Positions 1-64,000 of a DNA stretch of 64,000 nt are shown piece after piece. Under the pieces are notes generated by a model. The model saw only the letters and a program-made list of their open reading frames with translations, had not been told where the DNA came from and made no database searches. Each line of letters begins with the position of its first letter. Within the stretch, counting starts at the first letter, position 1. The translations under genes and the position numbers were made by a program. The stretch is taken from the sequence record HE978309, one strand, 5' to 3'. The stretch is from Enterobacteria phage GEC-3S.

Positions 1-68
1 GTATGTTGAGCAAAGACAGCGTAGGTAAAAACGCATACTTCCGTCGTGTATGGGTTAAAGGTTGCTAA
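1..68 (+). CDS. 23: Major capsid protein gp23, C-terminal fragment (5' end outside window)
   Basis: Frame-3 translation ...SVGKNAYFRRVWVKGC* matches conserved T4 gp23 C-terminus (...GKNAYFRRVYVKGI); gene 24 follows as in T4. Confidence 0.8.
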   Translation, partial: MLSKDSVGKNAYFRRVWVKGC

Positions 69-153
69 TATAAGCCATTTCTGAAAAACTCCGGTCGGGT
101 GCAATACCCGACTTATCATAAACCTTATGACAGTGTAAAGTGTTAATTCCAAA

Positions 154-182
154 GGGAAGACTCGAAAGGGTCTTCCCTTTTT
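154..182 (+). terminator. Rho-independent terminator downstream of gene 23
   Basis: GGGAAGAC / GTCTTCCC stem with 8-nt loop followed by TTTTT. Confidence 0.7.
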
Positions 183-198
183 GCGTATTATATCCCGT

Positions 199-206
199 TA
201 TAAATA
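199..206 (+). promoter_or_regulatory. T4-type late promoter core TATAAATA
   Basis: Exact TATAAATA directly after gene 23 terminator; downstream target unclear (small ORF at 568 is about 360 nt away). Confidence 0.4.
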
Positions 207-567
207 AGGTTGCAAGCCTATATTCTATTGGGAGCGAAAATAGATACACACAACAAAGACGGAAGATGCAGAACATCGGTGGGTCGCGAGCCTAAATCCA
301 GTGGCTATGATATGTGTGATTGCTTTTGATGCTGGATTTATTAAAACACAACAAACAATTCCACCAATTTTCGTAGTAACCGCATGGCAAAGGACCAATG
401 AATGAAATGAGCGTTCATGTTGATATTGTGTCGGATAGATTTGGTAGATATACAGATCTGGTGTATGTCGACCTTGTTATGGCATTCCAGCGTGACGCTA
501 GCGGTAATTTTTGGTTTTGGTACGCTGTTCCCTGAATTAACCCAAAATTCTCCATAAGGAGGAATGC

Positions 568-720
568 ATGAGTAAGAAAGAAAACAGCTATGTTATGACT
601 CGTAAGGAATACAACGAATTGATGTTAGCATTAGCTTATGCAATTATTCGTTCTGATCATGCAATTAATCTGGTAAACAAAGTTAACCGTAGCGTTGATA
701 ATGTTTCTAGGAAGAAGTAA
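568..720 (+). CDS. Hypothetical small protein (50 aa) between genes 23 and 24
   Basis: ATG preceded by AAGGAGG at 5-nt spacing; MSKKENSYVMTRKEYNELMLALAYAIIRSDHAINLVNKVNRSVDNVSRKK; below ORF-track size cutoff. Confidence 0.35.
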   Translation: MSKKENSYVMTRKEYNELMLALAYAIIRSDHAINLVNKVNRSVDNVSRKK

Positions 721-729
721 GTTTATTTT

Positions 730-758
730 GGAATCCTTCGGATTCCTTTTTCTTTTTT
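730..758 (+). terminator. Hairpin plus T-run terminator upstream of gene 24 promoter
   Basis: GGAATCC-TTC-GGATTCC followed by TTTTTCTTTTTT. Confidence 0.5.
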
Positions 759-759
759 G

Positions 760-767
760 TATAAATA
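760..767 (+). promoter_or_regulatory. T4-type late promoter (TATAAATA) for gene 24
   Basis: Exact TATAAATA about 38 nt upstream of gene 24 ATG. Confidence 0.6.
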
Positions 768-804
768 TGATATATCCATTAAGGCAAATACAGGATTCAT
801 AAAC

Positions 805-2046
805 ATGACTCATATTTTTACTGAACTGTTGCGGGAATCTACTTCCTCAGTAGCTAACCAGACAGCGCGACCGCAACTATTATCATTAACTCGCGCGGTA
901 AACAACCTGATTTTCTCTGATCTGGTAGCAATCCAGCCAACGGATCAACCAGTATCTGCATTGTACGGCCTACGTTATCTTAATCATGATGGTCAGATGA
1001 CTTTCCGAACTGCTGCAACCTACGGTGGCGCGGTTGGTGATCGCACAGAGATTGAAGAGTTTTCAAAAGAAAAATCTTATGACGAAGGCGCACTATTCAA
1101 ATCAGGCGATGTTGTATACGAAGTTGTGACCGCTGGTACAGTCGGTGAAGATGCCGCAACTCCAGAAGCTGCGATCTTTAAAGGCGTAATGACAAACAAA
1201 ATTCGTTTCTATAGCGATTGTGCATCGGTAGAATACTTTGAAGATAAAAACACCGAAATTGCGTCTACCTCTATGCAGTTTGACAAGTGGCAAGTTAATG
1301 TAGGTTCTCGTAAACTGAAAACCTCGTTCACCACTGAATTAATGCAGGATCTTGAGGCAAGCCAAATCAACTCTGAAAACTCTGTAATTGATCTTCTGGC
1401 TACTGTTGCTTCCGAAGAGATCAACAAAGATATTATTCAGAAGTTGATCACTGTATCATCTCGCTATAAAATTAAAGGGATCACCCCTGATGGCGTACTT
1501 TCTCTCGTTAGCGTTCAGGATGCACCAACACAAGCGCGTGAACTTTACCGCTATGCTTGCGAGATGAGCAATCAAATGTTGCGGACTTCCTCCTTTGCTG
1601 GTACATACGTTTTGGCGTCTTCTCGCGTGGTTGGCCTCCTGCAATCTTCCGGTTGGATGGAAGAAACCGACAATGCTCTAAGCGAAGGTCGTCTACGTTG
1701 CGGTCTGGAAGTGTACGCAGACACGACAACACCTTTCGATTATATGCTCGTTGGTTGTAAGCACATGATCGGTGATATGGAGAGTGTAGGTTCTCTGTTC
1801 TACTCCCCATATACAGAAGCCGACGGCGCTGGCGCGTATAAGAGTGTAATTGACCCTAATAGCTTCCAGCATCATGTAGCTATTATGAATCGTTATTCAC
1901 TCTCTGTCAACCCATACACATCAAAAGTTGATCAGGAAGAACACCAGGTCATCAAGGGTGACGATTGGGGTAAAATGGCTGGACGTTCAGAAATGTCCTA
2001 CATTTTAGGAATCGAACTGCCACCGCTTGAGATTGACAACGCTTAA
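805..2046 (+). CDS. 24: Head vertex protein gp24 (gp23 paralog)
   Basis: MTHIFTELLREST... aligns with T4 gp24 (MAKINELLRESTT...; SRKLKT..ELAQDLEA; MAGRS); ORF-track ORF 757 starts at TTG, first ATG with AGGA at 805. Confidence 0.9.
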   Translation: MTHIFTELLRESTSSVANQTARPQLLSLTRAVNNLIFSDLVAIQPTDQPVSALYGLRYLNHDGQMTFRTAATYGGAVGDRTEIEEFSKEKSYDEGALFKSGDVVYEVVTAGTVGEDAATPEAAIFKGVMTNKIRFYSDCASVEYFEDKNTEIASTSMQFDKWQVNVGSRKLKTSFTTELMQDLEASQINSENSVIDLLATVASEEINKDIIQKLITVSSRYKIKGITPDGVLSLVSVQDAPTQARELYRYACEMSNQMLRTSSFAGTYVLASSRVVGLLQSSGWMEETDNALSEGRLRCGLEVYADTTTPFDYMLVGCKHMIGDMESVGSLFYSPYTEADGAGAYKSVIDPNSFQHHVAIMNRYSLSVNPYTSKVDQEEHQVIKGDDWGKMAGRSEMSYILGIELPPLEIDNA

Positions 2047-2634
2047 CTAAATATCTAACCAAGACAAGTCAGATCCGCCCAAGATTTTTTCGACGGCGGA
2101 TCTATTTTCTTGATGATATAAGTTAAAACATGGTATCCCATGTCTACGGGCAACATAAACAGCAATTCGAGTTCCTCCCGAAACGATTCCATTAACTTCT
2201 TTCGCCCAGAATATCACACAATCTACAGGATCATCAAGTGTCTCACCTAAGACTTGAGCAACATTTCTAGAAAACAGATTTTGCATGTATAACGGTATAG
2301 AACGAGGATTATCATAAACGTGTTCTAATTCATCCATCGCCAGATTTTTTTGTTCTAAGGTTTGCCATGCAATCACATCATGACCGTTATGCTTGTGGTC
2401 ATAAAACTTCCAATTTGGAATGAAAATTTTTCTATAATCTGGATCGTAATACTTCATGAAAGCATTGTCCATACCGTAAGCCCCTCCAGAATGCGCTACA
2501 ACGCGATTTTCTGACAATACCCTCCCAATGGTACTAGCCATTATCAAAATGTCGCTAGGCGCTTTTCTAGAGCCGATTAAAGCACATCTACGAAGTGGTT
2601 TTACTCCAAATAGATCTTGTAACTGGTCAAACAT
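2047..2634 (-). CDS. DprA/Smf-like Rossmann-fold protein
   Basis: Motifs IGSRK, SGGAYGMDNA, FSRN, GGTRIAVYVARRHGIPCF resemble DprA Rossmann domain; GGAGG RBS; function inferred. Confidence 0.6.
   Translation of the reverse strand: MFDQLQDLFGVKPLRRCALIGSRKAPSDILIMASTIGRVLSENRVVAHSGGAYGMDNAFMKYYDPDYRKIFIPNWKFYDHKHNGHDVIAWQTLEQKNLAMDELEHVYDNPRSIPLYMQNLFSRNVAQVLGETLDDPVDCVIFWAKEVNGIVSGGTRIAVYVARRHGIPCFNLYHQENRSAVEKILGGSDLSWLDI
2071..2111 (+). terminator. Possible terminator for gene 24 embedded in 3' end of convergent gene
   Basis: 9-bp stem AGATCCGCC/GGCGGATCT with long loop followed by T-rich run; weak. Confidence 0.3.
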
Positions 2635-2786
2635 AATATTTCCTCCATAGAAAGCAATATCATACTACAAGTTAATAACAAATACAAGTATCCGCGTAGC
2701 GGAAGCGAGCACAGCGAGCAATAAAACACTTCCAGTAATTGATTAATAAATGTTCGAAACAAATTTTTATTATTCTATAAGATAAG

Positions 2787-2812
2787 TCTTCGTTTTGATC
2801 ATAATTTAATCA
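2787..2812. repeat. 26-bp direct repeat, copy 1 (TCTTCGTTTTGATCATAATTTAATCA)
   Basis: Perfect 26-bp repeat in AT-rich intergenic region upstream of DprA-like gene. Confidence 0.8.
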
Positions 2813-2935
2813 TACATGTAAAAACTACACAAAAGGATATCGCTTCGCGAACTCCTACGGAGTATAACATTTGTGTTACAATATGTAGTGATTAATAATT
2901 AACCAAAGATACATTTTCTATGTTCTAAAGATCTT

Positions 2936-2961
2936 TCTTCGTTTTGATCATAATTTAATCA
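2936..2961. repeat. 26-bp direct repeat, copy 2
   Basis: Identical to copy at 2787-2812, 149 bp apart; nearby TGATTAATAA also duplicated. Confidence 0.8.
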
Positions 2962-3011
2962 AACAGTATTAATATTGTGCACATGTAAACTAAAATTATG
3001 TTAATAACAGA

Positions 3012-3040
3012 TACAAAAAAGCCGCCCCAAAGGACGGCTA
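3012..3040 (-). terminator. Terminator after minus-strand gene 3048..3485
   Basis: A-run / AGCCGCC..GACGGCT hairpin on plus strand (hairpin plus U-run on minus transcript). Confidence 0.5.
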
Positions 3041-3047
3041 ATGTTAA

Positions 3048-3485
3048 TTATTTGTTGATAACGATCTGATTTCGGCGAATGGTAACATTACTCTTAGAGA
3101 TGATCAGATCATCCGGCACTACGTTAGTTTTGTATGGTTGGAAGCGAACAAGCATCTGATTGCGTTTAGACCCTTCCTTAATCTTGATTTCCATCTGGAT
3201 ATTGTTGCCTACGTGAGCAACCGCAATTTCACCTTTATTCTCATAGACCCACTTGCTGGTAACGTCTCCAGCAAAAGCCTTAATAACTTGCAATGCTTCG
3301 TCGTATGCGGTAGAGCTGTGAACTTTCAGAAGGCCAGCCGTAGCAAGACGTGAGCAGGTGATCGCCGGAGATTGCCAAACATCAACATTAATTTGCTCAA
3401 TCAGAGTAACACCGCCCTGATCAACTGCTTTGAATGCTTCGAACATTGCCTTTTTCATTGCTACGTGGTTTTTACGGAATTTCAT
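3048..3485 (-). CDS. Hypothetical protein (145 aa)
   Basis: ORF with GAGGTG RBS; no recognised domain. Confidence 0.6.
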   Translation of the reverse strand: MKFRKNHVAMKKAMFEAFKAVDQGGVTLIEQINVDVWQSPAITCSRLATAGLLKVHSSTAYDEALQVIKAFAGDVTSKWVYENKGEIAVAHVGNNIQMEIKIKEGSKRNQMLVRFQPYKTNVVPDDLIISKSNVTIRRNQIVINK

Positions 3486-3531
3486 AATTAGTCACCTCTA
3501 TTGATTAGTTATTCAGAATATTAATTACAAA

Positions 3532-3807
3532 TCAGGACATTGCCCTTTTGAATGCGTCCATTATAACAGTGTTATTTGGCTTGTCAACACGTTTTTGAAC
3601 TTTATTTTTAAATTTTTTGTTGATGTGGTGTTTACGATAAACAACCTTTTCACGGTTGGCGTAAGCCTCGCGTGCGTCTTTTACCATCAACCATGCCTTA
3701 GCCGCATCTTGTCCGCTGATCCCGCCAATCTTCTTAGCAATATCAACAAAATTAAGACCGTGGTCTTCGCGTAGCATGTAAACCATTAACGCTGTTTTCT
3801 TGTCCAT
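3532..3807 (-). CDS. Hypothetical protein (91 aa), translationally coupled
   Basis: Internal ATG at 3807 overlaps stop of upstream gene (TGATG); ORF-track ORF extends to 3915. Confidence 0.45.
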   Translation of the reverse strand: MDKKTALMVYMLREDHGLNFVDIAKKIGGISGQDAAKAWLMVKDAREAYANREKVVYRKHHINKKFKNKVQKRVDKPNNTVIMDAFKRAMS

Positions 3808-4004
3808 CACTTCGCCCCATTGACGATTAACAGGATAGTGATTAGCACCGGAAACTGGATCATGATAGTGCCAATAAACCGGATAAATGCATTTTCTGAC
3901 TTCCACACATGACATGCGACTAGCTGATAGACCATTGTTGAAACCAGAACTAGGATATAAACCGAAAGCGGTGTAACTTCGATTAGTCGGGAAATCTCAT
4001 TCAT
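3807..4004 (-). CDS. Small membrane protein (65 aa, two hydrophobic segments)
   Basis: GAGGTG RBS; hydrophobic runs LSVYILVLVSTMVYQLV and IMIQFPVLITILLIV. Confidence 0.5.
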   Translation of the reverse strand: MNEISRLIEVTPLSVYILVLVSTMVYQLVACHVWKSENAFIRFIGTIMIQFPVLITILLIVNGAK

Positions 4005-4131
4005 ACTTCACCTCATACATTCATAAACACAACAACGAATAATACAGTAACAGTTATCAACGCCATTTTCAACCCCATATTCATAATATGTTCTTCGCCT
4101 CACTATGGACAGTAGCATGTCGATGCGTGCC

Positions 4132-4160
4132 ATTATAGACATCTAAATCGCTCTGTCAAG
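4132..4160 (-). promoter_or_regulatory. Sigma70-like early promoter (TTGACA-17-TATAAT) for 3807..4004 gene
   Basis: Minus strand TTGACA and TATAAT with 17-nt spacer, immediately after hoc terminator. Confidence 0.45.
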
Positions 4161-4164
4161 CACA

Positions 4165-4196
4165 AAAACAAAAAAGCCACCCCGAAGGATGGCTGA
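4165..4196 (-). terminator. Rho-independent terminator after hoc
   Basis: A-run then AGCCACCCC-GAA-GGATGGCT hairpin on plus strand (hairpin plus U-run on minus transcript). Confidence 0.6.
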
Positions 4197-4205
4197 TAGA
4201 TTTCA

Positions 4206-5420
4206 TTAAGCAGGATGCGTTTCACGAATGCGTAGAACTCGCTCTAACGTATCTCGGTCCAGTTTATGTAACTCTTTGGAATGATACATGAAACCATTGC
4301 GAGATTCCATGCAAGTGCAATCACTATATTTTTCTTCCGCTGCCGCGATTGTCTCCAGATCTTTGGCGTACTTGCTGGTTGAATAAACTTCTCGATCACG
4401 CCACTCTAACCCAGACTCATTGAATTTAACAATCTCGTCAAATACCCACCATCCAATGTAGATAAATGAAGTTTTGCGCCACGGGATCGGATGTACGTAA
4501 CGAAACATTTTAACAACTTCCATTGAACATTTTCGGCTTGTACTTGCTGCAACTTCTACTGTTTCATCTTCGATCTGTTGATATAGTTTAGCAACACACC
4601 AGAATTTGGCTGTGTCATCGTAAGTAGCACTCTCTTTGAACAGATGACCGTCTGGAGTGATAGAAAATCCTTCCAGTGCTTCGCCGACCTCACTACCGAT
4701 CAGAGTCGGTGACATTTGCCCTTCGCGCTGCAAATACCAGTTATATTTGATCGTCAAATTAGGCATACCGCTAGAATCGCCTACAATGTTCTCTGACACA
4801 ACATAATTAAGTAAGATCTCATTACCTAGTGCCACGGTCTTTGATTCCACCACATCCTGATCTACGTTCATTGTTGCCAGCATTATTTTAGTCGATGCGC
4901 TAGCGGCTGAATCTTCCGACTCGCCCCACACTTTTACAGTATACACGCCGTTTTTATCTGCTGTAAATTCTTGGATCGTAATATCCTTTTTTGTGTCTAT
5001 AACGTCATCGCCCTTACTCCAACTATAATGTAGTTCATAGTTGTCTGCTGGAGTCTTCCCACCAGAAAAATTTACTGTTGCATGTAATTCTACGTCTTTT
5101 TGTGATGATACGTAGAAATGCTGCGGTTCGGTGATATTTACGATTAATTCAGCTTCTTCCATGAGGAAAACTTCAGATTCTACTGATGTCATCGTATCGG
5201 TATCTTGTACCGTTACTTTATAGCTACCCGCATTTTCACTTGTTGCGTCTGCTACAGTTAGCGTAGCTGTGCTATTTTCATGCGGTTGGTCGTCTTTTGT
5301 CCATGTATATGTCAAATTGCTGGGTAATGGTTCGTCACCCGCTACAGTCGCCGTTAAGGTGAAACCATCTCCAGCAAGAAAACATCTTTTGTTAGATTGT
5401 ATTGATACTGTGAAAGCCAT
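4206..5420 (-). CDS. hoc: Hoc-like outer capsid decoration protein with Ig-like domains
   Basis: Repeated Ig-like segments (TYTWTKDDQ...GSYKVTV, YSWSKGDD...GVYTVKV), C-terminal capsid-binding-like region; T4 position between 24 and uvsW. Confidence 0.8.
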   Translation of the reverse strand: MAFTVSIQSNKRCFLAGDGFTLTATVAGDEPLPSNLTYTWTKDDQPHENSTATLTVADATSENAGSYKVTVQDTDTMTSVESEVFLMEEAELIVNITEPQHFYVSSQKDVELHATVNFSGGKTPADNYELHYSWSKGDDVIDTKKDITIQEFTADKNGVYTVKVWGESEDSAASASTKIMLATMNVDQDVVESKTVALGNEILLNYVVSENIVGDSSGMPNLTIKYNWYLQREGQMSPTLIGSEVGEALEGFSITPDGHLFKESATYDDTAKFWCVAKLYQQIEDETVEVAASTSRKCSMEVVKMFRYVHPIPWRKTSFIYIGWWVFDEIVKFNESGLEWRDREVYSTSKYAKDLETIAAAEEKYSDCTCMESRNGFMYHSKELHKLDRDTLERVLRIRETHPA

Positions 5421-5515
5421 ATAAAGCCACTCCCATCGAAAATCCGAATTTAATTAATTGAAATAGTTGATTGTCATCAACCAGATAACCATTGCGAGAT
5501 TCCAATACATGAGTA

Positions 5516-5680
5516 TTAGAATAGTGATGCAACGAGGCCGAAATAGTATCGATCTCGTCTGGGTATTTGTTCTGCTATAAAGTCTGCTGTACTAACAACA
5601 ATCTTTAACAGAAGTGGATGACCAACGGAGCCATAAACCGGATCTTCTGTTTGATGTAATACATTGATTTTGTTAGACAT
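5516..5680 (-). CDS. Hypothetical small protein (54 aa)
   Basis: Internal ATG with AGAGGA RBS; ORF-track ORF extends to 5704. Confidence 0.4.
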   Translation of the reverse strand: MSNKINVLHQTEDPVYGSVGHPLLLKIVVSTADFIAEQIPRRDRYYFGLVASLF

Positions 5681-5760
5681 GTAGTATCCTCTTTTTAATT
5701 GCATAACGGAACTACAATTAAAATTATAACAAATATTTCACAACTTTTATCACCCAAAAA

Positions 5761-6486
5761 TTACTTGAGTGTGTGGAATTGGCTATGTTTAGTCTCTCGC
5801 ACCTTGACAGACCCATCGCGTTTGATATAATAGATCAGTGACTTGAGGGTGTCGTGTACATACGCGTGCGGGAAACGCTCTGGATACTTCTTCCAATCTG
5901 GAGTATTAACGATCCAGTCGAAAATCCACCACGGGCAGGAGTAGTAACCACGACCGCCACCGATCAAACAAATGGTCGGACGGAAACCAGTAAGATCGCA
6001 AAATGAATCAGTGTCATGTGCAGGAGAACGATGCTCTGCTTCGTCAGAGAAAATGTTTGCTACCGGAGATTTCACTTTAACTTCCGGTGCTTCTTCAACA
6101 TCTGACTTAACTTCTTCGACCACTGGTTCAACTGCTGGAGATTCTTCTTTTGTTTCTTCAATGACGATCTCAGGTTCTTTCATTGCTTCAACCAGAGACG
6201 GATCAACTTCGTCGAATACTACTTTATCATCTGCGGTATCTGCTGCCAGAATAAGATCGTTAATACTGGTTCCTTCTGCCGGAGTTTCTTCTTCCATTTC
6301 GGAAGCCAGTTTAGTTAATTCGGTTTCTACGAACTCGATCATGTTCTCTAACGAGAGCGTCTTTTTGACCTTTATATCAAATTGTTTTGCGTAGTCCGCT
6401 AATTCTGTTTTAGCGGTTTTCTGTGCTTCTTTGTCGTCGGACGCCGCAATAGCGCGGAGTTCTTCGAAATATTCTTTATCAAACAT
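5761..6486 (-). CDS. Hypothetical acidic protein (positional equivalent of T4 inh; homology not verified)
   Basis: 241-aa ORF with AGGAGA RBS, acidic central region, Cys/Trp-rich C-terminus; sits between hoc and uvsW. Confidence 0.5.
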   Translation of the reverse strand: MFDKEYFEELRAIAASDDKEAQKTAKTELADYAKQFDIKVKKTLSLENMIEFVETELTKLASEMEEETPAEGTSINDLILAADTADDKVVFDEVDPSLVEAMKEPEIVIEETKEESPAVEPVVEEVKSDVEEAPEVKVKSPVANIFSDEAEHRSPAHDTDSFCDLTGFRPTICLIGGGRGYYSCPWWIFDWIVNTPDWKKYPERFPHAYVHDTLKSLIYYIKRDGSVKVRETKHSQFHTLK

Positions 6487-6512
6487 GTTATTCTCCTGAT
6501 TGGGGGTGTTTG

Positions 6513-6520
6513 TATAAATA
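6513..6520 (+). promoter_or_regulatory. T4-type late promoter (TATAAATA) for uvsW
   Basis: Exact TATAAATA 37 nt upstream of uvsW ATG. Confidence 0.6.
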
Positions 6521-6556
6521 TTTGTATACTGTATTTATTGAGTGAGGCTATTCGCT

Positions 6557-8059
6557 ATGCAAGATATTAAAATTCACTTTCTGAACTACTCCCATGTTCA
6601 AATTGAATGTAGCGATTCAATTTTATTAGAAATGCGAGATTATTTTAGTTTTGAAGTCGAGGGAGCAAGATTTCAAAAAAGATTTAAGTATGGTGGATGG
6701 GATGGGCGTATTCGTCTTTTAGATTACAACGGAAAGCTGCCAATCGGTCTAACTAAAACCGTGGGAATCTTCGCTAAAAATATGGGCTATAGCGTATGGG
6801 TAGATCCTCGCTTATTCGAAAAAGAACAAGTTACAGAAGAAGAAATTACAAAATGGTGTAATGACTTAGAATTATATTCCGGTGCTAACAGGATCACCCC
6901 TCATTGGTATCAATCAAAGGCCGTCTTTGAAGGTATTCATCATAAACGCCGTATGTTAGTTTTGCCTACGTCCGCTGGTAAATCTGCGATTGCTTGTATG
7001 TTGTCTCGTTGGTACTTAGAGAATTACGAAGGGAAAGTGTTGATCATCGTTCCTACCACGTCGCTAGTGCTGCAAATGCGTGATGACTTTGTTGATTATC
7101 GCCAGTTTCCTTATGAAGCAATTCATACTATCATGAGCGGTACTAGTAAACACGTAGGTGATCGCCTGATCGTTGTTAGTACGTGGCAATCTGCATGTAA
7201 ACAACCTAGTGAGTGGTTCCAACAATTCGGGATGGTTATTGTTGACGAATGTCACAAGGCTACTGCTAAAAACCTGCTAAACATCGTTACTGATATGGAT
7301 CATTGCCAATTTAAGATCGGCATGACTGGTTCCCCTCGTGACGGGAAAGCTAACATGATGCAGTATGTCGGGCTTTTTGGTGATATTTCTAAGATCGTGA
7401 GTATTGACCGCCTGATGGAAGAAGGTCAAGTGACAAAACTGAAAATTAACTGCCTTTTCCTTCGTTATACCGATGAGGAATGTAGCGCGGTTAAGGGGCG
7501 AGAATATGCGGAAGAGATCAAGTATATTACATCTAACCCACGACGAAATAAGTTTGCTTGCAATTTGGCGCTAAAACTCGCTAAGAAGGGCGAAAACGTA
7601 TTCCTGATGTTCCGCAATACTAAGCACGGAAAACTTATGTATGATGCGTTACAGAAGGTACACGACAAGGTTTATTATATTGACGGTGGAGTTAAGACAG
7701 AAGAACGTGATGAATTTAAGAAAATGGCGGAGGGTGACACCGGGATCATTTGTGTTGCGTCTTATGGTGTGTTCTCTACTGGTGTTTCAATTAAGAATTT
7801 GCACCATGTTATTTTCGGTCATCCAGTGAAGGAATCAACTATCGTTCGTCAGAGTATCGGTCGTGCATTGCGTAAACATGGTTCGAAAGACATTGCAACG
7901 GTCTGGGATCTTATAGATCATCTGGCGGTGAAGACAAAGAGCAAGAATGCTAAGAAACAGTTTAGTCACCTTAATTATGCTCTTAAACATGCCCTTGAAA
8001 GAATAAAAATTTACAATACCGACCGATTCGAATATGTCACGAAAACCATCGAGATTTAA
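6557..8059 (+). CDS. uvsW: UvsW DNA/RNA helicase
   Basis: Strong similarity to T4 UvsW (FSFE..RF..RF.YG.WDGRIRLLDYN; LPTSAGKS; VDECH; ATVWDLID); GAGG RBS. Confidence 0.93.
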   Translation: MQDIKIHFLNYSHVQIECSDSILLEMRDYFSFEVEGARFQKRFKYGGWDGRIRLLDYNGKLPIGLTKTVGIFAKNMGYSVWVDPRLFEKEQVTEEEITKWCNDLELYSGANRITPHWYQSKAVFEGIHHKRRMLVLPTSAGKSAIACMLSRWYLENYEGKVLIIVPTTSLVLQMRDDFVDYRQFPYEAIHTIMSGTSKHVGDRLIVVSTWQSACKQPSEWFQQFGMVIVDECHKATAKNLLNIVTDMDHCQFKIGMTGSPRDGKANMMQYVGLFGDISKIVSIDRLMEEGQVTKLKINCLFLRYTDEECSAVKGREYAEEIKYITSNPRRNKFACNLALKLAKKGENVFLMFRNTKHGKLMYDALQKVHDKVYYIDGGVKTEERDEFKKMAEGDTGIICVASYGVFSTGVSIKNLHHVIFGHPVKESTIVRQSIGRALRKHGSKDIATVWDLIDHLAVKTKSKNAKKQFSHLNYALKHALERIKIYNTDRFEYVTKTIEI

Positions 8060-8102
8060 TAAATAGGGGATTTAATGCCCCTTTATTCTACGGAGATTAA
8101 AA

Positions 8103-8339
8103 ATGATTAGCTTTAAACGTTTTTTGGTTGAGGCCGCTATTGACGGTTTCATGCGTAAGATTTATTCTTGTAATACTATCGAGGGATTAAATGAACTTGA
8201 GGCATATTATGAGAAGCGCAAGAAAGAAACAGAATTGAAACCTGCTGATGATATTTCGATCCGTGATGCCATCGCTGGACGCCGTAAGCAATTGGAAGCG
8301 GACAACGAGCCAGAAGAGGAGCCGGAAGAGGATTTTTAA
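8103..8339 (+). CDS. uvsW.1: UvsW.1-like small acidic protein
   Basis: 78-aa ORF immediately after uvsW, same position and size as T4 uvsW.1. Confidence 0.8.
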   Translation: MISFKRFLVEAAIDGFMRKIYSCNTIEGLNELEAYYEKRKKETELKPADDISIRDAIAGRRKQLEADNEPEEEPEEDF

Positions 8340-8344
8340 GATAT

Positions 8345-8370
8345 AAAAAAGCCCCATCAATGATGGGGCA
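8345..8370 (-). terminator. Hairpin terminator after uvsY operon
   Basis: AAAAAA then GCCCCATC-AAT-GATGGGGC on plus strand. Confidence 0.5.
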
Positions 8371-8402
8371 AAATAAACCAATTAAAATCGGTTATCAACA
8401 AA

Positions 8403-8579
8403 TTACATTAACAGCATTGTTTGCTCTACGAGTTGTTCTTGTTCTTCGCCGTTCGCATCTTCACTAATCGAACGTTCTGTTACTAGCTGTAAGCAGTAGC
8501 CAGTGTGAACAACGCCGTTTTCTGTCTGGACTGATAACGCATCCTCGACAGGTTGTTTACAACAAATACAGATTTTCAT
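8403..8579 (-). CDS. Small Cys-containing protein (58 aa), uvsY.-2-like position
   Basis: ATG with AGGAGG RBS 7 nt upstream; MKICICCKQPVEDALSVQTENGVVHTGYCLQLV...; below ORF-track cutoff. Confidence 0.45.
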   Translation of the reverse strand: MKICICCKQPVEDALSVQTENGVVHTGYCLQLVTERSISEDANGEEQEQLVEQTMLLM

Positions 8580-8600
8580 AAAAATTCCTCCTGCATGTAT

Positions 8601-9008
8601 TTAGCGACCAGATTCCAGCATACGCAATTCTATAGCATTCTTGATCGCAAATCCACGAGATTTAACGATATCAAGTGCGCGACCAGCAAAATCCATTACC
8701 ATCTGGTAATATGCAATTTTCGTATCAAGCGGTAAGATCTCGTCGTCTGCTGCCATGACAACTTTCAATTCTGATTTCTCATATTCAGCACGACACCAGT
8801 CATCACTACGGTTAGTGTAAAAGTCAAGACGATTTTTCATAGCCTTTTTCTTTTTAGCCTCAAGAGCAATCGTCTCTCTTTTCGCCTCGCTGTAAATCCT
8901 TAACCACTTTGAGTATACTACCGGATTATTCAGCGCCTCCCATTGCAACTTAGTCGCATCGATCTTCATGTCAGCTTCTAATTGTTCTTTCAAATCGTTT
9001 AGGTCCAT
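8601..9008 (-). CDS. uvsY: UvsY recombination mediator
   Basis: Aligns with T4 UvsY (KLQ.EA.NN...YSKWL; YEKSE.K.V; KSRGFAIK). Confidence 0.9.
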   Translation of the reverse strand: MDLNDLKEQLEADMKIDATKLQWEALNNPVVYSKWLRIYSEAKRETIALEAKKKKAMKNRLDFYTNRSDDWCRAEYEKSELKVVMAADDEILPLDTKIAYYQMVMDFAGRALDIVKSRGFAIKNAIELRMLESGR

Positions 9009-9055
9009 AATATCCCCTTATTCACACTAAGACCTATATCATATCACACACAAAA

Positions 9056-9442
9056 TCACTTTGCAAGTCTTATGCGTAGTTGTTCAAGATCATCTGGGTT
9101 ATCTATTACTGAAAAGTAGATTGATACTATGATTGAGTTATCGTCGTACTGCGGGGTTACTTCTACTGTCAGGTTTCGGACCCGTGGTTCATAGTTTCGG
9201 ATCGCCTCATTGATGTTTTTTGATAAGGTATCCACTGTCAGTGGGTTCATGTTCTCAAACAGTGATTTATTGAGATCGCATCCAAACAGTGGATCAAATG
9301 GACGAGATCCCTTGCGAGTAGTCACGATCAGTAGAATAGAATCTTTAACCGCTTTAATCCCTATGTTCTTTTTAACGTCGTTATTCCACGATCTGGATAT
9401 ATTGAGATCCAAATCAGTATACATCTGATTAATAGTTGCCAT
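9056..9442 (-). CDS. 25: Baseplate wedge subunit gp25
   Basis: Aligns with T4 gp25 (TTRKGSRPFDP.FGCDL; RNYEPR; FSVIDNPDD); ATG at 9442 with GAGG RBS. Confidence 0.9.
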   Translation of the reverse strand: MATINQMYTDLDLNISRSWNNDVKKNIGIKAVKDSILLIVTTRKGSRPFDPLFGCDLNKSLFENMNPLTVDTLSKNINEAIRNYEPRVRNLTVEVTPQYDDNSIIVSIYFSVIDNPDDLEQLRIRLAK

Positions 9443-9450
9443 GTTATACC

Positions 9451-10080
9451 TCAAAGAATTTTAAGGAAACTGGATAGACCTGATAATGAATATACACCAG
9501 ATTCCCCGCATTCGCACTTGATCGGTACTGCCAGCGTGATTTGATTTCTTGTTAGCTCGTCGATCACTTCTTCCACTTTATCCGTGGTAAGCATATCCAG
9601 CACGCGGTCAAAGTCCTGTGCGTTCAGGTCGTCTATATTGAATTGCTGATCGCCGATCACGATATATTCGATACATGCAATTACCATCTGCATAATATCA
9701 ACATCTTCTGTAAACTTAGGTTGACGAAACTTGATTTTTACTTGTCCTAAGTCCAGAATATACGGTTCAACTTCTGGTATCTGTGTGCGTGAAACATCAA
9801 GAGAGTATACTTTCTCTTTATTGCATACACCACACACCCAAGTAGCATCAATTTTCATCTTATTGAGGCTGTGACACCATAAGAGAAGAAAAATATATTC
9901 TGCTTCGCATTTCTCTAGCTCTAATGCATTGACCCCCGTACATTCATGTATGATCTCTATAACAACCTCTGACAGCTTGCCAGTCTCTTTTGCTGCTACC
10001 AGTTTTTGAAATTCGCCGAAGGTGAAAGCACGGGCGTGTATCAACTTTTCGCCTAATTGGATCTTGAAAAAGTATTGCAT
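9451..10080 (-). CDS. 26: Baseplate hub subunit gp26 (by position and size)
   Basis: 209 aa, directly upstream of gene 25, CxxC motifs; T4 gp26 is 208 aa. Confidence 0.75.
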   Translation of the reverse strand: MQYFFKIQLGEKLIHARAFTFGEFQKLVAAKETGKLSEVVIEIIHECTGVNALELEKCEAEYIFLLLWCHSLNKMKIDATWVCGVCNKEKVYSLDVSRTQIPEVEPYILDLGQVKIKFRQPKFTEDVDIMQMVIACIEYIVIGDQQFNIDDLNAQDFDRVLDMLTTDKVEEVIDELTRNQITLAVPIKCECGESGVYSLSGLSSFLKIL

Positions 10081-10122
10081 AATAAAACACCCTTTATAAA
10101 CACATAGAATTATTTAGTATTT

Positions 10123-10130
10123 TATAAATA
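10123..10130 (+). promoter_or_regulatory. T4-type late promoter (TATAAATA) for gene 51 operon
   Basis: Exact TATAAATA about 21 nt upstream of gene 51 ATG. Confidence 0.55.
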
Positions 10131-10150
10131 CCCGAAAGGGGGATTATACC

Positions 10151-10921
10151 ATGAATATTATCAGAATAAAACTACCGGAAGGTGTGCAGAGATTTAAACC
10201 ATTCACGGTAAAAGATTATAGAGATTTCCTTCTGGTGTCAACTGAAATTAAGATGAATCCAGAAGAAGAACAAACGATTCTTGATGAGCTATTAGAAGAA
10301 ATATATCCAGACGTAGATCCGGCATTTCGTGAATATATTTTCCTGAATGTCTTTACTAGTTCAATTGGTAAAACTAAGATACCGCTTTGTTTTACTTGCC
10401 CGACTTGCAACAAAGAAAGAAAAATGTTGCTTAACTTACAGATTGAAGCACTAAAACCAATCGTTCTAGAGGCCGCAGGGCTTAAAATAACTTTCCGGTA
10501 TGTTAAACCATCAACCGACTATGCAAAAACGTTTCTGGATGCGATAGAGCGTGTATCTGATGGTATTAATGATTATCTATGGACTGAATTACCGGAAGAA
10601 GTTAGAGAACAGGTTATCGATTCAATCTCATTTGCTGAATTTGAAGAAGTTGTCAAGCAGATGCACACAATCAAGATCGAACAAAAGATATCTTGTTGTG
10701 AAAGTCATGACCTGAAATACATAGGTCTTCTTCCATTATTCAAATTGTTGTTGAATCCAGATGAGTTATTCATCTTTTATCGAATAAACCATCTATTGGC
10801 AAAATCAAATTATTCTATCAGTGATCTTATGGATATGTTACCGGTCGAGAGAAACATTGCACTGACACTGGTCGAGAAAGACGTAAAAGAGGCAAATAAT
10901 GCAAAGAACGGGGTTTCCTAA
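10151..10921 (+). CDS. 51: Baseplate hub assembly protein gp51 (by position)
   Basis: 256 aa, first gene of coupled 51-27-28-29-48-54 operon; CPTCNKE motif similar to gp26. Confidence 0.7.
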   Translation: MNIIRIKLPEGVQRFKPFTVKDYRDFLLVSTEIKMNPEEEQTILDELLEEIYPDVDPAFREYIFLNVFTSSIGKTKIPLCFTCPTCNKERKMLLNLQIEALKPIVLEAAGLKITFRYVKPSTDYAKTFLDAIERVSDGINDYLWTELPEEVREQVIDSISFAEFEEVVKQMHTIKIEQKISCCESHDLKYIGLLPLFKLLLNPDELFIFYRINHLLAKSNYSISDLMDMLPVERNIALTLVEKDVKEANNAKNGVS

Positions 10922-11681
10922 TGTCTCAATAAAACTTTATGCTGTTAATAACGTAACTAGCATGATTGATGCCATCTATAAGGAAGTTCCTTTATGGAAA
11001 CCTACTATAAAGGGTGATAACGTTGTTATTCCTCGTTGTCCGTGGGTTAGTACCATAAATGACTATATGGATTTTGTGAGGGCATACGGGCAAAGCGTAG
11101 AAACAGAGTCTTTCGTGTATTGCTGGGAAGATTTTGATGGTATAACGATAGCTGGACACGATACAATATTAAAAAATGAGCCAATACCAGCTATAATCTG
11201 TGAGCCTAGACTCATGGGGCAATTTATTGATATGTCGCCTAATCTGATGGTTTTTAATTTCGAGTGGCAGACTAAGAGCAATGCTAAAGTTAAAAATTCA
11301 TTTAGCAATGTGACATACACAACTATTGATTTTGTTACTAAGCAGTATAATAAAATTATTGTTGGTAATGGGGATAACATTGCACACTTTGTTCATGGTG
11401 GCGCTTATGGCGATTTAACTTATAAGAATGCGTTTTTGGAAGGTTCTAAACTTGCCACAATAGAACAATATGATTCATATGCTACCGCCGTGTGTCACGG
11501 TAATTTTTCGTTGCGCCCCGGTATGGTTATTCGATTCTTTGATGAGAAGCAACAAGCACGCAATGATTTTATTGTTGACGAAGTGGTGCATGAAATTAGC
11601 CGAGAGCAATCATTAACTCACCTGTATATGATCGGTAACAGCGAAGAATTACAGGAAGTCAAATTTGAAGGTAAGATATAA
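10899..11681 (+). CDS. 27: Baseplate hub subunit gp27
   Basis: N-terminus (MQRTGFPNVSIKL) and C-terminal half align with T4 gp27 (GQFI; HGGAYGD.TYKN; QYD.YA; GNF.L.PG; VDEV.HE.S...THLYM); shorter than T4 (260 vs 391 aa). Confidence 0.8.
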   Translation: MQRTGFPNVSIKLYAVNNVTSMIDAIYKEVPLWKPTIKGDNVVIPRCPWVSTINDYMDFVRAYGQSVETESFVYCWEDFDGITIAGHDTILKNEPIPAIICEPRLMGQFIDMSPNLMVFNFEWQTKSNAKVKNSFSNVTYTTIDFVTKQYNKIIVGNGDNIAHFVHGGAYGDLTYKNAFLEGSKLATIEQYDSYATAVCHGNFSLRPGMVIRFFDEKQQARNDFIVDEVVHEISREQSLTHLYMIGNSEELQEVKFEGKI

Positions 11682-12199
11682 TGACAGAAACTAAACCTAT
11701 GTTAAAATTTGTTGTTCCTGTAAAAAAATTAGATATAAACGGGAAACATATCAAGATCCCAAAAATGGGGATTAAGCAACATCGATTATTAAAAGATGTT
11801 CGTAGCTGTGATGAAACATTAAAGATTCTTCTTGATTCAATCTGTCCTGGGTTAAACGCTGCCGAGTCTGAATTGGTTATGCTTAACCTTTGTGCGTTTA
11901 ATGGTAAGTGTCTGGAAGAAAAGGATGGTCTTAAGCTGTCTGATGTGTATATTTGTACAGAGACTGAATTTACTTTAAATGGTAAAGTCTTTAAATTTAA
12001 AAATCCAATGTATACTTCTGACCCCATTATCGATGACGCTGATTTCTTGAGTCATCATTATCACGATCCTAGTGTAGACTTCCATGATTTCCCAGCTTTT
12101 ATTATGGATTGGGCTACAGGATTAAGAAAAACTATTGCACTGGATACACCGGAAGGTACTATCTATGGTGGAATTAACATATTGGATCGCCTATCATGA
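11681..12199 (+). CDS. 28: Baseplate hub distal subunit gp28 (by position and size)
   Basis: 172 aa, TAATG coupling to gene 27; T4 gp28 is 177 aa. Confidence 0.7.
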   Translation: MTETKPMLKFVVPVKKLDINGKHIKIPKMGIKQHRLLKDVRSCDETLKILLDSICPGLNAAESELVMLNLCAFNGKCLEEKDGLKLSDVYICTETEFTLNGKVFKFKNPMYTSDPIIDDADFLSHHYHDPSVDFHDFPAFIMDWATGLRKTIALDTPEGTIYGGINILDRLS

Positions 12200-13929
12200 A
12201 TGACGCATTAACATCATTTCGCGGGATGCGCAAGGAAGCGGAAGAAAACCCGATTGATAAACTTAACAAATTAGATAAACTTGATTCTATTGATAATTTG
12301 CAAGCCGCTACCGAATTGGTGGCGGAGACAGTAGAACAAAAATCTAATGAAGTTGTTGGTGCGGTAGAGGATAACACCGCAGCCAATGAATTGACGGCAG
12401 AAAATACACAATCTACCGCTGGCAATACCAAAAAAACTTATGAAGAATTGCAAAAACTCAATAATTTCTCTTCTCAGATGAATGAGAAATTACGTGGTTT
12501 TGGTGTTATGATGGAACGTAGATTTGGTGTTGTCAGTAAAATGGCTAGCGGTATTGGTGCGATTGAAGAAGCACTGAAAAAACCGGAACAACCGCAAACA
12601 ATGCCATCACCTCAGCCAGTTTTGCCTACTGTGCCGGAACAGCCTAATAATGACAACTATCAAGGTCTTCCAAAGAAAAAACCAGATGTTGAGGAACGGA
12701 AGAAAAAGAACGCCACAGATAAGCGTAATGCCGATTCTATGGAAAATCTTCTTAAAGTTGTTCGTGGAGGATTTAAAGAAACCATAGGTATCTCTAATAA
12801 GGTCTTAGGGATGTTATTTAAGATCACCTTGACCGCTATGGCAGAAGCCGCAAAATGGGGCGCTATTTTGATGGGTATTGTTTTTGCCATTGATACCCTT
12901 ATGATTCATTTCAGATATTGGAGTGATTTATTCGAAACAAAATTTGATGAATTTATGGATAAAGCCGGAGAATGGGCTGGACCAATTAGTGATATTCTAA
13001 CAACTATTCGTCAAGTTCGAGATTATTGGTCTAAAGGCGAATATGGAGAGTTAATTAAATCTCTTGTTATGGGTATTGGTGATGCATTCTATAAAACCTT
13101 TATCCAACTTGATCGAATTATCACTACTGGTATTGCTAAAATTCTTCGCATGATCCCTGGTATGGGTGATTATGCCGATAAGTTAGAATACGGTGCTTTA
13201 AAGTCTGCTGTCGCTCAAGGCTATACTCCAAATGAAAGAGAACTCGAATTAATGGATAAGGTCGAGTCTGAACATGAAGAAGACAAATATGGAGAGCGTA
13301 CTGGTTGGACCGGAAAAGCCCGTGATATTGGCGAAGCTATTGGGGATTCTATTAAGGATAAAGTTAACGAAGGTCTTGTTAGTCTGGGCTGGCGAGATCA
13401 AAAGGATGTTGACGCAGAGAAACGACAAGAAGAATTAAAACGCGGGGAATATAAGTCTGTTTCTGCTGAACAACGATCTGCTAGTCGTAAACTTAGAATT
13501 AAAAGCGAGGGCGCGATCAATAATATTAATGAAGTTATGGAGAATTTGAGCGGTGACTATGACAAAGAAAGAATGGGAGAGTTGAAAAAGGATATTGATG
13601 TTTACCGTGAGCAAGTTCAAGATCCTACATTAGTTGAAAGTGATCGTTCTCAGTTAGAGCGTCTTATTGAAAAATTTGATGAGATGTATGCTGATAAAAC
13701 TAAGGGTGCGGTTCCAACTAATCCTGTTCCTGCAACTGAAACGGAAACAGCAAAACAAGCGGAACGTACTGAACAAATGCAGAAACAAGCTGCAATCCAG
13801 CAACAAACGACAAATCAGACCTCAAACGTAAATAATACACAAATTGTAACAAACAATAGAACTGTTAAACAGGGTGCACCAACAACTAGAATTGATGCCC
13901 CCGGTACAATTAATATGGGGAACTTTTAA
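12196..13929 (+). CDS. 29: Tail tube length determinator gp29 (by position and size)
   Basis: 577 aa, ATGA overlap with gene 28, coiled-coil-rich; T4 gp29 is 590 aa. Confidence 0.75.
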   Translation: MNDALTSFRGMRKEAEENPIDKLNKLDKLDSIDNLQAATELVAETVEQKSNEVVGAVEDNTAANELTAENTQSTAGNTKKTYEELQKLNNFSSQMNEKLRGFGVMMERRFGVVSKMASGIGAIEEALKKPEQPQTMPSPQPVLPTVPEQPNNDNYQGLPKKKPDVEERKKKNATDKRNADSMENLLKVVRGGFKETIGISNKVLGMLFKITLTAMAEAAKWGAILMGIVFAIDTLMIHFRYWSDLFETKFDEFMDKAGEWAGPISDILTTIRQVRDYWSKGEYGELIKSLVMGIGDAFYKTFIQLDRIITTGIAKILRMIPGMGDYADKLEYGALKSAVAQGYTPNERELELMDKVESEHEEDKYGERTGWTGKARDIGEAIGDSIKDKVNEGLVSLGWRDQKDVDAEKRQEELKRGEYKSVSAEQRSASRKLRIKSEGAINNINEVMENLSGDYDKERMGELKKDIDVYREQVQDPTLVESDRSQLERLIEKFDEMYADKTKGAVPTNPVPATETETAKQAERTEQMQKQAAIQQQTTNQTSNVNNTQIVTNNRTVKQGAPTTRIDAPGTINMGNF

Positions 13930-14987
13930 TGAAAATTAGTGTTATCAATGATGCCGTTGATAGCTTTAAAGCGGGGGTTAAAACCTCCGCTGGTTTTACC
14001 TCAAAAAATAAAGGAAAAACATTAACCGCTCAATTCCCCGCTGAACGTGCTAGCGGTAATGATGCTAGCGGTTATTATATCAACGACTTATATAATAATG
14101 GTCTGTTATTCACTGCATACGATTATACATCTCGTACTACTGGATCGTTGCGTGATTTCAGGAAAAAGAAAAATGTTGCTAGCGGTTTTGGCGGTAGCGT
14201 TAATATCGCTGGTTTTGATTTAAATTTGGGAGGGAGAAATGCTGCATTTGACCGCGAGGCAATTGCTAATATTCTTCTTCCTCGTAGTCAATCTGACGTT
14301 GACGCTGCTAGCCATAAGTTTAATGATGTTGGTGAATCTGTCATTTCTCGCGGCGGTGGTACTTTAGGCGGTGCTCTTTCTAATATGGCATCTACTGCCG
14401 TTTTTGGTGGTATCGAAAGTATTACTGGTGGATACCTTGCCGATCACGGTGAACAGATTTATAATACTGCGCGAAGCATGTATGCGGGTGCTGACGCACG
14501 AACTAAAAACTACGTATGGCATTTAACCCCACGTAGTATTGAAGACCTTCGCAATATTCTGATCATATACGAAACGTTTTTAGAATTGTCTTATGGATCT
14601 AGTGGTATTTCCAGCACCGCAAAAGAATTAAAAGCGGAAGTTGATGCGTGGTATAAAAATACACTATTGAGAAAATCCACCCCAGAGGAAGCGAAGAGAA
14701 ATGATACTCTGTTTGAAGGGATCACCGATTTTCTATCAAACGCAATTACTGTATCTAACCCGACAATATGGATGATCTCTAACTTCGGTAAGCGTACATC
14801 GTTTGAAGGGCGTAGCGATGCATTTGGTCCCGCTCAGATCTCAAGTGTACGTCTGGACAAGTCGCCGGATGGTAAGTTTAATGGCCTTGCTATTTCTCCT
14901 AACTTGCCGAGTACCTTTGTTCTGGAAGTATCATTTAGAGAGATCTTGACACTTTCCCGTGGTACTATATTTGGGAGTGCGGTATAA
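13929..14987 (+). CDS. 48: Baseplate tail tube cap gp48 (by position and size)
   Basis: 352 aa, TAATG coupling; T4 gp48 is 364 aa. Confidence 0.75.
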   Translation: MKISVINDAVDSFKAGVKTSAGFTSKNKGKTLTAQFPAERASGNDASGYYINDLYNNGLLFTAYDYTSRTTGSLRDFRKKKNVASGFGGSVNIAGFDLNLGGRNAAFDREAIANILLPRSQSDVDAASHKFNDVGESVISRGGGTLGGALSNMASTAVFGGIESITGGYLADHGEQIYNTARSMYAGADARTKNYVWHLTPRSIEDLRNILIIYETFLELSYGSSGISSTAKELKAEVDAWYKNTLLRKSTPEEAKRNDTLFEGITDFLSNAITVSNPTIWMISNFGKRTSFEGRSDAFGPAQISSVRLDKSPDGKFNGLAISPNLPSTFVLEVSFREILTLSRGTIFGSAV

Positions 14988-15919
14988 TGTTTGATTTAAA
15001 TGATTTTAACGAACAAGCCGCTAACCTTGACTTTCAGCGATCCAACTTATTCAGCGTGGCATTTGCCACCACTCCAAGTAATAAGACACAAGCGATCCTA
15101 GAAAGTATGGGCGGTGCGGTATATGATATTATACCAAATGCATTAAATGACTATTTCGGGATTACTCGTGGTGATTATACTGACGCATTAACAAATCTTG
15201 CTGTACAGGGTGTTAGGCGTGCTGTTGATTCATCCGGTGTCAAAAAGTATCTTTTAGGTGCAATGTCATCCCGCGTAGTTCAATCTCTTCTGGGGCAATT
15301 TGATGTTGGTACATATGCGCTTGACTGGTTCAATATGGCATATAAGACAAGCGGTCTTCTGGTGTATGCTGTTAAGGTTCCAGAAAACAGATTGAATTAT
15401 GAAATGGACCGTAACCACAATGCGCCAAACATTCGAATTACCGGACGTGATTTTGATCCGCTTGTGTTGAGCTTTAGAATGGACTCTAGCGCATCAAACT
15501 ATAGAGCAATGCAGGATTGGGTTAACTCAGTAGAAGACCCCGTCACAGGGCTTCGTGCGCTTCCTGTTGACGTTGAAGCGGATATTCAGGTCAACTTACA
15601 TAACCGAATGGGAGTCCCTCACACGATTATGATGTTTAATGGTTGTGTTCCTGTTGGTGTGAGTGCACCGGAATTAACCTATGAAAACAACAACGAAATT
15701 ACAACATTCGATGTTACTTTCGCATATCGTTCTATGCAAACTGGTGCTGTAGGAGAGCAAGCCGCGCGAGAATGGATTGAGGATAAGGCAATAAACGCAA
15801 TAACAAACACTTTCGGCAATAATTTACTTGATAGTGGGTTATCTGCTGCTGGTAATGCTTTATCGCGTCTAAATGGCGTTGGTGGGCGTGTGGTGAATAC
15901 TGTCACTAACTGGTTCTGA
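14987..15919 (+). CDS. 54: Baseplate tail tube initiator gp54 (by position and size)
   Basis: 310 aa, TAATG coupling; T4 gp54 is 320 aa. Confidence 0.75.
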   Translation: MFDLNDFNEQAANLDFQRSNLFSVAFATTPSNKTQAILESMGGAVYDIIPNALNDYFGITRGDYTDALTNLAVQGVRRAVDSSGVKKYLLGAMSSRVVQSLLGQFDVGTYALDWFNMAYKTSGLLVYAVKVPENRLNYEMDRNHNAPNIRITGRDFDPLVLSFRMDSSASNYRAMQDWVNSVEDPVTGLRALPVDVEADIQVNLHNRMGVPHTIMMFNGCVPVGVSAPELTYENNNEITTFDVTFAYRSMQTGAVGEQAAREWIEDKAINAITNTFGNNLLDSGLSAAGNALSRLNGVGGRVVNTVTNWF

Positions 15920-15925
15920 TAAGCG

Positions 15926-15955
15926 AAAGGCGGGGATTATCCCCGCCTTTTTATT
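15926..15955. terminator. Bidirectional rho-independent terminator between gene 54 and minus-strand alt cluster
   Basis: AAA-GGCGGGG-ATTAT-CCCCGCC-TTTTTATTTT. Confidence 0.7.
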
Positions 15956-16436
15956 TTGCTAAATCATTGCAATATTTTAGTGCCTTAGTTTGAAATTCTG
16001 CGCTGTTAAGTTCTTCATAACGGTCATAATCACCGTTTAATGCTGCCTTTCTTGCTTCTTGCTCTATCTGCATGTCAGACATGATAATACAGCGATCCCG
16101 TGCTTTCATCTTCTCAAGTTGTTTAGACTCTTCTTTCTGCTTGCGCAATTCTTCTTGACGCTTCTTTTCTTCTTGTTCTTTCTCTTCCCGCGCTTCTTTG
16201 ATTGCATCCTTGAACATCTGCGTTTGTGGTGCTAAACCAACTTTAACGCGATCCACGTCTCGACGTTCCATTTTAGAAATAAAGCATGATTCGATCTGGT
16301 CATCACTTGCATATGCTGCTTTACATTCACGAAGCAAGAAAACCGGATCTGATTTAGCATTCATCATAGCTTCCATGTTGGTACAACCAGTAAGCATGAA
16401 TGCAGCCGCAAGACCAATCAGTTTAATCATTTTCAT
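15951..16436 (-). CDS. Predicted lipoprotein with charged coiled-coil region
   Basis: N-terminal signal peptide with lipobox LTGC; KEAREEKEQEEKKRQEELRKQKEESK; GGTGAGGTGA RBS; coupled to upstream ART gene. Confidence 0.6.
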   Translation of the reverse strand: MKMIKLIGLAAAFMLTGCTNMEAMMNAKSDPVFLLRECKAAYASDDQIESCFISKMERRDVDRVKVGLAPQTQMFKDAIKEAREEKEQEEKKRQEELRKQKEESKQLEKMKARDRCIIMSDMQIEQEARKAALNGDYDRYEELNSAEFQTKALKYCNDLAK

Positions 16437-17257
16437 TTAGTCACCTCACCGAAAATTGTAAATTGTCTACGATTCTCATCGCCGAAAGATTCTACTACGT
16501 CGTTTACCTTGACGCAAGTCCCGCGCGGTAAAATTACTTCACATTCGCAAGGGTTCCATGCAATTGATCCAACAACAAAACCTTTATGATCTTTTACGTC
16601 AATTACCCATGATACATTACAAGAATGTTGCATCTTTCCGGTCATGGATTCATATCGATTCTCACAATAAAGGCTAGTGCTATTTGAAAGCCAGCCTCCA
16701 AAGATGATTGGTGTCATGCTGGTCGATACAAAGTTTTTAAAGGTAAACTCCTTATCTTCAATAATACGCTCTATTGTCTGAATGTCAAGATGTTGACCGC
16801 GATAAAGAGTACCGTTTAACTTTTCGGTTTTATCCATGACACAATCCATCAAATCAACAATCTCTGATATCTCATCGGTCATGTCTTCTTCCCCTAAGAG
16901 AGCACCATTTACCCATTCGTATTGTTCAGACACATAATCACAGATTGCATTATATTCTGCTGGGGTTATGTTGTTATGTTTGTAATGTTTGAATACATTA
17001 TCTCCAAAGTCTTCGGAGTGTACTTCATACATCACATTAATGATTTTCTTGACAAATCCATAATCTTGTGTCTCGCGCTCAAGGAAGCGGATAACCTTCA
17101 CATAATCATCAAAGTTAATCTGATCGCTGATCATCTCAGTGATCATGTAACCATTAATCCCCTCAATGTCATATGTTTCGATGTAATTATCCATACGTTC
17201 CATCATTGATTCGCGTGATTCTTCTGAAAGACGAAAATCCTGTAATTTCTTGAACAT
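16433..17257 (-). CDS. Alt-like ADP-ribosyltransferase paralog (R-S-E class)
   Basis: TLYRGQ (Arg), NFVSTSMTP (STS), ECEVILPRG (ExE) motifs, matching Alt C-terminal catalytic motifs. Confidence 0.7.
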   Translation of the reverse strand: MFKKLQDFRLSEESRESMMERMDNYIETYDIEGINGYMITEMISDQINFDDYVKVIRFLERETQDYGFVKKIINVMYEVHSEDFGDNVFKHYKHNNITPAEYNAICDYVSEQYEWVNGALLGEEDMTDEISEIVDLMDCVMDKTEKLNGTLYRGQHLDIQTIERIIEDKEFTFKNFVSTSMTPIIFGGWLSNSTSLYCENRYESMTGKMQHSCNVSWVIDVKDHKGFVVGSIAWNPCECEVILPRGTCVKVNDVVESFGDENRRQFTIFGEVTK

Positions 17258-17335
17258 TTTAAACCTCCCATATAACAGAAAACGGGGCTAGTATAAAACT
17301 AGTCCCCGTTTGAGTCAACCATTATTTCTTAAAAA

Positions 17336-19387
17336 TTACATTTTAAATTTATCTGGCATTGCGTCTACAGATACCAGATCAGCGATAAGCTGACGTAGAG
17401 TTGCCTTATCTGCTTTCTTACGTTCGGTTTTAGCTTCGCTAATGAAGCTGGAGAAAGACAGGTCAGAAGCAGGTTTAACAACACCCTCACGGATGAATGC
17501 ATCACCGTCCGCGATCATCTCGCCAGATTCTTGTAATGCTGCCAGTTCACTTTTGTTCATAATATGTGCCTCAATGTAATAAGTTTCTTGTGAATCCGTA
17601 GATGCCGTAGCACGAGTTACCGTATCAAAGGATAACACAACACCGCGAGGAAGTAAAATCTCGCATTCTTTGTAAGCAAATGCTTTGTTACCTACTGGCA
17701 ATACAGGGATGTTTTCCGCGCCAGCAATGGAGAAAGCAACATTAGCGCCACCTTCACCGCGAGATCCAGCCATAGAATCTACCCCAGCAACGGCACTAGC
17801 CACGTTTGCATTCCAGCCGCCAAAAATGTTAGGTGCAAGGGAAGTGCTCACGTAGTTTTTAAAGTAAAACGCTTTTTGCTTACGTGCAGTTTCCCACATT
17901 TGAGACCGGAAGTCCATACCACGATACAGAATAGTACCCGGATCAAGTTTAACGCCATAGTTAGAGAAGGCATTATCCAGTGCATCGCACATCTTGACCA
18001 ATTCTTCTGGATCTGCGATTCCCTCAAACTCTTCCAGCTTGCGATCAGTTAGGAAGTTGTTCATATTGATGTATGCTGCATCGGCATATTCGCTCAACAC
18101 AAAACCTTCCGCGCCCGGCAGATCAAGATCAATATCTGCCATCATTTCACCCATGTTGCTAGCAATTGCTTCAAACATACCGGAAGCAACATTACGAAGG
18201 GCATCGGTTTTAATCTGGGTGATATGACTACGCAGCATTTCAGCTTTTACATCTGCTGGCATAGACTGGTCTACTCGATCCATTGCCAGGGCGGTGATCT
18301 TGTTTTCGAATACTTCCTCGCTCATGATTTCTTTTAAGCGTTTGATTGATGCTGCGATAACTTCCGCAGACAACGGATCATATTGATCCTGAACTTTTAC
18401 CAGTTCGCTTACTGCGTATTTTGCATCGGCTTCGCTTTCAAAAATAGTACGCATGAAACCATAGCGAGTGATAATATCACTTGTCCAGTCATTCAGAGAA
18501 CGGGCGGTTGAACGTTCTAAGGCTTGACGGTCAATCAGAGTATTAAACTGTTTCTTAGGTTCTGCTTCGGTGATATCTTCTTCCGGTTTAAGATTAATTT
18601 TTTCTGGATGATTCACATAGTCGCTGTTATAGGTCGCTTGAGTTTTCAGCATTTCTTCTTTAGTCAAACGAGATTTAGCCGCTACGCGTTGTTCTGCTTC
18701 CGCGTTTCGTTCTTCTTCTGACACAAGACTAGCCGCATATGCCTCATCTTTAGTCAGAGATTCACCAGTAGCCTTAGATACCCAGCGATCACCTAAATCA
18801 CTTTCTACTTTAGTGAACAAGGATTCATCAAGTTTAATCCCTTTAATCTTATCAATCGCCATCCCGCGACGCTTGACAACAACTAAAGCGATCTTTTTGC
18901 TGGTCATTACTTCCTGCTGGAATACTTCAAACTTCGGTGTACGACGCACCAAACGCTCTATAACGCGCTTAACCAGTTCGGTCTTACCTTTCATGCGGGA
19001 TACGTTAAAACGGAACATAACAGCGTCTAATTGCGCTTTACGGGCTGTTTCCATAACCACATCAAACGCACTTGCCATAACTGCAATCGGGTTATCGCCT
19101 AGACCATTTTTAAGCTGTACAATACGACCGCTTTTGTTCATTTCGCACAGTACAACATGTGCGGTCTTGTCGCCCATACGAATGATTTTAGGTGTTTTGT
19201 TGGTGAAGTTACAAAGACGGACAATCACATCTTTATCGCGTGTCTGTACTGCAAAAAGCTGTTTAGGATTCTGCTTAGGCTTTAAGCACTGTACCGGAGC
19301 AATACTGCCAAAGTTTTCTTCCTCTTCCGTCAACAGCCATTTCTCGAAAGATTCAATCATTAGATCGTCGATTTCTAAGTTAAACAT
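17336..19387 (-). CDS. alt: Alt ADP-ribosyltransferase
   Basis: 683 aa (T4 Alt 682 aa), T4 position next to gene 54; ILYRGMDFR, NYVSTSLAP, YKECEILLPRG motifs. Confidence 0.85.
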   Translation of the reverse strand: MFNLEIDDLMIESFEKWLLTEEEENFGSIAPVQCLKPKQNPKQLFAVQTRDKDVIVRLCNFTNKTPKIIRMGDKTAHVVLCEMNKSGRIVQLKNGLGDNPIAVMASAFDVVMETARKAQLDAVMFRFNVSRMKGKTELVKRVIERLVRRTPKFEVFQQEVMTSKKIALVVVKRRGMAIDKIKGIKLDESLFTKVESDLGDRWVSKATGESLTKDEAYAASLVSEEERNAEAEQRVAAKSRLTKEEMLKTQATYNSDYVNHPEKINLKPEEDITEAEPKKQFNTLIDRQALERSTARSLNDWTSDIITRYGFMRTIFESEADAKYAVSELVKVQDQYDPLSAEVIAASIKRLKEIMSEEVFENKITALAMDRVDQSMPADVKAEMLRSHITQIKTDALRNVASGMFEAIASNMGEMMADIDLDLPGAEGFVLSEYADAAYINMNNFLTDRKLEEFEGIADPEELVKMCDALDNAFSNYGVKLDPGTILYRGMDFRSQMWETARKQKAFYFKNYVSTSLAPNIFGGWNANVASAVAGVDSMAGSRGEGGANVAFSIAGAENIPVLPVGNKAFAYKECEILLPRGVVLSFDTVTRATASTDSQETYYIEAHIMNKSELAALQESGEMIADGDAFIREGVVKPASDLSFSSFISEAKTERKKADKATLRQLIADLVSVDAMPDKFKM

Positions 19388-19427
19388 TTTATATCCTCTA
19401 GTTGATAACCTATAAACCTATATTTAT

Positions 19428-19455
19428 GAAAAAGGGGCTTAACGCCCCCTTTTAT
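19428..19455. terminator. Hairpin terminator between small early gene and alt
   Basis: AAAAA-GGGGC-TTAA-CGCCCC-TTTTA. Confidence 0.6.
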
Positions 19456-19667
19456 TATAATGCACCATCGAGCAATTGCTCTAAGGTGTATCCTGAATAG
19501 TCTTTTTCAATCAGGGTATATTTTCCTACTCGTTTAATACAACCGCGCATTTCCACGTATTCTGTGTAGTTGATGGTACGAGTTGTTCCATCTTCCAGTA
19601 ATGCAGTACCGATTTCGTTAATGCGGTCATAAGTTACGTCGGTAATGATGATTTCGATGTTAGCCAT
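19455..19667 (-). CDS. Hypothetical early protein (70 aa)
   Basis: ORF preceded by GGAG RBS and own sigma70-like promoter. Confidence 0.55.
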   Translation of the reverse strand: MANIEIIITDVTYDRINEIGTALLEDGTTRTINYTEYVEMRGCIKRVGKYTLIEKDYSGYTLEQLLDGAL

Positions 19668-19701
19668 TTGATACTCCTTAGTAGTTCGTTTCGGTATGGG
19701 T

Positions 19702-19733
19702 GTATTATGATATACACCCTCTGTTATGTCAAC
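19702..19733 (-). promoter_or_regulatory. Sigma70-like early promoter
   Basis: Minus strand AAAAAGTTGTTGACA ... CATAAT, conserved leader CCGAAACGAA plus GGAG RBS. Confidence 0.55.
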
Positions 19734-19739
19734 AACTTT

Positions 19740-19919
19740 TTAGAACATTTTTGAAATTAATTTTGCTTTGATTTCGCAGAGAACACCTAAAGATTTCTCG
19801 TCACCCGCTTTTGCTGCTTCTGATTGCATTTTTGAAATGGCTTCAATGTCAGTGCAATTATAAGCCGCTTGAACTTTAGCGATTGCGATGATTGCCGATT
19901 CGATGGTTAAGTGTTTCAT
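19740..19919 (-). CDS. Hypothetical early protein (59 aa)
   Basis: MKHLTIESAIIAIAKVQAAYNCTDIEAISKMQ...; RBS GGAGAATCAA; below ORF-track cutoff. Confidence 0.45.
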   Translation of the reverse strand: MKHLTIESAIIAIAKVQAAYNCTDIEAISKMQSEAAKAGDEKSLGVLCEIKAKLISKMF

Positions 19920-19951
19920 GTTTGATTCTCCTTTCGTTTCGGTATGTGTGC

Positions 19952-19981
19952 ATTATAGGGGATCACCGATCCCCTGTCAAC
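19952..19981 (-). promoter_or_regulatory. Sigma70-like early promoter with palindromic spacer
   Basis: TTGACA - GGGGATCGGTGATCCCC (17 nt) - TATAAT on minus strand. Confidence 0.6.
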
Positions 19982-19987
19982 AACTTT

Positions 19988-20506
19988 TTAGTTATTTTTT
20001 AATTGCTCATCTTGCAATAGGGAAATCACATGCTGGCGATGTTCTTCCGATTGAGGAACACCGAAAAAGTTTGTTTTGTAGAAATACTCTAATCGGTCTT
20101 CTCGTGTGCTCTCTTCCATCATGATCGCGGGTAGTCCGAGATTTCGGAAACGTCGCTTTTCTGCTGGCGTAAAATCACTGTAATACAACATAGAATCATC
20201 ATTACCCGCAATGCTAAATTCATCCTTCATAAAGGAGAATATTGCGTTTAAACGCTGTTTACCGTCCACGATTTCGATCTCATAGCGAGATCCATCATCA
20301 ATCTTAGCCATTGCGATAGCACCAACCGGAAAATCATTAATCAGGTTTTCGATAAACATACGTTTGTTTTCGGTGTCCCATACCAAAGGACGCTGATAAT
20401 CTGGGTTCATGTTGATATAGCCATCTTCTAACCACGCCTCATAAACAGAGATGACAAAGTTTTTAGTATTGGTATAGTAACGGCGTTTAGGCGTTAAACG
20501 GTTCAT
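19988..20506 (-). CDS. DUF262 / ParB-like nuclease-domain protein
   Basis: NPDYQRPLVWD ... IVDGKQRLNAI resembles DUF262 DGQQR-type motif; ATG at 20506 with GGAG RBS, adjacent to stop of upstream gene. Confidence 0.6.
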   Translation of the reverse strand: MNRLTPKRRYYTNTKNFVISVYEAWLEDGYINMNPDYQRPLVWDTENKRMFIENLINDFPVGAIAMAKIDDGSRYEIEIVDGKQRLNAIFSFMKDEFSIAGNDDSMLYYSDFTPAEKRRFRNLGLPAIMMEESTREDRLEYFYKTNFFGVPQSEEHRQHVISLLQDEQLKNN

Positions 20507-20507
20507 G

Positions 20508-20840
20508 TTATAGTCTCCTGAATGGATCATCACGTAAATCAATATCTTTTAAGAACTCATCCCATGAATGGCGGATATTGTTCTTAATTCTCCAGATAAG
20601 CGCAGGGATTGAACGCTCTCCCATCTGGAAGTAGGGATCATATGATCCGTATGCCCAATATGCTACTACAATTCCACAATCAGCGCAATAGTATTCTATT
20701 TCACTTGCTGGCGACCAAATTCCATCAATATGATCGGTGATCCTGCTTTCGATGTTATGGCTATGGCAATCAGGGCAACGGATGCAATGACCTTGTTTAT
20801 CGTAATTTGACGTTAGCGAATACTTAAACAATCTCATCAT
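20508..20840 (-). CDS. Cys/His zinc-ribbon-like protein (110 aa)
   Basis: CIRCPDCHSH ... CADCG; ATGA overlap with upstream methyltransferase-like gene. Confidence 0.55.
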   Translation of the reverse strand: MMRLFKYSLTSNYDKQGHCIRCPDCHSHNIESRITDHIDGIWSPASEIEYYCADCGIVVAYWAYGSYDPYFQMGERSIPALIWRIKNNIRHSWDEFLKDIDLRDDPFRRL

Positions 20841-21553
20841 AGATCCTTATTGGCTTCAAATACTGCCTTTGCGAATCCTCGCGGGGTAAGTGACCTGATA
20901 GTCTTTGTTCTGGTTCCTTTCCCGCCTAGCTTAGAATGCTGTTTACTGTACCCTTTATTAATATGCAACGGTTTCTTTTCTGGCATTATAAAGCCTTGTC
21001 CGGTCCATAAGCAAGTCTTTTTCGGGTACATATCACGGGCGGCGATATACTCAGGAAACGTAGGATGTTTATCATCTTCCGGCAAATAACCGCCATATTC
21101 CCACGGATGGAACATGTAATCAGGCTTACGCCACATACTAGAGATAACGCTTACAGGATTCTCTATCATGTAGGGAACTCCTAGCCATTCACCCAAATAA
21201 GCGGTTATTTTAGCTGCCCGTACATCATGAACTTGAATCAACGGTCCTTGTTCTCGTTTCTTTCGTTCAAAGTGTGCAGCGCCACTAACAGCTAAATTGG
21301 TACACGGTGGGAATGCAAAGATAATATCCGGTTTCCCCCATTCAAGGTCCATTGCTCTTTCCAGCCAGTTCAAATCAATCCAGGTGTTTACATAGGTAAT
21401 GTTTGGATGTTCAAATCTGGTATTATACTTTTTGTATGTACCGTGGTCGGCGTCATCCGCATTAAAGCAGACTACCTTATGACCTGCTTTAGCCCATTCT
21501 AGACCCATTATCCCCGATCCATCAAAGTTGCAGAATATTAATTTTTGTTTCAT
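20837..21553 (-). CDS. Compact DNA (cytosine-5)-methyltransferase-like protein
   Basis: Motif I FCNFDGSGIMG, motif IV FPPCTNLAVSG, motif VI MIENP, C-terminal RSLTPRGFAKA in canonical C5-MTase order; only 238 aa. Confidence 0.6.
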   Translation of the reverse strand: MKQKLIFCNFDGSGIMGLEWAKAGHKVVCFNADDADHGTYKKYNTRFEHPNITYVNTWIDLNWLERAMDLEWGKPDIIFAFPPCTNLAVSGAAHFERKKREQGPLIQVHDVRAAKITAYLGEWLGVPYMIENPVSVISSMWRKPDYMFHPWEYGGYLPEDDKHPTFPEYIAARDMYPKKTCLWTGQGFIMPEKKPLHINKGYSKQHSKLGGKGTRTKTIRSLTPRGFAKAVFEANKDL

Positions 21554-21795
21554 ATACGACCCTTTAACCCAGCACAGATTTTAGTCGGTTCTTTACCGTG
21601 CCACATTAAGTAAAGTCCGTTAATGCGACCTTGTTTTGTGTGTGATTCTTTTCTGATCTTCTTATAGTGTCGTGCTTCCTCAACTGATTGTTTAGAATAC
21701 CAATCATAAAGGAAGAGGCACAAAGGCCAACCATTAGCGGCCTTAATGCAGTTATTAAGAAATTCCTTATTGCGTTTAATTAATTTTCTTTTCAC
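21550..21795 (-). CDS. Hypothetical basic protein (81 aa), GTG start
   Basis: GTGA overlap with upstream gene and ATGA overlap with downstream gene. Confidence 0.45.
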   Translation of the reverse strand: MKRKLIKRNKEFLNNCIKAANGWPLCLFLYDWYSKQSVEEARHYKKIRKESHTKQGRINGLYLMWHGKEPTKICAGLKGRI

Positions 21796-22043
21796 GCTGC
21801 CCCCGTTGGTTTGATAGTAACAGAATCTAAAAGACCTTTGTTAGCCAGTTCGCGGCAAGTTTTCAGATCCGCAACTTCCCAGCCAGCCGCAATCAGGTTA
21901 TCAATCAGGCTGTTAGCAACTTCTTCGCTCATGAAAGAGCACTGTTTGCCGATGGTGTAGCGTACACGCTGTAATTTCAGTTTACGGAAGCCTTTAACGT
22001 TCAGGTCTTTAGCGATTTTCTTTGCGGTTTCGATGTTAGCCAT
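21792..22043 (-). CDS. Hypothetical protein (83 aa), first gene of five-gene operon
   Basis: Own sigma70-like promoter and GGAGAATCAA RBS. Confidence 0.55.
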   Translation of the reverse strand: MANIETAKKIAKDLNVKGFRKLKLQRVRYTIGKQCSFMSEEVANSLIDNLIAAGWEVADLKTCRELANKGLLDSVTIKPTGAA

Positions 22044-22083
22044 TGTTTGATTCTCCTAAGTGGTATCTCGTCTTGATGGTTGT

Positions 22084-22113
22084 ATTGTAGGGGAGTTATC
22101 CTCCCCTGTCAAC
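22084..22113 (-). promoter_or_regulatory. Sigma70-like early promoter with palindromic spacer
   Basis: TTGACA - GGGGAGGATAACTCCCC - TACAAT on minus strand. Confidence 0.6.
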
Positions 22114-22126
22114 ACTTTTTATAAAA

Positions 22127-22294
22127 TTATTTGTTAATTTCTGGTGCGTTGCTAGGATAGTAACCTTCTTTAACTCCGAGGTATTTCGCAACCATCCCTA
22201 CAATCTTCTGTGCTACTACAATGTCAAATTTCAGATAATCTTCGCCGTAGGTTTCAATGATATATGCTTCACATGCTGCTTTAGTCTCGAACAT
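22127..22294 (-). CDS. Hypothetical early protein (55 aa); paralog of 25403..25570
   Basis: MFETKAACEAYIIETYGEDYLKFDIVVAQKIVGMVAKYLGVKEGYYPSNAPEINK; near-identical C-terminus to 25403..25570. Confidence 0.45.
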   Translation of the reverse strand: MFETKAACEAYIIETYGEDYLKFDIVVAQKIVGMVAKYLGVKEGYYPSNAPEINK

Positions 22295-22329
22295 TTTGAT
22301 TCTCCTATATTTCGTTTCGGTATGGGTGT

Positions 22330-22359
22330 ATTATAGGGGATCTCCCGATCCCCGTCAAC
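22330..22359 (-). promoter_or_regulatory. Sigma70-like early promoter with palindromic spacer
   Basis: TTGACG - GGGGATCGGGAGATCCCC - TATAAT on minus strand. Confidence 0.6.
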
Positions 22360-22372
22360 AACTTTTTTAAAA

Positions 22373-22654
22373 TTATTCGTGATTAGTTTCGATGTTGTGC
22401 ATTTTGCACCAGTTCAGCCAATCGACCAGGTCTTGATAGTTGATGCTTTTATCTGCTGCCATCGTTTTTGTCTTGATACCCATATGTGCGTTATGAGTAA
22501 GCATTTTTACAGTGAACTCAATTTTATCGCCTTTAGCTTTAACATCAACCAGTTTGGTCCACTGGCTACCAGCGCCGCGAATGTTCATGCCAACGATGTT
22601 TCCGATGTATGCTTCTTTGTTTTTCAGGATTTCGGTTGCTTTGATGAATTTCAT
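22373..22654 (-). CDS. Hypothetical early protein (93 aa)
   Basis: ORF with own promoter and GGAGAATCAAA RBS. Confidence 0.55.
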   Translation of the reverse strand: MKFIKATEILKNKEAYIGNIVGMNIRGAGSQWTKLVDVKAKGDKIEFTVKMLTHNAHMGIKTKTMAADKSINYQDLVDWLNWCKMHNIETNHE

Positions 22655-22687
22655 TTTTGATTCTCCAGTTCGTTTCGGTATGGGTGT

Positions 22688-22717
22688 ATTATGCTATGTT
22701 CTTACTTTGGTGTCAAC
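22688..22717 (-). promoter_or_regulatory. Sigma70-like early promoter
   Basis: TTGACA - 17 nt - CATAAT on minus strand. Confidence 0.55.
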
Positions 22718-22724
22718 AACTTTT

Positions 22725-22994
22725 TTAGATATTTTCAGAAATAAATTTTAAAACTTGACGTAAATGTTTCTCATCTTTGATAGTCGCCGGAAGTTCTTCT
22801 TTTACTTCCTGTGCAAGATAGATATTTCCGTTCCAAGTGAAAGATCCGTCTTCGTTTACGCGATAGCTGAACATCCACTCGCAATCATTTTCGATTTCAT
22901 ATACACATAGAAGAGTATAATCTTCAAAGCTATTGATTTCAAGGTCGAAGCCGTGACGTTTTGCAAAGTTGGTAGTGGTTTTAGTCAGTGCCAT
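22725..22994 (-). CDS. Hypothetical early protein (89 aa)
   Basis: ORF with own promoter and GGAGAATCAAA RBS. Confidence 0.55.
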   Translation of the reverse strand: MALTKTTTNFAKRHGFDLEINSFEDYTLLCVYEIENDCEWMFSYRVNEDGSFTWNGNIYLAQEVKEELPATIKDEKHLRQVLKFISENI

Positions 22995-23034
22995 TGTTTG
23001 ATTCTCCTAAGTGGTATCTCGTTTCGATGGGTGT

Positions 23035-23065
23035 ATTATGCTATAGGCGTGATCTGGTGTCAATT
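23035..23065 (-). promoter_or_regulatory. Sigma70-like early promoter
   Basis: TTGACA - 18 nt - CATAAT on minus strand. Confidence 0.5.
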
Positions 23066-23086
23066 CTTTTTTTAAATTTTATGCAA

Positions 23087-23116
23087 TAAAAAAGCCGACG
23101 CTATGGTCGGCTAATA
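23087..23116 (-). terminator. Hairpin terminator after 23120..23428
   Basis: A-run then GCCGAC-GCTATG-GTCGGC on plus strand. Confidence 0.5.
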
Positions 23117-23119
23117 AAA

Positions 23120-23428
23120 TCATTTAGACAAATAATCATTCAGTGCAATCCGGTCGGCGTATGCTGGTGTTACGTCAATCGCAATCACTTTAACGCGTGC
23201 TTTCTTGCGACCTGGGTTTTCACGTAACCAGTGCTCATGACCGTGAACATTTTTATACTGCGATGCTTCTTCGAAGGTACGGATCGGACCTGGGTAATCA
23301 GCGTAAAGGATCTCTAGATCTTCGGTGATGTAAAAATATACATCGTAATTGCTGTTCTCTAGCTTAAGCAGAGACTTTCGGAACATTGGGAGATTTTCGC
23401 GGGTAAATTCAAAGATATTATCTTTCAT
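23120..23428 (-). CDS. HxHW-motif family protein (paralog 1 of 6)
   Basis: VHGHEHWL...VKVIAIDVTPAYADRIA shared pattern with five other ORFs. Confidence 0.55.
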   Translation of the reverse strand: MKDNIFEFTRENLPMFRKSLLKLENSNYDVYFYITEDLEILYADYPGPIRTFEEASQYKNVHGHEHWLRENPGRKKARVKVIAIDVTPAYADRIALNDYLSK

Positions 23429-23452
23429 AGTATTATCCTCAATAGTTGGATG

Positions 23453-23472
23453 AAAAGGGGCGTTAACGCCCC
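23453..23472 (-). terminator. Hairpin after 23479..23766
   Basis: AAAA-GGGGCG-TTAA-CGCCCC on plus strand. Confidence 0.45.
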
Positions 23473-23478
23473 CATATA

Positions 23479-23766
23479 TTAAAACAGTCCTTCCTGTACA
23501 CCGTAGTAGAGTTCGTCGCTGATAATTTCATTAATGCGACGGTGTGCATATTCCTGATTTGCGAAGTTGTCAGCAAGTTCTATTTTAGTTTCGCCGTCAT
23601 GAGTCCATTTAGTGATAACTTTACCATCTGCAAATTTGAAGTTGAACTCTTTAGCTACTGCATCGCGTACCAGACGTGCAAACTTATTGTTGCGGATTGC
23701 ATTGTCGGTTTCGTGTGCAGCGTGAGCAAATTTGTTAACTTTCAGAGTGATAGTGATGTATGCCAT
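23479..23766 (-). CDS. Hypothetical early protein (95 aa); shares AKEFN motif with 26806..27117
   Basis: ORF with own promoter and GGAGAATCAAA RBS. Confidence 0.55.
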   Translation of the reverse strand: MAYITITLKVNKFAHAAHETDNAIRNNKFARLVRDAVAKEFNFKFADGKVITKWTHDGETKIELADNFANQEYAHRRINEIISDELYYGVQEGLF

Positions 23767-23812
23767 AATTTGATTCTCCTAGTTAGAAAGTGTATCTCGT
23801 TTCGATGGGGAT

Positions 23813-23842
23813 ATTATGCTATATCCCCGATCCGGTGTCAAC
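23813..23842 (-). promoter_or_regulatory. Sigma70-like early promoter, palindrome spanning -10
   Basis: TTGACA ... GGGGATAT-AGCATA-ATATCCCC containing CATAAT. Confidence 0.55.
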
Positions 23843-23847
23843 ACTTT

Positions 23848-24126
23848 TTATAAAATAATTTTTTGATATTTTTCTATGATGTTCGTGTAAGTCACATCAA
23901 CCGCTAGCACTGTTGCTTCGAATCCACCGTTTAGCCAATGGCTATGATCATGGTCGTGAAAGAAACCTAGACCAGTACGAAGACCTTCTTTATATTCTGC
24001 GCGTACATTCAGTTTGTCGTCGATAAACAGATAAAACCATGAATTTTTACTAGGATTGATGATACAACCTTTCAGATTAGGGAGAATATCACGACTAAGA
24101 ATAAACTTATCACCTACTTTGAACAT
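23848..24126 (-). CDS. HxHW-motif family protein (paralog 2)
   Basis: FHDHDHSHWL...TVLAVDVT; internal ATG at 24126 with GAGGA RBS. Confidence 0.55.
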   Translation of the reverse strand: MFKVGDKFILSRDILPNLKGCIINPSKNSWFYLFIDDKLNVRAEYKEGLRTGLGFFHDHDHSHWLNGGFEATVLAVDVTYTNIIEKYQKIIL

Positions 24127-24130
24127 AATA

Positions 24131-24451
24131 TTAGTCCTCACTTATAAGGTCAAACCAATTGTTTTTCGCATAATGCTTAATGCGTGCTTGATCTGCTTCC
24201 GCTGGTGATAGATTCCATGCAACCACTACAACTTCTGACGCATCGTCATCAGTTTCCGATACCCAATGATTGTGATTCATACAGTTATTTGCTATCGAGT
24301 GAGCAAATGATTTCATCACTGGAGACGTATAATCATAGTAACGGATTTTCAGATTTTCATCAACATACAAATAGATCGTATAAGGTTTATATTCAGTAAC
24401 AAGTAACAGACAGTTACGCAATTCTGGGAAAATCTTTTTAGTTAATTTCAT
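24131..24451 (-). CDS. HxHW-motif family protein (paralog 3)
   Basis: MNHNHWVSE...VVVVAWNLSPAEADQA. Confidence 0.55.
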   Translation of the reverse strand: MKLTKKIFPELRNCLLLVTEYKPYTIYLYVDENLKIRYYDYTSPVMKSFAHSIANNCMNHNHWVSETDDDASEVVVVAWNLSPAEADQARIKHYAKNNWFDLISED

Positions 24452-24653
24452 ATTCTAGTTCTCCGTAATACACGGTAATCCATTTTTCTTCATATTTTGT
24501 ATCTTTCCAGCACACAATACCGTTTACTGTGCAATCTTTGGAATTGACGAATGATTCATATTGTTCCGCATCTTCCATCATTTCATGAGCGGTCTTTTCA
24601 TCGAATATATCGCAGATCGCTTTATATGCTCGATAATCTTTAAATTTGCTCAT
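24438..24653 (-). CDS. Hypothetical small protein (71 aa); tandem paralog of 24656..24865
   Basis: Both start MSKFKDY[RK]AY; internal ATG at 24653. Confidence 0.45.
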   Translation of the reverse strand: MSKFKDYRAYKAICDIFDEKTAHEMMEDAEQYESFVNSKDCTVNGIVCWKDTKYEEKWITVYYGELEYEIN

Positions 24654-24655
24654 AA

Positions 24656-24865
24656 TTAACACCACTCAAGAGTTTTTGAAAACACATCTATCCATTGTTG
24701 AGTATATGCGGTTTCTTTCCATGATACAATACCAGTCGAATAATGGTTTTTGTTTCCAGAAAAGGACGGGCATTTTGATGCATCTTCCATCATCTTTTCG
24801 GCGAACTCTGGTTCGTATACTCGCAAGATCTGTTGATATGCTTTATAATCTTTAAACTTACTCAT
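24656..24865 (-). CDS. Hypothetical small protein (69 aa); tandem paralog of 24438..24653
   Basis: ATGA overlap with upstream gene. Confidence 0.5.
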   Translation of the reverse strand: MSKFKDYKAYQQILRVYEPEFAEKMMEDASKCPSFSGNKNHYSTGIVSWKETAYTQQWIDVFSKTLEWC

Positions 24866-25146
24866 AACAACACCACCGATACATCGTAATCATTCGCGAC
24901 CTTATCGGCTTCTTCAACCGACATAATACCTTCTGCGACAATTGGCATAGGGTGATCGTGATTCCACCAATGGTCATGTATATCAATTTCAGTTTTGCCG
25001 GAAAATGAATCATGTTTGACGTTTTTCACTTTATACCCGATGTGACCGTCGTGGTCAATAAAGATATAGTTTCCGAAAATCGGTGTCTGTAAAATCATAC
25101 CGAAAAATTTTTCTTTGTTGTTCGGGTCGAGTGTAATCATTTTCAT
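24862..25146 (-). CDS. HxHW-motif family protein (paralog 4)
   Basis: IDIHDHWWNHDH...AEGIMSVEEADKVA; AAGAGG RBS. Confidence 0.55.
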   Translation of the reverse strand: MKMITLDPNNKEKFFGMILQTPIFGNYIFIDHDGHIGYKVKNVKHDSFSGKTEIDIHDHWWNHDHPMPIVAEGIMSVEEADKVANDYDVSVVLL

Positions 25147-25158
25147 AATATATTCCTC

Positions 25159-25338
25159 TTAGAAAGGGATGGTCATTTCTTGAGCTTGTACATTCTCGTT
25201 AGGATTAAACTTCATCCAACCGATATTGTCTACCAGCATATGCACATTTTTATCATATCCTACGTGAGTAGTCAACACTAAATGTGCTTTACATTCAACG
25301 ATGATTTCCATGTACTTCTGAACTTCGATAGCTTTCAT
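25159..25338 (-). CDS. Hypothetical early protein (59 aa)
   Basis: MKAIEVQKYMEIIVECKAHLVLTTHVGYDKNVHMLVDNIGWMKF...; GGAGAATCAAA RBS; below ORF-track cutoff. Confidence 0.45.
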   Translation of the reverse strand: MKAIEVQKYMEIIVECKAHLVLTTHVGYDKNVHMLVDNIGWMKFNPNENVQAQEMTIPF

Positions 25339-25370
25339 TTTGATTCTCCGTTTGTTGTCTTGATGGGAGT

Positions 25371-25400
25371 ATCTTACTACTCCCTTTAATCATTGTCAAC
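25371..25400 (-). promoter_or_regulatory. Sigma70-like early promoter (GGGAGTA...TACTCCC palindrome around -10)
   Basis: TTGACA - 17 nt - TAAGAT; palindrome identical to copies near 35.02 and 61.85 kb. Confidence 0.5.
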
Positions 25401-25402
25401 GA

Positions 25403-25570
25403 TTATTTGTTAATTTCTGGTGCGTTGCTCGGATAGTAACCTTCTTTAACACCCAGATATTTTGCAACCATTCCGGTGATCTTCTGTGCTACTACGATAT
25501 CGAATTTCAGGTAGTCTTCACCGTGGTTTGCTACAATGTATGCTTCGCATTCTGCTTTAGTCTGGAACAT
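25403..25570 (-). CDS. Hypothetical early protein (55 aa); paralog of 22127..22294
   Basis: MFQTKAECEAYIVANHGEDYLKFDIVVAQKITGMVAKYLGVKEGYYPSNAPEINK; internal ATG of ORF-track ORF 25403..25636. Confidence 0.5.
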   Translation of the reverse strand: MFQTKAECEAYIVANHGEDYLKFDIVVAQKITGMVAKYLGVKEGYYPSNAPEINK

Positions 25571-25604
25571 TTTTGATTCTCCTATATCTCGTTGGTATGT
25601 GTGT

Positions 25605-25634
25605 AGTATAGGGGATCGGTGATCCCCTGTCAAC
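25605..25634 (-). promoter_or_regulatory. Sigma70-like early promoter with palindromic spacer
   Basis: TTGACA - GGGGATCACCGATCCCC - TATACT on minus strand. Confidence 0.6.
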
Positions 25635-25641
25635 AACTTTT

Positions 25642-25950
25642 TTATTCTTCATCTTCATTTTTATCTTTATATGCGTACTTCATAAATTTGTCTGCTACTT
25701 TGTCCGCGTTTTCAGGTTCTACGTCTGACGCTAGGACAACAGCTAGTTCGGTTTTGTCGTTTCCGTCATACCAATGATTATGAGTGTCGTTTTCTTCGAT
25801 ATAAAACGAATCATTTGGAGTTGTTCGACAATATACGTCTAAATTCCCATCGATATAAAAGATCCAATCCGAATACAAAATGATTGCTTTAGCCAGATTT
25901 TTATTGTCTCTTACAAAAGGTTCCGCGACAAATAGCTTAGTTTGTTCCAT
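25642..25950 (-). CDS. HxHW-motif family protein (paralog 5)
   Basis: NDTHNHWYDG...ELAVVLASDVEPENADKVA; ATG at 25950 with GAGGAA RBS. Confidence 0.55.
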   Translation of the reverse strand: MEQTKLFVAEPFVRDNKNLAKAIILYSDWIFYIDGNLDVYCRTTPNDSFYIEENDTHNHWYDGNDKTELAVVLASDVEPENADKVADKFMKYAYKDKNEDEE

Positions 25951-25966
25951 AATATTTTCCTCAAAA

Positions 25967-26158
25967 TTATACAGCTTCGTAAACTTCCCAATGTTCAGCG
26001 CCAACACGCTTAACGAAAAGGTTTTCTTTGATGTTATTCATAAACGTCTGGATAGATTTAATGCGGTTGGAAGGTTTCCAGTCTTCGTTGGCATTGCGGC
26101 GATACATAATAACATTACCAGTTCGCTTATATTCAGCAACCATTTTAAGATCACACAT
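25967..26158 (-). CDS. Hypothetical small protein (63 aa)
   Basis: ORF with GAGGA RBS. Confidence 0.45.
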   Translation of the reverse strand: MCDLKMVAEYKRTGNVIMYRRNANEDWKPSNRIKSIQTFMNNIKENLFVKRVGAEHWEVYEAV

Positions 26159-26215
26159 AATATTATCCTCAATTTGTGGGAGAGTATTACCCCTCCCAAT
26201 GATTGTTATGTTATA

Positions 26216-26536
26216 TCACACAAAATGGCGTGTCAATGCTTCTTTTGCGGTTCCGCTAAGACTTTCGATCTCGCCTGGCATAACATCAACCGCCAGAACT
26301 TCGACAACATCCTCGGACCCTAACCAGTGAGTATGGCCTTTGTAGAACTTGATAACCAGACTACCTTCCTCATCCCATTTAACGCTATCGCTAGCCCACC
26401 ACACATCACCGTCGATAAAGTTGATGTAAAGCACACTACGCCACATTGAATTAATTACTTTCAATACTGCGCCTTTCATCTCTTCCACGGTATGGTCTTC
26501 CATTTTGAAGACCTCACCTACCTGAACTTTTGCCAT
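26216..26536 (-). CDS. HxHW-motif family protein (paralog 6)
   Basis: YKGHTHWLGSEDVVEVLAVDVMP; GAGAGGTGA RBS. Confidence 0.55.
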   Translation of the reverse strand: MAKVQVGEVFKMEDHTVEEMKGAVLKVINSMWRSVLYINFIDGDVWWASDSVKWDEEGSLVIKFYKGHTHWLGSEDVVEVLAVDVMPGEIESLSGTAKEALTRHFV

Positions 26537-26553
26537 TTAGTCACCTCTCTTTA

Positions 26554-26733
26554 TTACATAACAATCACGCCAGCCGTTGAAAGTTGATGTTTCAACTGAG
26601 CATTTTCTGCTACCGTCAAATCAATGATTTCTTGTGACGCTGCAATCATATATCCATTGGTGATATTGTTTTGCATCAGTTCAATGGTTTCTTCGTTGTA
26701 GCGGATTTTAGCGATGATTTCGTTGAAGTTCAT
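26554..26733 (-). CDS. Hypothetical early protein (59 aa)
   Basis: MNFNEIIAKIRYNEETIELMQNNITNGYMIAASQEIIDLTVAENAQLKHQ...; GGAGAATCAATC RBS; below ORF-track cutoff. Confidence 0.45.
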   Translation of the reverse strand: MNFNEIIAKIRYNEETIELMQNNITNGYMIAASQEIIDLTVAENAQLKHQLSTAGVIVM

Positions 26734-26767
26734 GATTGATTCTCCTAGTTCGTTTCGGTATGTGTGT

Positions 26768-26798
26768 ATTATAGGGGATCTCCCGATCCCCTGTCAAC
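26768..26798 (-). promoter_or_regulatory. Sigma70-like early promoter with palindromic spacer
   Basis: TTGACA - GGGGATCGGGAGATCCCC - TATAAT on minus strand. Confidence 0.6.
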
Positions 26799-26805
26799 AA
26801 CTTTT

Positions 26806-27117
26806 TTAAAGTTTTTCCATGATAACGGTCATAATTACATCTTCTGCGCGAGCGGTCAGATTATCAGCGTCAGCATGTGGGCGGTTGGTTGTTACAGAGA
26901 TAGCACCGTTGCGCACTGGTTTGATATTGATATCAAGATGATCCGCGAAACGTTCGCCAGTTACAGAATGAATTTTGGTGTTAAATTCTTTTGCCAGTGC
27001 CTTGCGAACTTCACGAATCAGGGTAGCGTTTTTCAGTTGGTTCTCCGCGCTCATGGTCTTCTGGGTGTTCATGGTTCCGTCGAAGTCAATCATTGGCAGC
27101 GTTACGATGTATTTCAT
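26806..27117 (-). CDS. Hypothetical early protein (103 aa)
   Basis: ORF with own promoter and GGAGAATCAAA RBS. Confidence 0.55.
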   Translation of the reverse strand: MKYIVTLPMIDFDGTMNTQKTMSAENQLKNATLIREVRKALAKEFNTKIHSVTGERFADHLDINIKPVRNGAISVTTNRPHADADNLTARAEDVIMTVIMEKL

Positions 27118-27162
27118 TTTTGATTCTCCGTTTAAGAAAGTGTGTTTCGTTTTGATGTGTGT

Positions 27163-27193
27163 ATTATAAGGGGATCACCGATCCCCTGTCAAC
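27163..27193 (-). promoter_or_regulatory. Sigma70-like early promoter with palindromic spacer
   Basis: TTGACA - GGGGATCGGTGATCCCC - TATAAT on minus strand. Confidence 0.6.
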
Positions 27194-27204
27194 AACTTTT
27201 TGAA

Positions 27205-27681
27205 TTATTTTTCTTGATGCTCGCGCTCGTACTTTTCGAAATAAAATTCTACTGGCTGATCGTGGATTGAAAGCAAGCCAAAGCGTTTAGCCGCTCGCAA
27301 TCCCATATTGCGCTGAATGTACTTCTGGAAGTTCTCGCGTATACACTTACGCCAGTATTCTAAGCCCATACAGCTTTTATAAAGATTGCATTGCACACAC
27401 GCCGGATTCATGTTATCAAGTATATCATGTTCCGGTTTATGCATTCCTACAACCTTATACTTCCACGATCCATCATCATTACGGGCAATTCGTCCATTTT
27501 CATCATAGACTACCTTTGAGCGTCGCAATACTGGTTTGATATGGTCTGCGTGCCAGCGATCCCCTAGTTCCTCGCCACAATAGGCACAACGCCCACCGTA
27601 TTTCATTTTCAGGATCTGGCGTTGCTCTTTCTTTGACAATTTTTTAGGTTTAGGGGCTTTCGCCCCTTCATTATCACACAT
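27205..27681 (-). CDS. HNH homing-endonuclease-like protein
   Basis: CAYCG ... WHADHIKP ... CVQCN (HNH-type Cys/His motifs); overlaps 3' end of ligase gene by 8 nt. Confidence 0.7.
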   Translation of the reverse strand: MCDNEGAKAPKPKKLSKKEQRQILKMKYGGRCAYCGEELGDRWHADHIKPVLRRSKVVYDENGRIARNDDGSWKYKVVGMHKPEHDILDNMNPACVQCNLYKSCMGLEYWRKCIRENFQKYIQRNMGLRAAKRFGLLSIHDQPVEFYFEKYEREHQEK

Positions 27682-29170
27682 CGAATACCTCTTTTACTGT
27701 ATTTGCCGTGGTCTTGTCGTAGCGAATACGTTTGATGATCGGGAGAAATAAAGAGAACTCCGGTTCATCTTCTTTACGTGATTTGCTGCGAATGTACCCG
27801 TTGCATGTCATCTCAATGACTTTTCCGACCAGGTTATGCCGTTCAGCCCATAACATTTCTCGGTCAAGTTCATTTCGACGATCGAACGGAATTACACGTT
27901 CAGTACCATCATCACCTTTTTCGGTTGTAGTGTCGGTTAATCCCGATCCGGTGTTAGTCATCATTCGTCCGCACGCACTACGGACAGTAAAACCGCCTAC
28001 CTTATTGGGGTCTTTACTATGCGGATATACATCAACAATTTCCGCGTCGAAGTCAATAACTTCTTTAAATTTAACCTGATCTTTACTGCGACGATCTTCA
28101 AATACACCATGTAAATTTTTAAGGATAATACCTTCTAAGCCCATGTTTACATAGCGATGATATACTTCGCGAGCTTCATCGATATTGTTAACTACGGTAT
28201 TTTCGATTATCTGAACACGAGGATCGTTAAGTTCTTCAACAATCTGTTTTAGTTCTTCGAATCGATCTTTATATTGCTTCGTTGCTTTCTCGTTTCCGTA
28301 ATACACATCACGGTCGATAACATCCCAGACAGTGTAAACAATACATTGGGCTTCTTCTTTTGGAATAGTTCCTTTCAGTGATTTGTTGAGGATACCATTT
28401 CCGGTCTGACGATCTGCAACAACGGATTCTTTCACCGCTTCCGCTACTGGCGTTAATGGCATTTCCTCTTCTTCAAATATCCATGACAGAGTACCATCAT
28501 AAACGCTCTCAACGAAGTTCTGCGCTGGTGTTTGCGAAAGGGTAGGCATATATACCAATTCGCCATCTAGAACAATTCCACGGCCTCGTAGACGCTCTAA
28601 AACCGCAAACAAATCATCAAGCCCTTGATAGGTATTACCTGAGCGGGTATAGATTGCTAATGTTTCCCCGTCAATATCAGCCATACCACGAGCGCCATCG
28701 CTTTTAAGTTGTGCATACGCCGGATACTTGATATTAGAAATAGTCTTATCAGAACATGACGATGCAAGGTGGCACGGTTGCTGAGGGATCAGTTTCTTCC
28801 ATACCTTGTTTGCAGTGGTAGCGGAACAACCGCATTCCAGGTCACGATTCAGGACCATCATTGCAACTTTAGCATCATCCTCTGACAAGCAAGTCAGAGT
28901 ATCGGTAACTAGCTGTAATGCTGCGTTGCCAGTTACTTGACGCGTGGCAAGTTTATTTTTAAAGACCTGTAATGCACCGGATAAAGACAATACAGACGAA
29001 TAGCGAGATGGTTTATCGTATTTCTTTACGCCAAACGTAACCTGTTTGCAATATGCCAGATAAAAGCATTCTTTCAGCGTTTCATTGCTCGCGGATTCTT
29101 TCAGAATCTTTTCTTTCAGCGATGTTTTGTCTGTTGCTGCAAGCTGATTAATGATATTAAGAATTGACAT
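27674..29170 (-). CDS. 30: ATP-dependent DNA ligase gp30
   Basis: Aligns with T4 DNA ligase (AQLKSDGAR KxDG site; TRQVTGNAA; NRDLECG; ANKSLKGTI.KEEAQC; EGIILKN); ATG at 29170 with GAGGTG RBS. Confidence 0.93.
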   Translation of the reverse strand: MSILNIINQLAATDKTSLKEKILKESASNETLKECFYLAYCKQVTFGVKKYDKPSRYSSVLSLSGALQVFKNKLATRQVTGNAALQLVTDTLTCLSEDDAKVAMMVLNRDLECGCSATTANKVWKKLIPQQPCHLASSCSDKTISNIKYPAYAQLKSDGARGMADIDGETLAIYTRSGNTYQGLDDLFAVLERLRGRGIVLDGELVYMPTLSQTPAQNFVESVYDGTLSWIFEEEEMPLTPVAEAVKESVVADRQTGNGILNKSLKGTIPKEEAQCIVYTVWDVIDRDVYYGNEKATKQYKDRFEELKQIVEELNDPRVQIIENTVVNNIDEAREVYHRYVNMGLEGIILKNLHGVFEDRRSKDQVKFKEVIDFDAEIVDVYPHSKDPNKVGGFTVRSACGRMMTNTGSGLTDTTTEKGDDGTERVIPFDRRNELDREMLWAERHNLVGKVIEMTCNGYIRSKSRKEDEPEFSLFLPIIKRIRYDKTTANTVKEVFDV

Positions 29171-29636
29171 TTTCACCTCGTTTTGTTAAACGTTCACGAA
29201 TATCATTGAGGATACTACAAAATTCCGATTCAGTCAATATAGTCTTTAACGGATCTGTTCCACCTATACTATGACGCAATTTCTTATTTCCGGTAGCGAG
29301 TAATGCTTTACAAAATTCTGGGTTATTCCGTGCCATCGTAACAAATGCCAGATGTACCAGTCTGTAATAATGCTCACTCATTCGATGAATCGGGCGACCC
29401 TGAAAATATAGCATGTGATTCTCTATCTTTTCAGTCCTTCCGGTTCTTTTTGCTTTGCCACCGTGCATCAAAAAGATTTCTCTTTGTCTCTGGGGGTTCT
29501 TGAATCTTAATCCCTGTAAAAATCCTTCTGTGCTGTTAATATCGCAACCAAATAGACGGAATGGTCTTTTATTGAAATTACTCAATTCACCCGATGGATA
29601 AGGTCCACCCGCATAGATATCAATTTCATAAGTCAT
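29157..29636 (-). CDS. NADAR (YbiA-like) domain protein
   Basis: SNFNKRPF, STEGFLQGLRF, KALLATGNKKL...GG resemble NADAR family motifs; function inferred. Confidence 0.5.
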   Translation of the reverse strand: MTYEIDIYAGGPYPSGELSNFNKRPFRLFGCDINSTEGFLQGLRFKNPQRQREIFLMHGGKAKRTGRTEKIENHMLYFQGRPIHRMSEHYYRLVHLAFVTMARNNPEFCKALLATGNKKLRHSIGGTDPLKTILTESEFCSILNDIRERLTKRGENVNS

Positions 29637-29790
29637 TGAAACTAATCTCGCTAATCAGAGAGAACGGATCATAATCGTCATTAGGAATATCGATAGTAAT
29701 CGAATGAGGATTTACCCATACACCAAACTGGTCTTCTTCGGTGAATACTTCGGTATGGATTTCGTGGATGTTTACATTCATAGTTTTCAT
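29626..29790 (-). CDS. Hypothetical small protein (54 aa)
   Basis: ATG with AAGGAA RBS; stop overlaps NADAR start; below ORF-track cutoff. Confidence 0.4.
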   Translation of the reverse strand: MKTMNVNIHEIHTEVFTEEDQFGVWVNPHSITIDIPNDDYDPFSLISEISFNDL

Positions 29791-29839
29791 AATAAAATTC
29801 CTTAATAATCAATAACTTACAAAATCATATAGCCAAAAT

Positions 29840-29866
29840 ATAGGCGGGATTATTTCCCGCCGTTTA
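29840..29866 (-). terminator. Hairpin terminator after gene 31
   Basis: GGCGGGA-TTATTT-CCCGCC followed on minus strand by U-rich tract. Confidence 0.5.
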
Positions 29867-29873
29867 AAAATCA

Positions 29874-30197
29874 TTAACCGTAAACTACCACAATATTCTG
29901 TTTGTGCGTTACAGTCCATTTCAGGTCGATCTCTTCTTCCTTCTTAACGCCGTTAATAACGTCTGGATGAGGAACTTTATTCATCTTTCCGTGTGGCAGT
30001 AGAACAGTTTTACCCAGCAATTCTTTATCTACAGTTTCACCAATATCAATAATCTTACCTACCAGCGGAATCTCGCCCATAGTGCGCTTTTGCTCAATAA
30101 TGATCCCCATAGAGCTTTTTACTTCGGTCCCTGCGCTTTCTGCTTTAGCTTCGATAATTACATAATCACCAAGTGCTTTAGGAGTTTTAACGGTCAT
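29874..30197 (-). CDS. 31: Co-chaperonin gp31 (GroES-like)
   Basis: 107 aa; GEYVI/GDYVII, SGLIIG-like, VPHP motifs shared with T4 gp31; T4 position. Confidence 0.7.
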   Translation of the reverse strand: MTVKTPKALGDYVIIEAKAESAGTEVKSSMGIIIEQKRTMGEIPLVGKIIDIGETVDKELLGKTVLLPHGKMNKVPHPDVINGVKKEEEIDLKWTVTHKQNIVVVYG

Positions 30198-30238
30198 AAT
30201 TTTATTACCTCTTCAAATCAATACAGTTTAATGATGAA

Positions 30239-30553
30239 TTATTTATAAATTTCGACGATCTGTGCTGGAGTCAGCCCGTCTACATTAATCAGACTATCAA
30301 GCCCAAAACTACGGAAACCTTCAACTGCAATTTCATATACGGGCAAAGATGTTTCTGATTCTTTACGCGGTTTTTCTACATTAGGAACTAACCACTTTTC
30401 GTATGTTTCAAACGGCATCAGTGCCGGATCTCGCGTGGCGATCATCTCGCGGACAGTACCATCTTTCTTAGTAAACTGCAAAGAGTGAGTACCGACCGAA
30501 AACATTTTCTTTAGTGCTTCACGAATTGCGATATTATCAATTTGTTCAGTCAT
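30239..30553 (-). CDS. Hypothetical protein (104 aa)
   Basis: ORF; ATG at 30553 (ORF-track start at 30559 is TTG). Confidence 0.5.
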   Translation of the reverse strand: MTEQIDNIAIREALKKMFSVGTHSLQFTKKDGTVREMIATRDPALMPFETYEKWLVPNVEKPRKESETSLPVYEIAVEGFRSFGLDSLINVDGLTPAQIVEIYK

Positions 30554-31052
30554 TATCAATACCCTTCAAATCAGTCAATAATGCTTTTGGAATACGCGTA
30601 ACCGTAATGTCGGCTTTATCCAAAATATCAGCCCAATCACGCCCACCATTTCGATCATATGTGTCGCAATAATATAGATGTTTAATTCCACTGTTTGCAA
30701 TTGCTTTAGCGCAATCTGGACATGGTGAAGCAGTACACCACATACTAGCGCCTTCAATCGATACACCGCTACGGGCAGCAAACAAAATAGCATTTAATTC
30801 AGCGTGGATCTCGTTTTTCTGTGACCATGCACTATGCTCTGACCGTTTTTCAGGGATCATTTTACCTTCATCATCCAGCCAACCGCTTTTATGTGCATGA
30901 CAGCTACAATTTACTTGCCCTGCTGGAGTTCCATTAAATCCAGTAGAAATGATTCGCCCGTCTTTTTCAATTAGTGCGCCTACCTTCCACGAAACGCATT
31001 TAGAGTTCTTTGCGATTAGATAGGCGATCTGCATGTAAGTTTGTGACAACAT
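30546..31052 (-). CDS. cd: dCMP deaminase
   Basis: Zinc-binding motifs HAELNAI and PCPDC; GTGAGG RBS; T4 position. Confidence 0.9.
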   Translation of the reverse strand: MLSQTYMQIAYLIAKNSKCVSWKVGALIEKDGRIISTGFNGTPAGQVNCSCHAHKSGWLDDEGKMIPEKRSEHSAWSQKNEIHAELNAILFAARSGVSIEGASMWCTASPCPDCAKAIANSGIKHLYYCDTYDRNGGRDWADILDKADITVTRIPKALLTDLKGIDND

Positions 31053-31073
31053 AATATAATCCTCACATATTAA

Positions 31074-31277
31074 TTAACCGTATACGCGAAAGTATTCTAC
31101 TGATCCGTCGCTATACTGTTTTACATTGAATGTATTCACACCATGATTATTGCTCATAATGACATATACACTACGACGCTCATCGCTAAACGGGTTAACT
31201 GGTGCGGGTTCAATTTCAACATTAAAACCACGTTTAGCAAGTGCTTCGCCTAATTGCTTGAGTTTATCGGTAAACAT
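31074..31277 (-). CDS. Hypothetical small protein (67 aa)
   Basis: ORF with GGAGAC RBS; TAATG coupling to pseT. Confidence 0.5.
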   Translation of the reverse strand: MFTDKLKQLGEALAKRGFNVEIEPAPVNPFSDERRSVYVIMSNNHGVNTFNVKQYSDGSVEYFRVYG

Positions 31278-32155
31278 TAAAAGTCTCCGTAGTTAACCTG
31301 AAAACATTCTACACCAATTGCGCGGTACATGTCAACCACTTGATCACGGTCATCTACTGCCAACACAACATGATAACGCGGTGCAATTTCAGAGAAGAAA
31401 ATCTCTTTCTTCACTTCATGGTCAGGACGACGATCATTAGTTTCACGTTGAAAGTGATCACTAGGTTCAATACCCTGTTCACGCAGCCATTGCAGAGTAT
31501 CTTCTTCGCAAACATCCTCACGCCCTGAGCATGTAATGATACGATAACCATTATCACGATACAGTTTAAGCATTTCGATCACTTGCGGACGCGGTTTATC
31601 TTCTTTGACCTTTGTCCAGTCAAACGGATGACGACCGCCCTTATCCGCTAATGTCCCATCAATATCAAAGATCACTGCTTTCGGCAGCATGGTATTCGGT
31701 TTGTATACTTCTTGACCCATATATTCCTGCATCAGATAAAATTGGTTGCGCAAATGAGAAAGTGGAATTGCTTTCTCTCCGCGATAGAAATTACGTTTCT
31801 TTAGTGTCTCAAATGATTCATTGAACACTTGTTCAGTATACACCGCGTTAAATTCTTTTGCAAGTTTTTTGTAGAATACACGATGTTTTTCTTTCAGGTT
31901 AGTATCAGAGATAATGATACTTAATCCGCGTGATAGAGTCTCACGAGCAATCATTCTCTGAATAGACTCTACCAGCTTTTCTTTTTCCTTAGTATACTTG
32001 TATTTCAAATGTGAGTCAACACCAAACAACATAAGACGAAGGTCATCACGATTCACATTACGATAATTACTAAACCGTTTACATGTCTCCATAGCCCATG
32101 TAGTTTTACCGGACCCAGAACAACCAACGGTTAAAATCACTTCACATTTCGGCAT
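31277..32155 (-). CDS. pseT: Polynucleotide 5'-kinase / 3'-phosphatase
   Basis: P-loop GCSGSGKTT and HAD motif DIDGTL in same order as T4 Pnk; ATG at 32155 with AAGGAG. Confidence 0.9.
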   Translation of the reverse strand: MPKCEVILTVGCSGSGKTTWAMETCKRFSNYRNVNRDDLRLMLFGVDSHLKYKYTKEKEKLVESIQRMIARETLSRGLSIIISDTNLKEKHRVFYKKLAKEFNAVYTEQVFNESFETLKKRNFYRGEKAIPLSHLRNQFYLMQEYMGQEVYKPNTMLPKAVIFDIDGTLADKGGRHPFDWTKVKEDKPRPQVIEMLKLYRDNGYRIITCSGREDVCEEDTLQWLREQGIEPSDHFQRETNDRRPDHEVKKEIFFSEIAPRYHVVLAVDDRDQVVDMYRAIGVECFQVNYGDF

Positions 32156-32607
32156 TATTTCTCCTTCGGTTTGCACCGTTCCTCATTAAGTTCTTTGCGA
32201 TAATAACACATGATCAACTTACTTTCAAGTGTATATCTCTTAATATCCGCAAGCCAGACTCTGAATTTTTGGGAGTCCTCCCACGACATAGAAACTCTAG
32301 GTTTACCGTCTATTGTATCCACTTTCAGGTCAATGTCAACTTTTTCTATTGGTGCTGGTAGTGGAGGATGTAATTTCGGTTCTTGTGAATAATGGTCCAT
32401 TGTACACGAAGAAAGCACAAATACAATAGGCACAGCGAAGACATGGATTATGGAGGTCTGAAAATTCTTGTGTACTTTCTTAAACATCCAGTGTATCACG
32501 AAAATTGAAAACACCATCAGAATAATAATGCTTGCACCTATCCACAAATAATCAACCAGATTAAAATTGCTTATCTGCTCTTGCGTAGGCAATATTTCTA
32601 TGCTCAT
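32155..32607 (-). CDS. o-spanin candidate (lipobox, Pro-rich); N-terminal extent uncertain
   Basis: Lipoprotein signal MFKKVHKNFQTSIIHVFAVPIVFVLSSC then PPLPAP; full ORF has AAGGAGG RBS and ATGA coupling at 32607; possible internal start at 32487. Confidence 0.5.
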   Translation of the reverse strand: MSIEILPTQEQISNFNLVDYLWIGASIIILMVFSIFVIHWMFKKVHKNFQTSIIHVFAVPIVFVLSSCTMDHYSQEPKLHPPLPAPIEKVDIDLKVDTIDGKPRVSMSWEDSQKFRVWLADIKRYTLESKLIMCYYRKELNEERCKPKEK

Positions 32608-32927
32608 TTAGTAGCCTCCTTTAATTCTTCGGTAAACTCCTTAAATGAGTCATTAAGCTGTTTCTCTACCAACTTGGGTTTTTGTGCTACTACATAGCCT
32701 CGTGTAGCGTCTTTCATTGCTTTGTTTTGTTCTTCTGCAAACTTAGTTCTTATTCCGTACATCTCCTTTTGCAGCGAGTCTACAATCTTCATCTTTTCAT
32801 CTGTCTTTTTCTTATACTCTGTAAATTCCTGATTCAGTCGATCTACCTCCTTTTTATTTTCCCACCACATATTTCCACCTACCCCCAGCAACACAGAGAT
32901 GATAACAATGTATATCAGCTTTGACAT
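32604..32927 (-). CDS. i-spanin candidate (N-terminal TM plus coiled coil)
   Basis: MSKLIYIVIISVLLGVGG TM segment followed by charged coiled-coil region; next to lipoprotein ORF and pseT as T4 pseT.3/pseT.2. Confidence 0.55.
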   Translation of the reverse strand: MSKLIYIVIISVLLGVGGNMWWENKKEVDRLNQEFTEYKKKTDEKMKIVDSLQKEMYGIRTKFAEEQNKAMKDATRGYVVAQKPKLVEKQLNDSFKEFTEELKEATK

Positions 32928-32940
32928 ATTACCCCCAACG

Positions 32941-32970
32941 ACAAAAGGCGGGGAACTAGCCCCGCTTATT
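32941..32970 (-). terminator. Hairpin terminator after rnlA
   Basis: GGCGGGG-AACTAG-CCCCGC; U-run on minus transcript. Confidence 0.55.
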
Positions 32971-32971
32971 A

Positions 32972-34141
32972 TTACCAATCAATCTTATCTGCCGGAATCA
33001 GTTTCTTATAATTCCGTAGATAGTAAGTTTTCATTGAATCCAGAATACGGTCATAATCAAGACCATCGAATGCAATCATCAGACACATGAAAATATATGC
33101 TTGTGCATCACCATGTTTACGCGATTCGATAGTCGCATTGGATGCATATGTCTTTCTGTCTTCTCCCGCGTGTTCGTTATAAAACTCTGTTGCTGTCGTA
33201 AAGGCATTGCGAAGAATAGACCTGAATGCTTCCTCGAATAACTCGATTCGTTCCAGTGCTTCCGGTTCGCCTTCATATGCAGCACGCAAATCATCGGTTT
33301 CGCTTTCTACGACATAGTAGATCAGGTTATTAGGAAACATCGATGTGTTTTTAATGTTATGCACACCAATATACCATTCACTCTTCACTTTGAACAGTTG
33401 ACCGTCTTTAGTGCGTGCAACAATTCCTTCGATACCTTCTGCGGTCCGAACTTCATCAAGAATATTGCTAAAACGCGCTGAATCAACCTGTAACGCATTT
33501 ACCAGATGAGGACGTAGGATTGAATCGGCGAATAGCATTTGATGCGGTACATACTCTCCTGTGACGTTATGGCGTACATTCAGAAGTGTTAGCGACGGTT
33601 CAGAATATTCTACAACAATTCGGTTGCTGGGTGCTGTATATTCAAAGTTGAAAGTATAATCAGACCCAATATCGGCGATCTTAGCGCGTAGATCCGCATA
33701 CTTCTCGGAATACAGAAGACCGTTTGCTCTCTCTGCCTGGCTTGAGTATAAGGCCGCTTTAGACTTCAACTGAACATAGCCGTTATCAATGTATGTGCTT
33801 ACTAGACTACCGTCCATTTTGTCCATGACCATTTCCACATCTTCCGGCTTAAAGCGAGCGCGATCATTCTCACCTAAATTAAAAAACTTCTCCATAGGAC
33901 GAGATGCAATGCGGACCGGACTACCTTTATCGTCAATTTCAAACATGATCCCGCGACACTCTAACGCATCTGGTTTATTCCACATTTCCGGTTTGCTCAA
34001 GTACAGATAACTAAAAATGCGCATACGGGTTTGCATCGCCGTAATTTCATCTTTGTAATAGAACGTATCAGATCCGTCACATAGTGCCATCAGATTTTTG
34101 AACAATGCTAAAACTTTTTTGTTGTTTTCTTTTGTTGACAT
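32972..34141 (-). CDS. rnlA: RNA ligase 1
   Basis: Aligns with T4 Rnl1 (LF.NLM.LC; PDALECRGIMFE; VRIASRPMEKFFNL; KMDGSLVSTY KxDG). Confidence 0.85.
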   Translation of the reverse strand: MSTKENNKKVLALFKNLMALCDGSDTFYYKDEITAMQTRMRIFSYLYLSKPEMWNKPDALECRGIMFEIDDKGSPVRIASRPMEKFFNLGENDRARFKPEDVEMVMDKMDGSLVSTYIDNGYVQLKSKAALYSSQAERANGLLYSEKYADLRAKIADIGSDYTFNFEYTAPSNRIVVEYSEPSLTLLNVRHNVTGEYVPHQMLFADSILRPHLVNALQVDSARFSNILDEVRTAEGIEGIVARTKDGQLFKVKSEWYIGVHNIKNTSMFPNNLIYYVVESETDDLRAAYEGEPEALERIELFEEAFRSILRNAFTTATEFYNEHAGEDRKTYASNATIESRKHGDAQAYIFMCLMIAFDGLDYDRILDSMKTYYLRNYKKLIPADKIDW

Positions 34142-34538
34142 AATTTGTGTTCCATTCTGGTTTAAATTTGGTGATCAAAACAGGTTCTTCGATATCGGCA
34201 GTGCTTATAATATCCTTACCCGTTGGATTCTCAATATATAACTCAAAGCACTGGCGGTAATAGAATGTTACTGTCTTACCTTCCTCTAGCGCCTTATGAA
34301 TATTCTTACTCTTGCGAGTATCCGCTGTTGGTGTTTGTCTGTTAATGCTAGTCCGGTAATAATTGATCCGCTTTCTGAGATTGACAGTCTGACCAATGTA
34401 TACCAGTTCATTATCAACCGCAATAGCGTAAAGAACATTTAAACGGTTCTTCTGAGGCGGTAGAATAACGTCACCATCTTTACACTCTAAACATGAATAT
34501 TTAACGAATCCATAGTTTTCTATTAGCTCATTAATCAT
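34077..34538 (-). CDS. GIY-YIG endonuclease-like protein
   Basis: LYAIAVDNELVYIGQTVNLRKR matches GIY-x10-YIG...R pattern; 3' end overlaps rnlA start by 65 nt. Confidence 0.6.
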   Translation of the reverse strand: MINELIENYGFVKYSCLECKDGDVILPPQKNRLNVLYAIAVDNELVYIGQTVNLRKRINYYRTSINRQTPTADTRKSKNIHKALEEGKTVTFYYRQCFELYIENPTGKDIISTADIEEPVLITKFKPEWNTNYVNKRKQQKSFSIVQKSDGTM

Positions 34539-34588
34539 TATCCTTTCCTCACGTCACAACAAAGGCGGGATTTCTCCCGCCCACCTTA

Positions 34589-34987
34589 TTAACTTTCCAG
34601 AATATCGCGAGCTTCGTTACGCTCCTTGATGATTTTCAGGACAAATTCCAGTTTTTCTTTGTTTAGTGTTCCGTTTTCCATTGCTTCTTTGACGGTAAAC
34701 ACTCCGCCACCTTGCCCGTATACAGTGACAGTGATTTCACCTAACATCGTGGTATGAAAACCGCCAATTTTCGGTGATTCGAAAGAAACAATTACCTCGC
34801 GGACAGTATTACCGTCGTTGATTTCTGAGAGGGTAATGTCGTTTTTGTAGGCGGTTGCTTTAACCATACGGATCAGCATAGTCTGATCTGGGGAGATGGT
34901 CATTTTGTCCATTGCATGTTGCAATGCAGCGTAACCGAAAACTTTAACGAAGTCCAGAACGTCTTTGCGAGTTTGAAATTTAATCAT
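34589..34987 (-). CDS. Hypothetical protein (132 aa)
   Basis: ORF with own promoter and AAGGAGTATCAAG RBS. Confidence 0.55.
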   Translation of the reverse strand: MIKFQTRKDVLDFVKVFGYAALQHAMDKMTISPDQTMLIRMVKATAYKNDITLSEINDGNTVREVIVSFESPKIGGFHTTMLGEITVTVYGQGGGVFTVKEAMENGTLNKEKLEFVLKIIKERNEARDILES

Positions 34988-35020
34988 CTTGATACTCCTT
35001 AGTTGTTTTAGTATTGGAGT

Positions 35021-35050
35021 ATCTTACTACTCCCGTGATATGCTGTCAAC
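35021..35050 (-). promoter_or_regulatory. Sigma70-like early promoter (GGGAGTA...TACTCCC palindrome around -10)
   Basis: TTGACA - 17 nt - TAAGAT. Confidence 0.5.
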
Positions 35051-35057
35051 TGCTTTT

Positions 35058-35207
35058 TTATGCAACCGCAAACATCAACATTTGAACATTCTTGGCTGTC
35101 TGGCTTTCAAAGTTCTGACATTCTTTGATAATGTCCTCTACTTTCTCTCCGGAGATCTCCGCGTAAGTTTCGATTGCCATTTTCAGTACCGCGTCAAAGT
35201 TGTTCAT
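35058..35207 (-). CDS. Hypothetical early protein (49 aa)
   Basis: MNNFDAVLKMAIETYAEISGEKVEDIIKECQNFESQTAKNVQMLMFAVA; GGAGAATCAAATG; below ORF-track cutoff. Confidence 0.45.
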   Translation of the reverse strand: MNNFDAVLKMAIETYAEISGEKVEDIIKECQNFESQTAKNVQMLMFAVA

Positions 35208-35245
35208 TTGATTCTCCTTAAAGTGTATTTCGTTTCGATGGGGGT

Positions 35246-35275
35246 ATATTAATACCCCCGTTATTCAGTGTCAAC
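35246..35275 (-). promoter_or_regulatory. Sigma70-like early promoter with GGGGGTAT...ATACCCCC palindrome
   Basis: TTGACA - 17 nt - TAATAT. Confidence 0.5.
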
Positions 35276-35493
35276 TACTTTTTAATGACAAGTTCGAATT
35301 TTGCTACCTTGCGTCCGCGTTTATTGAAAGCAACCCACGGACGGTTTTCAATGTAGAACAATTCTTCGCCAATAATGAATACTGGCTGATTGTAAAGTCG
35401 ACCCATCAGGTCACGTTGACGAATAGTAGTAGATTCGTATACTTCGCCCACTACAAAGTGTTTGTTGATAGAGTCGGTGCAAATAAATTTCAT
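35275..35493 (-). CDS. Hypothetical early protein (72 aa)
   Basis: ORF with own promoter and GGAGAATCAAAATG. Confidence 0.55.
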   Translation of the reverse strand: MKFICTDSINKHFVVGEVYESTTIRQRDLMGRLYNQPVFIIGEELFYIENRPWVAFNKRGRKVAKFELVIKK

Positions 35494-35522
35494 TTTGATT
35501 CTCCTTTGTTTCTTGGTGGGGT

Positions 35523-35552
35523 ATATTACTACCCCCGTTATTCAGTGTAAAC
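35523..35552 (-). promoter_or_regulatory. Sigma70-like early promoter (GTTTACA -35)
   Basis: GTTTACA - 17 nt - TAATAT with GGGGGTAGTAATATACCCC palindrome. Confidence 0.5.
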
Positions 35553-35558
35553 TACTTT

Positions 35559-35777
35559 TTACTTGTTGTATTCATTCCACCATTGGGTGAGCTTATCAAT
35601 TATTTTTGTGTTTCTATCCAACTTATCCCACCGTTTTCGAGGGTTTATCAACCGGAATAGGTAAGGTGTACTTGTTAAGTGAACTCGGTCAATATAGTGA
35701 TTGATGTACTGCTTTTCGATTCTAAGTTTCATCTTTTTACGATGAAAATATGCAATAACTTGTTCTTCTGTTTCCAT
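35559..35777 (-). CDS. Hypothetical early protein (72 aa)
   Basis: ORF with GGAGGAA RBS and own promoter. Confidence 0.55.
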   Translation of the reverse strand: METEEQVIAYFHRKKMKLRIEKQYINHYIDRVHLTSTPYLFRLINPRKRWDKLDRNTKIIDKLTQWWNEYNK

Positions 35778-35801
35778 ATGTTCCTCCGTCTCGATGTGCG
35801 T

Positions 35802-35831
35802 ATTATGCTATGGTAAGATCCGATTGTCAAC
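35802..35831 (-). promoter_or_regulatory. Sigma70-like early promoter
   Basis: TTGACA - 17 nt - CATAAT. Confidence 0.55.
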
Positions 35832-35841
35832 ACCCAATAAC

Positions 35842-35872
35842 AAAAAAGTCGCCACTATGGGCGACTTTGAAC
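35842..35872 (-). terminator. Hairpin terminator after HAD-like gene
   Basis: A-run then GTCGCC-ACTATGG-GCGAC on plus strand. Confidence 0.5.
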
Positions 35873-35877
35873 AAACA

Positions 35878-36354
35878 TTAATCATGACCGTGATTTGCAA
35901 TATCCGCTCGCGTCTTATCTTTGTGATTTCCTACGTCAAAAACACGATAACCATTTTCACGCAAAACTTTAATCACTTCTGGGTTATCCTCAAAGACTCC
36001 GACAACTTCATCTTTATCAAAGGATTTAATTACCTCTAATTTGATGTGATAGTCTTTACGGGAGTCTGTGCGGCCTCTCATAAAGATTTTATCAAAACAC
36101 ACCCCGTTAGAAATTAACCAATCAATTGTTTCCATGTAAGCATGTGAACTTCGTCCGGTGAGGATGTAAATCAAATGCCCGTTATCGGAAAGAGCATTAA
36201 TAACACGAATTACATCGTAAATGGGGGAATCTCCCCCACATGCCTTGTTATATTCGATCCATGACTCAACTTTATCAAGATTTTCGGTTGGCATCTTTGT
36301 TAGTCGATGTGTTGGATCTGTGATCGTAAAATCTAAATCGACAAAATATATCAT
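35878..36354 (-). CDS. HAD-superfamily phosphatase-like protein
   Basis: N-terminal FVDLDFTITD (DxDxT motif I); overlaps nrdB stop. Confidence 0.6.
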   Translation of the reverse strand: MIYFVDLDFTITDPTHRLTKMPTENLDKVESWIEYNKACGGDSPIYDVIRVINALSDNGHLIYILTGRSSHAYMETIDWLISNGVCFDKIFMRGRTDSRKDYHIKLEVIKSFDKDEVVGVFEDNPEVIKVLRENGYRVFDVGNHKDKTRADIANHGHD

Positions 36355-37511
36355 AGATATTTCCCGAATCGGTTGTAGTCATCGTCTGTTAAATCGGTAT
36401 TAACCTGAGATACCAGATACATAATCTCTACTTCCTGCGCTGCATTCTGTACTTCGTCAGAGTTCAACCATTTACGCATCCACGGTAACGGATGACGACG
36501 AACACTAAACGGGCTTTTCAGTCCGGCAGCACGCATACGGGAATCTGCCAGGTATTCTACATAGGTTTTCAGAATTTCCGGTGACAGGTTAGGAATTGCC
36601 CCCATTGCGAATAGGTGGTCTACCCATTCTTTTTCTTGCTCGACAACATCCAGAAAGATTTTCGTTGCTTCGCCTTCAAGTTCTTCCGCAATCTGTTTCC
36701 ACTCATCACCATCAACCCCCGTTTGCCATTGACGAATAATGTATTGTGTGCCTTTTAAGTGAAGTTGTTCATCACGCGCAATAAATTTCATGATCTTCGC
36801 GTTACCTTCCAGTAAACCACGTTCGGCAAAGCTGAAAGTACATGCAAAGGACACATAAAAACGAATTGCTTCCAGTGCATTGACGCAGTGTGCACACAGA
36901 TAAATCGAAGCCATCAGATCTCGTTTTGTATCTTCAAAAAATCTTCTTGCATCATCTAATGCTGTCTGGTCGTCTCGTTCTTCCCAATAGCGGAGATCTT
37001 CTTTTGCATTCTCATACTTACGAATCCAATAAAGAACATCATCATAATATTTCCCGATAGATTCCGCTCGCTTCATGATAGCAGGGTTATCGATGATCTG
37101 GTCGAACTCACTAGCCGGATCAATGAAACAGTTACGCATAATGTGTGTATAGCTTCGGCTATGAATCGTTTCGCTGAATGTCCATGTTTGCAACCATGTA
37201 TCGAGAGTTGGATCAGATACAATTGGACCAAATGCTGCGGACGGTGCGCGTCCTTGAATAGAATCAAGTAATGTCTGATACTTCAAATTTTCGGTAAAGA
37301 AACGCTTTTCAACGTCACCCATATTAAGATATTGAATGCGGTCGGTTGCAAGTGAAATTTCTTCGGGGCGCCAAAAAAATGACAATTGCTTTTCGATCAG
37401 TTCTTCAAATACTTGATGACGCTGAATATCATAGCGAGCGATACCCAACCCACTACCCAGAAACATTGGTTCGTTCATAATATCAACATGTTCGCGGTTA
37501 AATACGCTCAT
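36351..37511 (-). CDS. nrdB: Ribonucleotide reductase beta subunit
   Basis: Class Ia R2 features (FSFAERGLLEGNAKIMKFIARDEQLH; di-iron ligand pattern); 386 aa; T4 order. Confidence 0.93.
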   Translation of the reverse strand: MSVFNREHVDIMNEPMFLGSGLGIARYDIQRHQVFEELIEKQLSFFWRPEEISLATDRIQYLNMGDVEKRFFTENLKYQTLLDSIQGRAPSAAFGPIVSDPTLDTWLQTWTFSETIHSRSYTHIMRNCFIDPASEFDQIIDNPAIMKRAESIGKYYDDVLYWIRKYENAKEDLRYWEERDDQTALDDARRFFEDTKRDLMASIYLCAHCVNALEAIRFYVSFACTFSFAERGLLEGNAKIMKFIARDEQLHLKGTQYIIRQWQTGVDGDEWKQIAEELEGEATKIFLDVVEQEKEWVDHLFAMGAIPNLSPEILKTYVEYLADSRMRAAGLKSPFSVRRHPLPWMRKWLNSDEVQNAAQEVEIMYLVSQVNTDLTDDDYNRFGKYL

Positions 37512-37526
37512 TAATTCACCTCACTA

Positions 37527-37694
37527 TCACTTTTTAACACAAAAGAACTTAGTATTTCTGTTAACTTCGCTATCCTGCTGCAATTCCTGCACAGCTTCAA
37601 AACAATTTTGATATGATGAAAACTCTACGCTGGTAACAGTTCCTTTATTATATACGCCTACGCTAACGGAAAGCAATAACCATAATGTAGCCAT
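37527..37694 (-). CDS. Small protein with N-terminal hydrophobic segment (55 aa); tandem paralog
   Basis: MATLWLLLSVSVGVYNKGTVTSVEFSSYQNCFEAVQELQQDSEVNRNTKFFCVKK; TAATG coupling. Confidence 0.4.
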   Translation of the reverse strand: MATLWLLLSVSVGVYNKGTVTSVEFSSYQNCFEAVQELQQDSEVNRNTKFFCVKK

Positions 37695-37867
37695 TAGTTC
37701 ACCTTTTGTTTTTCAACGCAATATAGATTCATAAAGCGTTTATTGTCTTCGCGGATAATCTCGCGAGCTTTAACGCAATCCTGCTTTGTTGCAAATTCAA
37801 TGCTTGACATATTTCCGTAATTATACATTGAATTGCTGATTGCAATCAATAACCATACAGTAGCCAT
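37694..37867 (-). CDS. Small protein with N-terminal hydrophobic segment (57 aa); tandem paralog
   Basis: MATVWLLIAISNSMYNYGNMSSIEFATKQDCVKAREIIREDNKRFMNLYCVEKQKVN; TAATG coupling. Confidence 0.4.
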   Translation of the reverse strand: MATVWLLIAISNSMYNYGNMSSIEFATKQDCVKAREIIREDNKRFMNLYCVEKQKVN

Positions 37868-38055
37868 TATTCGACAACCTCAAAGCATTTATCATCAGGA
37901 AGAATAGCCCATTCTATGCCGTATTCATCCTCAACGTAGTAGCAAGCCCCATCATGTCGAGCATCATATTCATCACGTCGAGCATCATATACATCACCGA
38001 CAACAAAGCTATCAGCTAGCTCAAAATCTACAGCAACACATTTTAATTTGGTCAT
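37867..38055 (-). CDS. Hypothetical acidic small protein (62 aa)
   Basis: Internal ATG at 38055 with GAGGA RBS; ORF-track ORF extends to 38118. Confidence 0.45.
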   Translation of the reverse strand: MTKLKCVAVDFELADSFVVGDVYDARRDEYDARHDGACYYVEDEYGIEWAILPDDKCFEVVE

Positions 38056-38084
38056 AATAAAATCCTCACTTGTTTTTGATGGTT

Positions 38085-38118
38085 GAATTATAGCGGGGAT
38101 TTCTCCCCGCGTCAACAC
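38085..38118 (-). promoter_or_regulatory. Sigma70-like promoter with embedded terminator-like hairpin after nrdA
   Basis: TTGACG - GCGGGGAGAAATCCCCGC - TATAAT on minus strand. Confidence 0.45.
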
Positions 38119-38123
38119 TTATT

Positions 38124-40367
38124 TTACAGCTTGCAAGATGAGCACTCGCTAGAGTCTTCCGTACCATCTGCACCGTCGCGAACGTTCGCATAATACAGGG
38201 TTTTCAGACCGTAATATTGAGCAAACAACATATCATCTAAAACATCAGCAATATCGACTTTACCCGTCTTATAAGTGCTTGGGTCGTAGGATGTATTGGA
38301 ACTAATCGCCTGGTCTACAAACTTCTGCATGATCGCTGCCAGTGTCAGATAAGGCTTGTTACCTTTCTTGATCAGTGTCCAAAGCAGGTCAATAACATCA
38401 GCATTATTCTCTACGTTCGGAATAACCTGATTAAATTGCCCTTCTTTCGATCCTTTAACCGATACAATCCCGCGAGGCGGTTCAATACCGTTTGTGCTGT
38501 TAGACACCTGAGAAGACGACTCACAAGGCATCAGCGCCGAAAGCGTACTGTTACGAATGCCATATTTTTTCAGGTCTTCGCGCAGTTCTTCCCAATCCAT
38601 CTCATACACCGGATCAACCAGTTCATCTACTGTCTTTTTGTACCAGTCGATAGGAAGTTCACCGCGACCATAGCGTGTTTCGTGCATCAGTTCGCAAGCA
38701 CCCTTCTCTTTTGCTAGCTGCACACTAGCTTTAATCAGAGCATATTGCAAGCGTTCAAACGTTTTATGCGTAAACTCGTTAGCGTCTTCATATGTGAAGA
38801 AATTATCTGCTAGATATGATGCAAAGTTAGTCACACCAACACCCAGAGAGCGACGTTTTTTGGCTGTCAGAGCTTGTTCTACAGGATAATCCTGGTAATC
38901 TAACAGGTTGTCAAGTGCACGCACCATAACCATAGCAATGCGTTCTACTTCTTCCATATTTTCGATATCAAAGTTTCCTAAAACATATGCTGCCAAAGTG
39001 CATAGGCTGATCTCTGAATCATCACGACCCATCGGTTTTGTAGGCAGAGCAATTTCACAACACAGGTTGGATTGTTTAATCGGTGCTACATTACGAATAA
39101 ACGCCCCGTGATTGTTCATGTTGTCTGTGAACGTTGGGTAGATTCGACCAGTGTTAAAACGTTCAATTGCCACCGCTAAAAACAGGTCTTCGGCTTTAAC
39201 ACGAGTTTTACGAACACTCGGATCTTTTTCCAGTTTTTCGTAAAGCTGGCGGAAACCTTCCTCATCTCGGAAGTATAGATCCCACAACAAGCCACCTGCA
39301 ACATCTGGACTAAACAGAGTAATGTAATCCCGTTTAAGGAATCGCTCTACCATCAGGTTATTAATCTGTACGCCGTAGTCAAGATGGCGAATGCGGTTAT
39401 CTTCCACGCCCTTATTGTTCTTTAACACAATCAGACTTTCAAACTCTAAATGCCACATTGGGTAATAGAGAGTCGCCGCCCCGCCACGAATACCGCCTTG
39501 TGAGCATGACTTAACGGCAGTCTGAAAATGTTTCCAGAATGGGATAACGCCAGTATGACGAACTTCACCATGCCCGATCTTAGATCCTTCCGCGCGAATC
39601 ATGCCAGCGTTGATACCGATACCCGCACGCTTGCTAATATACTTGATGATTGCATTTGCTGTTTCGTTGATGCCCTGCAATGAGTCATCACTTTCAATCA
39701 CCACACACGAACTAAATTGGCGTGTTGGGGTACGCACACCAGCCATAATCGGAGTAGGCAGAGAGATTTGCTTATTCGAAACAGCATTATAAAAATCAAT
39801 CACATGTTCAAGTCGATTTTCTGTCTCTTCTTGATGCAAGCACATACCGATCAGCATATACGCAAATTGCGGTGTTTCGATGATTTTCTTAGTGCTGCGA
39901 TCCTGAACAAGATATTTCTCTTTTAACTGCATCGCACCAGCATAGGTCATTTTAAAATCAAGTTTATGGTCGATGAATTTCTCCAGATATTCCACTTCTT
40001 CACGGGAATACTTTTGCAGAATTTCACGATCATATTTTCCGGTTGCAATATTACGCTCAATATGGCTGTAAAAATCAATCGGTTGGAATTGACCGTATAC
40101 TGATTTGCGAAGCGCGAACATTGCAAGGTTACTTGCTACATATTGATAATCGGGTGTTTCTACAGTAATGTTATCTGCTGCGACCTTAATCAATACTTTC
40201 TGGATATCATTGGTAGACATACCTTCTGTCAGAAGTGGTTCAACCATATCAAACAATTCATATGGATCAACGTTATGACCTTCGGCTGCCGCTTCCAGAA
40301 TTTTCATTACTTTTTCTTTTTCAAACGGAACAGTCAGACCGGAAGACTTAACAACATTTTTAATCAT
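38124..40367 (-). CDS. nrdA: Ribonucleotide reductase alpha subunit
   Basis: 747 aa; class Ia R1 features (ATP-cone N-terminus, NLCCEI, C-terminal CSSC); GTGAGG RBS. Confidence 0.95.
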   Translation of the reverse strand: MIKNVVKSSGLTVPFEKEKVMKILEAAAEGHNVDPYELFDMVEPLLTEGMSTNDIQKVLIKVAADNITVETPDYQYVASNLAMFALRKSVYGQFQPIDFYSHIERNIATGKYDREILQKYSREEVEYLEKFIDHKLDFKMTYAGAMQLKEKYLVQDRSTKKIIETPQFAYMLIGMCLHQEETENRLEHVIDFYNAVSNKQISLPTPIMAGVRTPTRQFSSCVVIESDDSLQGINETANAIIKYISKRAGIGINAGMIRAEGSKIGHGEVRHTGVIPFWKHFQTAVKSCSQGGIRGGAATLYYPMWHLEFESLIVLKNNKGVEDNRIRHLDYGVQINNLMVERFLKRDYITLFSPDVAGGLLWDLYFRDEEGFRQLYEKLEKDPSVRKTRVKAEDLFLAVAIERFNTGRIYPTFTDNMNNHGAFIRNVAPIKQSNLCCEIALPTKPMGRDDSEISLCTLAAYVLGNFDIENMEEVERIAMVMVRALDNLLDYQDYPVEQALTAKKRRSLGVGVTNFASYLADNFFTYEDANEFTHKTFERLQYALIKASVQLAKEKGACELMHETRYGRGELPIDWYKKTVDELVDPVYEMDWEELREDLKKYGIRNSTLSALMPCESSSQVSNSTNGIEPPRGIVSVKGSKEGQFNQVIPNVENNADVIDLLWTLIKKGNKPYLTLAAIMQKFVDQAISSNTSYDPSTYKTGKVDIADVLDDMLFAQYYGLKTLYYANVRDGADGTEDSSECSSCKL

Positions 40368-40413
40368 ATTACCTCACTTCATATTTTAGCAGGAACAAGT
40401 TTATCCTCCATAT

Positions 40414-40429
40414 TGGGGGCTTTCGCCCC
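40414..40429 (-). other. GC-rich stem-loop between td and nrdA (GGGGGC-TTTC-GCCCCC)
   Basis: Perfect 6-bp GC stem with tetraloop; same motif near 27652 and 52063. Confidence 0.4.
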
Positions 40430-40435
40430 CTTTGT

Positions 40436-41659
40436 TTATACTGCCATTTGAGCGGTGATCGCTGGATGGCTTTGATAGTTGTGAATTTTAAAATCTTTCG
40501 GAGTCTTTGTCAATACCTCATCTAAAGATTTAAATTCCGGCAACTCAATTGTTGGTTTATCAAACGGAACACGGCTTAACTGTTCCATAACTTGATCAAA
40601 ATGGTTTTTGTAAATGTGGCAATCCCCACACTGATAAACCAGTTCGCCAACTTCTAACCCGCAAATCTTCGCGATGATATGCGTTAACAGTGCATAGCTC
40701 GCTACGTTGAACGGATTCCCTAAAAAGAGATCATTCGAACGCATGAAAAATAAACAACTCAATTTGTTGTCGTTGGAAACATAAAACTGTACCATCGGAT
40801 GACATACACCTAACACAGCATTATGCGTTTCCTGTACGTTCCATGAATCAATGATAATACGACGACTATACGGATCATTCTTGATCATGTCAATAACTTT
40901 TTGTAACTGGTCTTCCCAAATCTTCGGGCGATAGACATATTCTTCATCGTCTTTAGTGCTTGATGTGTCTACGTCCATACTAACAAACATCGTGGTATCC
41001 GGTGCTATAATATCCCCACCCAGATAATCACTATCAAGCAGATAACCGAAATAACCATCATCTACCCATTCCTGGAATCCCCACAAGCAATATGCATCAT
41101 TAACAAAATTAGATTGAGTCTTCCAGTGGTCTGCTACCAGAATATAATCAAACTCTTCATAACGCATACCACGCCAGATAGCACATAAACGGTCTTCTGT
41201 GTCATTGGTTGGCGTAAAGTCTTCTACCCACGGGTGCTTAAATGTATGTGTATATTTGCTCTTAACGCGCTTAATTTTGATTTCACCATGTGGATGAATC
41301 GGTTTGCGTCGCCACGCCATACCATACATATTGCCGACATTATAACCATTGAATCGCAAGGGATTCTTTTCTTTCATATCAAGACAGTTGCCGCGCCAAA
41401 TATCAAAGGCTTCCTCGTCAAACTTGCCGCGTGTAATTTCCTGTAAGCGACGGCGGTCAAGTGATCCCTCCATAAACCATAGCAATTCGCCAATCACAGA
41501 GGCTGTAGCCATCTTTTTAGTGGTCAGTAATGGGAAACCCTTGCTTAAATCAATTCGCATCTCTGCGCCGAATTTAGAGAGCGTACCTACCCCCGTGCGG
41601 TCTTCACGAGGACAGCCATTATCAAGAACATCACGCAACAGTTTCAAATATTCTTTCAT
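40436..41659 (-). CDS. td: Thymidylate synthase with large internal insertion
   Basis: ThyA motifs (REDRTGVGT; FPLLTTKK; ELLWF; DPYSRRIII; CHPMVQFYV; FMRSNDLFLGNPFNVASYALL) in one 407-aa ORF; about 120 extra residues mid-protein. Confidence 0.9.
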   Translation of the reverse strand: MKEYLKLLRDVLDNGCPREDRTGVGTLSKFGAEMRIDLSKGFPLLTTKKMATASVIGELLWFMEGSLDRRRLQEITRGKFDEEAFDIWRGNCLDMKEKNPLRFNGYNVGNMYGMAWRRKPIHPHGEIKIKRVKSKYTHTFKHPWVEDFTPTNDTEDRLCAIWRGMRYEEFDYILVADHWKTQSNFVNDAYCLWGFQEWVDDGYFGYLLDSDYLGGDIIAPDTTMFVSMDVDTSSTKDDEEYVYRPKIWEDQLQKVIDMIKNDPYSRRIIIDSWNVQETHNAVLGVCHPMVQFYVSNDNKLSCLFFMRSNDLFLGNPFNVASYALLTHIIAKICGLEVGELVYQCGDCHIYKNHFDQVMEQLSRVPFDKPTIELPEFKSLDEVLTKTPKDFKIHNYQSHPAITAQMAV

Positions 41660-41900
41660 CCCACATCACCTTTTTCTTGTTGATTGCTTTCTTACGCAGT
41701 TTTGCTACTGTCTCGTCAATATCGATAAAGACAACGCCACGGTCGAATATAGTAGCAGGTCTTGAGATATCGCTATTTTCTTGCACAGGAAGCCATGATG
41801 CGCTCGCTTCATCATAGAGATATTGTAAACCGTAATAATCTACGGCTACTGCGTAGTTTTCACTGGTAGCCGTCCATAATTGAATAATACCGACTTTCAT
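41631..41900 (-). CDS. Hypothetical protein (89 aa)
   Basis: Internal ATG at 41900; 3' end overlaps td start. Confidence 0.45.
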   Translation of the reverse strand: MKVGIIQLWTATSENYAVAVDYYGLQYLYDEASASWLPVQENSDISRPATIFDRGVVFIDIDETVAKLRKKAINKKKVMWDERIFETVA

Positions 41901-41992
41901 TATTGTTCCCGTCCGCAATGTAAGCACCGACTACCAGCAAACATCAAAGATTCACCACAATGTTTGCACTCATAATCTGTAAGAATTTTCAT
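41900..41992 (-). CDS. Possible 30-aa zinc-ribbon peptide
   Basis: MKILTDYECKHCGESLMFAGSRCLHCGREQ; TAATG coupling to downstream gene; very short. Confidence 0.3.
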   Translation of the reverse strand: MKILTDYECKHCGESLMFAGSRCLHCGREQ

Positions 41993-41993
41993 G

Positions 41994-42563
41994 TTACGCC
42001 TTCTTACGTTCTAAAATTTGTTCGCTGATCAGGTAATTATCAAGGAAGTAATTATGTTCTTCTTTGGTTACAAAGTCAAAATACAATTCCTGAATCATTT
42101 CCTTAGAGATACCAACATCATATTCAAATGGATCGTTGATCCCTGAACGTTGAACATACGTTAACACAATACGGTCCGCAAAGTCAACCGCTTTTTCAAT
42201 CAGGGAAGGTCCGCCGATAACACTTACCAAACCTTGCGTTTTCTCCAGGACTTTTAACAGATCCTTTAATTCAATTCCAGTATACACATTAGGCTGGTCG
42301 CCGTTTTTGGCTTTCGGTGTCGGCTTGCTGGCATCGGTACTAATAACCACATTAAGACGACCTTCCAGTGCTTTAGGGAGACTTTCAAAGGTATTACGTC
42401 CCATTACAACCGCCGCAAGATCAACATCTCCCATAGTGCGCATTTTAAAGTTTTCCATGTCCTTTTTAATTGGACGCCCCCACGGTAAACCGCCTTTAAA
42501 ACCAAAAGACCATTTTTCATCTGACATTTTAGTGTCACCAATAGCAAATACACATTGAATCAT
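41994..42563 (-). CDS. frd: Dihydrofolate reductase
   Basis: 189 aa; DHFR-like pattern (GGLPW; VVMGRNTFESLP; VIGG); T4 position. Confidence 0.9.
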   Translation of the reverse strand: MIQCVFAIGDTKMSDEKWSFGFKGGLPWGRPIKKDMENFKMRTMGDVDLAAVVMGRNTFESLPKALEGRLNVVISTDASKPTPKAKNGDQPNVYTGIELKDLLKVLEKTQGLVSVIGGPSLIEKAVDFADRIVLTYVQRSGINDPFEYDVGISKEMIQELYFDFVTKEEHNYFLDNYLISEQILERKKA

Positions 42564-42578
42564 AATATAAATCTCCCA

Positions 42579-42908
42579 TCAAATCAGTTTGAAATAGTTT
42601 TCGTTTACATTTTCTTCTGTGATTGCTGTCTTAAATTCTTGACCGTTATCCGGTGTGATGAAATAACGGTCAGAATAATCACGAAAACGTTTTAAGTGAG
42701 ATACCCCAACATTAACACCATTTTCCCAAAAACGAAAGGTAATCATTTTTGGTTCATATCGATAGTCGCTGGTTAACACAGTACCATCACCGCGACGGGC
42801 TTCATAAACCGTAATACATTCACGATTAGCGGCTTTAAGGCATTCTTCAATAGTGCCGCATGAGATAATACTTACTTTTTCATCTACGATTTGTTCTACA
42901 GTCCACAT
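42579..42908 (-). CDS. Hypothetical protein (109 aa)
   Basis: Internal ATG at 42908 with GAGAGGA RBS downstream of own promoter. Confidence 0.5.
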   Translation of the reverse strand: MWTVEQIVDEKVSIISCGTIEECLKAANRECITVYEARRGDGTVLTSDYRYEPKMITFRFWENGVNVGVSHLKRFRDYSDRYFITPDNGQEFKTAITEENVNENYFKLI

Positions 42909-42939
42909 AATATAATCCTCTCTTTGTTTCGATATGTGC

Positions 42940-42968
42940 ATTATACACTATTGCGTTACGCTGTCAAC
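42940..42968 (-). promoter_or_regulatory. Sigma70-like early promoter
   Basis: TTGACA - 16 nt - TATAAT. Confidence 0.5.
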
Positions 42969-44134
42969 TCTTTTTCAAAAGATTTTACGATATACATGAT
43001 GGTGCTCAATTCGGACGGCGCTACTGTCTCTGTGTAGCCATCCGGCATATCTTCTTTCGAGATATAGGAAGTTTTACCTTTCATTGCTTCCTTGATTTTG
43101 TTCTCTAATTCTAAGATCTTTTGACCGTCTTGTAAAGTCAATTCATAAAAGATCTCATGATCGAACTTTGAAACACGAGATTGGTTTCTCATGCGCTCAT
43201 GTGTTTCTTTGTTTGTTATTCCAAATTTCACGCCAACAAAGGAATCATTGTTGGTTAATTTCTGTATATAAAGAGTTCCTGTCTTTAATGCCTGATAACC
43301 ATGCTTAGAACACAACGGGCAGCGTGTTCCGCGATTAACAAAATTATCAATAGTTACATCCCATTCATGGTTACGTTCGCATGTCAGAAGTATTCTTGTT
43401 AATGCACCTTTCCACTTTCCTGAAATCCCAATAAATTTTAGTCTGTTGGTTTCGCATATTTTTTCAATTTGTTTTAATCGGTCACTTTTTGTTATTGGTG
43501 CTGTTCCGCTACATTTGCGACACCGACGACCTAGTTTGAACTTATCATAACTTTGTTCGTAAATGTGATTATTAGGACACTCAAATTTAAGTTTAGTTTT
43601 TGTTCCTCTCCATTCCCCAATTATACCCAAAAATTTATAATCTCCTTTATTTTCATTTATATAAGATAAGGAATCTTCTTTATCATGCATCTTGCCCCCG
43701 TTACATAAAGGACATCTTGTTTTTTGATGAATGAAATCTGTATATGTTGGTTGGTATGTGTGTCCGTTTGTACAGTTCATAATGAGTCTTGTTCTGCTAT
43801 TTTTATACTCCCCACCAACAAAACCAACAAATACATCGTTTGTTTCTTGTTTTATTCTTTCTATCACATTGTTTGGGTTTAATCTTTGAGAATCAACCAC
43901 ACATTTCTTACACGAAACTTTTTTCCTGATATTTGCTAGAGTTGATGTGTATTCATGCTTGTTATTACATAATATAAGAGCTTTTGTTTTGAGACCAGAC
44001 CATTCTCCAACAAACCCCATGAAAGAATAACCAACTTCCAAACATGATTTTTTTACAACATTTTCCCAATAGAAGGGAGTTTTCGTGTTTCCTTTTATTT
44101 CTATACGAATCTCATGTGCTTGACGTACTAACAT
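42956..44134 (-). CDS. Four tandem Cys/His zinc-ribbon repeats plus C-terminal T5orf172/GIY-YIG-like domain
   Basis: Four ~45-aa repeats each with C..H...CxxC, then LYIQKL...FVGVKFGIT...R; ATG at 44134 with GGAGGAT RBS. Confidence 0.6.
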   Translation of the reverse strand: MLVRQAHEIRIEIKGNTKTPFYWENVVKKSCLEVGYSFMGFVGEWSGLKTKALILCNNKHEYTSTLANIRKKVSCKKCVVDSQRLNPNNVIERIKQETNDVFVGFVGGEYKNSRTRLIMNCTNGHTYQPTYTDFIHQKTRCPLCNGGKMHDKEDSLSYINENKGDYKFLGIIGEWRGTKTKLKFECPNNHIYEQSYDKFKLGRRCRKCSGTAPITKSDRLKQIEKICETNRLKFIGISGKWKGALTRILLTCERNHEWDVTIDNFVNRGTRCPLCSKHGYQALKTGTLYIQKLTNNDSFVGVKFGITNKETHERMRNQSRVSKFDHEIFYELTLQDGQKILELENKIKEAMKGKTSYISKEDMPDGYTETVAPSELSTIMYIVKSFEKELTA

Positions 44135-44164
44135 ATTTTTATCCTCCGTTGTTTCGATGATTGT

Positions 44165-44193
44165 ATTATACATTACCACATCAGCATGTCAAT
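44165..44193 (-). promoter_or_regulatory. Sigma70-like early promoter
   Basis: TTGACA - 16 nt - TATAAT. Confidence 0.5.
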
Positions 44194-44217
44194 ACATTTT
44201 CATAAAATTTTAGGCAA

Positions 44218-44246
44218 TAAAAAAGCCTTCCCGAAGGAAGGCTTTA
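44218..44246 (-). terminator. Rho-independent terminator after gene 32
   Basis: AAAAAA-GCCTTCC-CGAA-GGAAGGC on plus strand. Confidence 0.6.
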
Positions 44247-44253
44247 AAATTCA

Positions 44254-45222
44254 TTACATCGCTAACAGAGAGTCAAGGTCATCCAGATCAGAAGCGGAGG
44301 AAGTACCGCCACCCAGGTCCAGAGATGCCATCAGGTCATCAGCGGAAGAATCTAACGCCGTGCTAGCTGCGTTAATACCAACTACAGTGCTAGCTGCGGT
44401 AATACCAGAGTCGAATGCATTCATCTGTGCGTCAAAATCGTCAAGCTGACTGTTAATCGCTGCCGCAGCACTGGAAGCCGCAGCACCCGCTACCATAGAA
44501 ACGCCCATAGTTTTCTTAAATTTGGTTTCCAGTTCATCGAACGGTTTAAACTGGCTAGGCGCTACAATCTCACTCAGATCAACCATGTTTTCCATCAGAT
44601 ATTTCTGATATGCTTCGTCTTCAATCTTCGGAAGCTGTGATTGCTGCATGAAACGAGAATCATCATAGTTCTGGTGTTTATCAACCTTCTTAGCTTTCAG
44701 GAGGAAGTTAGCACCGGAGAACACACAAGTTACATCTACCGGAACTTCGCCCATGTCGGTATTCACGTTCACCATTGCAACGATCTTATCATAAATTTTC
44801 TGACCGAATCGGAATTTGAATACTTTACCTTCATTTTCTGGTGCTTGAGGATCTTTCAGTACAAGAATGTTTGCGTAGTAAGACGCTTTACGCTTAATCA
44901 GTTGCCATTCGGTTTTATCGGTATTGTATAGGTCTTTTTCGTTAATATATTTGCACACAGGGCAAGAATCAAAATCACCGTGGGTGCTGGAGCAGTTTTC
45001 CCAATACCATTTACCATTAACTTTGAAGGAATGGTTTACCAGTTTCACAATCGGCAGACCGTCTTCTGTCTTAGACGGCAGGAAGCGAATCAGGGCTTCA
45101 CCGTTACCTGCTGCATCAGTCTTAATCTTCCACTCTTTCGGATCTTCTTTTGAGAAACCGTTGCCACCTTTCAGTGCGGCCAGTTGAGCTTGCAGTTTGG
45201 AAGAATCTTGGCGTTTAAACAT
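44254..45222 (-). CDS. 32: Single-stranded DNA-binding protein gp32
   Basis: Aligns with T4 gp32 (MFKR; [13 protein letters not shown]; [22 protein letters not shown]; [12 protein letters not shown]; DLDSLLAM); ATG at 45222. Confidence 0.93.
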
Positions 45223-45282
45223 ATTCACTATTCCTTCTTTTGATTAATTTACTAGACTATTATACAGATTTAAATTTACTTG

Positions 45283-45963
45283 TCAACTATTTGTTTCGGC
45301 TTTTAATTGAGATATTTCTTTACACTCTTTAACTACTTTAACAAATAATGCTCTTGCTTTTGCGGCGTCAATAACAAGTAGTTTCTTGTACGCCTTCATT
45401 TTAACACTATAAGTTTGCCAAATCAAGTCTTTGGCTACCTTGTCGTGTTCGTCGATTATATTTAGAAAGCTATCTAACAACATAAACGACTCAAACGATA
45501 TAATCCGATTTTGCAGTAGTTTAAAGATACCGCTAGTTTCGGTTGCGGGATTGTATGTAATTAGCTCTTTAAGAGTAACCCCGCGTTTCTCGGAGAAGTA
45601 TACCAGACTTTTAATGTCATCGTCAAATCTTGTTGCTGCATCGGTTATCTTTCCTATGTATTCCATATAAAAGCCGTATGCGTCAACATCAGTGATTTCA
45701 CCTACCCATGCATCGGTATTAGCTACCAGATTGCTTAGGAATAAGAAGTATAATTCTCTTAGATTGTACTTTTCCGCTAATTTTGCGAAATAATACTTAT
45801 CTCTGCGTTTATTGAATGCGGCATCAGACAACCGCATCCTCCAATTGTATTTTACGCAATCATAACGCCCGTTCATATGAGCTTTCATCATGCAATATAA
45901 CATATACACAGATTTAGCATTAATTCGCATATCTGGATCTGGAGGAAGACGGTTTCTGATCAT
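45283..45963 (-). CDS. 59: Helicase loader gp59
   Basis: Aligns with T4 gp59 (KSVY.LY.M.K.HMNG.YD..KYNW.MR.SDAA; FLSNLVAN.DAW; ISFE.F.LLDSFLNIID). Confidence 0.9.
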   Translation of the reverse strand: MIRNRLPPDPDMRINAKSVYMLYCMMKAHMNGRYDCVKYNWRMRLSDAAFNKRRDKYYFAKLAEKYNLRELYFLFLSNLVANTDAWVGEITDVDAYGFYMEYIGKITDAATRFDDDIKSLVYFSEKRGVTLKELITYNPATETSGIFKLLQNRIISFESFMLLDSFLNIIDEHDKVAKDLIWQTYSVKMKAYKKLLVIDAAKARALFVKVVKECKEISQLKAETNS

Positions 45964-45972
45964 ACATACCCC

Positions 45973-46242
45973 TTAAATATCGAGAGTGTTGGTCGGTTCG
46001 TCGATCACTCCCTTCCTGAGCGTTCTATTTACTATACATTCTTGTGTGATCTTGTCAATAATGGACACCGGAATATACTTCTGATAGTGACCATATTCTA
46101 TAGAGTTTTCCTCGACAAACTGAGTTGTCGCTTCAAGATAAGTCAATCCCTCTTCAACAACCAGTTTTTCGATTGCAAGACCGTTTGCTGTTTTATTCGC
46201 GGCTTTTACCGCATGTTCATTAAGCATTGAACACCCGATCAT
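45973..46242 (-). CDS. 33: Late-transcription co-activator gp33
   Basis: IEKLVVEEGLTYLEATTQFVEENSI ... NTLDI aligns with T4 gp33 C-terminal region; N-terminus shorter than T4. Confidence 0.75.
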   Translation of the reverse strand: MIGCSMLNEHAVKAANKTANGLAIEKLVVEEGLTYLEATTQFVEENSIEYGHYQKYIPVSIIDKITQECIVNRTLRKGVIDEPTNTLDI

Positions 46243-46495
46243 AGAGTTCTACCGCTTCATCGCGTTCTGCTTCGAAGGTTTCGCGCTGTTGCTGGTGATA
46301 CAGTTTAAACAGAATGCCCCACATTTTACCATCTACACCTAATTCTTCTTTAGCACGCTGTTTGATCTCTTTGATCTTATCGCCATATGCTTCTTGAATG
46401 GTTTTCTGATCGCTGGCTTCTTTAATCAGTTGTGCCAGGGTATTTCCGTGCGCTGCTTCGTCAAATACTACTTTTTCTTTTTTCTGTTCAGTCAT
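46220..46495 (-). CDS. dsbA: dsDNA-binding protein DsbA
   Basis: Aligns with T4 DsbA (FDEA.HG..LA..IKEASD; RAKDELGVDGKM; FEAE..E.VELYD.VF). Confidence 0.85.
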   Translation of the reverse strand: MTEQKKEKVVFDEAAHGNTLAQLIKEASDQKTIQEAYGDKIKEIKQRAKEELGVDGKMWGILFKLYHQQQRETFEAERDEAVELYDRVFNA

Positions 46496-46499
46496 AATA

Positions 46500-47096
46500 T
46501 TAACCCTCTTTCGTCATTAATTGAAAACCACGTTCAGCTTTTGAAATTTCGCTAGGACTTAAATCGTCACCCACATATTCTAGCATCATTTCTCGGATAA
46601 TGTCAAGTGCTTTTTCATCGCCTGATTTTAACTCAAACTCAAGTTCATAGTGAGCATCTCCCATTACTTCGCCGACTTTGCAATAATAGAAAGTGTCTCT
46701 GCACATTTCCACTATACCACAACCCATATCTAGAGTCAATGACTTGCGGTATGTCATTACTTGAAGTAAAGGAACGATAAGGTCGGAGTTTACGCCTAGA
46801 CTATCAACATAGTGATAGAAATCATCCATTGTTGAAAAAGTAATTTCTTCTCGGTTGAATAGTCCAGATTCACCATCACCTATTTTGACCATGATCAATG
46901 ATCTATTAACGTCAAGTCGTGCATAAATTCCTTTTTGACGTAGAGCATGATCTTTGGTATCATAATAAAATTCGTGTTTTATAATGTTATCTCGGTCTAC
47001 GAGATTGTACCCGTCATACATTGCTACCCACAAATCACAGATTGTTTCGACGCCAATTTGTGAGTGTGCATAGTATTTTAATTCAAGTTCTTTCAT
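46500..47096 (-). CDS. CYTH-like (triphosphate tunnel metalloenzyme) domain protein
   Basis: N-terminal ELELKY (ExExK) and C-terminal YELEFELK, basic residues between, consistent with CYTH signature; function inferred. Confidence 0.55.
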   Translation of the reverse strand: MKELELKYYAHSQIGVETICDLWVAMYDGYNLVDRDNIIKHEFYYDTKDHALRQKGIYARLDVNRSLIMVKIGDGESGLFNREEITFSTMDDFYHYVDSLGVNSDLIVPLLQVMTYRKSLTLDMGCGIVEMCRDTFYYCKVGEVMGDAHYELEFELKSGDEKALDIIREMMLEYVGDDLSPSEISKAERGFQLMTKEG

Positions 47097-47106
47097 GTGT
47101 CAACCC

Positions 47107-48054
47107 TTAGAACTCACCAATTTTCTGCAACATTTTAACTAACGCATTTGTTACAAAATAGTTATAAATTTTACCGCGTGGTGCTGGTTTAGATTTTTCC
47201 CATGACTCCAGAATCTGAGTCTTAATATTGTCTGGGATGTAATCGAAATCAATAAGTTCGCGGTTTTCGTCAAAGCGTCGTGCTTCTTCCTCTGTCATTA
47301 AAGACTTTGGATCTTCGGCATCGAAAATTTGCTCTAACCATTTGGTTGCAACCGGTTTAGCTCGTTCCCCTTCCAGTCGAGAGATAATGAAATCACTACG
47401 ACACTTGACAGAAGCCACACCGTCTTTTGCGTCACCCTTAACACATTTTACCATAAGGTCTTTGTAAGGGCTACCATATTTGCATTTCTTCCATGCTTTC
47501 TGTACTGGCGCCCACTGTTTCACGTTTTTGTATTTGTGCAACTGCGTGTAGTCACCATCACCGGAGTTGATCAGCACCTGGCGACCTTCTACAGAAAACT
47601 TTTTAGTTAATACAGCGATTATATCATCCGCTTCAACTTTGTCAACCTTAATAACGTGATAAGGCATATTCTCTTTAAACTCTTCGGTGATCTTATTGAT
47701 CGCAGCAAAGATCATCTCCCAATCACGCGGATCTGCGTCTCGCTTTTCCTTACGGTTGCGTTTATAGTAAGGGGCGATATCACGTCGCCAGTAACCTTTG
47801 CTTGAATCAAAAGCAAGTACCGTAATAGGGTATTGCTCTTTGAATTTTGTCATATTATAACGCATGGTGTCAAGAATAAGATGACGGATCATGCCTTCAT
47901 TAATAGGATCTTCCGGTTTAAATGTATGCGAGATAGTAGCAATCATAAGCTGTGACATATCAATCAAATGCACACCTTCCGGCAGTTTATCTTCTGGATC
48001 ATCGAAGAAATCATTAAGTGTAGCGGTAGTTTTTGTAAACGGGTTATATGTCAT
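47107..48054 (-). CDS. rnh: RNase H / 5'-3' exonuclease (FEN-like)
   Basis: Aligns with T4 RNase H (GYWRRD.A.YYK.NR; HKYKNVKQW; DFDYIPDNI; PRGKIY.YFV). Confidence 0.9.
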   Translation of the reverse strand: MTYNPFTKTTATLNDFFDDPEDKLPEGVHLIDMSQLMIATISHTFKPEDPINEGMIRHLILDTMRYNMTKFKEQYPITVLAFDSSKGYWRRDIAPYYKRNRKEKRDADPRDWEMIFAAINKITEEFKENMPYHVIKVDKVEADDIIAVLTKKFSVEGRQVLINSGDGDYTQLHKYKNVKQWAPVQKAWKKCKYGSPYKDLMVKCVKGDAKDGVASVKCRSDFIISRLEGERAKPVATKWLEQIFDAEDPKSLMTEEEARRFDENRELIDFDYIPDNIKTQILESWEKSKPAPRGKIYNYFVTNALVKMLQKIGEF

Positions 48055-48056
48055 AA

Positions 48057-48242
48057 TTAAGTTCTCTCCACTCTCACAACAACATATTCGCCAAACGAGT
48101 TAGATACTTCACGATCATAACCGTACTTCTCCATAACTCGCAGAATTGCATTGTTTAATTCGGCGCGGAAATAATTGTAATCCTTATCAGGGATTCTGTC
48201 AACTACCCATTTTGCACCGTCTGACAAATCAACTTTAACCAT
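48057..48242 (-). CDS. Hypothetical small protein (61 aa)
   Basis: ORF with AAGAGGAT RBS; stop abuts rnh start. Confidence 0.5.
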   Translation of the reverse strand: MVKVDLSDGAKWVVDRIPDKDYNYFRAELNNAILRVMEKYGYDREVSNSFGEYVVVRVERT

Positions 48243-48280
48243 AATATATCATCCTCTTTTGTTTCTATCAAGCCTTATTT

Positions 48281-48288
48281 TATAAATA
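48281..48288 (+). promoter_or_regulatory. T4-type late promoter (TATAAATA) for gene 34
   Basis: Exact TATAAATA 29 nt upstream of gene 34 ATG; AAGGAG RBS. Confidence 0.6.
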
Positions 48289-48316
48289 TGATCATACTAT
48301 AAAAGGAGACCCAATA

Positions 48317-51300
48317 ATGGCAGATTTTTCTCAACATTTCAAGGCCACATTTGGCTTTGACGCTGGTAATGAAAAGGTCGTCAATGTAGCATTGGCTGAT
48401 AAGAATGTCAACACCGATGCGGTCAACGTTGAATTTTTCAATTACCATAATGGTATTACTCAGTATGACACAACTCGCGGTTATGATCAATACGGAACTA
48501 CAATCTATCAAAACCGTCCGTATTATGCAAAAGAAGATATCACAAAACCAGCAGGTGATTTTGACCCGACTAAATGGCAAGCACTGCGCACGGACCCACG
48601 TTGGGATTATATTGCAGCAACTTCCGGTGATACTCCTTTACAGTCTGGTGATTATATCGCAGCAGATGGTCAATTTGCAAACTTGACTTTCTCTATGCCA
48701 ACTAAACCAGCAGAGGGAGACACTATAACAGTAAAAGATATCGGTGGCAAGTGTGGTGTTAACGAATTATCGTTCTTGAGTTCAGGACATGAGTTTTACC
48801 ATAACGGTAATGTGTATAACCGAAAATGGTATTGCACTACCCCGTATGCAATGAACTATTTCATCTTTGTTCGTAATCGTTGGCATGTTTATCAGACAGG
48901 AACAGAGCCACGCGGTGTGTACGCACAGCCAGCGATTGATGCTATTCAAATGCAGAATGGTGATCAGGTCTTTCGTCGTAGTTCGTTGGGTAATATTACC
49001 TTAGTGCTTCCTAAGTTTGCCAACAATGGCGACATGATCCAGACTACAGACCTTGACGGATTAACCGCAACCAACCACGTTACGGTTAAAGTTCATGAGC
49101 ACGCAGAAGAACAATCAATTGGCACGTCCGGTCTAAAAGAGATTATCGGTAAGCGTAGCGGTCATGGTGTATTCATCTTTGACAAGACGGAAAACTTATG
49201 GCGTTTGTGGGATGGTGATCAGTCTGTTCGTCTTAAACCGATCATCGATGACACTCGCTTGCAACCTAATAGCTATGTTGCCGTATTTGGTGATCGTGAT
49301 GTTACTCTGACGCTGCCGACCAATGTCGAGCCGGGTGATCGTATTCAAGTTTCTATGCAGTATATGCACGGAAACCAGAATTGCCGTATTATCACCGCCA
49401 CAGAGGATACAAAAATCCTTATGCAGAAAAACATGGTTCAGTTTCCTAAGCGTAGCGAGTACCCATTCAATGGGACCGATACATGGACGGGAGTTTCTGA
49501 ATTGTCTTTCAACGCTGCAAATGATTATGTACCTTATCTGGAGTTCTCTTATTCAGAAGGTGATGATGGTAAGAAATACTGGTTGGTGGCACATGCTCAC
49601 CCGATTGTAGAACGAGTAGATCCGACTCGTAAAGACCGTGTTGGTGTAATTGCACTGGCTACCCAGGATGAAACAAACAAAAACCATGAAGATAATCCTA
49701 GCGACGAAGTTGCGGTGACTCCAAAGGTTCTGGCTAATAAAACAGCCAACGAAACTCGACGCGGTATTGCTCGCATTGCGACTCAAGCGGAAACGCATCA
49801 AGATACTGGTTCTAACTTCCTGGATGATGTTATCGTTACGCCTAAAAAGTTAAATGACTGTGTTGCTACCGAAGCCCGTCGTGGTGTGATGGAAATTGCA
49901 ACCCAGCACGAAACCAATGAAGGTTTAGACGATACCCGCGCTATTACTCCTAAGAAATTAGAAGAACGTCGCGCTTCCGAAGATCTCGCTGGTATTGCTG
50001 AAATTGTTCAGGTTGGCGGTAGTGCTGCCGCTCGACGTGGCGAAGCTGGTACAGGGATCTATAACATCAATGACCATGCTAAAATTGTTACGCCAAAAAA
50101 CATCAACGAAGTCAAGGCGACCGAAACTTCCCGTGGTGTTGGCTATCTGGCAACTGACGCGGAAGTGCAAGGGGCTACAGAATCAACCCCGCAAGATGCT
50201 TTACTAATCACTACTCGCACGCTAACTAAACGTACTGCTACCGAATCGCGCACTGGTATCGCTGAAATTGCAACTCAGGAAGAAACAAACTTAGGTCAAA
50301 GTGATAACCATATCATCACGCCTAAAAAGCTGCATACTCGCCGCGCAACGGAAACTTTACATGGTTTAGCAGAAATTGCAACTCAACCGGAGTTTGACGC
50401 AGGTCTTGACGATGCTCGCATTTCTACCCCATTGAAGATTAAAACCTTCTTTGAGAATGCACAGCGTTTGAAAGTAGATCCGACTCAGGGGCTTAACCTT
50501 ACTGGTGATTTGTGGCAAGGTATCATGATCAGCGGTCTGGATGCAACCGAAGACACAAAAGGTGTCGCTAAAGTTGCTACTACTCAGCTTACGGATGCTG
50601 GTCAAGATGATACTACAATCATCACGCCTAAAAAGCTGCAAGGCAAAAAAGCCACCGAAGGTAAAGAAGGTATTATCCGCGTTGGTACTCAAGCCGAAAC
50701 CGTGGCTGGTACACTGGCTAATGTAGCAATTTCTCCGAAGAACTTCAAATATGTTGTTCAGACAGAGGATACATGGAAAGCAACCGAAGCGCGTCGTGGA
50801 TTCTTGAAAGTTGCTACTCAGGAAAACTGTTTTGTTGGTGACAATCTGCAAGGTTCTACTCAAGAACTAGGAAACTACCAGCATGACGGAATTGCTGTTA
50901 CCCCGAAAGGATTAAACTATGCACTTGCTAATTTCTTACCTAAGATGGCAACCGCTCAGAATAGTTTGAAATTGGGTAACGTAGAGGCCGCTAAATGGGC
51001 GCGTAGAGACATTGACCAGACCATAGAGAGCAATTACACGTTTAATAAAAACGTTAACGTGAAGGGCGATTTAGGGTGCTTAAAATCTGGTTCCTTTGAA
51101 ACTCTTTCTGTGACTAAGAACTCTACTGATGTTCCGAGTAATGGTCATCTGGTGTTGGGTAAGCGTGGAGTTGACGGTCACACCGGAATTACTCTGCATG
51201 GTACAACCGCATCGGAAGGCATGAAAAACTCGTGGTCTATTATCGTTGGTGGTACTGGAACAGCGCAAGTTGTTGATAGTGATGCTATCGCTTTCGGTCA

Positions 51301-52057
51301 AATCAATGATGGTGGAGTCGTCGAGCATTACGCCTTTGCTGTGGAACACAATGGCGACGCGACAGCATATAGAGACTTTATTGCAGGTCGTAACCTGTAT
51401 GCGAAACAAGGCGGTTTATACATTGTTGACCAGTCTAATCCGGCAATGACTCGTTCCCAAGATGGTATGCTGAATATCGGTCACGGTGGAAGTGTTAACA
51501 TCAAGGCAGGTTCTCAAAAGTTAACTACAGAGATCGCCGGACAGAAATATCAGATCGTACACGCAGGAAACGCCGACGAAGTTCTTAACCGTCAGTTTGT
51601 TAAGAATGCTGGCGATACAATGGTCGGTAAGCTGACTATGGATAATGCGCCTATTGTTTCTGTTAAGCATGAAGCTAGCGCGGCAACCGCTCCGGCAATC
51701 GGTAACATCGGTTTCTGGAATATGCGAGTTACTACCCAGAACATCAAAGAAACTTATCCAGAGAAGAAAAACGGTACTCTGATGCAATGGGGTACTGACG
51801 CGGACGGGCTTACCCAGCTTTGGTCCCCTGATGGTACTCATAAACATTATATCCGTTCCGGTACTGGTGGTCAATGGACCGCATGGGGTGAAATTTACAC
51901 CAAACAGAATAAGCCTACCGCTCAGGAAATCGGGGCAGTAGTTGCAGAAGGTGGTTTAATGAACTCTATGACGGTTCGTGATTGGATCAAAGTTGGTAAT
52001 GTTAAAATCATCGCCAATAATCTGACTCGTACCGTAGACTTTATCTGGGAAGACTAA
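48317..52057 (+). CDS. 34: Long tail fibre proximal subunit gp34
   Basis: 1246 aa (T4 1289 aa); N-terminus similar to T4 gp34; internal repeats (ETRRGIARIATQAETH / TEARRGVMEIATQHETN ...). Confidence 0.9.
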   Translation: MADFSQHFKATFGFDAGNEKVVNVALADKNVNTDAVNVEFFNYHNGITQYDTTRGYDQYGTTIYQNRPYYAKEDITKPAGDFDPTKWQALRTDPRWDYIAATSGDTPLQSGDYIAADGQFANLTFSMPTKPAEGDTITVKDIGGKCGVNELSFLSSGHEFYHNGNVYNRKWYCTTPYAMNYFIFVRNRWHVYQTGTEPRGVYAQPAIDAIQMQNGDQVFRRSSLGNITLVLPKFANNGDMIQTTDLDGLTATNHVTVKVHEHAEEQSIGTSGLKEIIGKRSGHGVFIFDKTENLWRLWDGDQSVRLKPIIDDTRLQPNSYVAVFGDRDVTLTLPTNVEPGDRIQVSMQYMHGNQNCRIITATEDTKILMQKNMVQFPKRSEYPFNGTDTWTGVSELSFNAANDYVPYLEFSYSEGDDGKKYWLVAHAHPIVERVDPTRKDRVGVIALATQDETNKNHEDNPSDEVAVTPKVLANKTANETRRGIARIATQAETHQDTGSNFLDDVIVTPKKLNDCVATEARRGVMEIATQHETNEGLDDTRAITPKKLEERRASEDLAGIAEIVQVGGSAAARRGEAGTGIYNINDHAKIVTPKNINEVKATETSRGVGYLATDAEVQGATESTPQDALLITTRTLTKRTATESRTGIAEIATQEETNLGQSDNHIITPKKLHTRRATETLHGLAEIATQPEFDAGLDDARISTPLKIKTFFENAQRLKVDPTQGLNLTGDLWQGIMISGLDATEDTKGVAKVATTQLTDAGQDDTTIITPKKLQGKKATEGKEGIIRVGTQAETVAGTLANVAISPKNFKYVVQTEDTWKATEARRGFLKVATQENCFVGDNLQGSTQELGNYQHDGIAVTPKGLNYALANFLPKMATAQNSLKLGNVEAAKWARRDIDQTIESNYTFNKNVNVKGDLGCLKSGSFETLSVTKNSTDVPSNGHLVLGKRGVDGHTGITLHGTTASEGMKNSWSIIVGGTGTAQVVDSDAIAFGQINDGGVVEHYAFAVEHNGDATAYRDFIAGRNLYAKQGGLYIVDQSNPAMTRSQDGMLNIGHGGSVNIKAGSQKLTTEIAGQKYQIVHAGNADEVLNRQFVKNAGDTMVGKLTMDNAPIVSVKHEASAATAPAIGNIGFWNMRVTTQNIKETYPEKKNGTLMQWGTDADGLTQLWSPDGTHKHYIRSGTGGQWTAWGEIYTKQNKPTAQEIGAVVAEGGLMNSMTVRDWIKVGNVKIIANNLTRTVDFIWED

Positions 52058-52060
52058 TTA

Positions 52061-52080
52061 AAGGGGGCGAAAGCCCCCTA
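52061..52080 (+). other. GC-rich stem-loop between genes 34 and 35 (GGGGGC-GAAA-GCCCCC)
   Basis: Perfect 6-bp GC stem with GAAA tetraloop, no following T-run. Confidence 0.4.
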
Positions 52081-52090
52081 TGGGGTTATT

Positions 52091-53230
52091 ATGACACAAG
52101 AGATAGAATTACGCAACACTGGAATTAGGTTTGCGCATTTCGACGAAGACTCTGCGACATTTACCAGCATTTCAGAAAATAACTCTGTGATGTATAAGCT
52201 GGAAGTGCGCGGATCTAATGCGGATTCTACCAAACCAGCAAGGATTAGATTTAATGGAGTGGAGATCGTTGGCACTGGCTATGAAAATGGCCTAAATTTT
52301 AAAGTTCTTACTCCAACTGGACAATTACACGAAGAAAAGGTATTCTATGGTCGCGGTGCTGTTTTGGCAATGCGTGATTATCTTTCTTTGCTGAAAGGTG
52401 ACTATATCATTGCGATGGCAACGCATGGAGAATTGTTTGCAGATCCGGTAAGTGATGTTGTATTTTCTAAGCTGGGATCTGTATCATTCCCGAATCACAT
52501 TTTGTTACAGCAAATGCCTCGTGTATCATATGCAGCAATTTATTCTACGAAAATGGGTAAAATTGTGTGCGAAGGGATGCAAGCAACTCACGGGGAAGGA
52601 CAAGATTCATCTATACAAATTGAGAAAGTCTATGATACTATAGATGATCTTGCTATAACAGGAACACCGCAACGATTTTTAGATTATCCGGTTGAGTATG
52701 TTAGCGAAGATGCCGAACATTTCGAGCTAATACAATGGCCTCACGATGAGATCAGCGCCCCACTTGAGGATTTTAACATAAAGGCAGGTGACAAACTATC
52801 AATATCCTTTGAATTGTTCCGTGATAGTGCCGCAGCCGCAGCCAACGTAACAGCGCGTTTCTATCACAACTACTTCACCGATGGACAATATCAAACTGGT
52901 GTTCGATACAATGCCAGCAAAAAAGATCAATGGGAAAAGTTTGAAGCAGTCTATACCGTACCGGAAGGTGTCGATAGTGTAGTAACTGGTTGTATCAGAT
53001 ATCCAACCAACTCAAGTGAAGGTATTGTTAAAATTAGAAACATACTAATAACGCCGATCAGTGGAGTCGTCAAAACTACTGGTCCTACTTCATTTGGTGT
53101 TAATGGTGTTAGAACAACTCATATTCAGGATAACGGTGATTTTACTAACCCTGTAATGAGTCTTCTTAAGCTGCCTAGAGACAATAAACATATCACATCC
53201 AACAACTTTAAAGAGTTCGATGTTGATTAA
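52091..53230 (+). CDS. 35: Long tail fibre hinge connector gp35 (by position and size)
   Basis: 379 aa (T4 gp35 372 aa), directly downstream of gene 34. Confidence 0.75.
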   Translation: MTQEIELRNTGIRFAHFDEDSATFTSISENNSVMYKLEVRGSNADSTKPARIRFNGVEIVGTGYENGLNFKVLTPTGQLHEEKVFYGRGAVLAMRDYLSLLKGDYIIAMATHGELFADPVSDVVFSKLGSVSFPNHILLQQMPRVSYAAIYSTKMGKIVCEGMQATHGEGQDSSIQIEKVYDTIDDLAITGTPQRFLDYPVEYVSEDAEHFELIQWPHDEISAPLEDFNIKAGDKLSISFELFRDSAAAAANVTARFYHNYFTDGQYQTGVRYNASKKDQWEKFEAVYTVPEGVDSVVTGCIRYPTNSSEGIVKIRNILITPISGVVKTTGPTSFGVNGVRTTHIQDNGDFTNPVMSLLKLPRDNKHITSNNFKEFDVD

Positions 53231-53241
53231 CATTTTTAACA

Positions 53242-53270
53242 AGCCGATCCATGTGGTCGGCTTTATTTTT
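53242..53270 (+). terminator. Rho-independent terminator after gene 35
   Basis: AAGCCGATCCA-TG-TGGTCGGCTT followed by TTATTTTT. Confidence 0.65.
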
Positions 53271-53392
53271 ATACAGTTGGTTAAAATGTAACCAAAACGA
53301 AGAAAGATCTTTAGAATAATAGAAAATTTGTTTCGGTTAAAAATTAGTCAGTGCCTCCGGCACGTCGCGAAGCGATATTTTTGTTAACATTC

Positions 53393-53400
53393 TATAAATA
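53393..53400 (+). promoter_or_regulatory. T4-type late promoter (TATAAATA) for gene 36
   Basis: Exact TATAAATA about 34 nt upstream of gene 36 ATG. Confidence 0.6.
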
Positions 53401-53433
53401 CTCGGAACTATAACTAATTTTTGAGGTTACTTT

Positions 53434-54924
53434 ATGGCAGATTTGAAATATGGATCTACTGTAGGTGGATCTCCCATTTGGACGCAAGGAAACTTGACGA
53501 TCCAGCCAGCGGGGGATCAGCTTTTCTACAAAGGTCATAAAATCTATACCGCTTTTGATAGACCTTCGGCTACCGATTTTGATGCTGTTAGTGCATCCGA
53601 AGGTGGCACATTTCAAAAGCAAGTTCATTTCGAGGAAGGTTTAAGCGTAGGTAGCGCATCGGCTGGAGAAACTAAAAAGAATGGTATCTTTAAAGGTCAG
53701 AGTGACGCTGCTAATTTTGACGGTGTAAGCTGGGGTTTGCATTCATGGAAGTCAATCGGCTTTGTTAATGCCCGTGATGGCGTTATTATGGCGTATATTG
53801 ACACCACAACTGGCGAATTTAAGTCTAAAGGGACTATCGAAGGGACAACCATTAAAGACACAGGTCAACGCGTCTATAGCCCTGTTAATAAACCAACGAA
53901 TAATGATTTAGATTTGGTGTCTCGTCGCGGTGATACTCTCACAGGAACATATAATTTAAACACCGTCACTGTTAAACTATCGGTTGATTCGAAATTAATT
54001 GCAAGGGAACGTGATTTAATTAATTTTGATGCGACTAAGATCTATTATGGTAACGTTCTTGATACGTTGGTCTTCCGAAGTAAAGATGAGCCTACCATTT
54101 TTGTTAATGGCAAAGAAGGTCGTTTTTATCACACCAACAATAAACCAACTAAAGCCGATGTTGGACTAGGCAATGTCACCAATGATGCACAGGTTAAACG
54201 TGCTGGTGATATTATGGAAGGTAACTTGCAAGCGCCTAGAATGTTGGCGACAAACGATCCTGCTGGTCCTAATGAATTGGTTCGTTTGAGCTACTTTGAG
54301 AGAAAATCAATGGTAGCAAATCCAACCATCATTGGAAACGTTGATTGGAACACTCTTATTAATCGCGGTATCTATCGTGTGGAAAATGCTGGATCAGGTA
54401 CTAATAAACCGTCTGATAGCTATTATAACGGCGTTTTGATGGTATATCGCCCAGAAGATGCGGTCGGTACTCGTCGAATTGTTCAGGTGTATTATCCTGA
54501 ATCTATTGACCATCCGATGTGCTGGCGTTCTTGTTCTAATGAATCATGGACTGCATGGAACTATGTAGATCACCGTAAATTAGCCGATATTCGCTATGTT
54601 AACGTAACTGGCGATACCATGACAGGACCGTTAACTGTTCCGGCTGCAAACGGTGTTAGAACAGCTAAAACTAACTATAACGGGGATAACTGTTATGCGG
54701 CGTTAAGCGGTGCTGATGGTACTGCTATGATTCACCGCATTAGTGATATTAAAGGGACCGAAAAGCTGGGGATCACCCACGACTCAAAGGTCGTGTTTTT
54801 CCGTTCTAGAAACAATACTCAAACCGTGGATCGCTATCAGCTTTATCATGAAGGTAATAAACCTACTCCGGCTGATGTTGGAGCGGTTCCACTTAATGCG
54901 GTGATTGATTTTGGTACTTTCTAA
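53434..54924 (+). CDS. 36: Long tail fibre distal connector gp36-like (enlarged)
   Basis: Position between 35 and 37; 496 aa vs 221 aa in T4; N-terminus (MADLKYG...) related to gp34/gp37 N-termini. Confidence 0.65.
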   Translation: MADLKYGSTVGGSPIWTQGNLTIQPAGDQLFYKGHKIYTAFDRPSATDFDAVSASEGGTFQKQVHFEEGLSVGSASAGETKKNGIFKGQSDAANFDGVSWGLHSWKSIGFVNARDGVIMAYIDTTTGEFKSKGTIEGTTIKDTGQRVYSPVNKPTNNDLDLVSRRGDTLTGTYNLNTVTVKLSVDSKLIARERDLINFDATKIYYGNVLDTLVFRSKDEPTIFVNGKEGRFYHTNNKPTKADVGLGNVTNDAQVKRAGDIMEGNLQAPRMLATNDPAGPNELVRLSYFERKSMVANPTIIGNVDWNTLINRGIYRVENAGSGTNKPSDSYYNGVLMVYRPEDAVGTRRIVQVYYPESIDHPMCWRSCSNESWTAWNYVDHRKLADIRYVNVTGDTMTGPLTVPAANGVRTAKTNYNGDNCYAALSGADGTAMIHRISDIKGTEKLGITHDSKVVFFRSRNNTQTVDRYQLYHEGNKPTPADVGAVPLNAVIDFGTF

Positions 54925-54928
54925 TTTT

Positions 54929-54953
54929 AGCGGGGATTATCTCCCCGCTTTTC
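54929..54953 (+). terminator. Rho-independent terminator after gene 36
   Basis: GCGGGGA-TTATC-TCCCCGC followed by TTTT. Confidence 0.65.
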
Positions 54954-54994
54954 TAAATAATATTATTCTAATAACCGTTTAAGGATTTTATAAA

Positions 54995-57763
54995 ATGGCA
55001 GATTTAAGCAGAATCCAATTTAAACGCACTAGCACTAAAGGTCGTAAACCTGATGCTAGTACGATGAATCCGGGGGAATTGGCAATCAACCTTGCGGATC
55101 AATATCTTCTTACTAAAAATGATTCCGGTGCTATTATCAATTTAAGTTGCCCTCCGGTGTATGACCGTGATGTTACAATGGCGGGTAAGGTTAAAGGTAA
55201 TAATTATATCTTAGGTAAAACCGCCAACTATCTGGAAGATCAGACAGCGCGAGATCTTAACTACTTTGGTGCTTTCCGTACCAATGGTCTTGATGGTTTT
55301 CTCGAACTCACGCTAAACGTTCCTCATTCTTCTGGTGTTCAGCATGGTCGAGGATTTACTTTCCAGTATGGACACACAGGAAACCGTGTAGAAACTTATG
55401 GTTATAATAAAGAAGGACAAAAAGCATTTAGCTATAAAATGTATCACGAAGGTGATAAACCAACACCCTCAGAATTGAACGTTTACAGCAAACAAGAAGT
55501 TGACCGTATGTTTGTTAAAAACGTTAAACTTGCTACAGTTCCTGGTGATATAGTTGACGGTTATTTTAAATTAGCAACTGCAATGATTCCGCAAAGCGGT
55601 CGTAGTGTATTTTTCCGTATTCATGGTGGTAACGGATATAACGTTACTGCATACGATCAAGTTGATATTGTAGAAATTGTTATTCGCAGTGGAAATAATC
55701 GTCCTAAAGGTGTTAACGTTATTGCATATCGCCGAAATACAAACAAAGCATTTGATGTTTTGGCTGTTAATACTTCTGGTGATAACTATGATATCTACGT
55801 GAAATATCAGCGTTATACTGATAACGTTATTGTTGAATTTGGTAAAAGTGTTGATGTTAATCTGGTAGTCCATGACGTTCCAGACTTTGTTGTTGATCGT
55901 CCTGCTGGCGATAATGTTATTGGCGGTCGCGCGGTAACTCTTTTTAACACCGAAAACAAACGAGGTGTGTTGAGTTTTGACGATAACACACAAAATAGTT
56001 ATGATATTGTTCACTTGAGTAATGATAGGGGTACTGGACGAAAATATATTCGTAAATTCCGTAGTAACTATAATGAAATGATCTGGCACGAGACGGTTCA
56101 AGGCGCCAGCTATCGTCTGGCTACTGGTGCAACTGATGTTCAGGAGATTCTAACCGTTGAATCTGTTAGCTCAATTGCTGGAACTCATAAAGGTAATATT
56201 ACTTCTGGCCGTATGCTGTTAAATGGTGGTAGTAATGTTATTACCTTGCGGCGTCCTGCTGGTCAATCCAACCATATTGCGTTTCAAGATAATCGTACTG
56301 GAGATATTACCCGTCAAGGATGGATCGGTTATGCCAATGCTGATACTAACGTTTTTGAATGGTATAGTGATGTAGGTGGCAGTTCTATTCGTCAACATAT
56401 CGACGGACAGATCGAATTTCAGACAGGTAGCATGAAGCGAGTTTATACTAACGGACAATTCATTTCATTATATGCCGATGGCTTCCGTACAGTATATGGA
56501 AACTATGGTTCATGGTGGCGAAATGACGGTAGTAACGTTTATCTGATGAGCACAAAATCAGGCGACACTATGGGTCCGTGGAATACCTTTAGGCCGTTCA
56601 TATACAGTCTCGCCAATGGAAACGTTACTCTAGGTGGTAGCGATGCTGGCAACCATTTAATGCGTCTCAATAATGAAAATCGTCAAGTAGAAATAAATGC
56701 AACAACACATTTAGGGTCTCGATTATATTGGGAACGTAGCGAAGGATCGGCATCTAGATTTTTTATTAAGAATTGGGGTAATGGATCTTCTCGCGCTCAA
56801 GTGTGGGAACTTGCTGACGAGACAGGTTATCATGTATATTCTCAGCGAAACGACGCGGGTGTTCTTCAATTCCGTACTGCTGGTAATTTTGAGACTGGTG
56901 GTGATGCTCAAGTAAACGGGACTTTACGTGTCACCAATGTTCTTCGAACAGATAACCAAATTCAGATTTATCGCGATAACAACAAAGAACTCTGGTTTAA
57001 GGATGCTAATGGTACTAACCGTGGTGTTATCTGGGGTGATAGCACAGGTCAAATGCGCATTCGAAACTATAACAGCGGAGAATTTGACCATGTTTTCCAG
57101 ACTGGTATGATTCGCTTAGAACGTGGGTATGCAAACGGTAGCGACCGTGGTTTGATTCGCGGAGAAGTACAAGGTGGTGCTTGGTCAGAATGGAAAACTC
57201 GCGCTGCTGGCTTATTGGTTGACTGTCCAGCTGCTCAAACTTCCGCATATAACGTATGGAAAGCGACCAAATGGGGTTTAGACCACATCGCGGCAATGGG
57301 CGTTCATGTTCCTAGTGGCGTTATTACTAATGCTATGGCACGTCTTCATATTCATACCACAAACTTTGACTTTAACGCCTCCGGTGATTTCCAAGCAGGT
57401 CGTAACGGTAATTTTAACGATGTGTATATTCGTTCTGATGCTCGCCTTAAAATCAATAAGGAAGAGTATAAGGAGAATGCCACCGATAAAGTTAATCGCT
57501 TGACGGTATACACCTATGACAAGGTTAAATCTTTAACCGACCGTACTGTCATTGCTCATGAAGTTGGTATTATTGCTCAGGATCTTGAGAAAGAATTGCC
57601 GGAAGCCGTAACAACTTCTAAGGTCGGCGATCCTGATAAGCCAGAAGAGATCTTAACAATTTCTAACTCTGCTGTCAACGCTCTTTTAATTAAGGCGTTT
57701 CAGGAAATGAGCGAAGAACTTAAAGCCGTTAAAGCTGAACTAGCGGAACTTAAAAAGAATTAA
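54995..57763 (+). CDS. 37: Long tail fibre distal subunit gp37-like with C-terminal intramolecular chaperone (S74-like) domain
   Basis: 922 aa; C-terminal YIRSDARLKINK ... resembles auto-cleaving IMC domains of phage fibres; position upstream of holin t. Confidence 0.8.
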   Translation: MADLSRIQFKRTSTKGRKPDASTMNPGELAINLADQYLLTKNDSGAIINLSCPPVYDRDVTMAGKVKGNNYILGKTANYLEDQTARDLNYFGAFRTNGLDGFLELTLNVPHSSGVQHGRGFTFQYGHTGNRVETYGYNKEGQKAFSYKMYHEGDKPTPSELNVYSKQEVDRMFVKNVKLATVPGDIVDGYFKLATAMIPQSGRSVFFRIHGGNGYNVTAYDQVDIVEIVIRSGNNRPKGVNVIAYRRNTNKAFDVLAVNTSGDNYDIYVKYQRYTDNVIVEFGKSVDVNLVVHDVPDFVVDRPAGDNVIGGRAVTLFNTENKRGVLSFDDNTQNSYDIVHLSNDRGTGRKYIRKFRSNYNEMIWHETVQGASYRLATGATDVQEILTVESVSSIAGTHKGNITSGRMLLNGGSNVITLRRPAGQSNHIAFQDNRTGDITRQGWIGYANADTNVFEWYSDVGGSSIRQHIDGQIEFQTGSMKRVYTNGQFISLYADGFRTVYGNYGSWWRNDGSNVYLMSTKSGDTMGPWNTFRPFIYSLANGNVTLGGSDAGNHLMRLNNENRQVEINATTHLGSRLYWERSEGSASRFFIKNWGNGSSRAQVWELADETGYHVYSQRNDAGVLQFRTAGNFETGGDAQVNGTLRVTNVLRTDNQIQIYRDNNKELWFKDANGTNRGVIWGDSTGQMRIRNYNSGEFDHVFQTGMIRLERGYANGSDRGLIRGEVQGGAWSEWKTRAAGLLVDCPAAQTSAYNVWKATKWGLDHIAAMGVHVPSGVITNAMARLHIHTTNFDFNASGDFQAGRNGNFNDVYIRSDARLKINKEEYKENATDKVNRLTVYTYDKVKSLTDRTVIAHEVGIIAQDLEKELPEAVTTSKVGDPDKPEEILTISNSAVNALLIKAFQEMSEELKAVKAELAELKKN

Positions 57764-57805
57764 GGAAAACTCCCAGGGAAGGGAAACTACTAAGGAGAAA
57801 CGGCT

Positions 57806-58045
57806 ATGGTCTATAATATCGTCATTGGTGCTTTGTCTAGTTTCGGAATGAAATTATTGTCAAAGTTAATTAGTGAAAAGATGCTCACTAAAATTTTCTT
57901 CTATTGCGCTCGTCGTCTTGCGGCTTATACCAATACGCCAATTGATGATCGTTTTGTGGAAGAACTTTATAAGGAGTTTAATAAAGATCAGTCAGAAGAT
58001 AGTAACGAGCAAGAGAAACCTAGTGATAGTCAACTACCTAAATAA
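57806..58045 (+). CDS. Hypothetical small protein with N-terminal hydrophobic segment (79 aa)
   Basis: ORF between gene 37 and t, where T4 has gene 38; no similarity to gp38 recognised. Confidence 0.45.
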   Translation: MVYNIVIGALSSFGMKLLSKLISEKMLTKIFFYCARRLAAYTNTPIDDRFVEELYKEFNKDQSEDSNEQEKPSDSQLPK

Positions 58046-58078
58046 GAGTACACTGTCATAGTTATCTTAGGGCATTAT

Positions 58079-58735
58079 ATGCAAGTTTCTGAAAAAGGGA
58101 AAGACTTTGCTATCTCAAATGTCCTGCGCGCTATTTTCACAACTAAAAGCACGGAGTTGCTCGTACTTCGTGTTTTTGCTGCCGTCGTGTTGTCCATATT
58201 GGCATTTGTCGTTTATAGTAAAAACGAGTTGTTTGCGCTTTATAAAGAGACTCGTTATGAGACTTATGCTCACATTCTCCAGGTAGAGAAAGACCGCAAT
58301 TTTGATAATGCAGCACAGGAGCAGTTACAGATAGTTCATGTGTCGGCTGATGCCGATTTTTCTGCTGTTTTTAGTTTTCGTCCGAAAAACCTAAACTATT
58401 TTGTTGATTTGGTGGCATATGAAGGAAAGTTGCCGCATACAATCGATGAAAAAAATTTAGGCGGATTCCCTATCAATAAAACGAGTGAAGAATATCGTAG
58501 GCATCTTTTAGGTAAATCATATTTTACCGATAAAGATTTCCAGTATATTCCATCAAGAGAAAAGAAATTAGAGAATATCGATATAGGTTTCATGTATTCT
58601 TGTCCTATATTCAATCTCGATAATGTCTATTCTGGTAGTATCGCCATTTCATGGAAGAATAAACCGGATATTGACATTGAGAATTTAGATACTCTTTGCA
58701 ATCAATCTGCCAGAATCCTCGGAAGGATTAGATAA
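58079..58735 (+). CDS. t: Holin T
   Basis: 218 aa; aligns with T4 holin (YETY; EQLQIVH.S.DADFSAV.SFRPKNLNYFVD..AYEGKLP; MYSCP.FNLDN.Y.G.I; ARILGR). Confidence 0.9.
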   Translation: MQVSEKGKDFAISNVLRAIFTTKSTELLVLRVFAAVVLSILAFVVYSKNELFALYKETRYETYAHILQVEKDRNFDNAAQEQLQIVHVSADADFSAVFSFRPKNLNYFVDLVAYEGKLPHTIDEKNLGGFPINKTSEEYRRHLLGKSYFTDKDFQYIPSREKKLENIDIGFMYSCPIFNLDNVYSGSIAISWKNKPDIDIENLDTLCNQSARILGRIR

Positions 58736-58740
58736 CTTAA

Positions 58741-58772
58741 AGGGGAAGCCTTTCGGCCTCCCCTTCTTTTTA
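58741..58772. terminator. Bidirectional terminator between holin t and convergent minus-strand gene
   Basis: AAA-GGGGAAGCC-TTTC-GGCCTCCCC-TTCTTTTTATT. Confidence 0.65.
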
Positions 58773-59018
58773 TTGGCGCATAGAAGCCCCTGAATCACAT
58801 TTTGACGCTGTATGATGAAAACAGGTAGCGTACCAGTCATCGGCTTGTTTGTCTTCGTCAGAAAACGCGTAATTGCGTTGTATGCCGTTTTCTACTTTGA
58901 CCAGTGCAATAGCTGTTTCTGGAAGATCAATCAATCGGACAAAATCACCATCTTCCCACTCTACACGAGCAATATCATAGCCCATCTCAAAGTATACAAT
59001 CGCTTGTTCTAATTTCAT
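58770..59018 (-). CDS. DUF2829/Tad2-like small protein (candidate anti-Thoeris sponge)
   Basis: 82 aa; N-terminal A..Y....G....R.EW and C-terminal acidic DDWY resemble DUF2829 as recalled; low-certainty motif call. Confidence 0.4.
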   Translation of the reverse strand: MKLEQAIVYFEMGYDIARVEWEDGDFVRLIDLPETAIALVKVENGIQRNYAFSDEDKQADDWYATCFHHTASKCDSGASMRQ

Positions 59019-59344
59019 TCTGGAAACTTCCCGTAAACATTCTCTGCCAGCTTACGTGCATCTTTTACAATATCTTTCATGTAGTGACTATAATTTTTAG
59101 CTAGATCAATGATGCAATCAACAAAGAAGTAATAGCGTCGCAGTGCTACCAGCTCAACATCTTCAAGATGACCATTTTCTCCAATCGCTGAAATATGTTT
59201 AAATTCCTTTCGGATCGCATCCATCGCTACATTAACTTCTTTTATAATATCTTTCGTATTATATGCACCTCGACTAATCAAAATTTTGGTTAGGTCTTCT
59301 GCTTTTTCGTGAAAGTTGTCAATTTCAAACTCGATCATAATCAC
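59015..59344 (-). CDS. Hypothetical protein (109 aa); paralog of 59453..59785
   Basis: C-terminal ...ENVYGKFPE vs ...ENIFGKF; ATGA coupling. Confidence 0.5.
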   Translation of the reverse strand: MIMIEFEIDNFHEKAEDLTKILISRGAYNTKDIIKEVNVAMDAIRKEFKHISAIGENGHLEDVELVALRRYYFFVDCIIDLAKNYSHYMKDIVKDARKLAENVYGKFPE

Positions 59345-59452
59345 CTCTCATAATTTCACGCTGTTGTTTCAACATTTTTTCGTGGTTTGCTAATTCTATA
59401 CCTTGTAATAGCATAACCAGTGCAATTTTCAATGATTCATCATCTTTCATAA

Positions 59453-59785
59453 TCAAAATTTACCGAAAATATTCTCTGTCATAATTCTTGCTTCGTCGAT
59501 TATTTTCGTCATGTTCATGGTGTAGTTATGATCATTTAATGCCTTAATGACAACGAGCAAGGAATCTAAAAACACTCGATACCGGGTATATTCTACGCTA
59601 TTTGTGAATACCGATGTTTTCTCTACTTTATCGATCAGATAGCCTAAAACCGATAGCGCCTCGTTTACTTCCCTTGTTACTTTATCGGCGCTAAACAACA
59701 CCGGATAAAGACGCGGTGTGATTAACCGCGCTGCCTCTTTCAATTCGGTCGCTTTCCATGATTCATATTTGTCATAGTTAAACAA
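59453..59785 (-). CDS. Hypothetical protein (110 aa); paralog of 59015..59344
   Basis: Similar length and C-terminal motif. Confidence 0.5.
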   Translation of the reverse strand: MFNYDKYESWKATELKEAARLITPRLYPVLFSADKVTREVNEALSVLGYLIDKVEKTSVFTNSVEYTRYRVFLDSLLVVIKALNDHNYTMNMTKIIDEARIMTENIFGKF

Positions 59786-59797
59786 TGTATAATCTCC

Positions 59798-60130
59798 TTA
59801 CAGATGAAAACCTGTTACAATCACCGCATCGATCATACCGCTAGGAATAAACGGTTCGCCCTCTTTTATTTCAACTTTGAATTGATGCCATTTCGCTAAT
59901 ACTTCTTCCGGTACACCCAGCGATTCGGCGTCTGCTTTAGTTTCATCCATAATCCAACTAGGCTGCATGAGAGCATAGTTTACATAGTCCATTTCTGGGG
60001 TCATGTCATCAATGTTAATATATTTGCAGTTGACGCGTTTCAGAATTTCAAATTCTTTATTGTCAACCTGTACCATGTATAATTCAGTAGTTTCTGGAAT
60101 CAGTTCCCACACAATCAGTACATTTTTCAT
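59798..60130 (-). CDS. Hypothetical protein (110 aa)
   Basis: ORF in tightly packed minus-strand early cluster. Confidence 0.5.
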   Translation of the reverse strand: MKNVLIVWELIPETTELYMVQVDNKEFEILKRVNCKYINIDDMTPEMDYVNYALMQPSWIMDETKADAESLGVPEEVLAKWHQFKVEIKEGEPFIPSGMIDAVIVTGFHL

Positions 60131-60138
60131 AGTTCACC

Positions 60139-60507
60139 TCACTTAACAAAGATTTTCTTTAATGCTTTCAGGATCGTTGCTTCCGGCGCTTCTTCCGGTG
60201 GAGGAAGCAATTCTACCACTTCCTCTTCCAACTCGATATAGTCTACCAGATATTCTACATAGAATGCAAGTGCTTCCATGAAATTAGATGCTACATCCGA
60301 TTCGCCACACGCGCCCACATGCATTGTATAAACATCACTGCGATCAAGTTTGTGGATGCTCCCCAGATAGTTTCGGTTATACCAGACTTCCCACACTTTC
60401 AACTTTCCGGTTTTGGTTGCTGTTTTATAATCGGTTTCGTAATGATGCAATTGACGTTGCAGATCATTGATAATAACACATTTTTCGTAATTGTTTTGAA
60501 TTTCCAT
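60139..60507 (-). CDS. Hypothetical protein (122 aa), acidic C-terminus
   Basis: ORF with GAGGAT RBS. Confidence 0.5.
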   Translation of the reverse strand: MEIQNNYEKCVIINDLQRQLHHYETDYKTATKTGKLKVWEVWYNRNYLGSIHKLDRSDVYTMHVGACGESDVASNFMEALAFYVEYLVDYIELEEEVVELLPPPEEAPEATILKALKKIFVK

Positions 60508-60517
60508 GATGTAATCC

Positions 60518-60709
60518 TCACTTATCGTTAAGAAGTTCTAAAACTTTCTGTCGTACTTTGTCAATATTAGTTGATTCAAAAACTGTACGGTATCCCCAAC
60601 CTTGACCGTATGATCGCGAGCAATCCCCATATCCCCATTGTTCAACCTGATAGTATTCAAGGAATTGGTGCTGCCGAACTATGATACCATCGCGATTAAA
60701 AATTACCAT
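60518..60709 (-). CDS. Hypothetical small protein (63 aa)
   Basis: ORF with GAGGAT RBS. Confidence 0.4.
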   Translation of the reverse strand: MVIFNRDGIIVRQHQFLEYYQVEQWGYGDCSRSYGQGWGYRTVFESTNIDKVRQKVLELLNDK

Positions 60710-60732
60710 AATATAATCCTCACGTCAACAAC

Positions 60733-61014
60733 TTATTTTCGGTTGTAATTCTGCCACTTTCGGTAATACTGCTTGTAATATTGTTTAATGTTTGGTGGTT
60801 CGTCACTATACATGTTATCAACCATCATGTCAATAAGACCTTCCGGTGTTTGATAGTTACCCGCTCGAATGAGTTCCTTAATCAAAAGATCTTGTGTCGC
60901 TTTATACTTGACAATAACAACTGTCTTTTCTGCCTTTCCAATTCCGATCCGGTCGTTAGCTCTCATAGCATCCCACCAATCTTTTTTAAACTTCATGTTG
61001 TTAAATTTCATCAT
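60733..61014 (-). CDS. Hypothetical protein (93 aa)
   Basis: ORF abutting upstream secreted-protein gene. Confidence 0.45.
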   Translation of the reverse strand: MMKFNNMKFKKDWWDAMRANDRIGIGKAEKTVVIVKYKATQDLLIKELIRAGNYQTPEGLIDMMVDNMYSDEPPNIKQYYKQYYRKWQNYNRK

Positions 61015-61815
61015 TTAACCCTTCTTATATTCGCAAACATATTGAGTACCATAATCATAGCTAATGCGACCTTTCTCGATGACTTCAAAGCGGATTTCAT
61101 CGTTTTCCCCTACCCACATTTTGTACTCGTTGAAGTATCCTGCTACATCCGGTTTGCTCATACCAACAACCATATTTTTATATTGTTTGCTGCGTGTCAG
61201 ATTTGATTTAAACACTTCGCGCTCATCAACATATACGAAAGAAGACAATTCACCTTCGGTCATGGTCATTTTCAGCTTGCCGCCCTTGTTGCCATAAGTA
61301 GAGTTGCCATACAATGGATCTTTGCGGCTGTCTGTTTCAATACCATCAATGATTTTCCATGTAAATTTTGCAATGCACTGATAAGTGATAGATCCAGAGA
61401 TTTTCTCTTCTTTCTTCTGTTCTTCCACCACTTTTTCTTCCTGTTTCGGCTGTTCTTCTTCAACCTTCACGGAAGTCTCTGAATCGATTTCTGACGCGGT
61501 TTCTTCTTTAGGTAATACATTCATCAAGTTTTGGATTTGAGCGTTATATACAGCCTCCAGTGGCTGGATCTGCCCGATATTGATCATTGTATCACGAACA
61601 GTTTTATTCCAGTTGCGTTGCTCTTGTTTAAGAGACGGATCAATCTTAACAGCCTTAACATATACTTCATGAAGTTTCGAATCCAGTGCGGAGATTGACT
61701 CATTAGCACAAATAAACTTCTCTGATTTGGTAGTAGCTTTAGCGCAATCAAAGGACGCAGCATTAGCACCGAAAGCAGTAGCAGAAAGAACGATAGCAGC
61801 GATAATGTTTTTCAT
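61015..61815 (-). CDS. Secreted protein with DUF1311/LprI-like N-terminal domain
   Basis: Signal peptide MKNIIAAIVLSATAFGANA; FDCAKATTKSEKFICANESISALDSKL pattern; own promoter. Confidence 0.6.
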   Translation of the reverse strand: MKNIIAAIVLSATAFGANAASFDCAKATTKSEKFICANESISALDSKLHEVYVKAVKIDPSLKQEQRNWNKTVRDTMINIGQIQPLEAVYNAQIQNLMNVLPKEETASEIDSETSVKVEEEQPKQEEKVVEEQKKEEKISGSITYQCIAKFTWKIIDGIETDSRKDPLYGNSTYGNKGGKLKMTMTEGELSSFVYVDEREVFKSNLTRSKQYKNMVVGMSKPDVAGYFNEYKMWVGENDEIRFEVIEKGRISYDYGTQYVCEYKKG

Positions 61816-61848
61816 AATATATTCCTCAATGTTTTTCTTGATGGGAGT

Positions 61849-61878
61849 ATCTTACTACTCCCTTAATCCGGTGTCAAC
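61849..61878 (-). promoter_or_regulatory. Sigma70-like early promoter (GGGAGTA...TACTCCC palindrome around -10)
   Basis: TTGACA - 17 nt - TAAGAT; same palindrome as near 25.37 and 35.02 kb. Confidence 0.5.
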
Positions 61879-61884
61879 TACTTT

Positions 61885-62097
61885 TTAATTTTTACCCACT
61901 CGTGCATTAATGCGCATTTTCTGCATAGCCATGATCTGGTTTACTGCTTCTTCTTTACGTTCTTGCGTGATAACGTGACCAGATTCCGCAAACTCTCCAG
62001 CAACTTCTTCTACGATCTCGCGAACTTGAGAACGTCCAAAGATGCGGTTTCCTTCGTAGCTCATAAATTCAGTCACTACTTGCTCAATAGATTTCAT
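61885..62097 (-). CDS. Hypothetical small protein (70 aa)
   Basis: ORF with GGAGAATCACATG RBS. Confidence 0.5.
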   Translation of the reverse strand: MKSIEQVVTEFMSYEGNRIFGRSQVREIVEEVAGEFAESGHVITQERKEEAVNQIMAMQKMRINARVGKN

Positions 62098-62129
62098 GTG
62101 ATTCTCCTTCTTTCGTTTCGGTGTGGTAG

Positions 62130-62160
62130 TATGTTAATACTCCCATTTCTTTACGTCAAC
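62130..62160 (-). promoter_or_regulatory. Weak sigma70-like promoter (TTGACG -35, poor -10)
   Basis: -35 TTGACG with conserved leader CCGAAACGAA; -10 hexamer not clearly matched. Confidence 0.3.
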
Positions 62161-62166
62161 CAGTTT

Positions 62167-62409
62167 TTAGAAATTTTTCGCTTCTTCTTCGGTCATCATC
62201 ACCGCGCATTCGTGCATAACTTTGAAAACCGGGTCAATCATATCGAATGCTTCGCGGGACAGTTTACGAGAAGCGATTTTGACTGCTTCAACGTCTTCTA
62301 CTACAGGAACAAAAACAGTTTTCAGTTCGTCGAGCATGGCAGCTTCTTTTTCATTCAGGAAGATTCCAGCGTCGTACAATGCAACTTCGATAACATTAAC
62401 TTTAACCAT
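62167..62409 (-). CDS. Hypothetical small protein (80 aa)
   Basis: Internal ATG at 62409 downstream of promoter; ORF-track ORF (to 62472) would overlap the promoter. Confidence 0.5.
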   Translation of the reverse strand: MVKVNVIEVALYDAGIFLNEKEAAMLDELKTVFVPVVEDVEAVKIASRKLSREAFDMIDPVFKVMHECAVMMTEEEAKNF

Positions 62410-62443
62410 TTTTATTTCCTCCAGTTCGTTTCGGTATGGGAGT

Positions 62444-62473
62444 ATAATACTACCGATGACCTTTGGCGTCAAC
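62444..62473 (-). promoter_or_regulatory. Sigma70-like early promoter
   Basis: TTGACG - 17 nt - TATTAT with conserved leader and GGAGGAA RBS. Confidence 0.45.
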
Positions 62474-62673
62474 TAGTTTTTGTTATTTTCGTGAAAATTT
62501 TTCGTCGCCTCATGTGCTTTTCTCTGGGCTTCTTGTTGTGCTTGCTGGCGTGCTGCCTCTTGCGATGTCATAACGGAAGCATTTGCAGCAGTTACAGCCG
62601 CGACCATCGCTGCGGTATTAGCATTTACAGTACATGCACTAGCCAGCAAAGCAATTGCAATCATTTTCTTCAT
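62473..62673 (-). CDS. Small secreted protein (66 aa, signal peptide)
   Basis: MKKMIAIALLASACTVNA signal-peptide-like N-terminus; ATGA coupling. Confidence 0.45.
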   Translation of the reverse strand: MKKMIAIALLASACTVNANTAAMVAAVTAANASVMTSQEAARQQAQQEAQRKAHEATKNFHENNKN

Positions 62674-62840
62674 AGTTTCCCCTTTAGGTTATCTTCGACC
62701 TTCATCCATTCCGCGTATTCTTGCGCGGCTACTTTCGGATTTAGTCCGTCTTCGTACATTGCTTCAAGTAATTCTTCGTCGGTGGGCTTATACCCTAGAT
62801 AAGCCTCCACCTGATTTTTCCAAATTTTATACCAGTTCAT
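62670..62840 (-). CDS. Hypothetical small protein (56 aa; alternative start 62909)
   Basis: Internal ATG at 62840 avoids 65-nt overlap with upstream gene; RBS weak, start uncertain. Confidence 0.35.
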   Translation of the reverse strand: MNWYKIWKNQVEAYLGYKPTDEELLEAMYEDGLNPKVAAQEYAEWMKVEDNLKGKL

Positions 62841-62844
62841 ATTA

Positions 62845-63117
62845 TCACCAGTCAAGAGCGCGTGTCTCTGCGTCTTCCCATGCTTGATCCATAACAGCCT
62901 TGAAAACATATTCTAAAGTATCATCTTTAGAGAATCCGAAGACCTTAGACGGGATATCTTCAATTGCTACTCCCGCAACTTCTGCATTACGCGCTTGGCA
63001 ATAATGCAACTCTAAGTTATCGAGATAGCGACCGCCTAATTTCTCCATATCATCCCAGCATTTCCAGTAACCTACTTTATCTGCAATTGCTAACACTTTG
63101 CTGTTTTTGTTGCTCAT
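62845..63117 (-). CDS. Hypothetical protein (90 aa)
   Basis: Internal ATG at 63117 with GGAGAATCAAAG RBS directly downstream of promoter. Confidence 0.5.
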   Translation of the reverse strand: MSNKNSKVLAIADKVGYWKCWDDMEKLGGRYLDNLELHYCQARNAEVAGVAIEDIPSKVFGFSKDDTLEYVFKAVMDQAWEDAETRALDW

Positions 63118-63148
63118 CTTTGATTCTCCTTTTGTTTGGTATGGGTGT

Positions 63149-63178
63149 ATTATGCAATGCTGGATTTGTGAAGTCAAC
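63149..63178 (-). promoter_or_regulatory. Sigma70-like early promoter
   Basis: TTGACT - 17 nt - CATAAT. Confidence 0.5.
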
Positions 63179-63197
63179 AACTTTTTAAAATAAAAAA

Positions 63198-63222
63198 AGC
63201 CGACCACAAGGATCGGCTTAAT
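63198..63222 (-). terminator. Hairpin terminator after 63229..63624
   Basis: A-run then AGCCGA-CCACAAGGA-TCGGCT on plus strand. Confidence 0.5.
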
Positions 63223-63228
63223 AATCAG

Positions 63229-63624
63229 TTACTTACTAAATTTCTTTTTGGCTTCGTCTACTGCATGAGATGCCAGTACCGCAGCCGCATGTGCACTTTT
63301 ATCTGTGTTGCAGAGAACACCCAGATAAACATCACGCCAAAGTTTAATCATCTCGTAGATCATATCAATATCATTTTCTTGTTTGTTGGCGATGCTATTC
63401 GTCGTTATCTGGTAAGGCAACGGCTTGATCTGTACTGGTTCCGCCATCGGGCTAATCGGTTTCGGATCAGTCATAATAGGTGCTGTTGTGGGCGGTGTTT
63501 TCCATACGCCATTATTCCACGGTTTAATTGTTGTATCGTAAAGTTTATAAGGGTTTTTGTCTGGGTCAACCATCCATGCATGATGAGTACCCAAACCATT
63601 TGAAGTGATGCGTCGTTCAGTCAT
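63229..63624 (-). CDS. Hypothetical protein (131 aa)
   Basis: ORF; no recognised domain. Confidence 0.5.
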   Translation of the reverse strand: MTERRITSNGLGTHHAWMVDPDKNPYKLYDTTIKPWNNGVWKTPPTTAPIMTDPKPISPMAEPVQIKPLPYQITTNSIANKQENDIDMIYEMIKLWRDVYLGVLCNTDKSAHAAAVLASHAVDEAKKKFSK

Positions 63625-63639
63625 AATTTATTTCCCCTC

Positions 63640-63831
63640 TTAAAATTCTTTCATCAAGCTATCGATCTTTGCTCTGTGTTCTGGCGTGTTTGTCATCTCT
63701 GCTAATTTGCTCAGAGATTCACTGGTGATCCGGTTGGATTCTTCCAGTGTTTCAACGACCATTGGCACAATCTTTTTATTGTTGTACAGAAATGCAATAT
63801 AACCGCCTTCTGGATATTCTTTCATAATCAA
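63640..63831 (-). CDS. Hypothetical small protein (63 aa; TTG start in ORF track, ATG 2 codons in)
   Basis: ORF; start uncertain. Confidence 0.4.
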   Translation of the reverse strand: MIMKEYPEGGYIAFLYNNKKIVPMVVETLEESNRITSESLSKLAEMTNTPEHRAKIDSLMKEF

Positions 63832-64000
63832 CCCTTCTTAAGTTCTTTAAGATCTTTCTTATATTCCTTCATTGCGGTCGTCTTTGTCCAATACTCATAT
63901 TCACTATGATGTTTATCGGCATCTTTGACCAGTCGATCATACTCTTCTTGAGTAACGCTATACAATGGCATAGAAACTAGCTTATCGGCGTATGAACGTA

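Follow-up and report, generated by a model that had tools for sequence, protein, structure and literature searches.

What does the gene between the frd cluster and gene 32 of Enterobacteria phage GEC-3S encode, and does it spread by its own activity or merely travel with its surroundings? The homing endonuclease genes (HEGs) catalogued for T4 encode enzymes of the GIY-YIG class (Seg, I-TevI/II) and the HNH class (Mob, I-TevIII). The window analysed here, a stretch of 64,000 nucleotides (HE978309), comes from a Krischvirus, an RB49-like T-even phage. An initial annotation of this DNA had proposed four tandem zinc ribbons fused to a T5orf172/GIY-YIG-like domain, in a gene resembling the free-standing homing endonucleases of T-even phages, and this interpretation is supported by the present analysis. 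The product is probably a free-standing sequence-specific DNA endonuclease, belonging to the class of phage homing endonucleases that joins a CapR zinc-finger array to a T5orf172-like GIY-YIG domain. The features of the locus are collected in Table 1.

Table 1. Features of the endonuclease locus (positions in the 64,000-nt window).
Feature	Position	Strand	Basis or remark
Endonuclease CDS, complete, 392 aa	42956..44134	-	Four CapR-type zinc fingers and C-terminal GIY-YIG-like (T5orf172-like) domain
Endonuclease gene promoter, perfect sigma-70-type (early), TTGACA-16-TATAAT, 12/12	44165..44192	-	SD GGAGGA then follows
Promoter of downstream 109-aa ORF, perfect sigma-70-type	42940..42967	-	Sequence
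Gene 32 terminator hairpin, serving as stem-loop of the upstream PeSL cassette	44222..44245	-	Sequence; PeSL concept, PMC2839356
71-nt direct repeat, left copy (promoter/SD cassette)	42924..42994	.	70% identity to right copy
71-nt direct repeat, right copy	44149..44219	.	70% identity to left copy
CapR repeat 1, aa ~20-85, predicted ligands C56, H60, C75, C78	43880..44077	-	Motif and Pfam
CapR repeat 2, aa ~86-150, predicted ligands C121, H125, C141, C144	43685..43879	-	Motif and Pfam
CapR repeat 3, aa ~151-216, predicted ligands C186, H190, C205, C208	43487..43684	-	Motif and Pfam
CapR repeat 4, aa ~217-280, predicted ligands C252, H256, C272, C275	43295..43486	-	Motif and Pfam
Predicted GIY-YIG-like nuclease domain, aa 281-392	42959..43294	-	Conservation and structure model
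Allele-specific module, aa 1-288, entire zinc-finger array	43271..44131	-	Without nucleotide homology to the RB49 allele; DNA on both sides homologous

The gene is read on the minus strand, from an ATG at 44134 to a TAA at 42956, and a strong SD sequence (GGAGGA, 44142-44147) lies 7 nt before the ATG. The longer start offered by the ORF finder, a GTG at 44179, is upstream of the -10 box and was therefore rejected. The placement between frd and gene 32 given by the initial annotation is correct. GoldenSnicker has an identical gene model annotated as 'endonuclease', the RefSeq label of the RB49 homologue is already the same, and the protein matches the PHROG 681 'endonuclease' family (1.5e-100). 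Six phages have the intact ORF, with protein identities of 97.7-99.5%. No paralogue was found within the window, and the sole match in a search of NCBIfam, DrmB, was at chance level.

Most of the protein is taken up by the repeats. The motif C-x3-H-x(14-15)-C-x2-C occurs exactly four times (aa 56-78, 121-144, 186-208 and 252-275), while only 117 of 20,000 shuffled versions of the protein contained it at least once. Pfam CapR (PF21817) matches four stretches (100.6 bits, E=5.4e-29, against a gathering threshold of 24.2 bits), and DUF4379, a 'probable treble clef zinc finger', is also matched (2e-11, 44.3 bits, cut-off 24.5). The zinc-ribbon or treble-clef reading of the initial annotation is thus upheld by the four CapR matches and by ligand sets that are kept family-wide. 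Its count of four repeats and their ligand spacing stand too; its period of about 45 aa does not, the actual unit being 65-66 aa, and the array spans aa ~20-280 rather than the N-terminal 250 aa. Each unit comprises a helix, three strands and a zinc knuckle. In the wider family, where the number of repeats varies from 1 to 6, the full Cys/(His or Cys)/Cys/Cys ligand set is present in 315 of 362 unique repeats, and the three Cys columns of the repeat alignment are more than 97% Cys. The ligand pattern here is Cys3His (C-x3-H...C-x2-C), whereas a Cys4 pattern (CxxC...CxC) has been reported for CapR itself, in which the Cys ligands are required, as Cys-to-Ser mutants lose DNA binding (PMC8096241). 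The structure model of the whole protein (pLDDT 92, pTM 0.41) loses confidence at the linkers, and the array is predicted to consist of four independently folded Cys3His zinc modules on flexible linkers, like beads on a string. Only ~10 residues link the fourth repeat to the nuclease domain.

The C-terminal domain carries the motif quoted in the initial annotation (LYIQKL...VKFGIT...R), and four of its residues, Y289, K303, G305 and R314, are invariant in 111 diverse relatives, as are E344, G366, E369 and T370; F304 and T368 are at least 90% conserved in the nuclease-domain family. The model of this domain (pLDDT 95) predicts a compact beta-beta-alpha-beta-alpha core, a three-stranded sheet with flanking helices, as in the GIY-YIG fold. 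Its 94 structural matches in BFVD include proteins annotated as GIY-YIG, T5 Orf172 and homing endonuclease. On its own the domain matches T5.141 of phage T5 (3e-14) and, among Vibrio phages, genes of Helene and 184E37.1; the family has at least 1,725 cluster representatives, and CapR domains precede the nuclease domain in 101 of the 111 sampled relatives. The order and spacing of Y289, R314, E344 and E369 fit the Tyr/Arg/Glu of GIY-YIG enzymes, and by the order of secondary-structure elements Y289, R314 and the catalytic Glu would be equivalent to Y6, R27 and E75 of I-TevI.

Curated profiles barely register this domain. The full protein has no match to Pfam T5orf172 (PF10544) or MUG113 (PF13455) at E<=1 and does not reach the GIY-YIG threshold; the C-terminal domain alone reaches 13.8 bits with MUG113 (E=0.09), below the gathering threshold of 22.3 bits, and does not match T5orf172, whose threshold is 20 bits. 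Among relatives, MUG113 finds 17 of 27 and T5orf172 13 of 27 at E<=10 (best ~2e-5), and 10 and 6 of 111, respectively, at E<=1e-3. The Helene and 184E37.1 relatives also fail the T5orf172 and MUG113 gathering scores (19.8 and 16 bits for 184E37.1), and T5.141 has no T5orf172 match at E<=0.01. A profile search of the domain against all PDB sequences gave no match at E<=10, and Foldseek of its model against the PDB gave nothing significant (SLX1 at rank 9, probability 0.21). Sequence similarity to I-TevI is undetectable: when the domain alignment was compared by hhalign with its catalytic domain, the I-TevI sequence having been verified against 1LN0/1MK0, the probability was 0.2%, leaving no sequence-level bridge to canonical GIY-YIG enzymes. 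The initial assignment as T5orf172/GIY-YIG-like holds for the motif, the modelled fold and the annotated relatives, but not at the level of the Pfam T5orf172, MUG113 or GIY-YIG thresholds. A word-indexed profile search for annotated relatives returned mainly short unannotated fragments.

ICP1, T5-like and Vibrio phages are already known to combine a CapR array with a T5orf172-like domain (Netter, 2021, PMC8096241; Barth, 2023, PMC10448857). The ICP1 CapR-T5orf172 proteins were proposed as HEGs (PMC8096241), and repeated zinc-finger arrays and domain swapping are known for T5orf172 HEGs (PMC10448857). Like the protein studied here, ICP1 gp165, gp174, gp121, gp130 and gp53 and the Helene/184E37 HEGs have an N-terminal array of CapR/DUF723/DUF4379 type and a C-terminal T5orf172-like nuclease, are encoded by free-standing genes near essential genes, and vary in repeat number and swap domains between alleles. 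Helene VPBG_00042 is homologous by BLASTP (29% over 251 aa, 6e-20) and contains an identical ...PDGYTETV motif. T5.141 has the same two-part architecture: CapR matches it in two stretches, and its C-terminal domain is 39.6% identical to the one here. The T5 annotation of 2004 already likens it to 'RB49ORF239C', a name whose numbering probably points to the RB49 gene at the present locus, RB49p240. The arrays of these proteins differ in length and sequence (T5.141, 250 aa; RB49p240, 485 aa; this protein, 392 aa with four repeats). What sets the present gene apart from the ICP1 and Vibrio phage HEGs is its lineage, a T4-like Krischvirus, and its embedding in a system of PeSL-type promoter cassettes. 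T4 is stated to lack T5orf172 genes, and RB49-group phages are not listed in the supplements of the same study (PMC10448857). Its HMM screen (E<=1e-3) was probably unable to detect the present gene, because the nuclease domain lies below the Pfam thresholds. RB49-type T-even phages thus join the lineages with CapR-array/T5orf172-like endonucleases, which were thought absent from the T4 model. The entire subfamily escapes the curated profiles for T5orf172 and MUG113, and HMM-based censuses of phage HEGs consequently undercount.

In T4, HEGs adjoin gene 32, and promoters are embedded in HEGs (PMC2988022). The free-standing gene for SegG has gene 32 on one side and gene 59 on the other, and the enzyme cuts within gene 32 (PMC2988022). 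Occupancy of the same slot by segG was considered and rejected, as segG borders gene 32 from the opposite side (PMC2988022). As in a T4 HEG that contains its neighbour's promoter (PMC2988022), the -35 TTGACA of the promoter of the 109-aa ORF here doubles as the Leu-Thr codons of the C-terminal ...ELTA of the endonuclease, immediately before its stop codon. T4 Seg enzymes (SegG) and I-TevI share the modular 'beads on a string' layout, including a zinc finger. However, I-TevI and the Seg enzymes carry the nuclease at the N-terminus and this protein carries it at the C-terminus, its linker measures ~10 aa as opposed to the long one of I-TevI, and the DNA-binding part is a four-unit zinc-finger array in place of a zinc finger, a minor-groove helix and an HTH.

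Among Krischviruses the content of the slot that separates the essential gene 32 from the frd-proximal ORF varies, while its flanks are ~93-97% identical between the phages compared. It is empty in PHB13, filled by an unrelated 109-aa ORF in MIZ6-type phages, and occupied by the same allele in GoldenSnicker and by many divergent alleles in RB49 (RB49p240), Phi1 and others. This polymorphism, both in presence and in allele, bears out the initial description of a free-standing, homing-endonuclease-like gene by gene 32 and its expectation of presence or absence at this site in related phages. Most slot occupants in the listed Krischviruses are alleles of the endonuclease family. The divergent alleles share 74-95% identity with this protein in the nuclease domain and only 27-42% in the zinc-finger arrays; RB49p240, in the identical slot, has just the 3' 315 nt in common at the DNA level. 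The 109-aa ORF of MIZ6 was rejected as an endonuclease remnant, similarity being absent.

The gene is also framed by promoter cassettes. The upstream unit is complete, with hairpin, AT-rich tract, 12/12 promoter and SD, and the downstream unit has the promoter/SD repeat, which overlaps the endonuclease coding sequence. The single cassette at the empty site of PHB13 aligns to both 71-nt copies and is chimeric. The fixed-spacer form of the cassette pattern recurs three times elsewhere in the window and misses both flanking copies, which have a 16-nt spacer. The arrangement resembles the PeSL cassettes of RB49 and phi1, with a stem-loop and early promoter upstream and a second promoter/SD copy downstream (Arbiol et al., 2010, PMC2839356). 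Yet PeSLs are found mainly around ORFans in hyperplastic regions, whereas the cargo here is a nuclease in a conserved replication-gene block; the gene 32-frd locus is not mentioned in that study by a search of its terms (PMC2839356). The downstream copy, moreover, has no stem-loop and lies inside the coding sequence of its cargo, and so is not a full PeSL.

Since PeSL recombination can also yield slot polymorphism, the polymorphism alone is not proof of homing. The gene could be passive cargo that is gained, lost or replaced by recombination between the ~70-nt cassettes, its nuclease not spreading itself and possibly active in another role. The repeats on both sides of the gene, the chimeric cassette at the empty site, the terminator hairpin followed by a perfect promoter and the unrelated ORF in MIZ6-type phages all agree with this, and in RB49 and phi1 PeSL-mediated excision and mini-circles were demonstrated experimentally, such recombination alone being documented to move cassettes (PMC2839356). 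It nevertheless leaves unexplained the maintenance of a nuclease domain with eight invariant columns, the predominance of one family among the slot occupants of the listed Krischviruses, and the closeness of the family to essential genes in other phages (PMC10448857); the downstream copy is an incomplete PeSL, too. The two mechanisms are also compatible, as a double-strand break would stimulate exactly such recombination. Passive carriage is therefore judged fairly unlikely as the whole account.

Activity in another role has a precedent in ICP1 Odn (Gp88), an origin-directed T5orf172 nuclease whose DNA-binding domain is a swapped one; it provides anti-satellite immunity, cleaves DNA in vitro and loses cleavage with E180A (PMC8263062). 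Likened by description only, Odn also pairs a C-terminal T5orf172-type nuclease with an exchangeable N-terminal domain that sets specificity, although this is a RepA_N domain instead of zinc fingers, and its role is not homing (PMC8263062). An array directed at a rival genome, whether that of the host, of a satellite or of another phage in the same cell, without self-copying, would suit both the fast diversification of the fingers on a constant nuclease, as in an arms race, and the consensus early promoter, which implies expression right after infection. This promoter also speaks against homing, T4 HEGs having middle or late promoters (PMC2988022). On the other side, no PADLOC defence model matched, homing elements are classically recognised in populations by just such an allelic series at one fixed slot together with an empty variant, and the T4 Seg enzymes exclude markers and home by a single activity (PMC2988022). 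A purely competitive or defensive function thus appears improbable. Decay or domestication into a protein that only binds DNA, for instance a transcriptional regulator like satellite CapR, itself a relative domesticated for DNA binding alone (PMC8096241), or that has no function at all, is harder still to credit. It would fit the failure to reach the Pfam nuclease models and the substitution of two canonical GIY-YIG positions, which likewise counts against homing: the second Tyr (YIG) is absent, the motif reading K303-F304-G305, and so is the helix-1 His/Tyr, position +4 after the Arg being Gln318. However, T5orf172-type domains share these substitutions throughout the family, and they include at least one active nuclease, Odn, which by its published description keeps the catalytic Arg and Glu and lacks the helix-1 His/Tyr, as here (PMC8263062). 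The ORF is intact and nearly identical in the six phages, and the nuclease domain, which would drift if dead, is the best-conserved part.

For the preferred reading as a homing endonuclease, a mechanism may be sketched. The zinc-finger array would recognise an extended, asymmetric stretch of DNA in a co-infecting Krischvirus without this allele, and the nuclease domain would cut near the position bound by finger 4, with R314, E344 and the G-x-T-E369 loop as putative counterparts of R27, E75 and the N87-G-Y-N90 loop of I-TevI. Repair of the cut genome by recombination, with the endonuclease-carrying genome as template, would then transfer the gene together with its flanking markers. Insertion or excision may draw on the homology between the duplicated promoter cassettes, loss of the endonuclease 3' end would be penalised through the downstream gene's promoter embedded there, and alleles may retarget by exchange of the finger array on a constant nuclease module. 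Against this reading, a search for the target site by allele-specific SNPs gave 6 scattered positions in 1.7 kb of flanks and no cluster among the five genomes used.

The evidence supports an ordinary, if cleanly resolved, selfish nuclease gene that does not overturn current understanding. More speculatively, and quite doubtfully, the slot may be a natural 'zinc-finger nuclease' platform, in which a constant GIY-YIG-like module is locked in place by the embedded promoter for the downstream gene, 65-aa CapR fingers of separable specificity are recombined on it to retarget cleavage, and an arms race among phages that co-infect a cell drives allele turnover. Were the specificity of the fingers also modular and predictable, this would represent a compact, monomeric, programmable nuclease scaffold and a third, unrecognised class of HEGs in T4-like phages. 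The locus is in any case a natural experiment, with dozens of near-isogenic genomes in which the slot is empty, holds unrelated cargo or holds the same nuclease with different finger arrays, and is convenient for studying how the arrays read DNA and how nuclease-driven homing and PeSL shuffling interact.

The 392-aa protein encoded between gene 32 and frd is best explained as a monomeric, modular, site-specific endonuclease that probably acts as a free-standing homing endonuclease. Its finger array would read a long DNA site, the GIY-YIG-like domain, about 10 residues from finger 4, would cleave near the bound site, and recombinational repair would copy the gene and its flanks. The analysis shows the architecture, fold, conservation, expression signals and slot polymorphism; DNA binding, cleavage, target location and homing are inferred from these. 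The phage is a Krischvirus, an RB49-like member of the Straboviridae, and the 3.4 kb around the gene are 97-98% identical to FL15, G37-3, AV108 and GoldenSnicker (96.8% to Ec_Makalu_001). The order on the coding strand (59 - 32 - endonuclease gene - 109-aa ORF - frd - td - nrdA) bears out the location given in the initial annotation. The GTG start at 44179 lies upstream of the -10 box in the gene's own promoter; GoldenSnicker is annotated with a gene model identical to the ATG version.

Features of the endonuclease locus and related sites
Feature	Coordinates	Strand	Remark
Endonuclease ORF, GTG start	42956-44179	minus	automatic ORF list
Endonuclease CDS, ATG start, 392 aa	start 44134	minus	start judged biologically sensible
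SD box GGAGGA of endonuclease gene	44142-44147	minus	7 nt upstream of ATG
71-nt direct repeat, left copy	42924-42994		70% identity to right copy
71-nt direct repeat, right copy	44149-44219		
Gene 32 terminator hairpin	44222-44245		directly before endonuclease promoter
Downstream ORF as listed, 120 aa	42579-42941	minus	ATG 42941
Early promoter + leader cassette	23019-23063	minus	
Early promoter + leader cassette	23797-23841	minus	
Early promoter + leader cassette	35230-35274	minus	
td, thymidylate synthase, 407 aa	40436-41659	minus	
MIZ6 alternative slot cargo, 109-aa ORF	2565-2894 of L003 (MIZ6 locus)		inspected locus

The motif C-x3-H-x14-15-C-x2-C occurs at aa 56-78, 121-144, 186-208 and 252-275 (only 0.6% of shuffled versions of the protein contain even one), and Pfam CapR (PF21817) matches four stretches (E=5.4e-29), with a further match to DUF4379 ('probable treble clef zinc finger', 2e-11). 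The four repeats first proposed are thus present, but their period is 65-66 aa rather than about 45 aa. An HMM iterated from these units detected 365 repeat units, 1-6 in each of 169 related proteins. Across the family, Cys makes up >97% of each of three columns, the His lies at C+3 or C+4 (C-x2-H or C-x3-H), and the ligand set is complete in 315 of the 362 unique repeats. High-entropy positions are scattered among those of the conserved scaffold (F-x-G-F-x-G-E-[YW]-K-G-x-x-T-K-...-C-x2-3-H-...-F-x-x-G-x-G-C-P-x-C), and a simple two-residue 'code' is not apparent. The full-length AlphaFold model combines high local confidence (mean pLDDT 92) with a pTM of 0.41, and its pLDDT falls at aa 80-90, 140-150 and 270-280; this is the pattern of independently folded beads, each a predicted helix, three strands and a zinc knuckle, joined by flexible linkers. 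DNA binding by CapR requires its Cys ligands (PMC8096241).

For the C-terminal domain, the T5orf172/GIY-YIG-like assignment of the initial annotation holds at the level of fold and relatives, but not of Pfam membership or alignment to I-TevI. The whole protein has no Pfam match to T5orf172, MUG113 or GIY-YIG at E<=1, and the isolated domain matches MUG113 at only E=0.09; it is therefore not a strict member of PF10544 or PF13455. Nothing was found for the domain in the PDB by sequence profile search or Foldseek, or against I-TevI by hhalign. Despite the sub-threshold Pfam scores, homology to the T5orf172/MUG113/GIY-YIG clan is well supported. For aa 276-392, an alignment-based AF2 model (pLDDT 95) has a beta-beta-alpha-beta-alpha...alpha topology, and Foldseek against viral models returned 94 matches at E<=1e-3, including proteins named 'GIY-YIG domain-containing', 'Homing endonuclease' and 'Bacteriophage T5 Orf172 DNA-binding domain-containing'. 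Among 27 close relatives, 17 touch MUG113 and 13 T5orf172 (best E ~2e-5). The domain alone matches T5 gene T5.141 (40% identity, 3e-14) as well as genes in the Vibrio phages Helene and 184E37.1, example phages for T5orf172 homing endonuclease genes (HEGs; PMC10448857); the BLASTP alignment to Helene VPBG_00042 runs through an identical PDGYTETV motif. By exhaustive profile search, at least 1,725 cluster representatives carry the domain, which among the 150 listed is almost always C-terminal, behind an N-terminal region of varying length; CapR domains occur in 101 of 111 sampled relatives. In that sample Y289, K303, G305, R314, E344, G366, E369 and T370 are invariant and F304 and T368 at least 90% conserved. 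Element order and local similarity, rather than a computed superposition, suggest that Y289 is the GIY Tyr and K-F-G the YIG, and that R314, E344-N and G366-Y-T-E correspond to R27, E75-N76 and N87-G-Y-N90 of I-TevI.

The slot is polymorphic among the four loci inspected directly: in PHB13 the 109-aa ORF leads directly to gene 32 with nothing between, a 485-aa relative with the annotation 'endonuclease' fills it in RB49, GoldenSnicker carries the window's own allele, and MIZ6 has a 109-aa ORF without similarity to the endonuclease and without a Pfam or PHROG match. Span lengths and annotations of the 40 best-matching records suggest that this allele is present in six (97.7-99.5% protein identity), other family alleles in about twenty and a MIZ6-type ORF (by span length) in about eleven, two being empty. 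Divergent alleles that keep this nuclease type (P0002-P0036; 262 to 541 aa) are 74-95% identical to this protein in the nuclease domain and only 27-42% in the finger region. Nucleotide homology between RB49 and the window extends up to 43270 and resumes from 44132, the exchanged segment (43271-44131) being exactly the finger array; the 3' 315 nt resemble the backbone, as does the upstream leader. Record coverage of 67-76%, against the 66% baseline of HEG-less MIZ6-type records, indicates a shared 3' tract whose length differs among alleles, from a few tens of nucleotides to about 340. Of the 18 closer family members shown, 14, this protein among them, have virtually the same final ~40 residues (...DGYTETVAPSELSTIMYIVKSFEKELTA), even though their zinc-finger arrays are only about 30-40% identical to that of this protein. 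The underlying DNA (42956-42994) also serves the downstream promoter as its UP-element and -35 region and forms one arm of the direct repeat, so this conservation may reflect dual coding or recombinational homogenisation, not protein function alone. In Phi1, FL38, Delraymugoa, G37-3 and other Krischvirus genomes, tblastn finds 2-4 separate matching places per genome and therefore several paralogous insertions elsewhere; the 64-kb window holds no paralogue.

The 71-nt repeats bracket the gene, and each comprises an AT-rich tract, TTGACA-16-TATAAT, a leader and an SD; both promoters score 12/12, as does that of gene 32, and the single cassette of PHB13 aligns to both copies. The downstream copy overlaps the final 12 codons, the Leu-Thr codons of the C-terminal ...ELTA* forming the -35 hexamer. 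The downstream ORF is probably of 109 aa, starting at 42908 rather than 42941: the latter ATG falls within the -10 box of its own promoter, and the 109-aa form matches phrog_16287 over its full length (1-109 of 109) and is annotated in RB49, the longer form in GoldenSnicker. Three further cassettes (TTGACA-N17-[T/C]ATAAT-like...TCGAAACGA; chance expectation about 0.01) have G/C-rich palindromic spacers and are probably of PeSL (promoter-early + stem-loop) type, marking other shuffling-prone slots.

The terminator hairpin immediately before the promoter makes up, on the upstream side, the PeSL arrangement shown in RB49 and phi1 to mediate ORF excision, insertion and replacement (Arbiol et al.; PMC2839356). 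The main rival, that such cassette recombination alone moves the gene, is rather unlikely; it is also compatible with homing, as a break would stimulate exactly that recombination. Embedded promoters of neighbouring genes are known in T4 HEGs, where they are believed to help keep the HEG in place, and T4 SegG, between 32 and 59, adjoins gene 32 and cuts it (PMC2988022). T4 HEGs have middle or late promoters, whereas this one is early-type. No target site was found, allele-specific SNPs in the flanks being few and scattered in the five genomes compared. A precedent for cleavage is Odn, a T5orf172 protein that cleaves DNA and loses activity on an E-to-A mutation (PMC8263062). An Odn-like exclusion nuclease is improbable here. 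A domesticated or decayed binder is highly improbable, since no other part of the protein is as conserved as the nuclease domain. Relative to these, a homing endonuclease remains the preferred reading. Papers of 2021-2023 (PMC8096241, PMC10448857) already described the class, with repeat arrays and domain swapping, in ICP1, T5-like and other phages; these Krischvirus genes bear the label 'endonuclease' in RefSeq and PHROGs; and in the 2004 T5 annotation T5.141 is noted as similar to 'RB49ORF239C', which is probably the RB49 occupant of this slot. Modestly new are the occurrence of the class, in the form of an allelic series, in a T4-like lineage outside the survey paper (PMC10448857), a nuclease subfamily invisible to curated Pfam models, and the coupling to PeSL-type cassettes, the promoter of the downstream gene being embedded.

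The nearby td product is about 120-130 aa longer than usual, as in RB49 and MIZ6 (410 aa). Because its Pfam match is split in two stretches (best aa 250-407, profile 110-266), an in-frame insertion of about 130 aa is implied at roughly aa 115-245; this segment matches no Pfam family. Within td, each of the four Krischviruses compared differs from the window at 24-41 positions per 100 nt in 40600-40799, and RB49, MIZ6 and PHB13 do so as far as 40899; elsewhere in the compared region the count is mostly below 10. This mosaic patch (40600-40900) falls in the conserved C-terminal core of td and looks like the product of recombination.

Follow-up and report, generated by a model that had tools for sequence, protein, structure and literature searches.

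A CYTH-domain protein encoded between rnh and dsbA in Krischvirus phages, predicted to be a triphosphate hydrolase with a divergent substrate motif

What is the 198-residue protein that RB49-like phages encode between rnh and dsbA, and on what might it act? We studied this locus in a 64,000-nucleotide stretch of Enterobacteria phage GEC-3S (HE978309), here called the window, which comes from an RB49-like T4-type phage of the genus Krischvirus. The ORF list of the window showed a 198-aa ORF on the minus strand, running from ATG to TAA, with the following genes on its two sides:

46500..47096, minus strand: CYTH/TTM coding sequence, ortholog of RB49ORF244c (ORF list, Pfam CYTH, phrog_14893 and identity to RB49)
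47107-48054, minus strand: rnh, upstream of the CYTH gene and 10 nt from it (Pfam RNaseH_C, E 1.6e-39)
46220-46495, minus strand: dsbA, downstream of the CYTH gene and 4 nt from it (Phage_DsbA, E 5.5e-22)

The protein matched phrog_14893 with an E of 2e-133 and was 93.9% identical in amino acids to RB49ORF244c. Past dsbA the gene order continued with genes 33, 59 and 32, and gene 34 lay upstream on the opposite strand. The 2.3 kb round the ORF was 97.5% identical to RB49 and matched 57 phage records, all of them Krischvirus. The CYTH gene was found at the identical place in all 57 of these records and in none was it missing. With this occurrence and a dN/dS of ~0.26, the ORF is real and not a chance reading frame. 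In T4 (NC_000866) rnh and dsbA adjoin with a gap of 8 nt, so the earlier note on this DNA was correct that T4 has no gene here, and the RNaseH_C and Phage_DsbA matches bore out its placing of a CYTH-like ORF between these two neighbours. A foreign base composition was considered and rejected, the GC content of the gene (0.37) being unremarkable against that of the window (0.40).

Several other features of this region were recorded on the way. A 61-aa ORF (48057-48242, minus strand; phrog_3594), which corresponds to RB49ORF246c, stands first in the rnh-CYTH-dsbA string and was conserved across Krischvirus with a dN/dS of ~0.12. Downstream of gene 32, at the position of RB49ORF239c, a 407-aa ORF (42956-44179, minus strand) matched treble-clef zinc fingers and showed four CapR homology domains (PF21817, E 9e-30). 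In Skers an HNH homing endonuclease gene lies between genes 59 and 32 (5802-6398 of its locus), a gap that is empty in the window and in RB49; in Cognac the gap holds an unnamed ORF (3202-3397 of the locus) that agrees with the Skers HNH gene in size and position and is probably likewise an endonuclease, and in T4 the GIY-YIG endonuclease SegG (1910-2542 of the locus). This gap looks like a recurrent insertion site of homing endonucleases.

The family of the protein was determined from profiles and from a predicted structure. The Pfam CYTH model (PF01928) matched with 27.6 bits against a gathering cut-off of 23.2 (E 3.1e-6), and 17 of 23 family members matched it individually. A profile of the 23 family sequences, compared with PDB sequences, had Escherichia coli YgiF as its sole match (E 0.003), and in hhalign it matched a CYTH alignment of 92 sequences, with YgiF at the head, with a probability of 99.96% and an E of 8e-39. 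The AlphaFold2 model (pLDDT 92.8, pTM 0.86) showed a helix at the C-terminus and eight long strands, predicted to form an eight-stranded antiparallel barrel, or tunnel, with a C-terminal plug helix. Foldseek searches of the PDB with this model placed YgiF at the top (E 9.6e-13, TM 0.79), followed by plant TTM3, BH2851, SaTTM and thiamine triphosphatase. No CHAD domain was found by Pfam and the protein ends at residue 198; the NCBIfam scan of the protein gave no match at E<=10. These results support membership in the CYTH/triphosphate-tunnel family, with a CYTH domain only and no CHAD domain. The earlier note had proposed a CYTH triphosphate-tunnel protein from the letters of the sequence, and this proposal holds on the Pfam score, the hhalign comparison and the confidence of the model; the tunnel fold, by which it had suggested that the assignment be judged, is likewise supported by the predicted structure and its Foldseek matches.

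We mapped the residues of the phage protein onto YgiF with hhalign and three MAFFT modes. In 23 family sequences of 48-95% identity, E3, E5, K7, R60, K71, R82, E84, R117, E151, E153, E155, K186 and R189 were invariant. The motifs that contain them were:

47076..47090, minus strand: E3-L-E5-L-K7, the ExExK motif, invariant (n=23), corresponding to YgiF E4/E6/K8; E3 and E5 are predicted ligands of metal site 2
46911..46925, minus strand: Y58-A-R60-L-D62, corresponding to YgiF G54/R56/R58; R60 is the predicted catalytic arginine
46884..46886, minus strand: K71, invariant, corresponding to YgiF K69
R82 and E84: invariant (n=23), corresponding to YgiF R81 and E83
46626..46646, minus strand: E151-L-E153-F-E155-L-K157, the last long strand, with E151, E153 and E155 invariant and corresponding to YgiF E158/E160/E162
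46527..46544, minus strand: S-K186-A-E-R189-G, in the C-terminal 'plug' helix, with K186 and R189 invariant; aligned to YgiF SKAARG

E153 is the predicted ligand of metal site 1 and E155 of metal site 2, and the C-terminal helix is predicted for residues 186-195. The N-terminal ExExK motif of the earlier note is thus present at residues 3-7. Its second ExExK-type strand, ELEFELK, is also present, at residues 151-157, but this strand lies ~40 residues from the C-terminus and does not end the protein as had been stated. The pairwise register of HMMER, which placed Y58 and not R60 opposite YgiF R56, was rejected, because hhalign and all three MAFFT modes gave R60 for R56. The latter register was further backed by the distance of 14 residues from the YYDT motif to the arginine, equal in the phage protein, YgiF and the homolog P0046, and by family indels and a predicted turn at residues 63-66; it rests on alignment and predicted secondary structure.

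For YgiF, structures with PPPi and metal show E160 as the ligand of metal 1, and E4, E6 and E162 as the ligands of metal 2, to which the attacking water is bound (Martinez 2015; PMC4641920). Activity of YgiF is abolished on loss of R56, and K69 binds substrate and orients the first Glu; mutational data exist for E6, R56 and E160, and for the other residues the roles are known from the structures (PMC4641920). The whole two-metal machinery is conserved in the phage protein, which argues for an active enzyme and against a binding protein. By analogy with YgiF, the triphosphate end of the substrate would enter the barrel and be held by K7, R60, K71, R82, R117, K186 and R189. Metal 1 would bridge the phosphates and E153. 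E3, E5 and E155 would hold metal 2, which would activate a water molecule for attack on the terminal phosphate, with R60 assisting the leaving group. The most likely activity, and one that we consider probable, would be the Mg2+/Mn2+-dependent removal of the terminal phosphate from a small triphosphate by two-metal hydrolysis.

Several GenBank records give the protein as a class IV adenylyl (nucleotidyl) cyclase, which would make cAMP or another cyclic nucleotide. In class IV cyclases an HF pair stands four residues before the ExExK motif, the second Glu of the ExE motif is replaced by Ala, and the first Arg is replaced by a small residue (Vogt 2021; PMC8233210). The phage protein has none of these three signatures. 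The HF motif (HFxxxxExExK) is absent and there is no room for it, since only M1 and K2 precede E3; the ExE motif is kept, with E153-F-E155 invariant and no Ala at the second Glu; and the first Arg of the RxR strand is kept as R60, equivalent to YgiF R56, with no small residue in its place. Cyclase activity was also undetectable in YgiF, the closest relative, a PPPase that is activated by Mg2+, inhibited by Ca2+ and inactive on ATP, GTP, ITP, PPi and polyP (Kohn 2012; PMC3440374). A cyclase is therefore extremely unlikely, and the protein is predicted from its motifs to be a hydrolase. The 'adenylate cyclase' name that four GenBank records carry is not supported by these motifs. The earlier note had offered two kinds of enzyme activity, and only one of them fits: action on triphosphate substrates agrees with the conserved two-metal set, but the making of nucleotide signals would call for the three cyclase signatures that are absent.

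A departure from the known enzymes was found in the strand that carries the predicted catalytic arginine. Y58 and D62 stand where YgiF has the usual small residue (G54) and the second Arg (R58), and the phage protein therefore reads YxRxD in place of small-x-R-x-R. We compared this motif with that of the 91 closest non-phage CYTH proteins no longer than 235 aa. None of them had an aromatic residue at the first motif position (A/S/G/T/V/C in 89, Asn and Leu in one each); Arg stood at the last position in 89, and the full small-x-R-x-R was present in 86. The deeper phage relatives had V-x-R-x-D and I-x-R-x-N. A W/Y-x-R-x-R strand has been linked to substrate choice, and in thiamine triphosphatase the aromatic residue of the motif stacks on the thiazole ring, other clusters having a small residue there (PMC8233210). 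As a lead, the end of the tunnel that faces the plug helix may thus be reshaped in the phage protein. Homology with YgiF would give inorganic triphosphate as the default substrate. However, with an aromatic residue at position 58 and Asp in place of the second phosphate-binding Arg, an organic triphosphate of nucleoside or thiamine type would be no less likely a substrate than PPPi, which we also put forward as a lead. The PPPase activity of AtTTM3 was not strongly impaired when its second Arg was lost (PMC4641920), so D62 is compatible with PPPi.

We compared the protein with the closest known systems. YgiF (PDB 5a60/5a61) is a CYTH-CHAD inorganic triphosphatase of 433 aa, whereas the phage protein has 198 aa. 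The identity of the two is only ~25%, and together with the missing CHAD domain this led us to reject a recent capture of the host ygiF gene by this virulent phage. Stand-alone bacterial and archaeal CYTH proteins of ~200 aa (NeuTTM/SaTTM-type), which made up most of 215 distant matches, share the single-domain size and have every catalytic motif, but they mostly have small-x-R-x-R where the phage protein has YxRxD. Mammalian 25-kDa thiamine triphosphatase has the W/Y-x-R-x-R motif; the phage protein reads Y58-x-R60-x-D62 at these positions, with Asp for the second Arg, and its similarity to this enzyme was lower than to YgiF. The class IV adenylyl cyclases CyaB and YpAC-IV differ from it in the HF extension, the ExE motif and the first Arg, as described above. 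CYTH proteins recur in viruses, including T4-type phages (Aeh1ORF004c, Aeromonas phages 65.2 and D3, uncultured Caudovirales and the capping-enzyme triphosphatases of giant viruses), but those of other phages and giant viruses were at most ~15% identical to the phage protein and belonged to a different clade, and the genome position of Aeh1ORF004c differs from that of the Krischvirus gene.

The identification as a CYTH/YgiF relative is not new. The GenBank entry of RB49 describes RB49ORF244c as 'similar to P45267, P30871, HI1598, ygiF', and the same ORF was tabulated with a CYTH domain match (Nolan 2006; PMC1524935); the identification is therefore already public and has stood in RB49-type records since 2003. 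The record of G5211 cites CDD cd07756, CYTH-like_Pase_CHAD, and two Makalu records say 'inorganic triphosphatase'. A literature search found no experimental or functional work on the Krischvirus CYTH protein, and the records and literature found made no mention of YxRxD, of the divergence island described below, or of a position kept in three uncultured lineages. What the present analysis adds is the altered motif and the island of divergence.

A search of 1.84 billion representatives gave six proteins below E 1e-10, four of them in the phage clade (P0040, P0043, P0044, P0045) and two others (P0046, P0047). P0043, P0044 and P0045 come from metagenomic contigs in which the CYTH gene lies directly upstream of dsbA and gene 33, with rnh visible upstream in two of the three. 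DsbA and gp33 of these contigs were 69-81% identical to those of the window, whereas the CYTH proteins were only 32-48% identical. P0046, the nearest cellular relative located, is encoded on an archaeal-type contig and lies directly after a PRK-family kinase gene (region 4797-6606 of the locus). With the deep relatives in synteny and the next one on an archaeal-type contig, the distribution points to a single acquisition by the ancestor of a Krischvirus-like group, with the position kept since. A tblastn search of isolated phages with P0044 and P0045, the most distant syntenic homologs, returned the same 57 Krischvirus records only. These data are best explained by a CYTH gene that is accessory and restricted to Krischvirus and a small number of uncultured relatives. 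As separate observations, the kinase gene beside P0046 recalls the kinase-TTM fusion of plant TTM1/2, and a further protein, P0049, has a CYTH-like N-terminus fused to an AAA_28 P-loop domain.

To place the gene in the infection, we scanned the locus for the sigma-70 consensus; the promoters given here are matches to this consensus only. The matches nearest to the gene and its string were:

46577..46606, minus strand: sigma-70-like TTGACA-N18-TAGAAT with TG, inside the 3' end of the CYTH gene; could be the dsbA promoter
47618..47645, minus strand: sigma-70-like TTGACA-N16-TATAAT with TG (12/12), inside rnh, ~520 nt upstream of the CYTH start; candidate early promoter
48174-48202, minus strand: strong sigma-70-like match (consensus scan)
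48243..48271, minus strand: sigma-70-like match (10/12, with TG), upstream of the 61-aa ORF that heads ORF246c-rnh-CYTH-dsbA (consensus scan)

No terminator-like site was found on the minus strand from the region upstream of the 61-aa ORF (48057-48242) down to 45595. The late-promoter TATAAATA was also absent from the minus strand near the CYTH gene, which speaks against late expression. Transcription of the gene is probably early and shared with rnh and dsbA. Over 44000-48400 as a whole, the scan gave 22 sigma-70-like matches against 13.8 +/- 3.3 expected, 19 of them on the minus (coding) strand. Three were perfect (12/12), at 44192-44165, 45286-45259 and 47645-47618, and some of the matches in this region lie inside coding sequence.

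The rates of evolution of the gene and its neighbours were estimated by the Nei-Gojobori method from ten Krischvirus sequences and the window, with the comparisons to Skers left out:

CYTH: dN 0.070, dS 0.27, dN/dS 0.26
rnh: dN 0.012, dS 0.14, dN/dS 0.085
dsbA: dN 0.0065, dS 0.093, dN/dS 0.07
gene 59: dN 0.0035, dS 0.070, dN/dS 0.05

Gene-wide positive selection was not seen in the CYTH gene, gene-wide dN/dS estimates being 0.19-0.38. Against Skers, dS was 1.14 for the CYTH gene and 0.07-0.17 for the neighbours, and a sliding comparison showed a sharply bounded island:

46610..47105, minus strand: divergence island, ~codons 1-160, 51-66% nucleotide identity to Skers

The flanks of this island (45283-48317, ~3 kb) were mostly 95-100% identical to Skers, with the exception of two 100-nt windows (82% and 92%) and the final 34 nt. 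Among the other Krischviruses the identity of the CYTH gene was patchy and changed segment by segment, which suggests repeated intragenic recombination. Over the last ~40 codons (46500-46630), identity was 97-100% in most of the compared genomes, even at third positions, and 92-98% in Brandy and JK32. This conserved 3' block contains the Shine-Dalgarno of dsbA (GAGGG) as well as the sigma-70-like site at 46606-46577, and may therefore be constrained by a regulatory role. We read these data as those of a functional gene that is under purifying selection and whose first 160 codons appear to have been exchanged repeatedly among divergent alleles. Such exchange is expected of a host-interaction gene, and it fits a less constrained accessory gene equally well. 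One isolate, G2494 (vB_EcoM_G2494, MK327935; locus 301-896), has lost 1 nt at codon 59, within YARLD, and is annotated with two ORFs; this may be a pseudogene in one isolate, in which case the gene may be dispensable, or a sequencing error.

With hydrolysis as the probable activity, the readings that we weighed differ in the substrate. With the specificity of YgiF or NeuTTM, the protein would simply be an inorganic triphosphatase or short-chain polyphosphatase and would clear PPPi from the infected cell; the PPPi could come, in our own suggestion, from dNTP triphosphohydrolases, for example. YgiF is the closest protein both by sequence profile and by fold and is a specific PPPase (PMC3440374), CDD puts the G5211 ortholog in cd07756, two GenBank records name the protein accordingly, and AtTTM3 keeps its PPPase activity w/o the second Arg (PMC4641920). 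However, YxRxD departs from the motif of 86 of the 91 relatives at the very positions linked to substrate choice, and the pyrophosphatase of E. coli already supplies most of the PPPase activity of the cell (PMC3440374), so that the gain to the phage from clearing PPPi is doubtful. We regard this reading as possible, though short of probable. A polynucleotide 5'-triphosphatase could act on pppRNA, either on pppApC-type Okazaki primers, which the product of the adjacent rnh removes, or on the 5' ends of host mRNA. The protein did not show the combination that marks a Cet1-like RNA 5'-triphosphatase, a match to the mRNA triphosphatase family together with a tunnel open to a polynucleotide end, and we hold this substrate to be very unlikely.

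The earlier note had also raised interference with host defence signalling. Compatible with a hydrolase mechanism, the protein could erase a stress or defence signal by hydrolysing a triphosphate-bearing signalling nucleotide of the host, for example the dITP of Kongming, (p)ppGpp/pppApp, ThTP/AThTP or 5'-triphosphorylated linear oligonucleotides. In favour of this, T4 lacks this accessory gene, which within the phage collection is present only in Krischvirus; the gene probably belongs to an early operon; the specificity pocket appears reshaped by YxRxD; and the evolution of the gene, a recombination mosaic, is several-fold faster than that of the genes beside it. Fast evolution and a recombination mosaic are associated with host-interaction genes. 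On the other hand, the fast evolution may reflect relaxed constraint on a dispensable gene, of which one copy is frameshifted. The protein matched nothing in PADLOC (no match at E<=10) or NCBIfam, and the literature held no link that we found between CYTH and phage counter-defence. The phage countermeasure in the Kongming study was a monophosphatase and not a triphosphatase, and cyclic-oligonucleotide signals, which the earlier note had named, carry no triphosphate. The nearest suggestion in print is that jumbo-phage CYTH triphosphatases might degrade unmodified NTPs (suggestion only; Iyer 2021, PMC7824862). An eraser of this kind is unlikely on present evidence, and an anti-defence role of the gene is speculation. 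The fuller proposal, a phage-specific TTM hydrolase that would use its rebuilt pocket (YxRxD) to destroy a host alarm or immune triphosphate nucleotide and not PPPi, with the island as the trace of an arms race against host systems that sense the protein or are blocked by it, is quite unlikely.

Our preferred reading therefore stays with a probable two-metal hydrolase of a small triphosphate. For annotation, the motif tests contradict the 'adenylate cyclase' name that the ortholog has in several records. For the biology of the group, the gene would be a conserved, probably early and fast-evolving accessory enzyme of well-studied phages, in which Y58 and D62 offer a concrete handle on the substrate. 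Should the substrate be a nucleotide used in signalling or stress, the gene would be useful as a probe of nucleotide-based immunity in E. coli, and if the protein does hydrolyse an alarm nucleotide, it would represent a new enzymatic class of phage counter-defence.

Follow-up and report, generated by a model that had tools for sequence, protein, structure and literature searches.

Enterobacteria phage GEC-3S very probably carries, between gene 36 and holin gene t, the distal-fibre and lysis end of a Krischvirus late region, in which the fibre tip is of the T2/T6/S16 kind, the adhesin gp38 is encoded at a distant locus, and the 79-residue ORF preceding t (hereafter ORF79) is a putative lysis accessory. 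The window, by which we mean the whole stretch of 64,000 nucleotides analysed here (64 kb), is that of a Krischvirus (RB49-like coliphage), and its nearest relative for the fibre region is Shigella phage JK32, with 95.3% DNA identity over the whole region. Several elements of this reading are plain observations: gp37 is a member of the S74 domain family with a conserved Ser/Lys dyad, gp38 is absent from the window and present in all relatives that were checked, and ORF79 belongs to an identifiable protein family.

The C-terminal domain of gp37

The following features were assigned to gene 37.

54995-57763, plus strand: gp37 ORF, 922 aa (reading frame)
54995..57433, plus strand: predicted mature gp37, residues 1-813, comprising the distal shaft and the gp38-docking tip (phrog_1699 match)
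57434..57763, plus strand: gp37 Peptidase_S74/intramolecular chaperone domain, residues 814-922 plus stop codon (Pfam PF13884)
57434-57436 and 57449-57451, plus strand: codons of gp37 catalytic Ser814 and of Lys819, respectively (alignment to K1F, T5 and S16)

The first-pass annotation had proposed that gp37 ends in an S74-like chaperone domain, and this proposal was borne out by profile searches. While gp37 matches phrog_1699, 'long tail fiber protein distal subunit' (E 7e-184), and residues 441-537 are covered by Pfam Gp34_trimer, residues 814-873 of the 922 match Peptidase_S74 (PF13884; E 9.8e-12, 45.4 bits at a cut-off of 22), a match located at the extreme C-terminus of the fibre protein, as is characteristic of the family. 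The segment YIRSDARLK (residues 811-819) contains both Ser814 and Lys819, the lysine lying five residues downstream of the cleavage-site serine as in the S74 dyad. In the alignment to S74 domains that had been suggested as a check, the two residues coincide with Ser911/Lys916 of K1F endoNF and with Ser1264/Lys1269 of T5 pb1, whose roles have been described (PMC4690869); for pb1, the S1264A mutant established the catalytic role of Ser1264, and residue 1263 is the last of the mature protein (PMC4690869). Further, the C-terminal 116 residues match S16 gp37 (PDB 6F45_A, E 7.8e-5), a match that arose only with the C-terminal 200 residues of gp37 as sole query, the single match of full-length gp37 in a phmmer search of the PDB being a Gp34_trimer-like shaft segment. 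As regards the fold of the family, which has a beta-hairpin tentacle and a C-terminal coiled coil in the trimer, the C-terminal helix can be aligned, by sequence, with the helices of S16, T5 and K1F, and AlphaFold2, given the chaperone domain sequence alone, produced a model of too low confidence to be usable (pLDDT 47.6). On this comparative evidence YIRSDARLK at the gp37 C-terminus is no chance motif, the scissile bond is predicted to be Arg813|Ser814, and we infer that gp37 is indeed cleaved in GEC-3S.

Comparison with RB49 revealed a sharp difference between the chaperone domain and the shaft. Over the last 110 codons of gene 37 there are 11 synonymous changes and 1 non-synonymous change, and residues 806-922 are 97-100% identical at the amino acid level, whereas identity in shaft segments falls to 7-40%; the shaft, from about residue 160 to 800, is a mosaic relative to that of RB49, and the whole protein has 922 residues vs. 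979. These patterns indicate strong purifying selection on the chaperone domain while the shaft diverges, the shaft difference being, as judged from the alignments, ordinary allelic and recombinational variation. They also bear on the idea that the S74 domain has lost its activity and, as a relic, still assists folding, stays uncleaved and remains on the virion fibre. We consider this scarcely credible, given that the Ser/Lys pair is preserved together with its motif (one position differs from T2), that purifying selection on the domain is strong, and that an uncleaved chaperone, which blocks receptor binding in T5 (PMC4690869), would on gp37 also fill the gp38-docking tip.

The fibre tip, gp36 and the relocated adhesin gene

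The first-pass annotation had concluded that fibre assembly and receptor recognition probably differ from both T4 and T2, a claim that holds for T4 and is unsupported for T2. T4 shares with GEC-3S homologous gp34, gp35, gp36 N-terminus, gp37 N-terminus and holin t in the same order, but its gp37 has no S74 domain and binds the receptor with the needle tip itself, and its gp38 is an unrelated non-structural assembly chaperone (phrog_105) with no homologue in the window. T2 gp37, by contrast, carries NVYIRSDIRLK with Ser1243 in a Pfam S74 domain (E 3.3e-15), the same VYIRSD.RLK-type motif as in GEC-3S, and the last ~235 residues of GEC-3S gp37 are 34% identical to the T2 C-terminus (E 1e-25), a stretch that includes ~140 residues preceding the cleavage site. 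Since T2 gp37 combines this motif with an S74 domain, the GEC-3S tip would work as in T2, T6 and S16 (PDB 6F45), where a cleaved gp37 C-terminal chaperone is likewise combined with a gp38 adhesin, and would differ from T4 alone. The arrangement departs from these phages in gene order and in gp36: T2, T6 and S16 have their gene 38 in the space from 37 to t, whereas in Krischvirus it is ~50 kb off and a P18-like gene stands there, and gp36 has 496 residues in GEC-3S compared with about 220 in the other three. Within the genus, RB49 and other Krischvirus (Phi1, JSE, JK32) have the same order of 36, 37, Dc5 (the RB49 name of ORF79) and t, with g38 relocated; identities to RB49 amount to 99.8% for gp36, 95% for Dc5, 100% for t and 97-100% for the gp37 chaperone domain.

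Upstream of gene 37 two further features are of relevance.

53393..53400, plus strand: T4-type late promoter motif TATAAATA, 34 nt 5' of gene 36
53434..54924, plus strand: gp36, long-tail-fibre distal connector subunit, 496 aa (phrog_16472, phrog_1425)

That gp36 is more than twice as long as its T4 counterpart, as had been noticed at the outset, is correct (496 vs. 221 aa, 2.2-fold). The N-terminal 171 residues are 37% identical to T4 gp36, phrog_16472 spans the full length of the protein, and phrog_1425 is the 'hinge connector ... distal connector' family. RB49p250, likewise of 496 residues, is 99.8% identical, and by these comparisons the long gp36 is a genus-wide and already annotated property. 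The TATAAATA motif is not enriched across the window (7 found vs. 5.9 expected), so that only the copies directly before genes 34 (at 48281) and 36 are noteworthy; the latter is a candidate promoter of a 36-37-ORF79-t transcript. A terminator-like hairpin follows gene 35 (53241-53263). The spaces that separate gene 37, ORF79 and t contain no late-promoter motif, and a single weak terminator-like site lies upstream, on the other strand.

A gp38 homolog had not been apparent at first reading, and none of either type is in fact encoded in the 64-kb window: RB49 gp38 gave zero tblastn matches against it at E<=10, the JK32 and T4 gp38 queries gave short matches alone (E>=0.66), and the slot 3' of gene 37 holds the 79-aa P18-like ORF, not gene 38. 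The further implication that the phage lacks gp38 finds no support in comparison with its relatives. A 258-259-aa adhesin is encoded at a distant locus in RB49 (45367-46143), JK32 (47037-47816), Phi1, JEP8, Ec_Makalu_002, ELT4 and every other close relative checked; that of JK32 matches Pfam GP38 (E 3.7e-73) and Gp38_N, and its N-terminal 141 residues are 64.5% identical to those of T2 gp38. The window extends from gp24/gp23 to gene 52, and on the circular map ~50 kb separate each of its ends from the gp38 of the relatives. This relocation has already been published (PMC3157838, Trojet 2011; PMC9569957, Efimov 2022; bioRxiv 10.64898/2026.04.02.716166), with a distance of ~55 kb between gp37 and gp38 reported for Krischvirus (bioRxiv 10.64898/2026.04.02.716166), and RB49 gp37 has been described as bearing a self-cleaving chaperone after whose action gp38 attaches (PMC9569957). 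The displacement of gene 38 is, as already known, a matter of gene order at the level of the genus and not one of mechanism. For GEC-3S itself we infer the presence of gp38, from the relatives only, together with its docking.

Direct receptor binding by S74-bearing fibres is known, for example from T5 pb1 (PMC4690869), and a fibre without gp38 is conceivable in which the gp37 tip, exposed by chaperone cleavage, itself contacts the receptor in the manner of T5 pb1 or K1F endosialidase. Both the absence of gp38 from the 64-kb window and the high variability of the gp37 shaft among relatives are in line with it. K1F endosialidase and T5 pb1 do share with gp37 the S74 family, the Ser and Lys dyad and the C-terminal helix; their mature proteins bind or cleave the receptor, whereas in GEC-3S the tip is proposed to be the docking site of an adhesin. 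We regard direct binding as very improbable, because a GP38-family adhesin occurs in all close relatives at a locus outside the span of the window, host-range mutations of RB49 are located in gp38 (PMC9569957), and the pre-cleavage gp37 tip can be aligned to the tip in T2, whose adhesin is a gp38.

ORF79 and the lysis genes

The gene that occupies the position of gene 38 and its downstream neighbour are as follows.

57806..58045, plus strand: ORF79, 79 aa, homologue of PM2 P18/Gp l (phrog_402)
58079..58735, plus strand: Holin T (Pfam Phage_holin_T, E 4.5e-61)

ORF79 lies between gene 37 and holin gene t, is preceded by a strong Shine-Dalgarno sequence, AAGGAGAA, ~8 nt upstream, and ends 33 nt before t, with which it appears to be co-transcribed; the holin is 48.5% identical to T4 t and 100% to RB49 t. 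The first-pass annotation had described this ORF as a 79-aa protein unlike gp38, and both its length and the lack of similarity stand. No match to RB49 or JK32 gp38 was obtained by BLASTP at E<=100, and ORF79 shows neither the Gp38_N docking domain nor the glycine-rich C-terminal domain of a T2-type adhesin (Pfam GP38), the predicted structure being all-helical. The comparison of profiles, which had been advised for this protein, gave T4 gp38 a probability of 0.3% against the ORF79 family and PM2 Gp l one of 91.6% (hhalign, E 8e-7). Moreover, ORF79 matches phrog_402 (E 5.5e-20), into which PM2 Gp l also falls (E 8e-14), and Pfam PF26925 (Phage_PM2_Gpl) is precomputed for proteins 91-94% identical to ORF79; searches of NCBIfam and of a Pfam copy without PF26925 gave zero matches, and a literature search on PF26925 found nothing. 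By profile similarity, then, ORF79 is in the PM2 P18/Gp l family, in keeping with P18 homologues reported in RB49 and Felix O1 (PMC1950889, 2007). AlphaFold2, run on a 25-sequence alignment, predicted three helices with a mean pLDDT of 68.8, and a Foldseek search of the PDB with this model returned no match at E<1, a result that excludes a gp38-like beta fold and is otherwise uninformative. By this model ORF79 would be a small three-helix protein; it is probably membrane-associated.

The position of ORF79 leaves room for a different interpretation, in which it is a specialised fibre chaperone or adhesin-like factor in the canonical place of gp38, and for the small ORFs after g37 of phage Aeh1 a chaperone possibility was raised by Trojet et al. 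2011 (PMC3157838). ORF79 is immediately 3' of gene 37 and apparently on the same late transcript, in Felixounavirus and Kolesnikvirus a homologue follows immediately on a tail-fibre gene, and BLASTP gave a 19-aa match to T4 gp38 (EELYKEF; pairwise E 0.001). We rejected this match as chance: in addition to the profile probability of 0.3%, it misses every invariant residue of the ORF79 family (T42, T44, D47, D48 and F50 are all mismatched), and the two proteins belong to different PHROGs (phrog_105 and phrog_402). The residues in question form the motif T-x-T-x-x-D-D-x-F, invariant among the tailed-phage members of the family, most of which PM2 Gp l lacks. Further, the family includes P18, a lysis protein of PM2, which is a phage without tail fibres; members follow endolysins in Vibrio phages; the predicted three-helix structure has no match in the PDB; and the Felixounavirus fibre beside the ORF79 homologue has no S74 domain, which means that no consistent fibre type accompanies the family. 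A role in the fibre is therefore very unlikely, if a shade less so than the two alternatives for gp37, and we treat ORF79 as no part of the fibre.

The reading we prefer, that ORF79 is probably an accessory lysis protein, draws by analogy on homology to one characterised protein, P18 of a tailless phage, which is required for outer-membrane disruption (PMC6356626, PMC9502842). Like ORF79, PM2 P18/Gp l (Corticoviridae) is encoded where a late operon ends, with a holin-type gene as its neighbour. It differs in length (51 vs. 79 aa), ORF79 being extended by a hydrophobic helix at the N-terminus and by an acidic tail. Adjoining holin t, ORF79 takes a lysis-cassette position, though this pattern is not universal in the family: in Vibrio phages and marine contigs the gene immediately before a member encodes an endolysin, from one or the other of two families, whereas in 7-11-like, GAP52 and LAh_8 phages homologues lie inside the head-tail module with no annotated lysis neighbour. 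In Felix O1-like phages the P18-like protein is partnered by a P17-like protein with a transmembrane helix and a coiled coil. PM2 has P17 and P18 only, while GEC-3S has an endolysin-holin-spanin system as well.

The possibility that ORF79 replaces missing spanins was rejected, because homologues of pseT.3 and pseT.2 form a canonical spanin pair in the window; with this pair present, an outer-membrane role for ORF79 would be redundant. ORF79 may rather act in holin regulation or envelope destabilisation than in simple spanin redundancy. That it is a working lysis factor beside the holin, antiholin, endolysin and two-component spanin of a T4-like phage is a tentative proposal, which we hold to be somewhat less probable than its opposite.

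Proposed course of tip assembly and its implications

Cumulatively, our findings are consistent with the following course of events. A 922-aa gp37 precursor would be made, in which the last 109 residues (814-922), as an intramolecular chaperone of the S74 type, nucleate both the trimerisation and the folding of the fibre, starting C-terminally. Ser814, activated by Lys819, would then cleave the Arg813-Ser814 bond and the chaperone would depart, whereupon one copy of gp38, presumably encoded ~50 kb away beyond the window as in Krischvirus generally, could use its N-terminal domain to dock on the trimeric gp37 tip now exposed, and recognise the receptor. The long gp36 (496 aa) would meet the N-terminus of gp37 and may compensate for the shorter gp37 shaft, and ORF79 would most likely act with holin t as an accessory lysis factor.

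The fibre-tip features of GEC-3S are real, but they are those of the already known and published RB49-type end, and their significance beyond correct annotation is slight. The appropriate annotation for the small gene preceding t is that of a putative lysis protein of the PM2 P18 kind and not that of a fibre factor; if ORF79 does function in lysis, it would belong to a widespread, uncharacterised accessory lysis module of tailed phages. For RB49-like phages, a gene 38 missing beside gene 37 does not mean a missing adhesin, and the receptor specificity of Krischvirus is to be read from the relocated gp38.

The tail fibre gene block

The window belongs by megablast to the genus Krischvirus (RB49-like Straboviridae). 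It begins at the capsid genes for gp24/gp23 and reaches the topoisomerase region around gene 52; its left end corresponds to ~96 kb of 164 kb on phage Phi1 and its right end to ~161 kb on E26 (164.6 kb). By megablast, the 3 kb under study (54995–58045) shares 95.3% identity with Shigella phage JK32 and, over its full length, 88–92% with JEP8, Ec_Makalu_002 and ELT4. Genes 34, 35, 36, 37, the 79-aa ORF and t form a colinear block, in which all gp and holin names agree with PHROG and Pfam:

48317–52057, plus strand: gp34, 1246 aa
52091–53230, plus strand: gp35, 379 aa
53434–54924, plus strand: gp36, 496 aa
54995–57763, plus strand: gp37, 922 aa
57806–58045, plus strand: 79-aa ORF, phrog_402
58079–58735, plus strand: holin t, 218 aa

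T4-type late promoter motifs TATAAATA lie closely 5' of genes 34 and 36. Between genes 35 and 36 there are 203 nt (53231–53433), which contain a terminator-like hairpin with a 9-bp stem (53241–53263) and, after it, TATAAATA at 53393–53400; composite terminator-plus-promoter motifs are known from T4-like phages (PMC4122927). Gene 37, the 79-aa ORF and t have no late promoter motif or comparable terminator-like hairpin between them and therefore look like one late transcript. A strong Shine-Dalgarno sequence precedes the 79-aa ORF. Within gp35 (52091–53230), aa 66–133 resemble Pfam ILEI weakly and below threshold (E 4.4e-4, 21 bits vs. a cut-off of 27), which is probably not meaningful.

The gp37 chaperone domain and the distal fibre

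That gp37 ends in an S74-like chaperone domain, as the first-pass annotation had proposed, is borne out by a Pfam Peptidase_S74 match to aa 814–873 (45.4 bits, cut-off 22, E 9.8e-12) and by the motif YIRSDARLK at aa 811–819. When gp37 was aligned with S74 domains using MAFFT, Ser814/Lys819 fell on the catalytic residues of K1F endosialidase (Ser911/Lys916) and T5 pb1 (Ser1264/Lys1269). In T5 pb1 the catalytic residue is Ser1264: the S1264A substitution blocks cleavage, and residue 1263 is the last of the mature chain (PMC4690869). The corresponding cut in gp37 is predicted between Arg813 and Ser814, which would yield a mature gp37 of 813 aa and a released chaperone of 109 aa. The last 116 aa further resemble gp37 of S16 as found in PDB 6F45 (E 7.8e-5), and tblastn with the chaperone domain retrieved 1446 phage records, mostly Straboviridae gp37 and fibres of T5-like phages; a single-sequence AlphaFold model of the domain was of poor quality. 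Relative to RB49 the domain is 97–100% identical (11 synonymous codon differences, 1 non-synonymous), while identity in shaft segments falls to 7–40%, a pattern which indicates that the chaperone domain is a selected, functional module.

The shaft itself (window 55475–57400, aa ~160–800) shows strong mosaicism. Its identity to RB49 falls as low as 7% in blocks of 40 alignment columns, with indels around aa 520–685; against JK32, gp37 differs only at aa ~520–645, and both ends are >95% conserved. This mosaicism fits recombinational shuffling of fibre segments.

T2 gp37 (1341 aa) contains the motif NVYIRSDIRLK, whose serine is Ser1243, as well as a Pfam S74 domain (E 3.3e-15), and its last ~235 aa are 34% identical to the window gp37 (E 1e-25), whereas T4 gp37 lacks an S74 domain, which argues, by homology, for a fibre tip of the T2/T6/S16 type. 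The earlier suggestion that the fibre differs from that of T2 is thus contradicted; only gene order differs. The claim that gp36 is more than twice its T4 length was correct (496 vs. 221 aa, 2.2 times), and this length is genus-wide, with RB49p250 also at 496 aa (99.8% identity); T4 gp36 is homologous to the first 171 aa. Summing protein lengths, with window and T2 gp37 counted in their predicted mature form, gp36 plus mature gp37 amount to 1309 residues per chain in the window, 1247 in T4 and 1461 in T2 (219 + 1242). Thus the distal half-fibre is of ordinary size, with mass moved from gp37 to gp36.

Location of gp38

The absence of an apparent gp38, as first reported, holds for the window and not for the genus. 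RB49 gp38 as a tblastn query gave no match within the window, and JK32 and T4 gp38 gave only short matches there (E at least 0.66). In RB49, however, the gene lies at 45367–46143 on the opposite strand (258 aa, annotated "g38; similar to T2 and RB69 gp38 adhesin"), surrounded by early-type small genes, and tblastn found full-length homologues in JK32 (47037–47816), JEP8, Ec_Makalu_002, ELT4 and every other close relative listed. JK32 gp38 contains the Pfam domains GP38 (E 3.7e-73) and Gp38_N (E 6e-18), and over its first 141 aa it shares 64.5% identity with T2 gp38; T4 gp38 is a chaperone unrelated to this adhesin. As judged by these comparisons, gp38 is absent from the window and present in Krischvirus, at a locus which, positioned from relatives on the circularly permuted map, is ~50 kb past either window end. 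Its relocation in RB49-type phages has already been published by Trojet et al. (PMC3157838) and Efimov et al. (PMC9569957), the latter mapping host-range mutations to gp38, and a preprint (bioRxiv 10.64898/2026.04.02.716166) gives its distance from gp37 as ~55 kb for five Krischvirus phages. Neighbours of the relocated gene (RB49 45367–46143; JK32 locus L011 3001–3780) are small hypothetical genes, and it is carried on the strand of the early genes, surroundings that are unusual for a structural gene expressed late.

The 79-aa ORF and its putative lysis role

As had been claimed, the 79-aa ORF is unlike gp38: it has no detectable relation to either kind and falls in phrog_402 (E 5.5e-20). It is annotated "Dc5" in RB49 and JK32, and proteins 91–94% identical to it carry Pfam PF26925 (Phage_PM2_Gpl). 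PM2 Gp l (protein P18, 51 aa) itself falls in phrog_402 (E 8e-14) and matches the 25-member family alignment of the ORF with an hhalign probability of 91.6%. In PM2, P18 is needed for outer-membrane disruption and P17 is the holin (PMC6356626, PMC9502842); RB49 and Felix O1 were earlier reported by Krupovic and Bamford (PMC1950889) to have homologues of P18. Common to the family are a hydrophobic helix at the N-terminus (Kyte-Doolittle maxima of 1.3–2.1 over 19 residues), the motif T-x-T-x-x-D-D-x-F and an invariant Glu. AlphaFold models the ORF as three helices with moderate confidence, and this predicted structure had no structural match in PDB. Cumulatively, the sequence observations of the first-pass annotation are confirmed and its interpretation is partly wrong; everything of substance in the finding is already in the literature.

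In Krischvirus the P18-like gene is immediately 5' of holin t. In Vibrio phages and marine metagenome contigs it is immediately 3' of a GH108 or Phage_lysozyme endolysin:

L004 3480–4213: P18-like gene after endolysin (GH108 with PG_binding_3)
L012 2391–3213: P18-like gene after endolysin
L015 3479–4210: P18-like gene after endolysin (Phage_lysozyme, PF00959)

This placement behind endolysins of two families supports a tie to lysis. In 7-11, GAP52 and LAh_8 the gene is inside the head-tail module. In Felixounavirus and Kolesnikvirus the order is tail fibre, P18-like gene, and then a transmembrane, coiled-coil protein:

L003 (Escherichia phage VpaE1) 3992–4558 and L006 (Erwinia phage phiEa104) 3992–4536: P18-like gene followed by a protein of 111–123 aa, phrog_4038

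In this phrog_4038 protein of Felix O1-like phages, a transmembrane helix at the N-terminus is combined with a long coiled coil, an architecture equal to that of PM2 holin P17.

Homologues of T4 pseT.3 and pseT.2 are also present (32155–32978, minus strand), so that canonical two-component spanins are encoded besides the P18-like gene:

32604–32978, minus strand: ORF of pseT.3-like i-spanin, likely start at MSKLIYIV
within ORF 32155–32607, minus strand: pseT.2-like o-spanin, lipobox-like VLSSC
31277–32176: pseT, adjoining the spanin genes
32972–34141: rnlA, adjoining the spanin genes

The 79-aa ORF is most likely an accessory lysis factor, and its role would therefore come on top of that of the spanins. 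In Felix O1-like phages, the P18-like and phrog_4038 proteins, now annotated as hypothetical, may form a P17/P18-like lysis pair that closes the tail-fibre operon.
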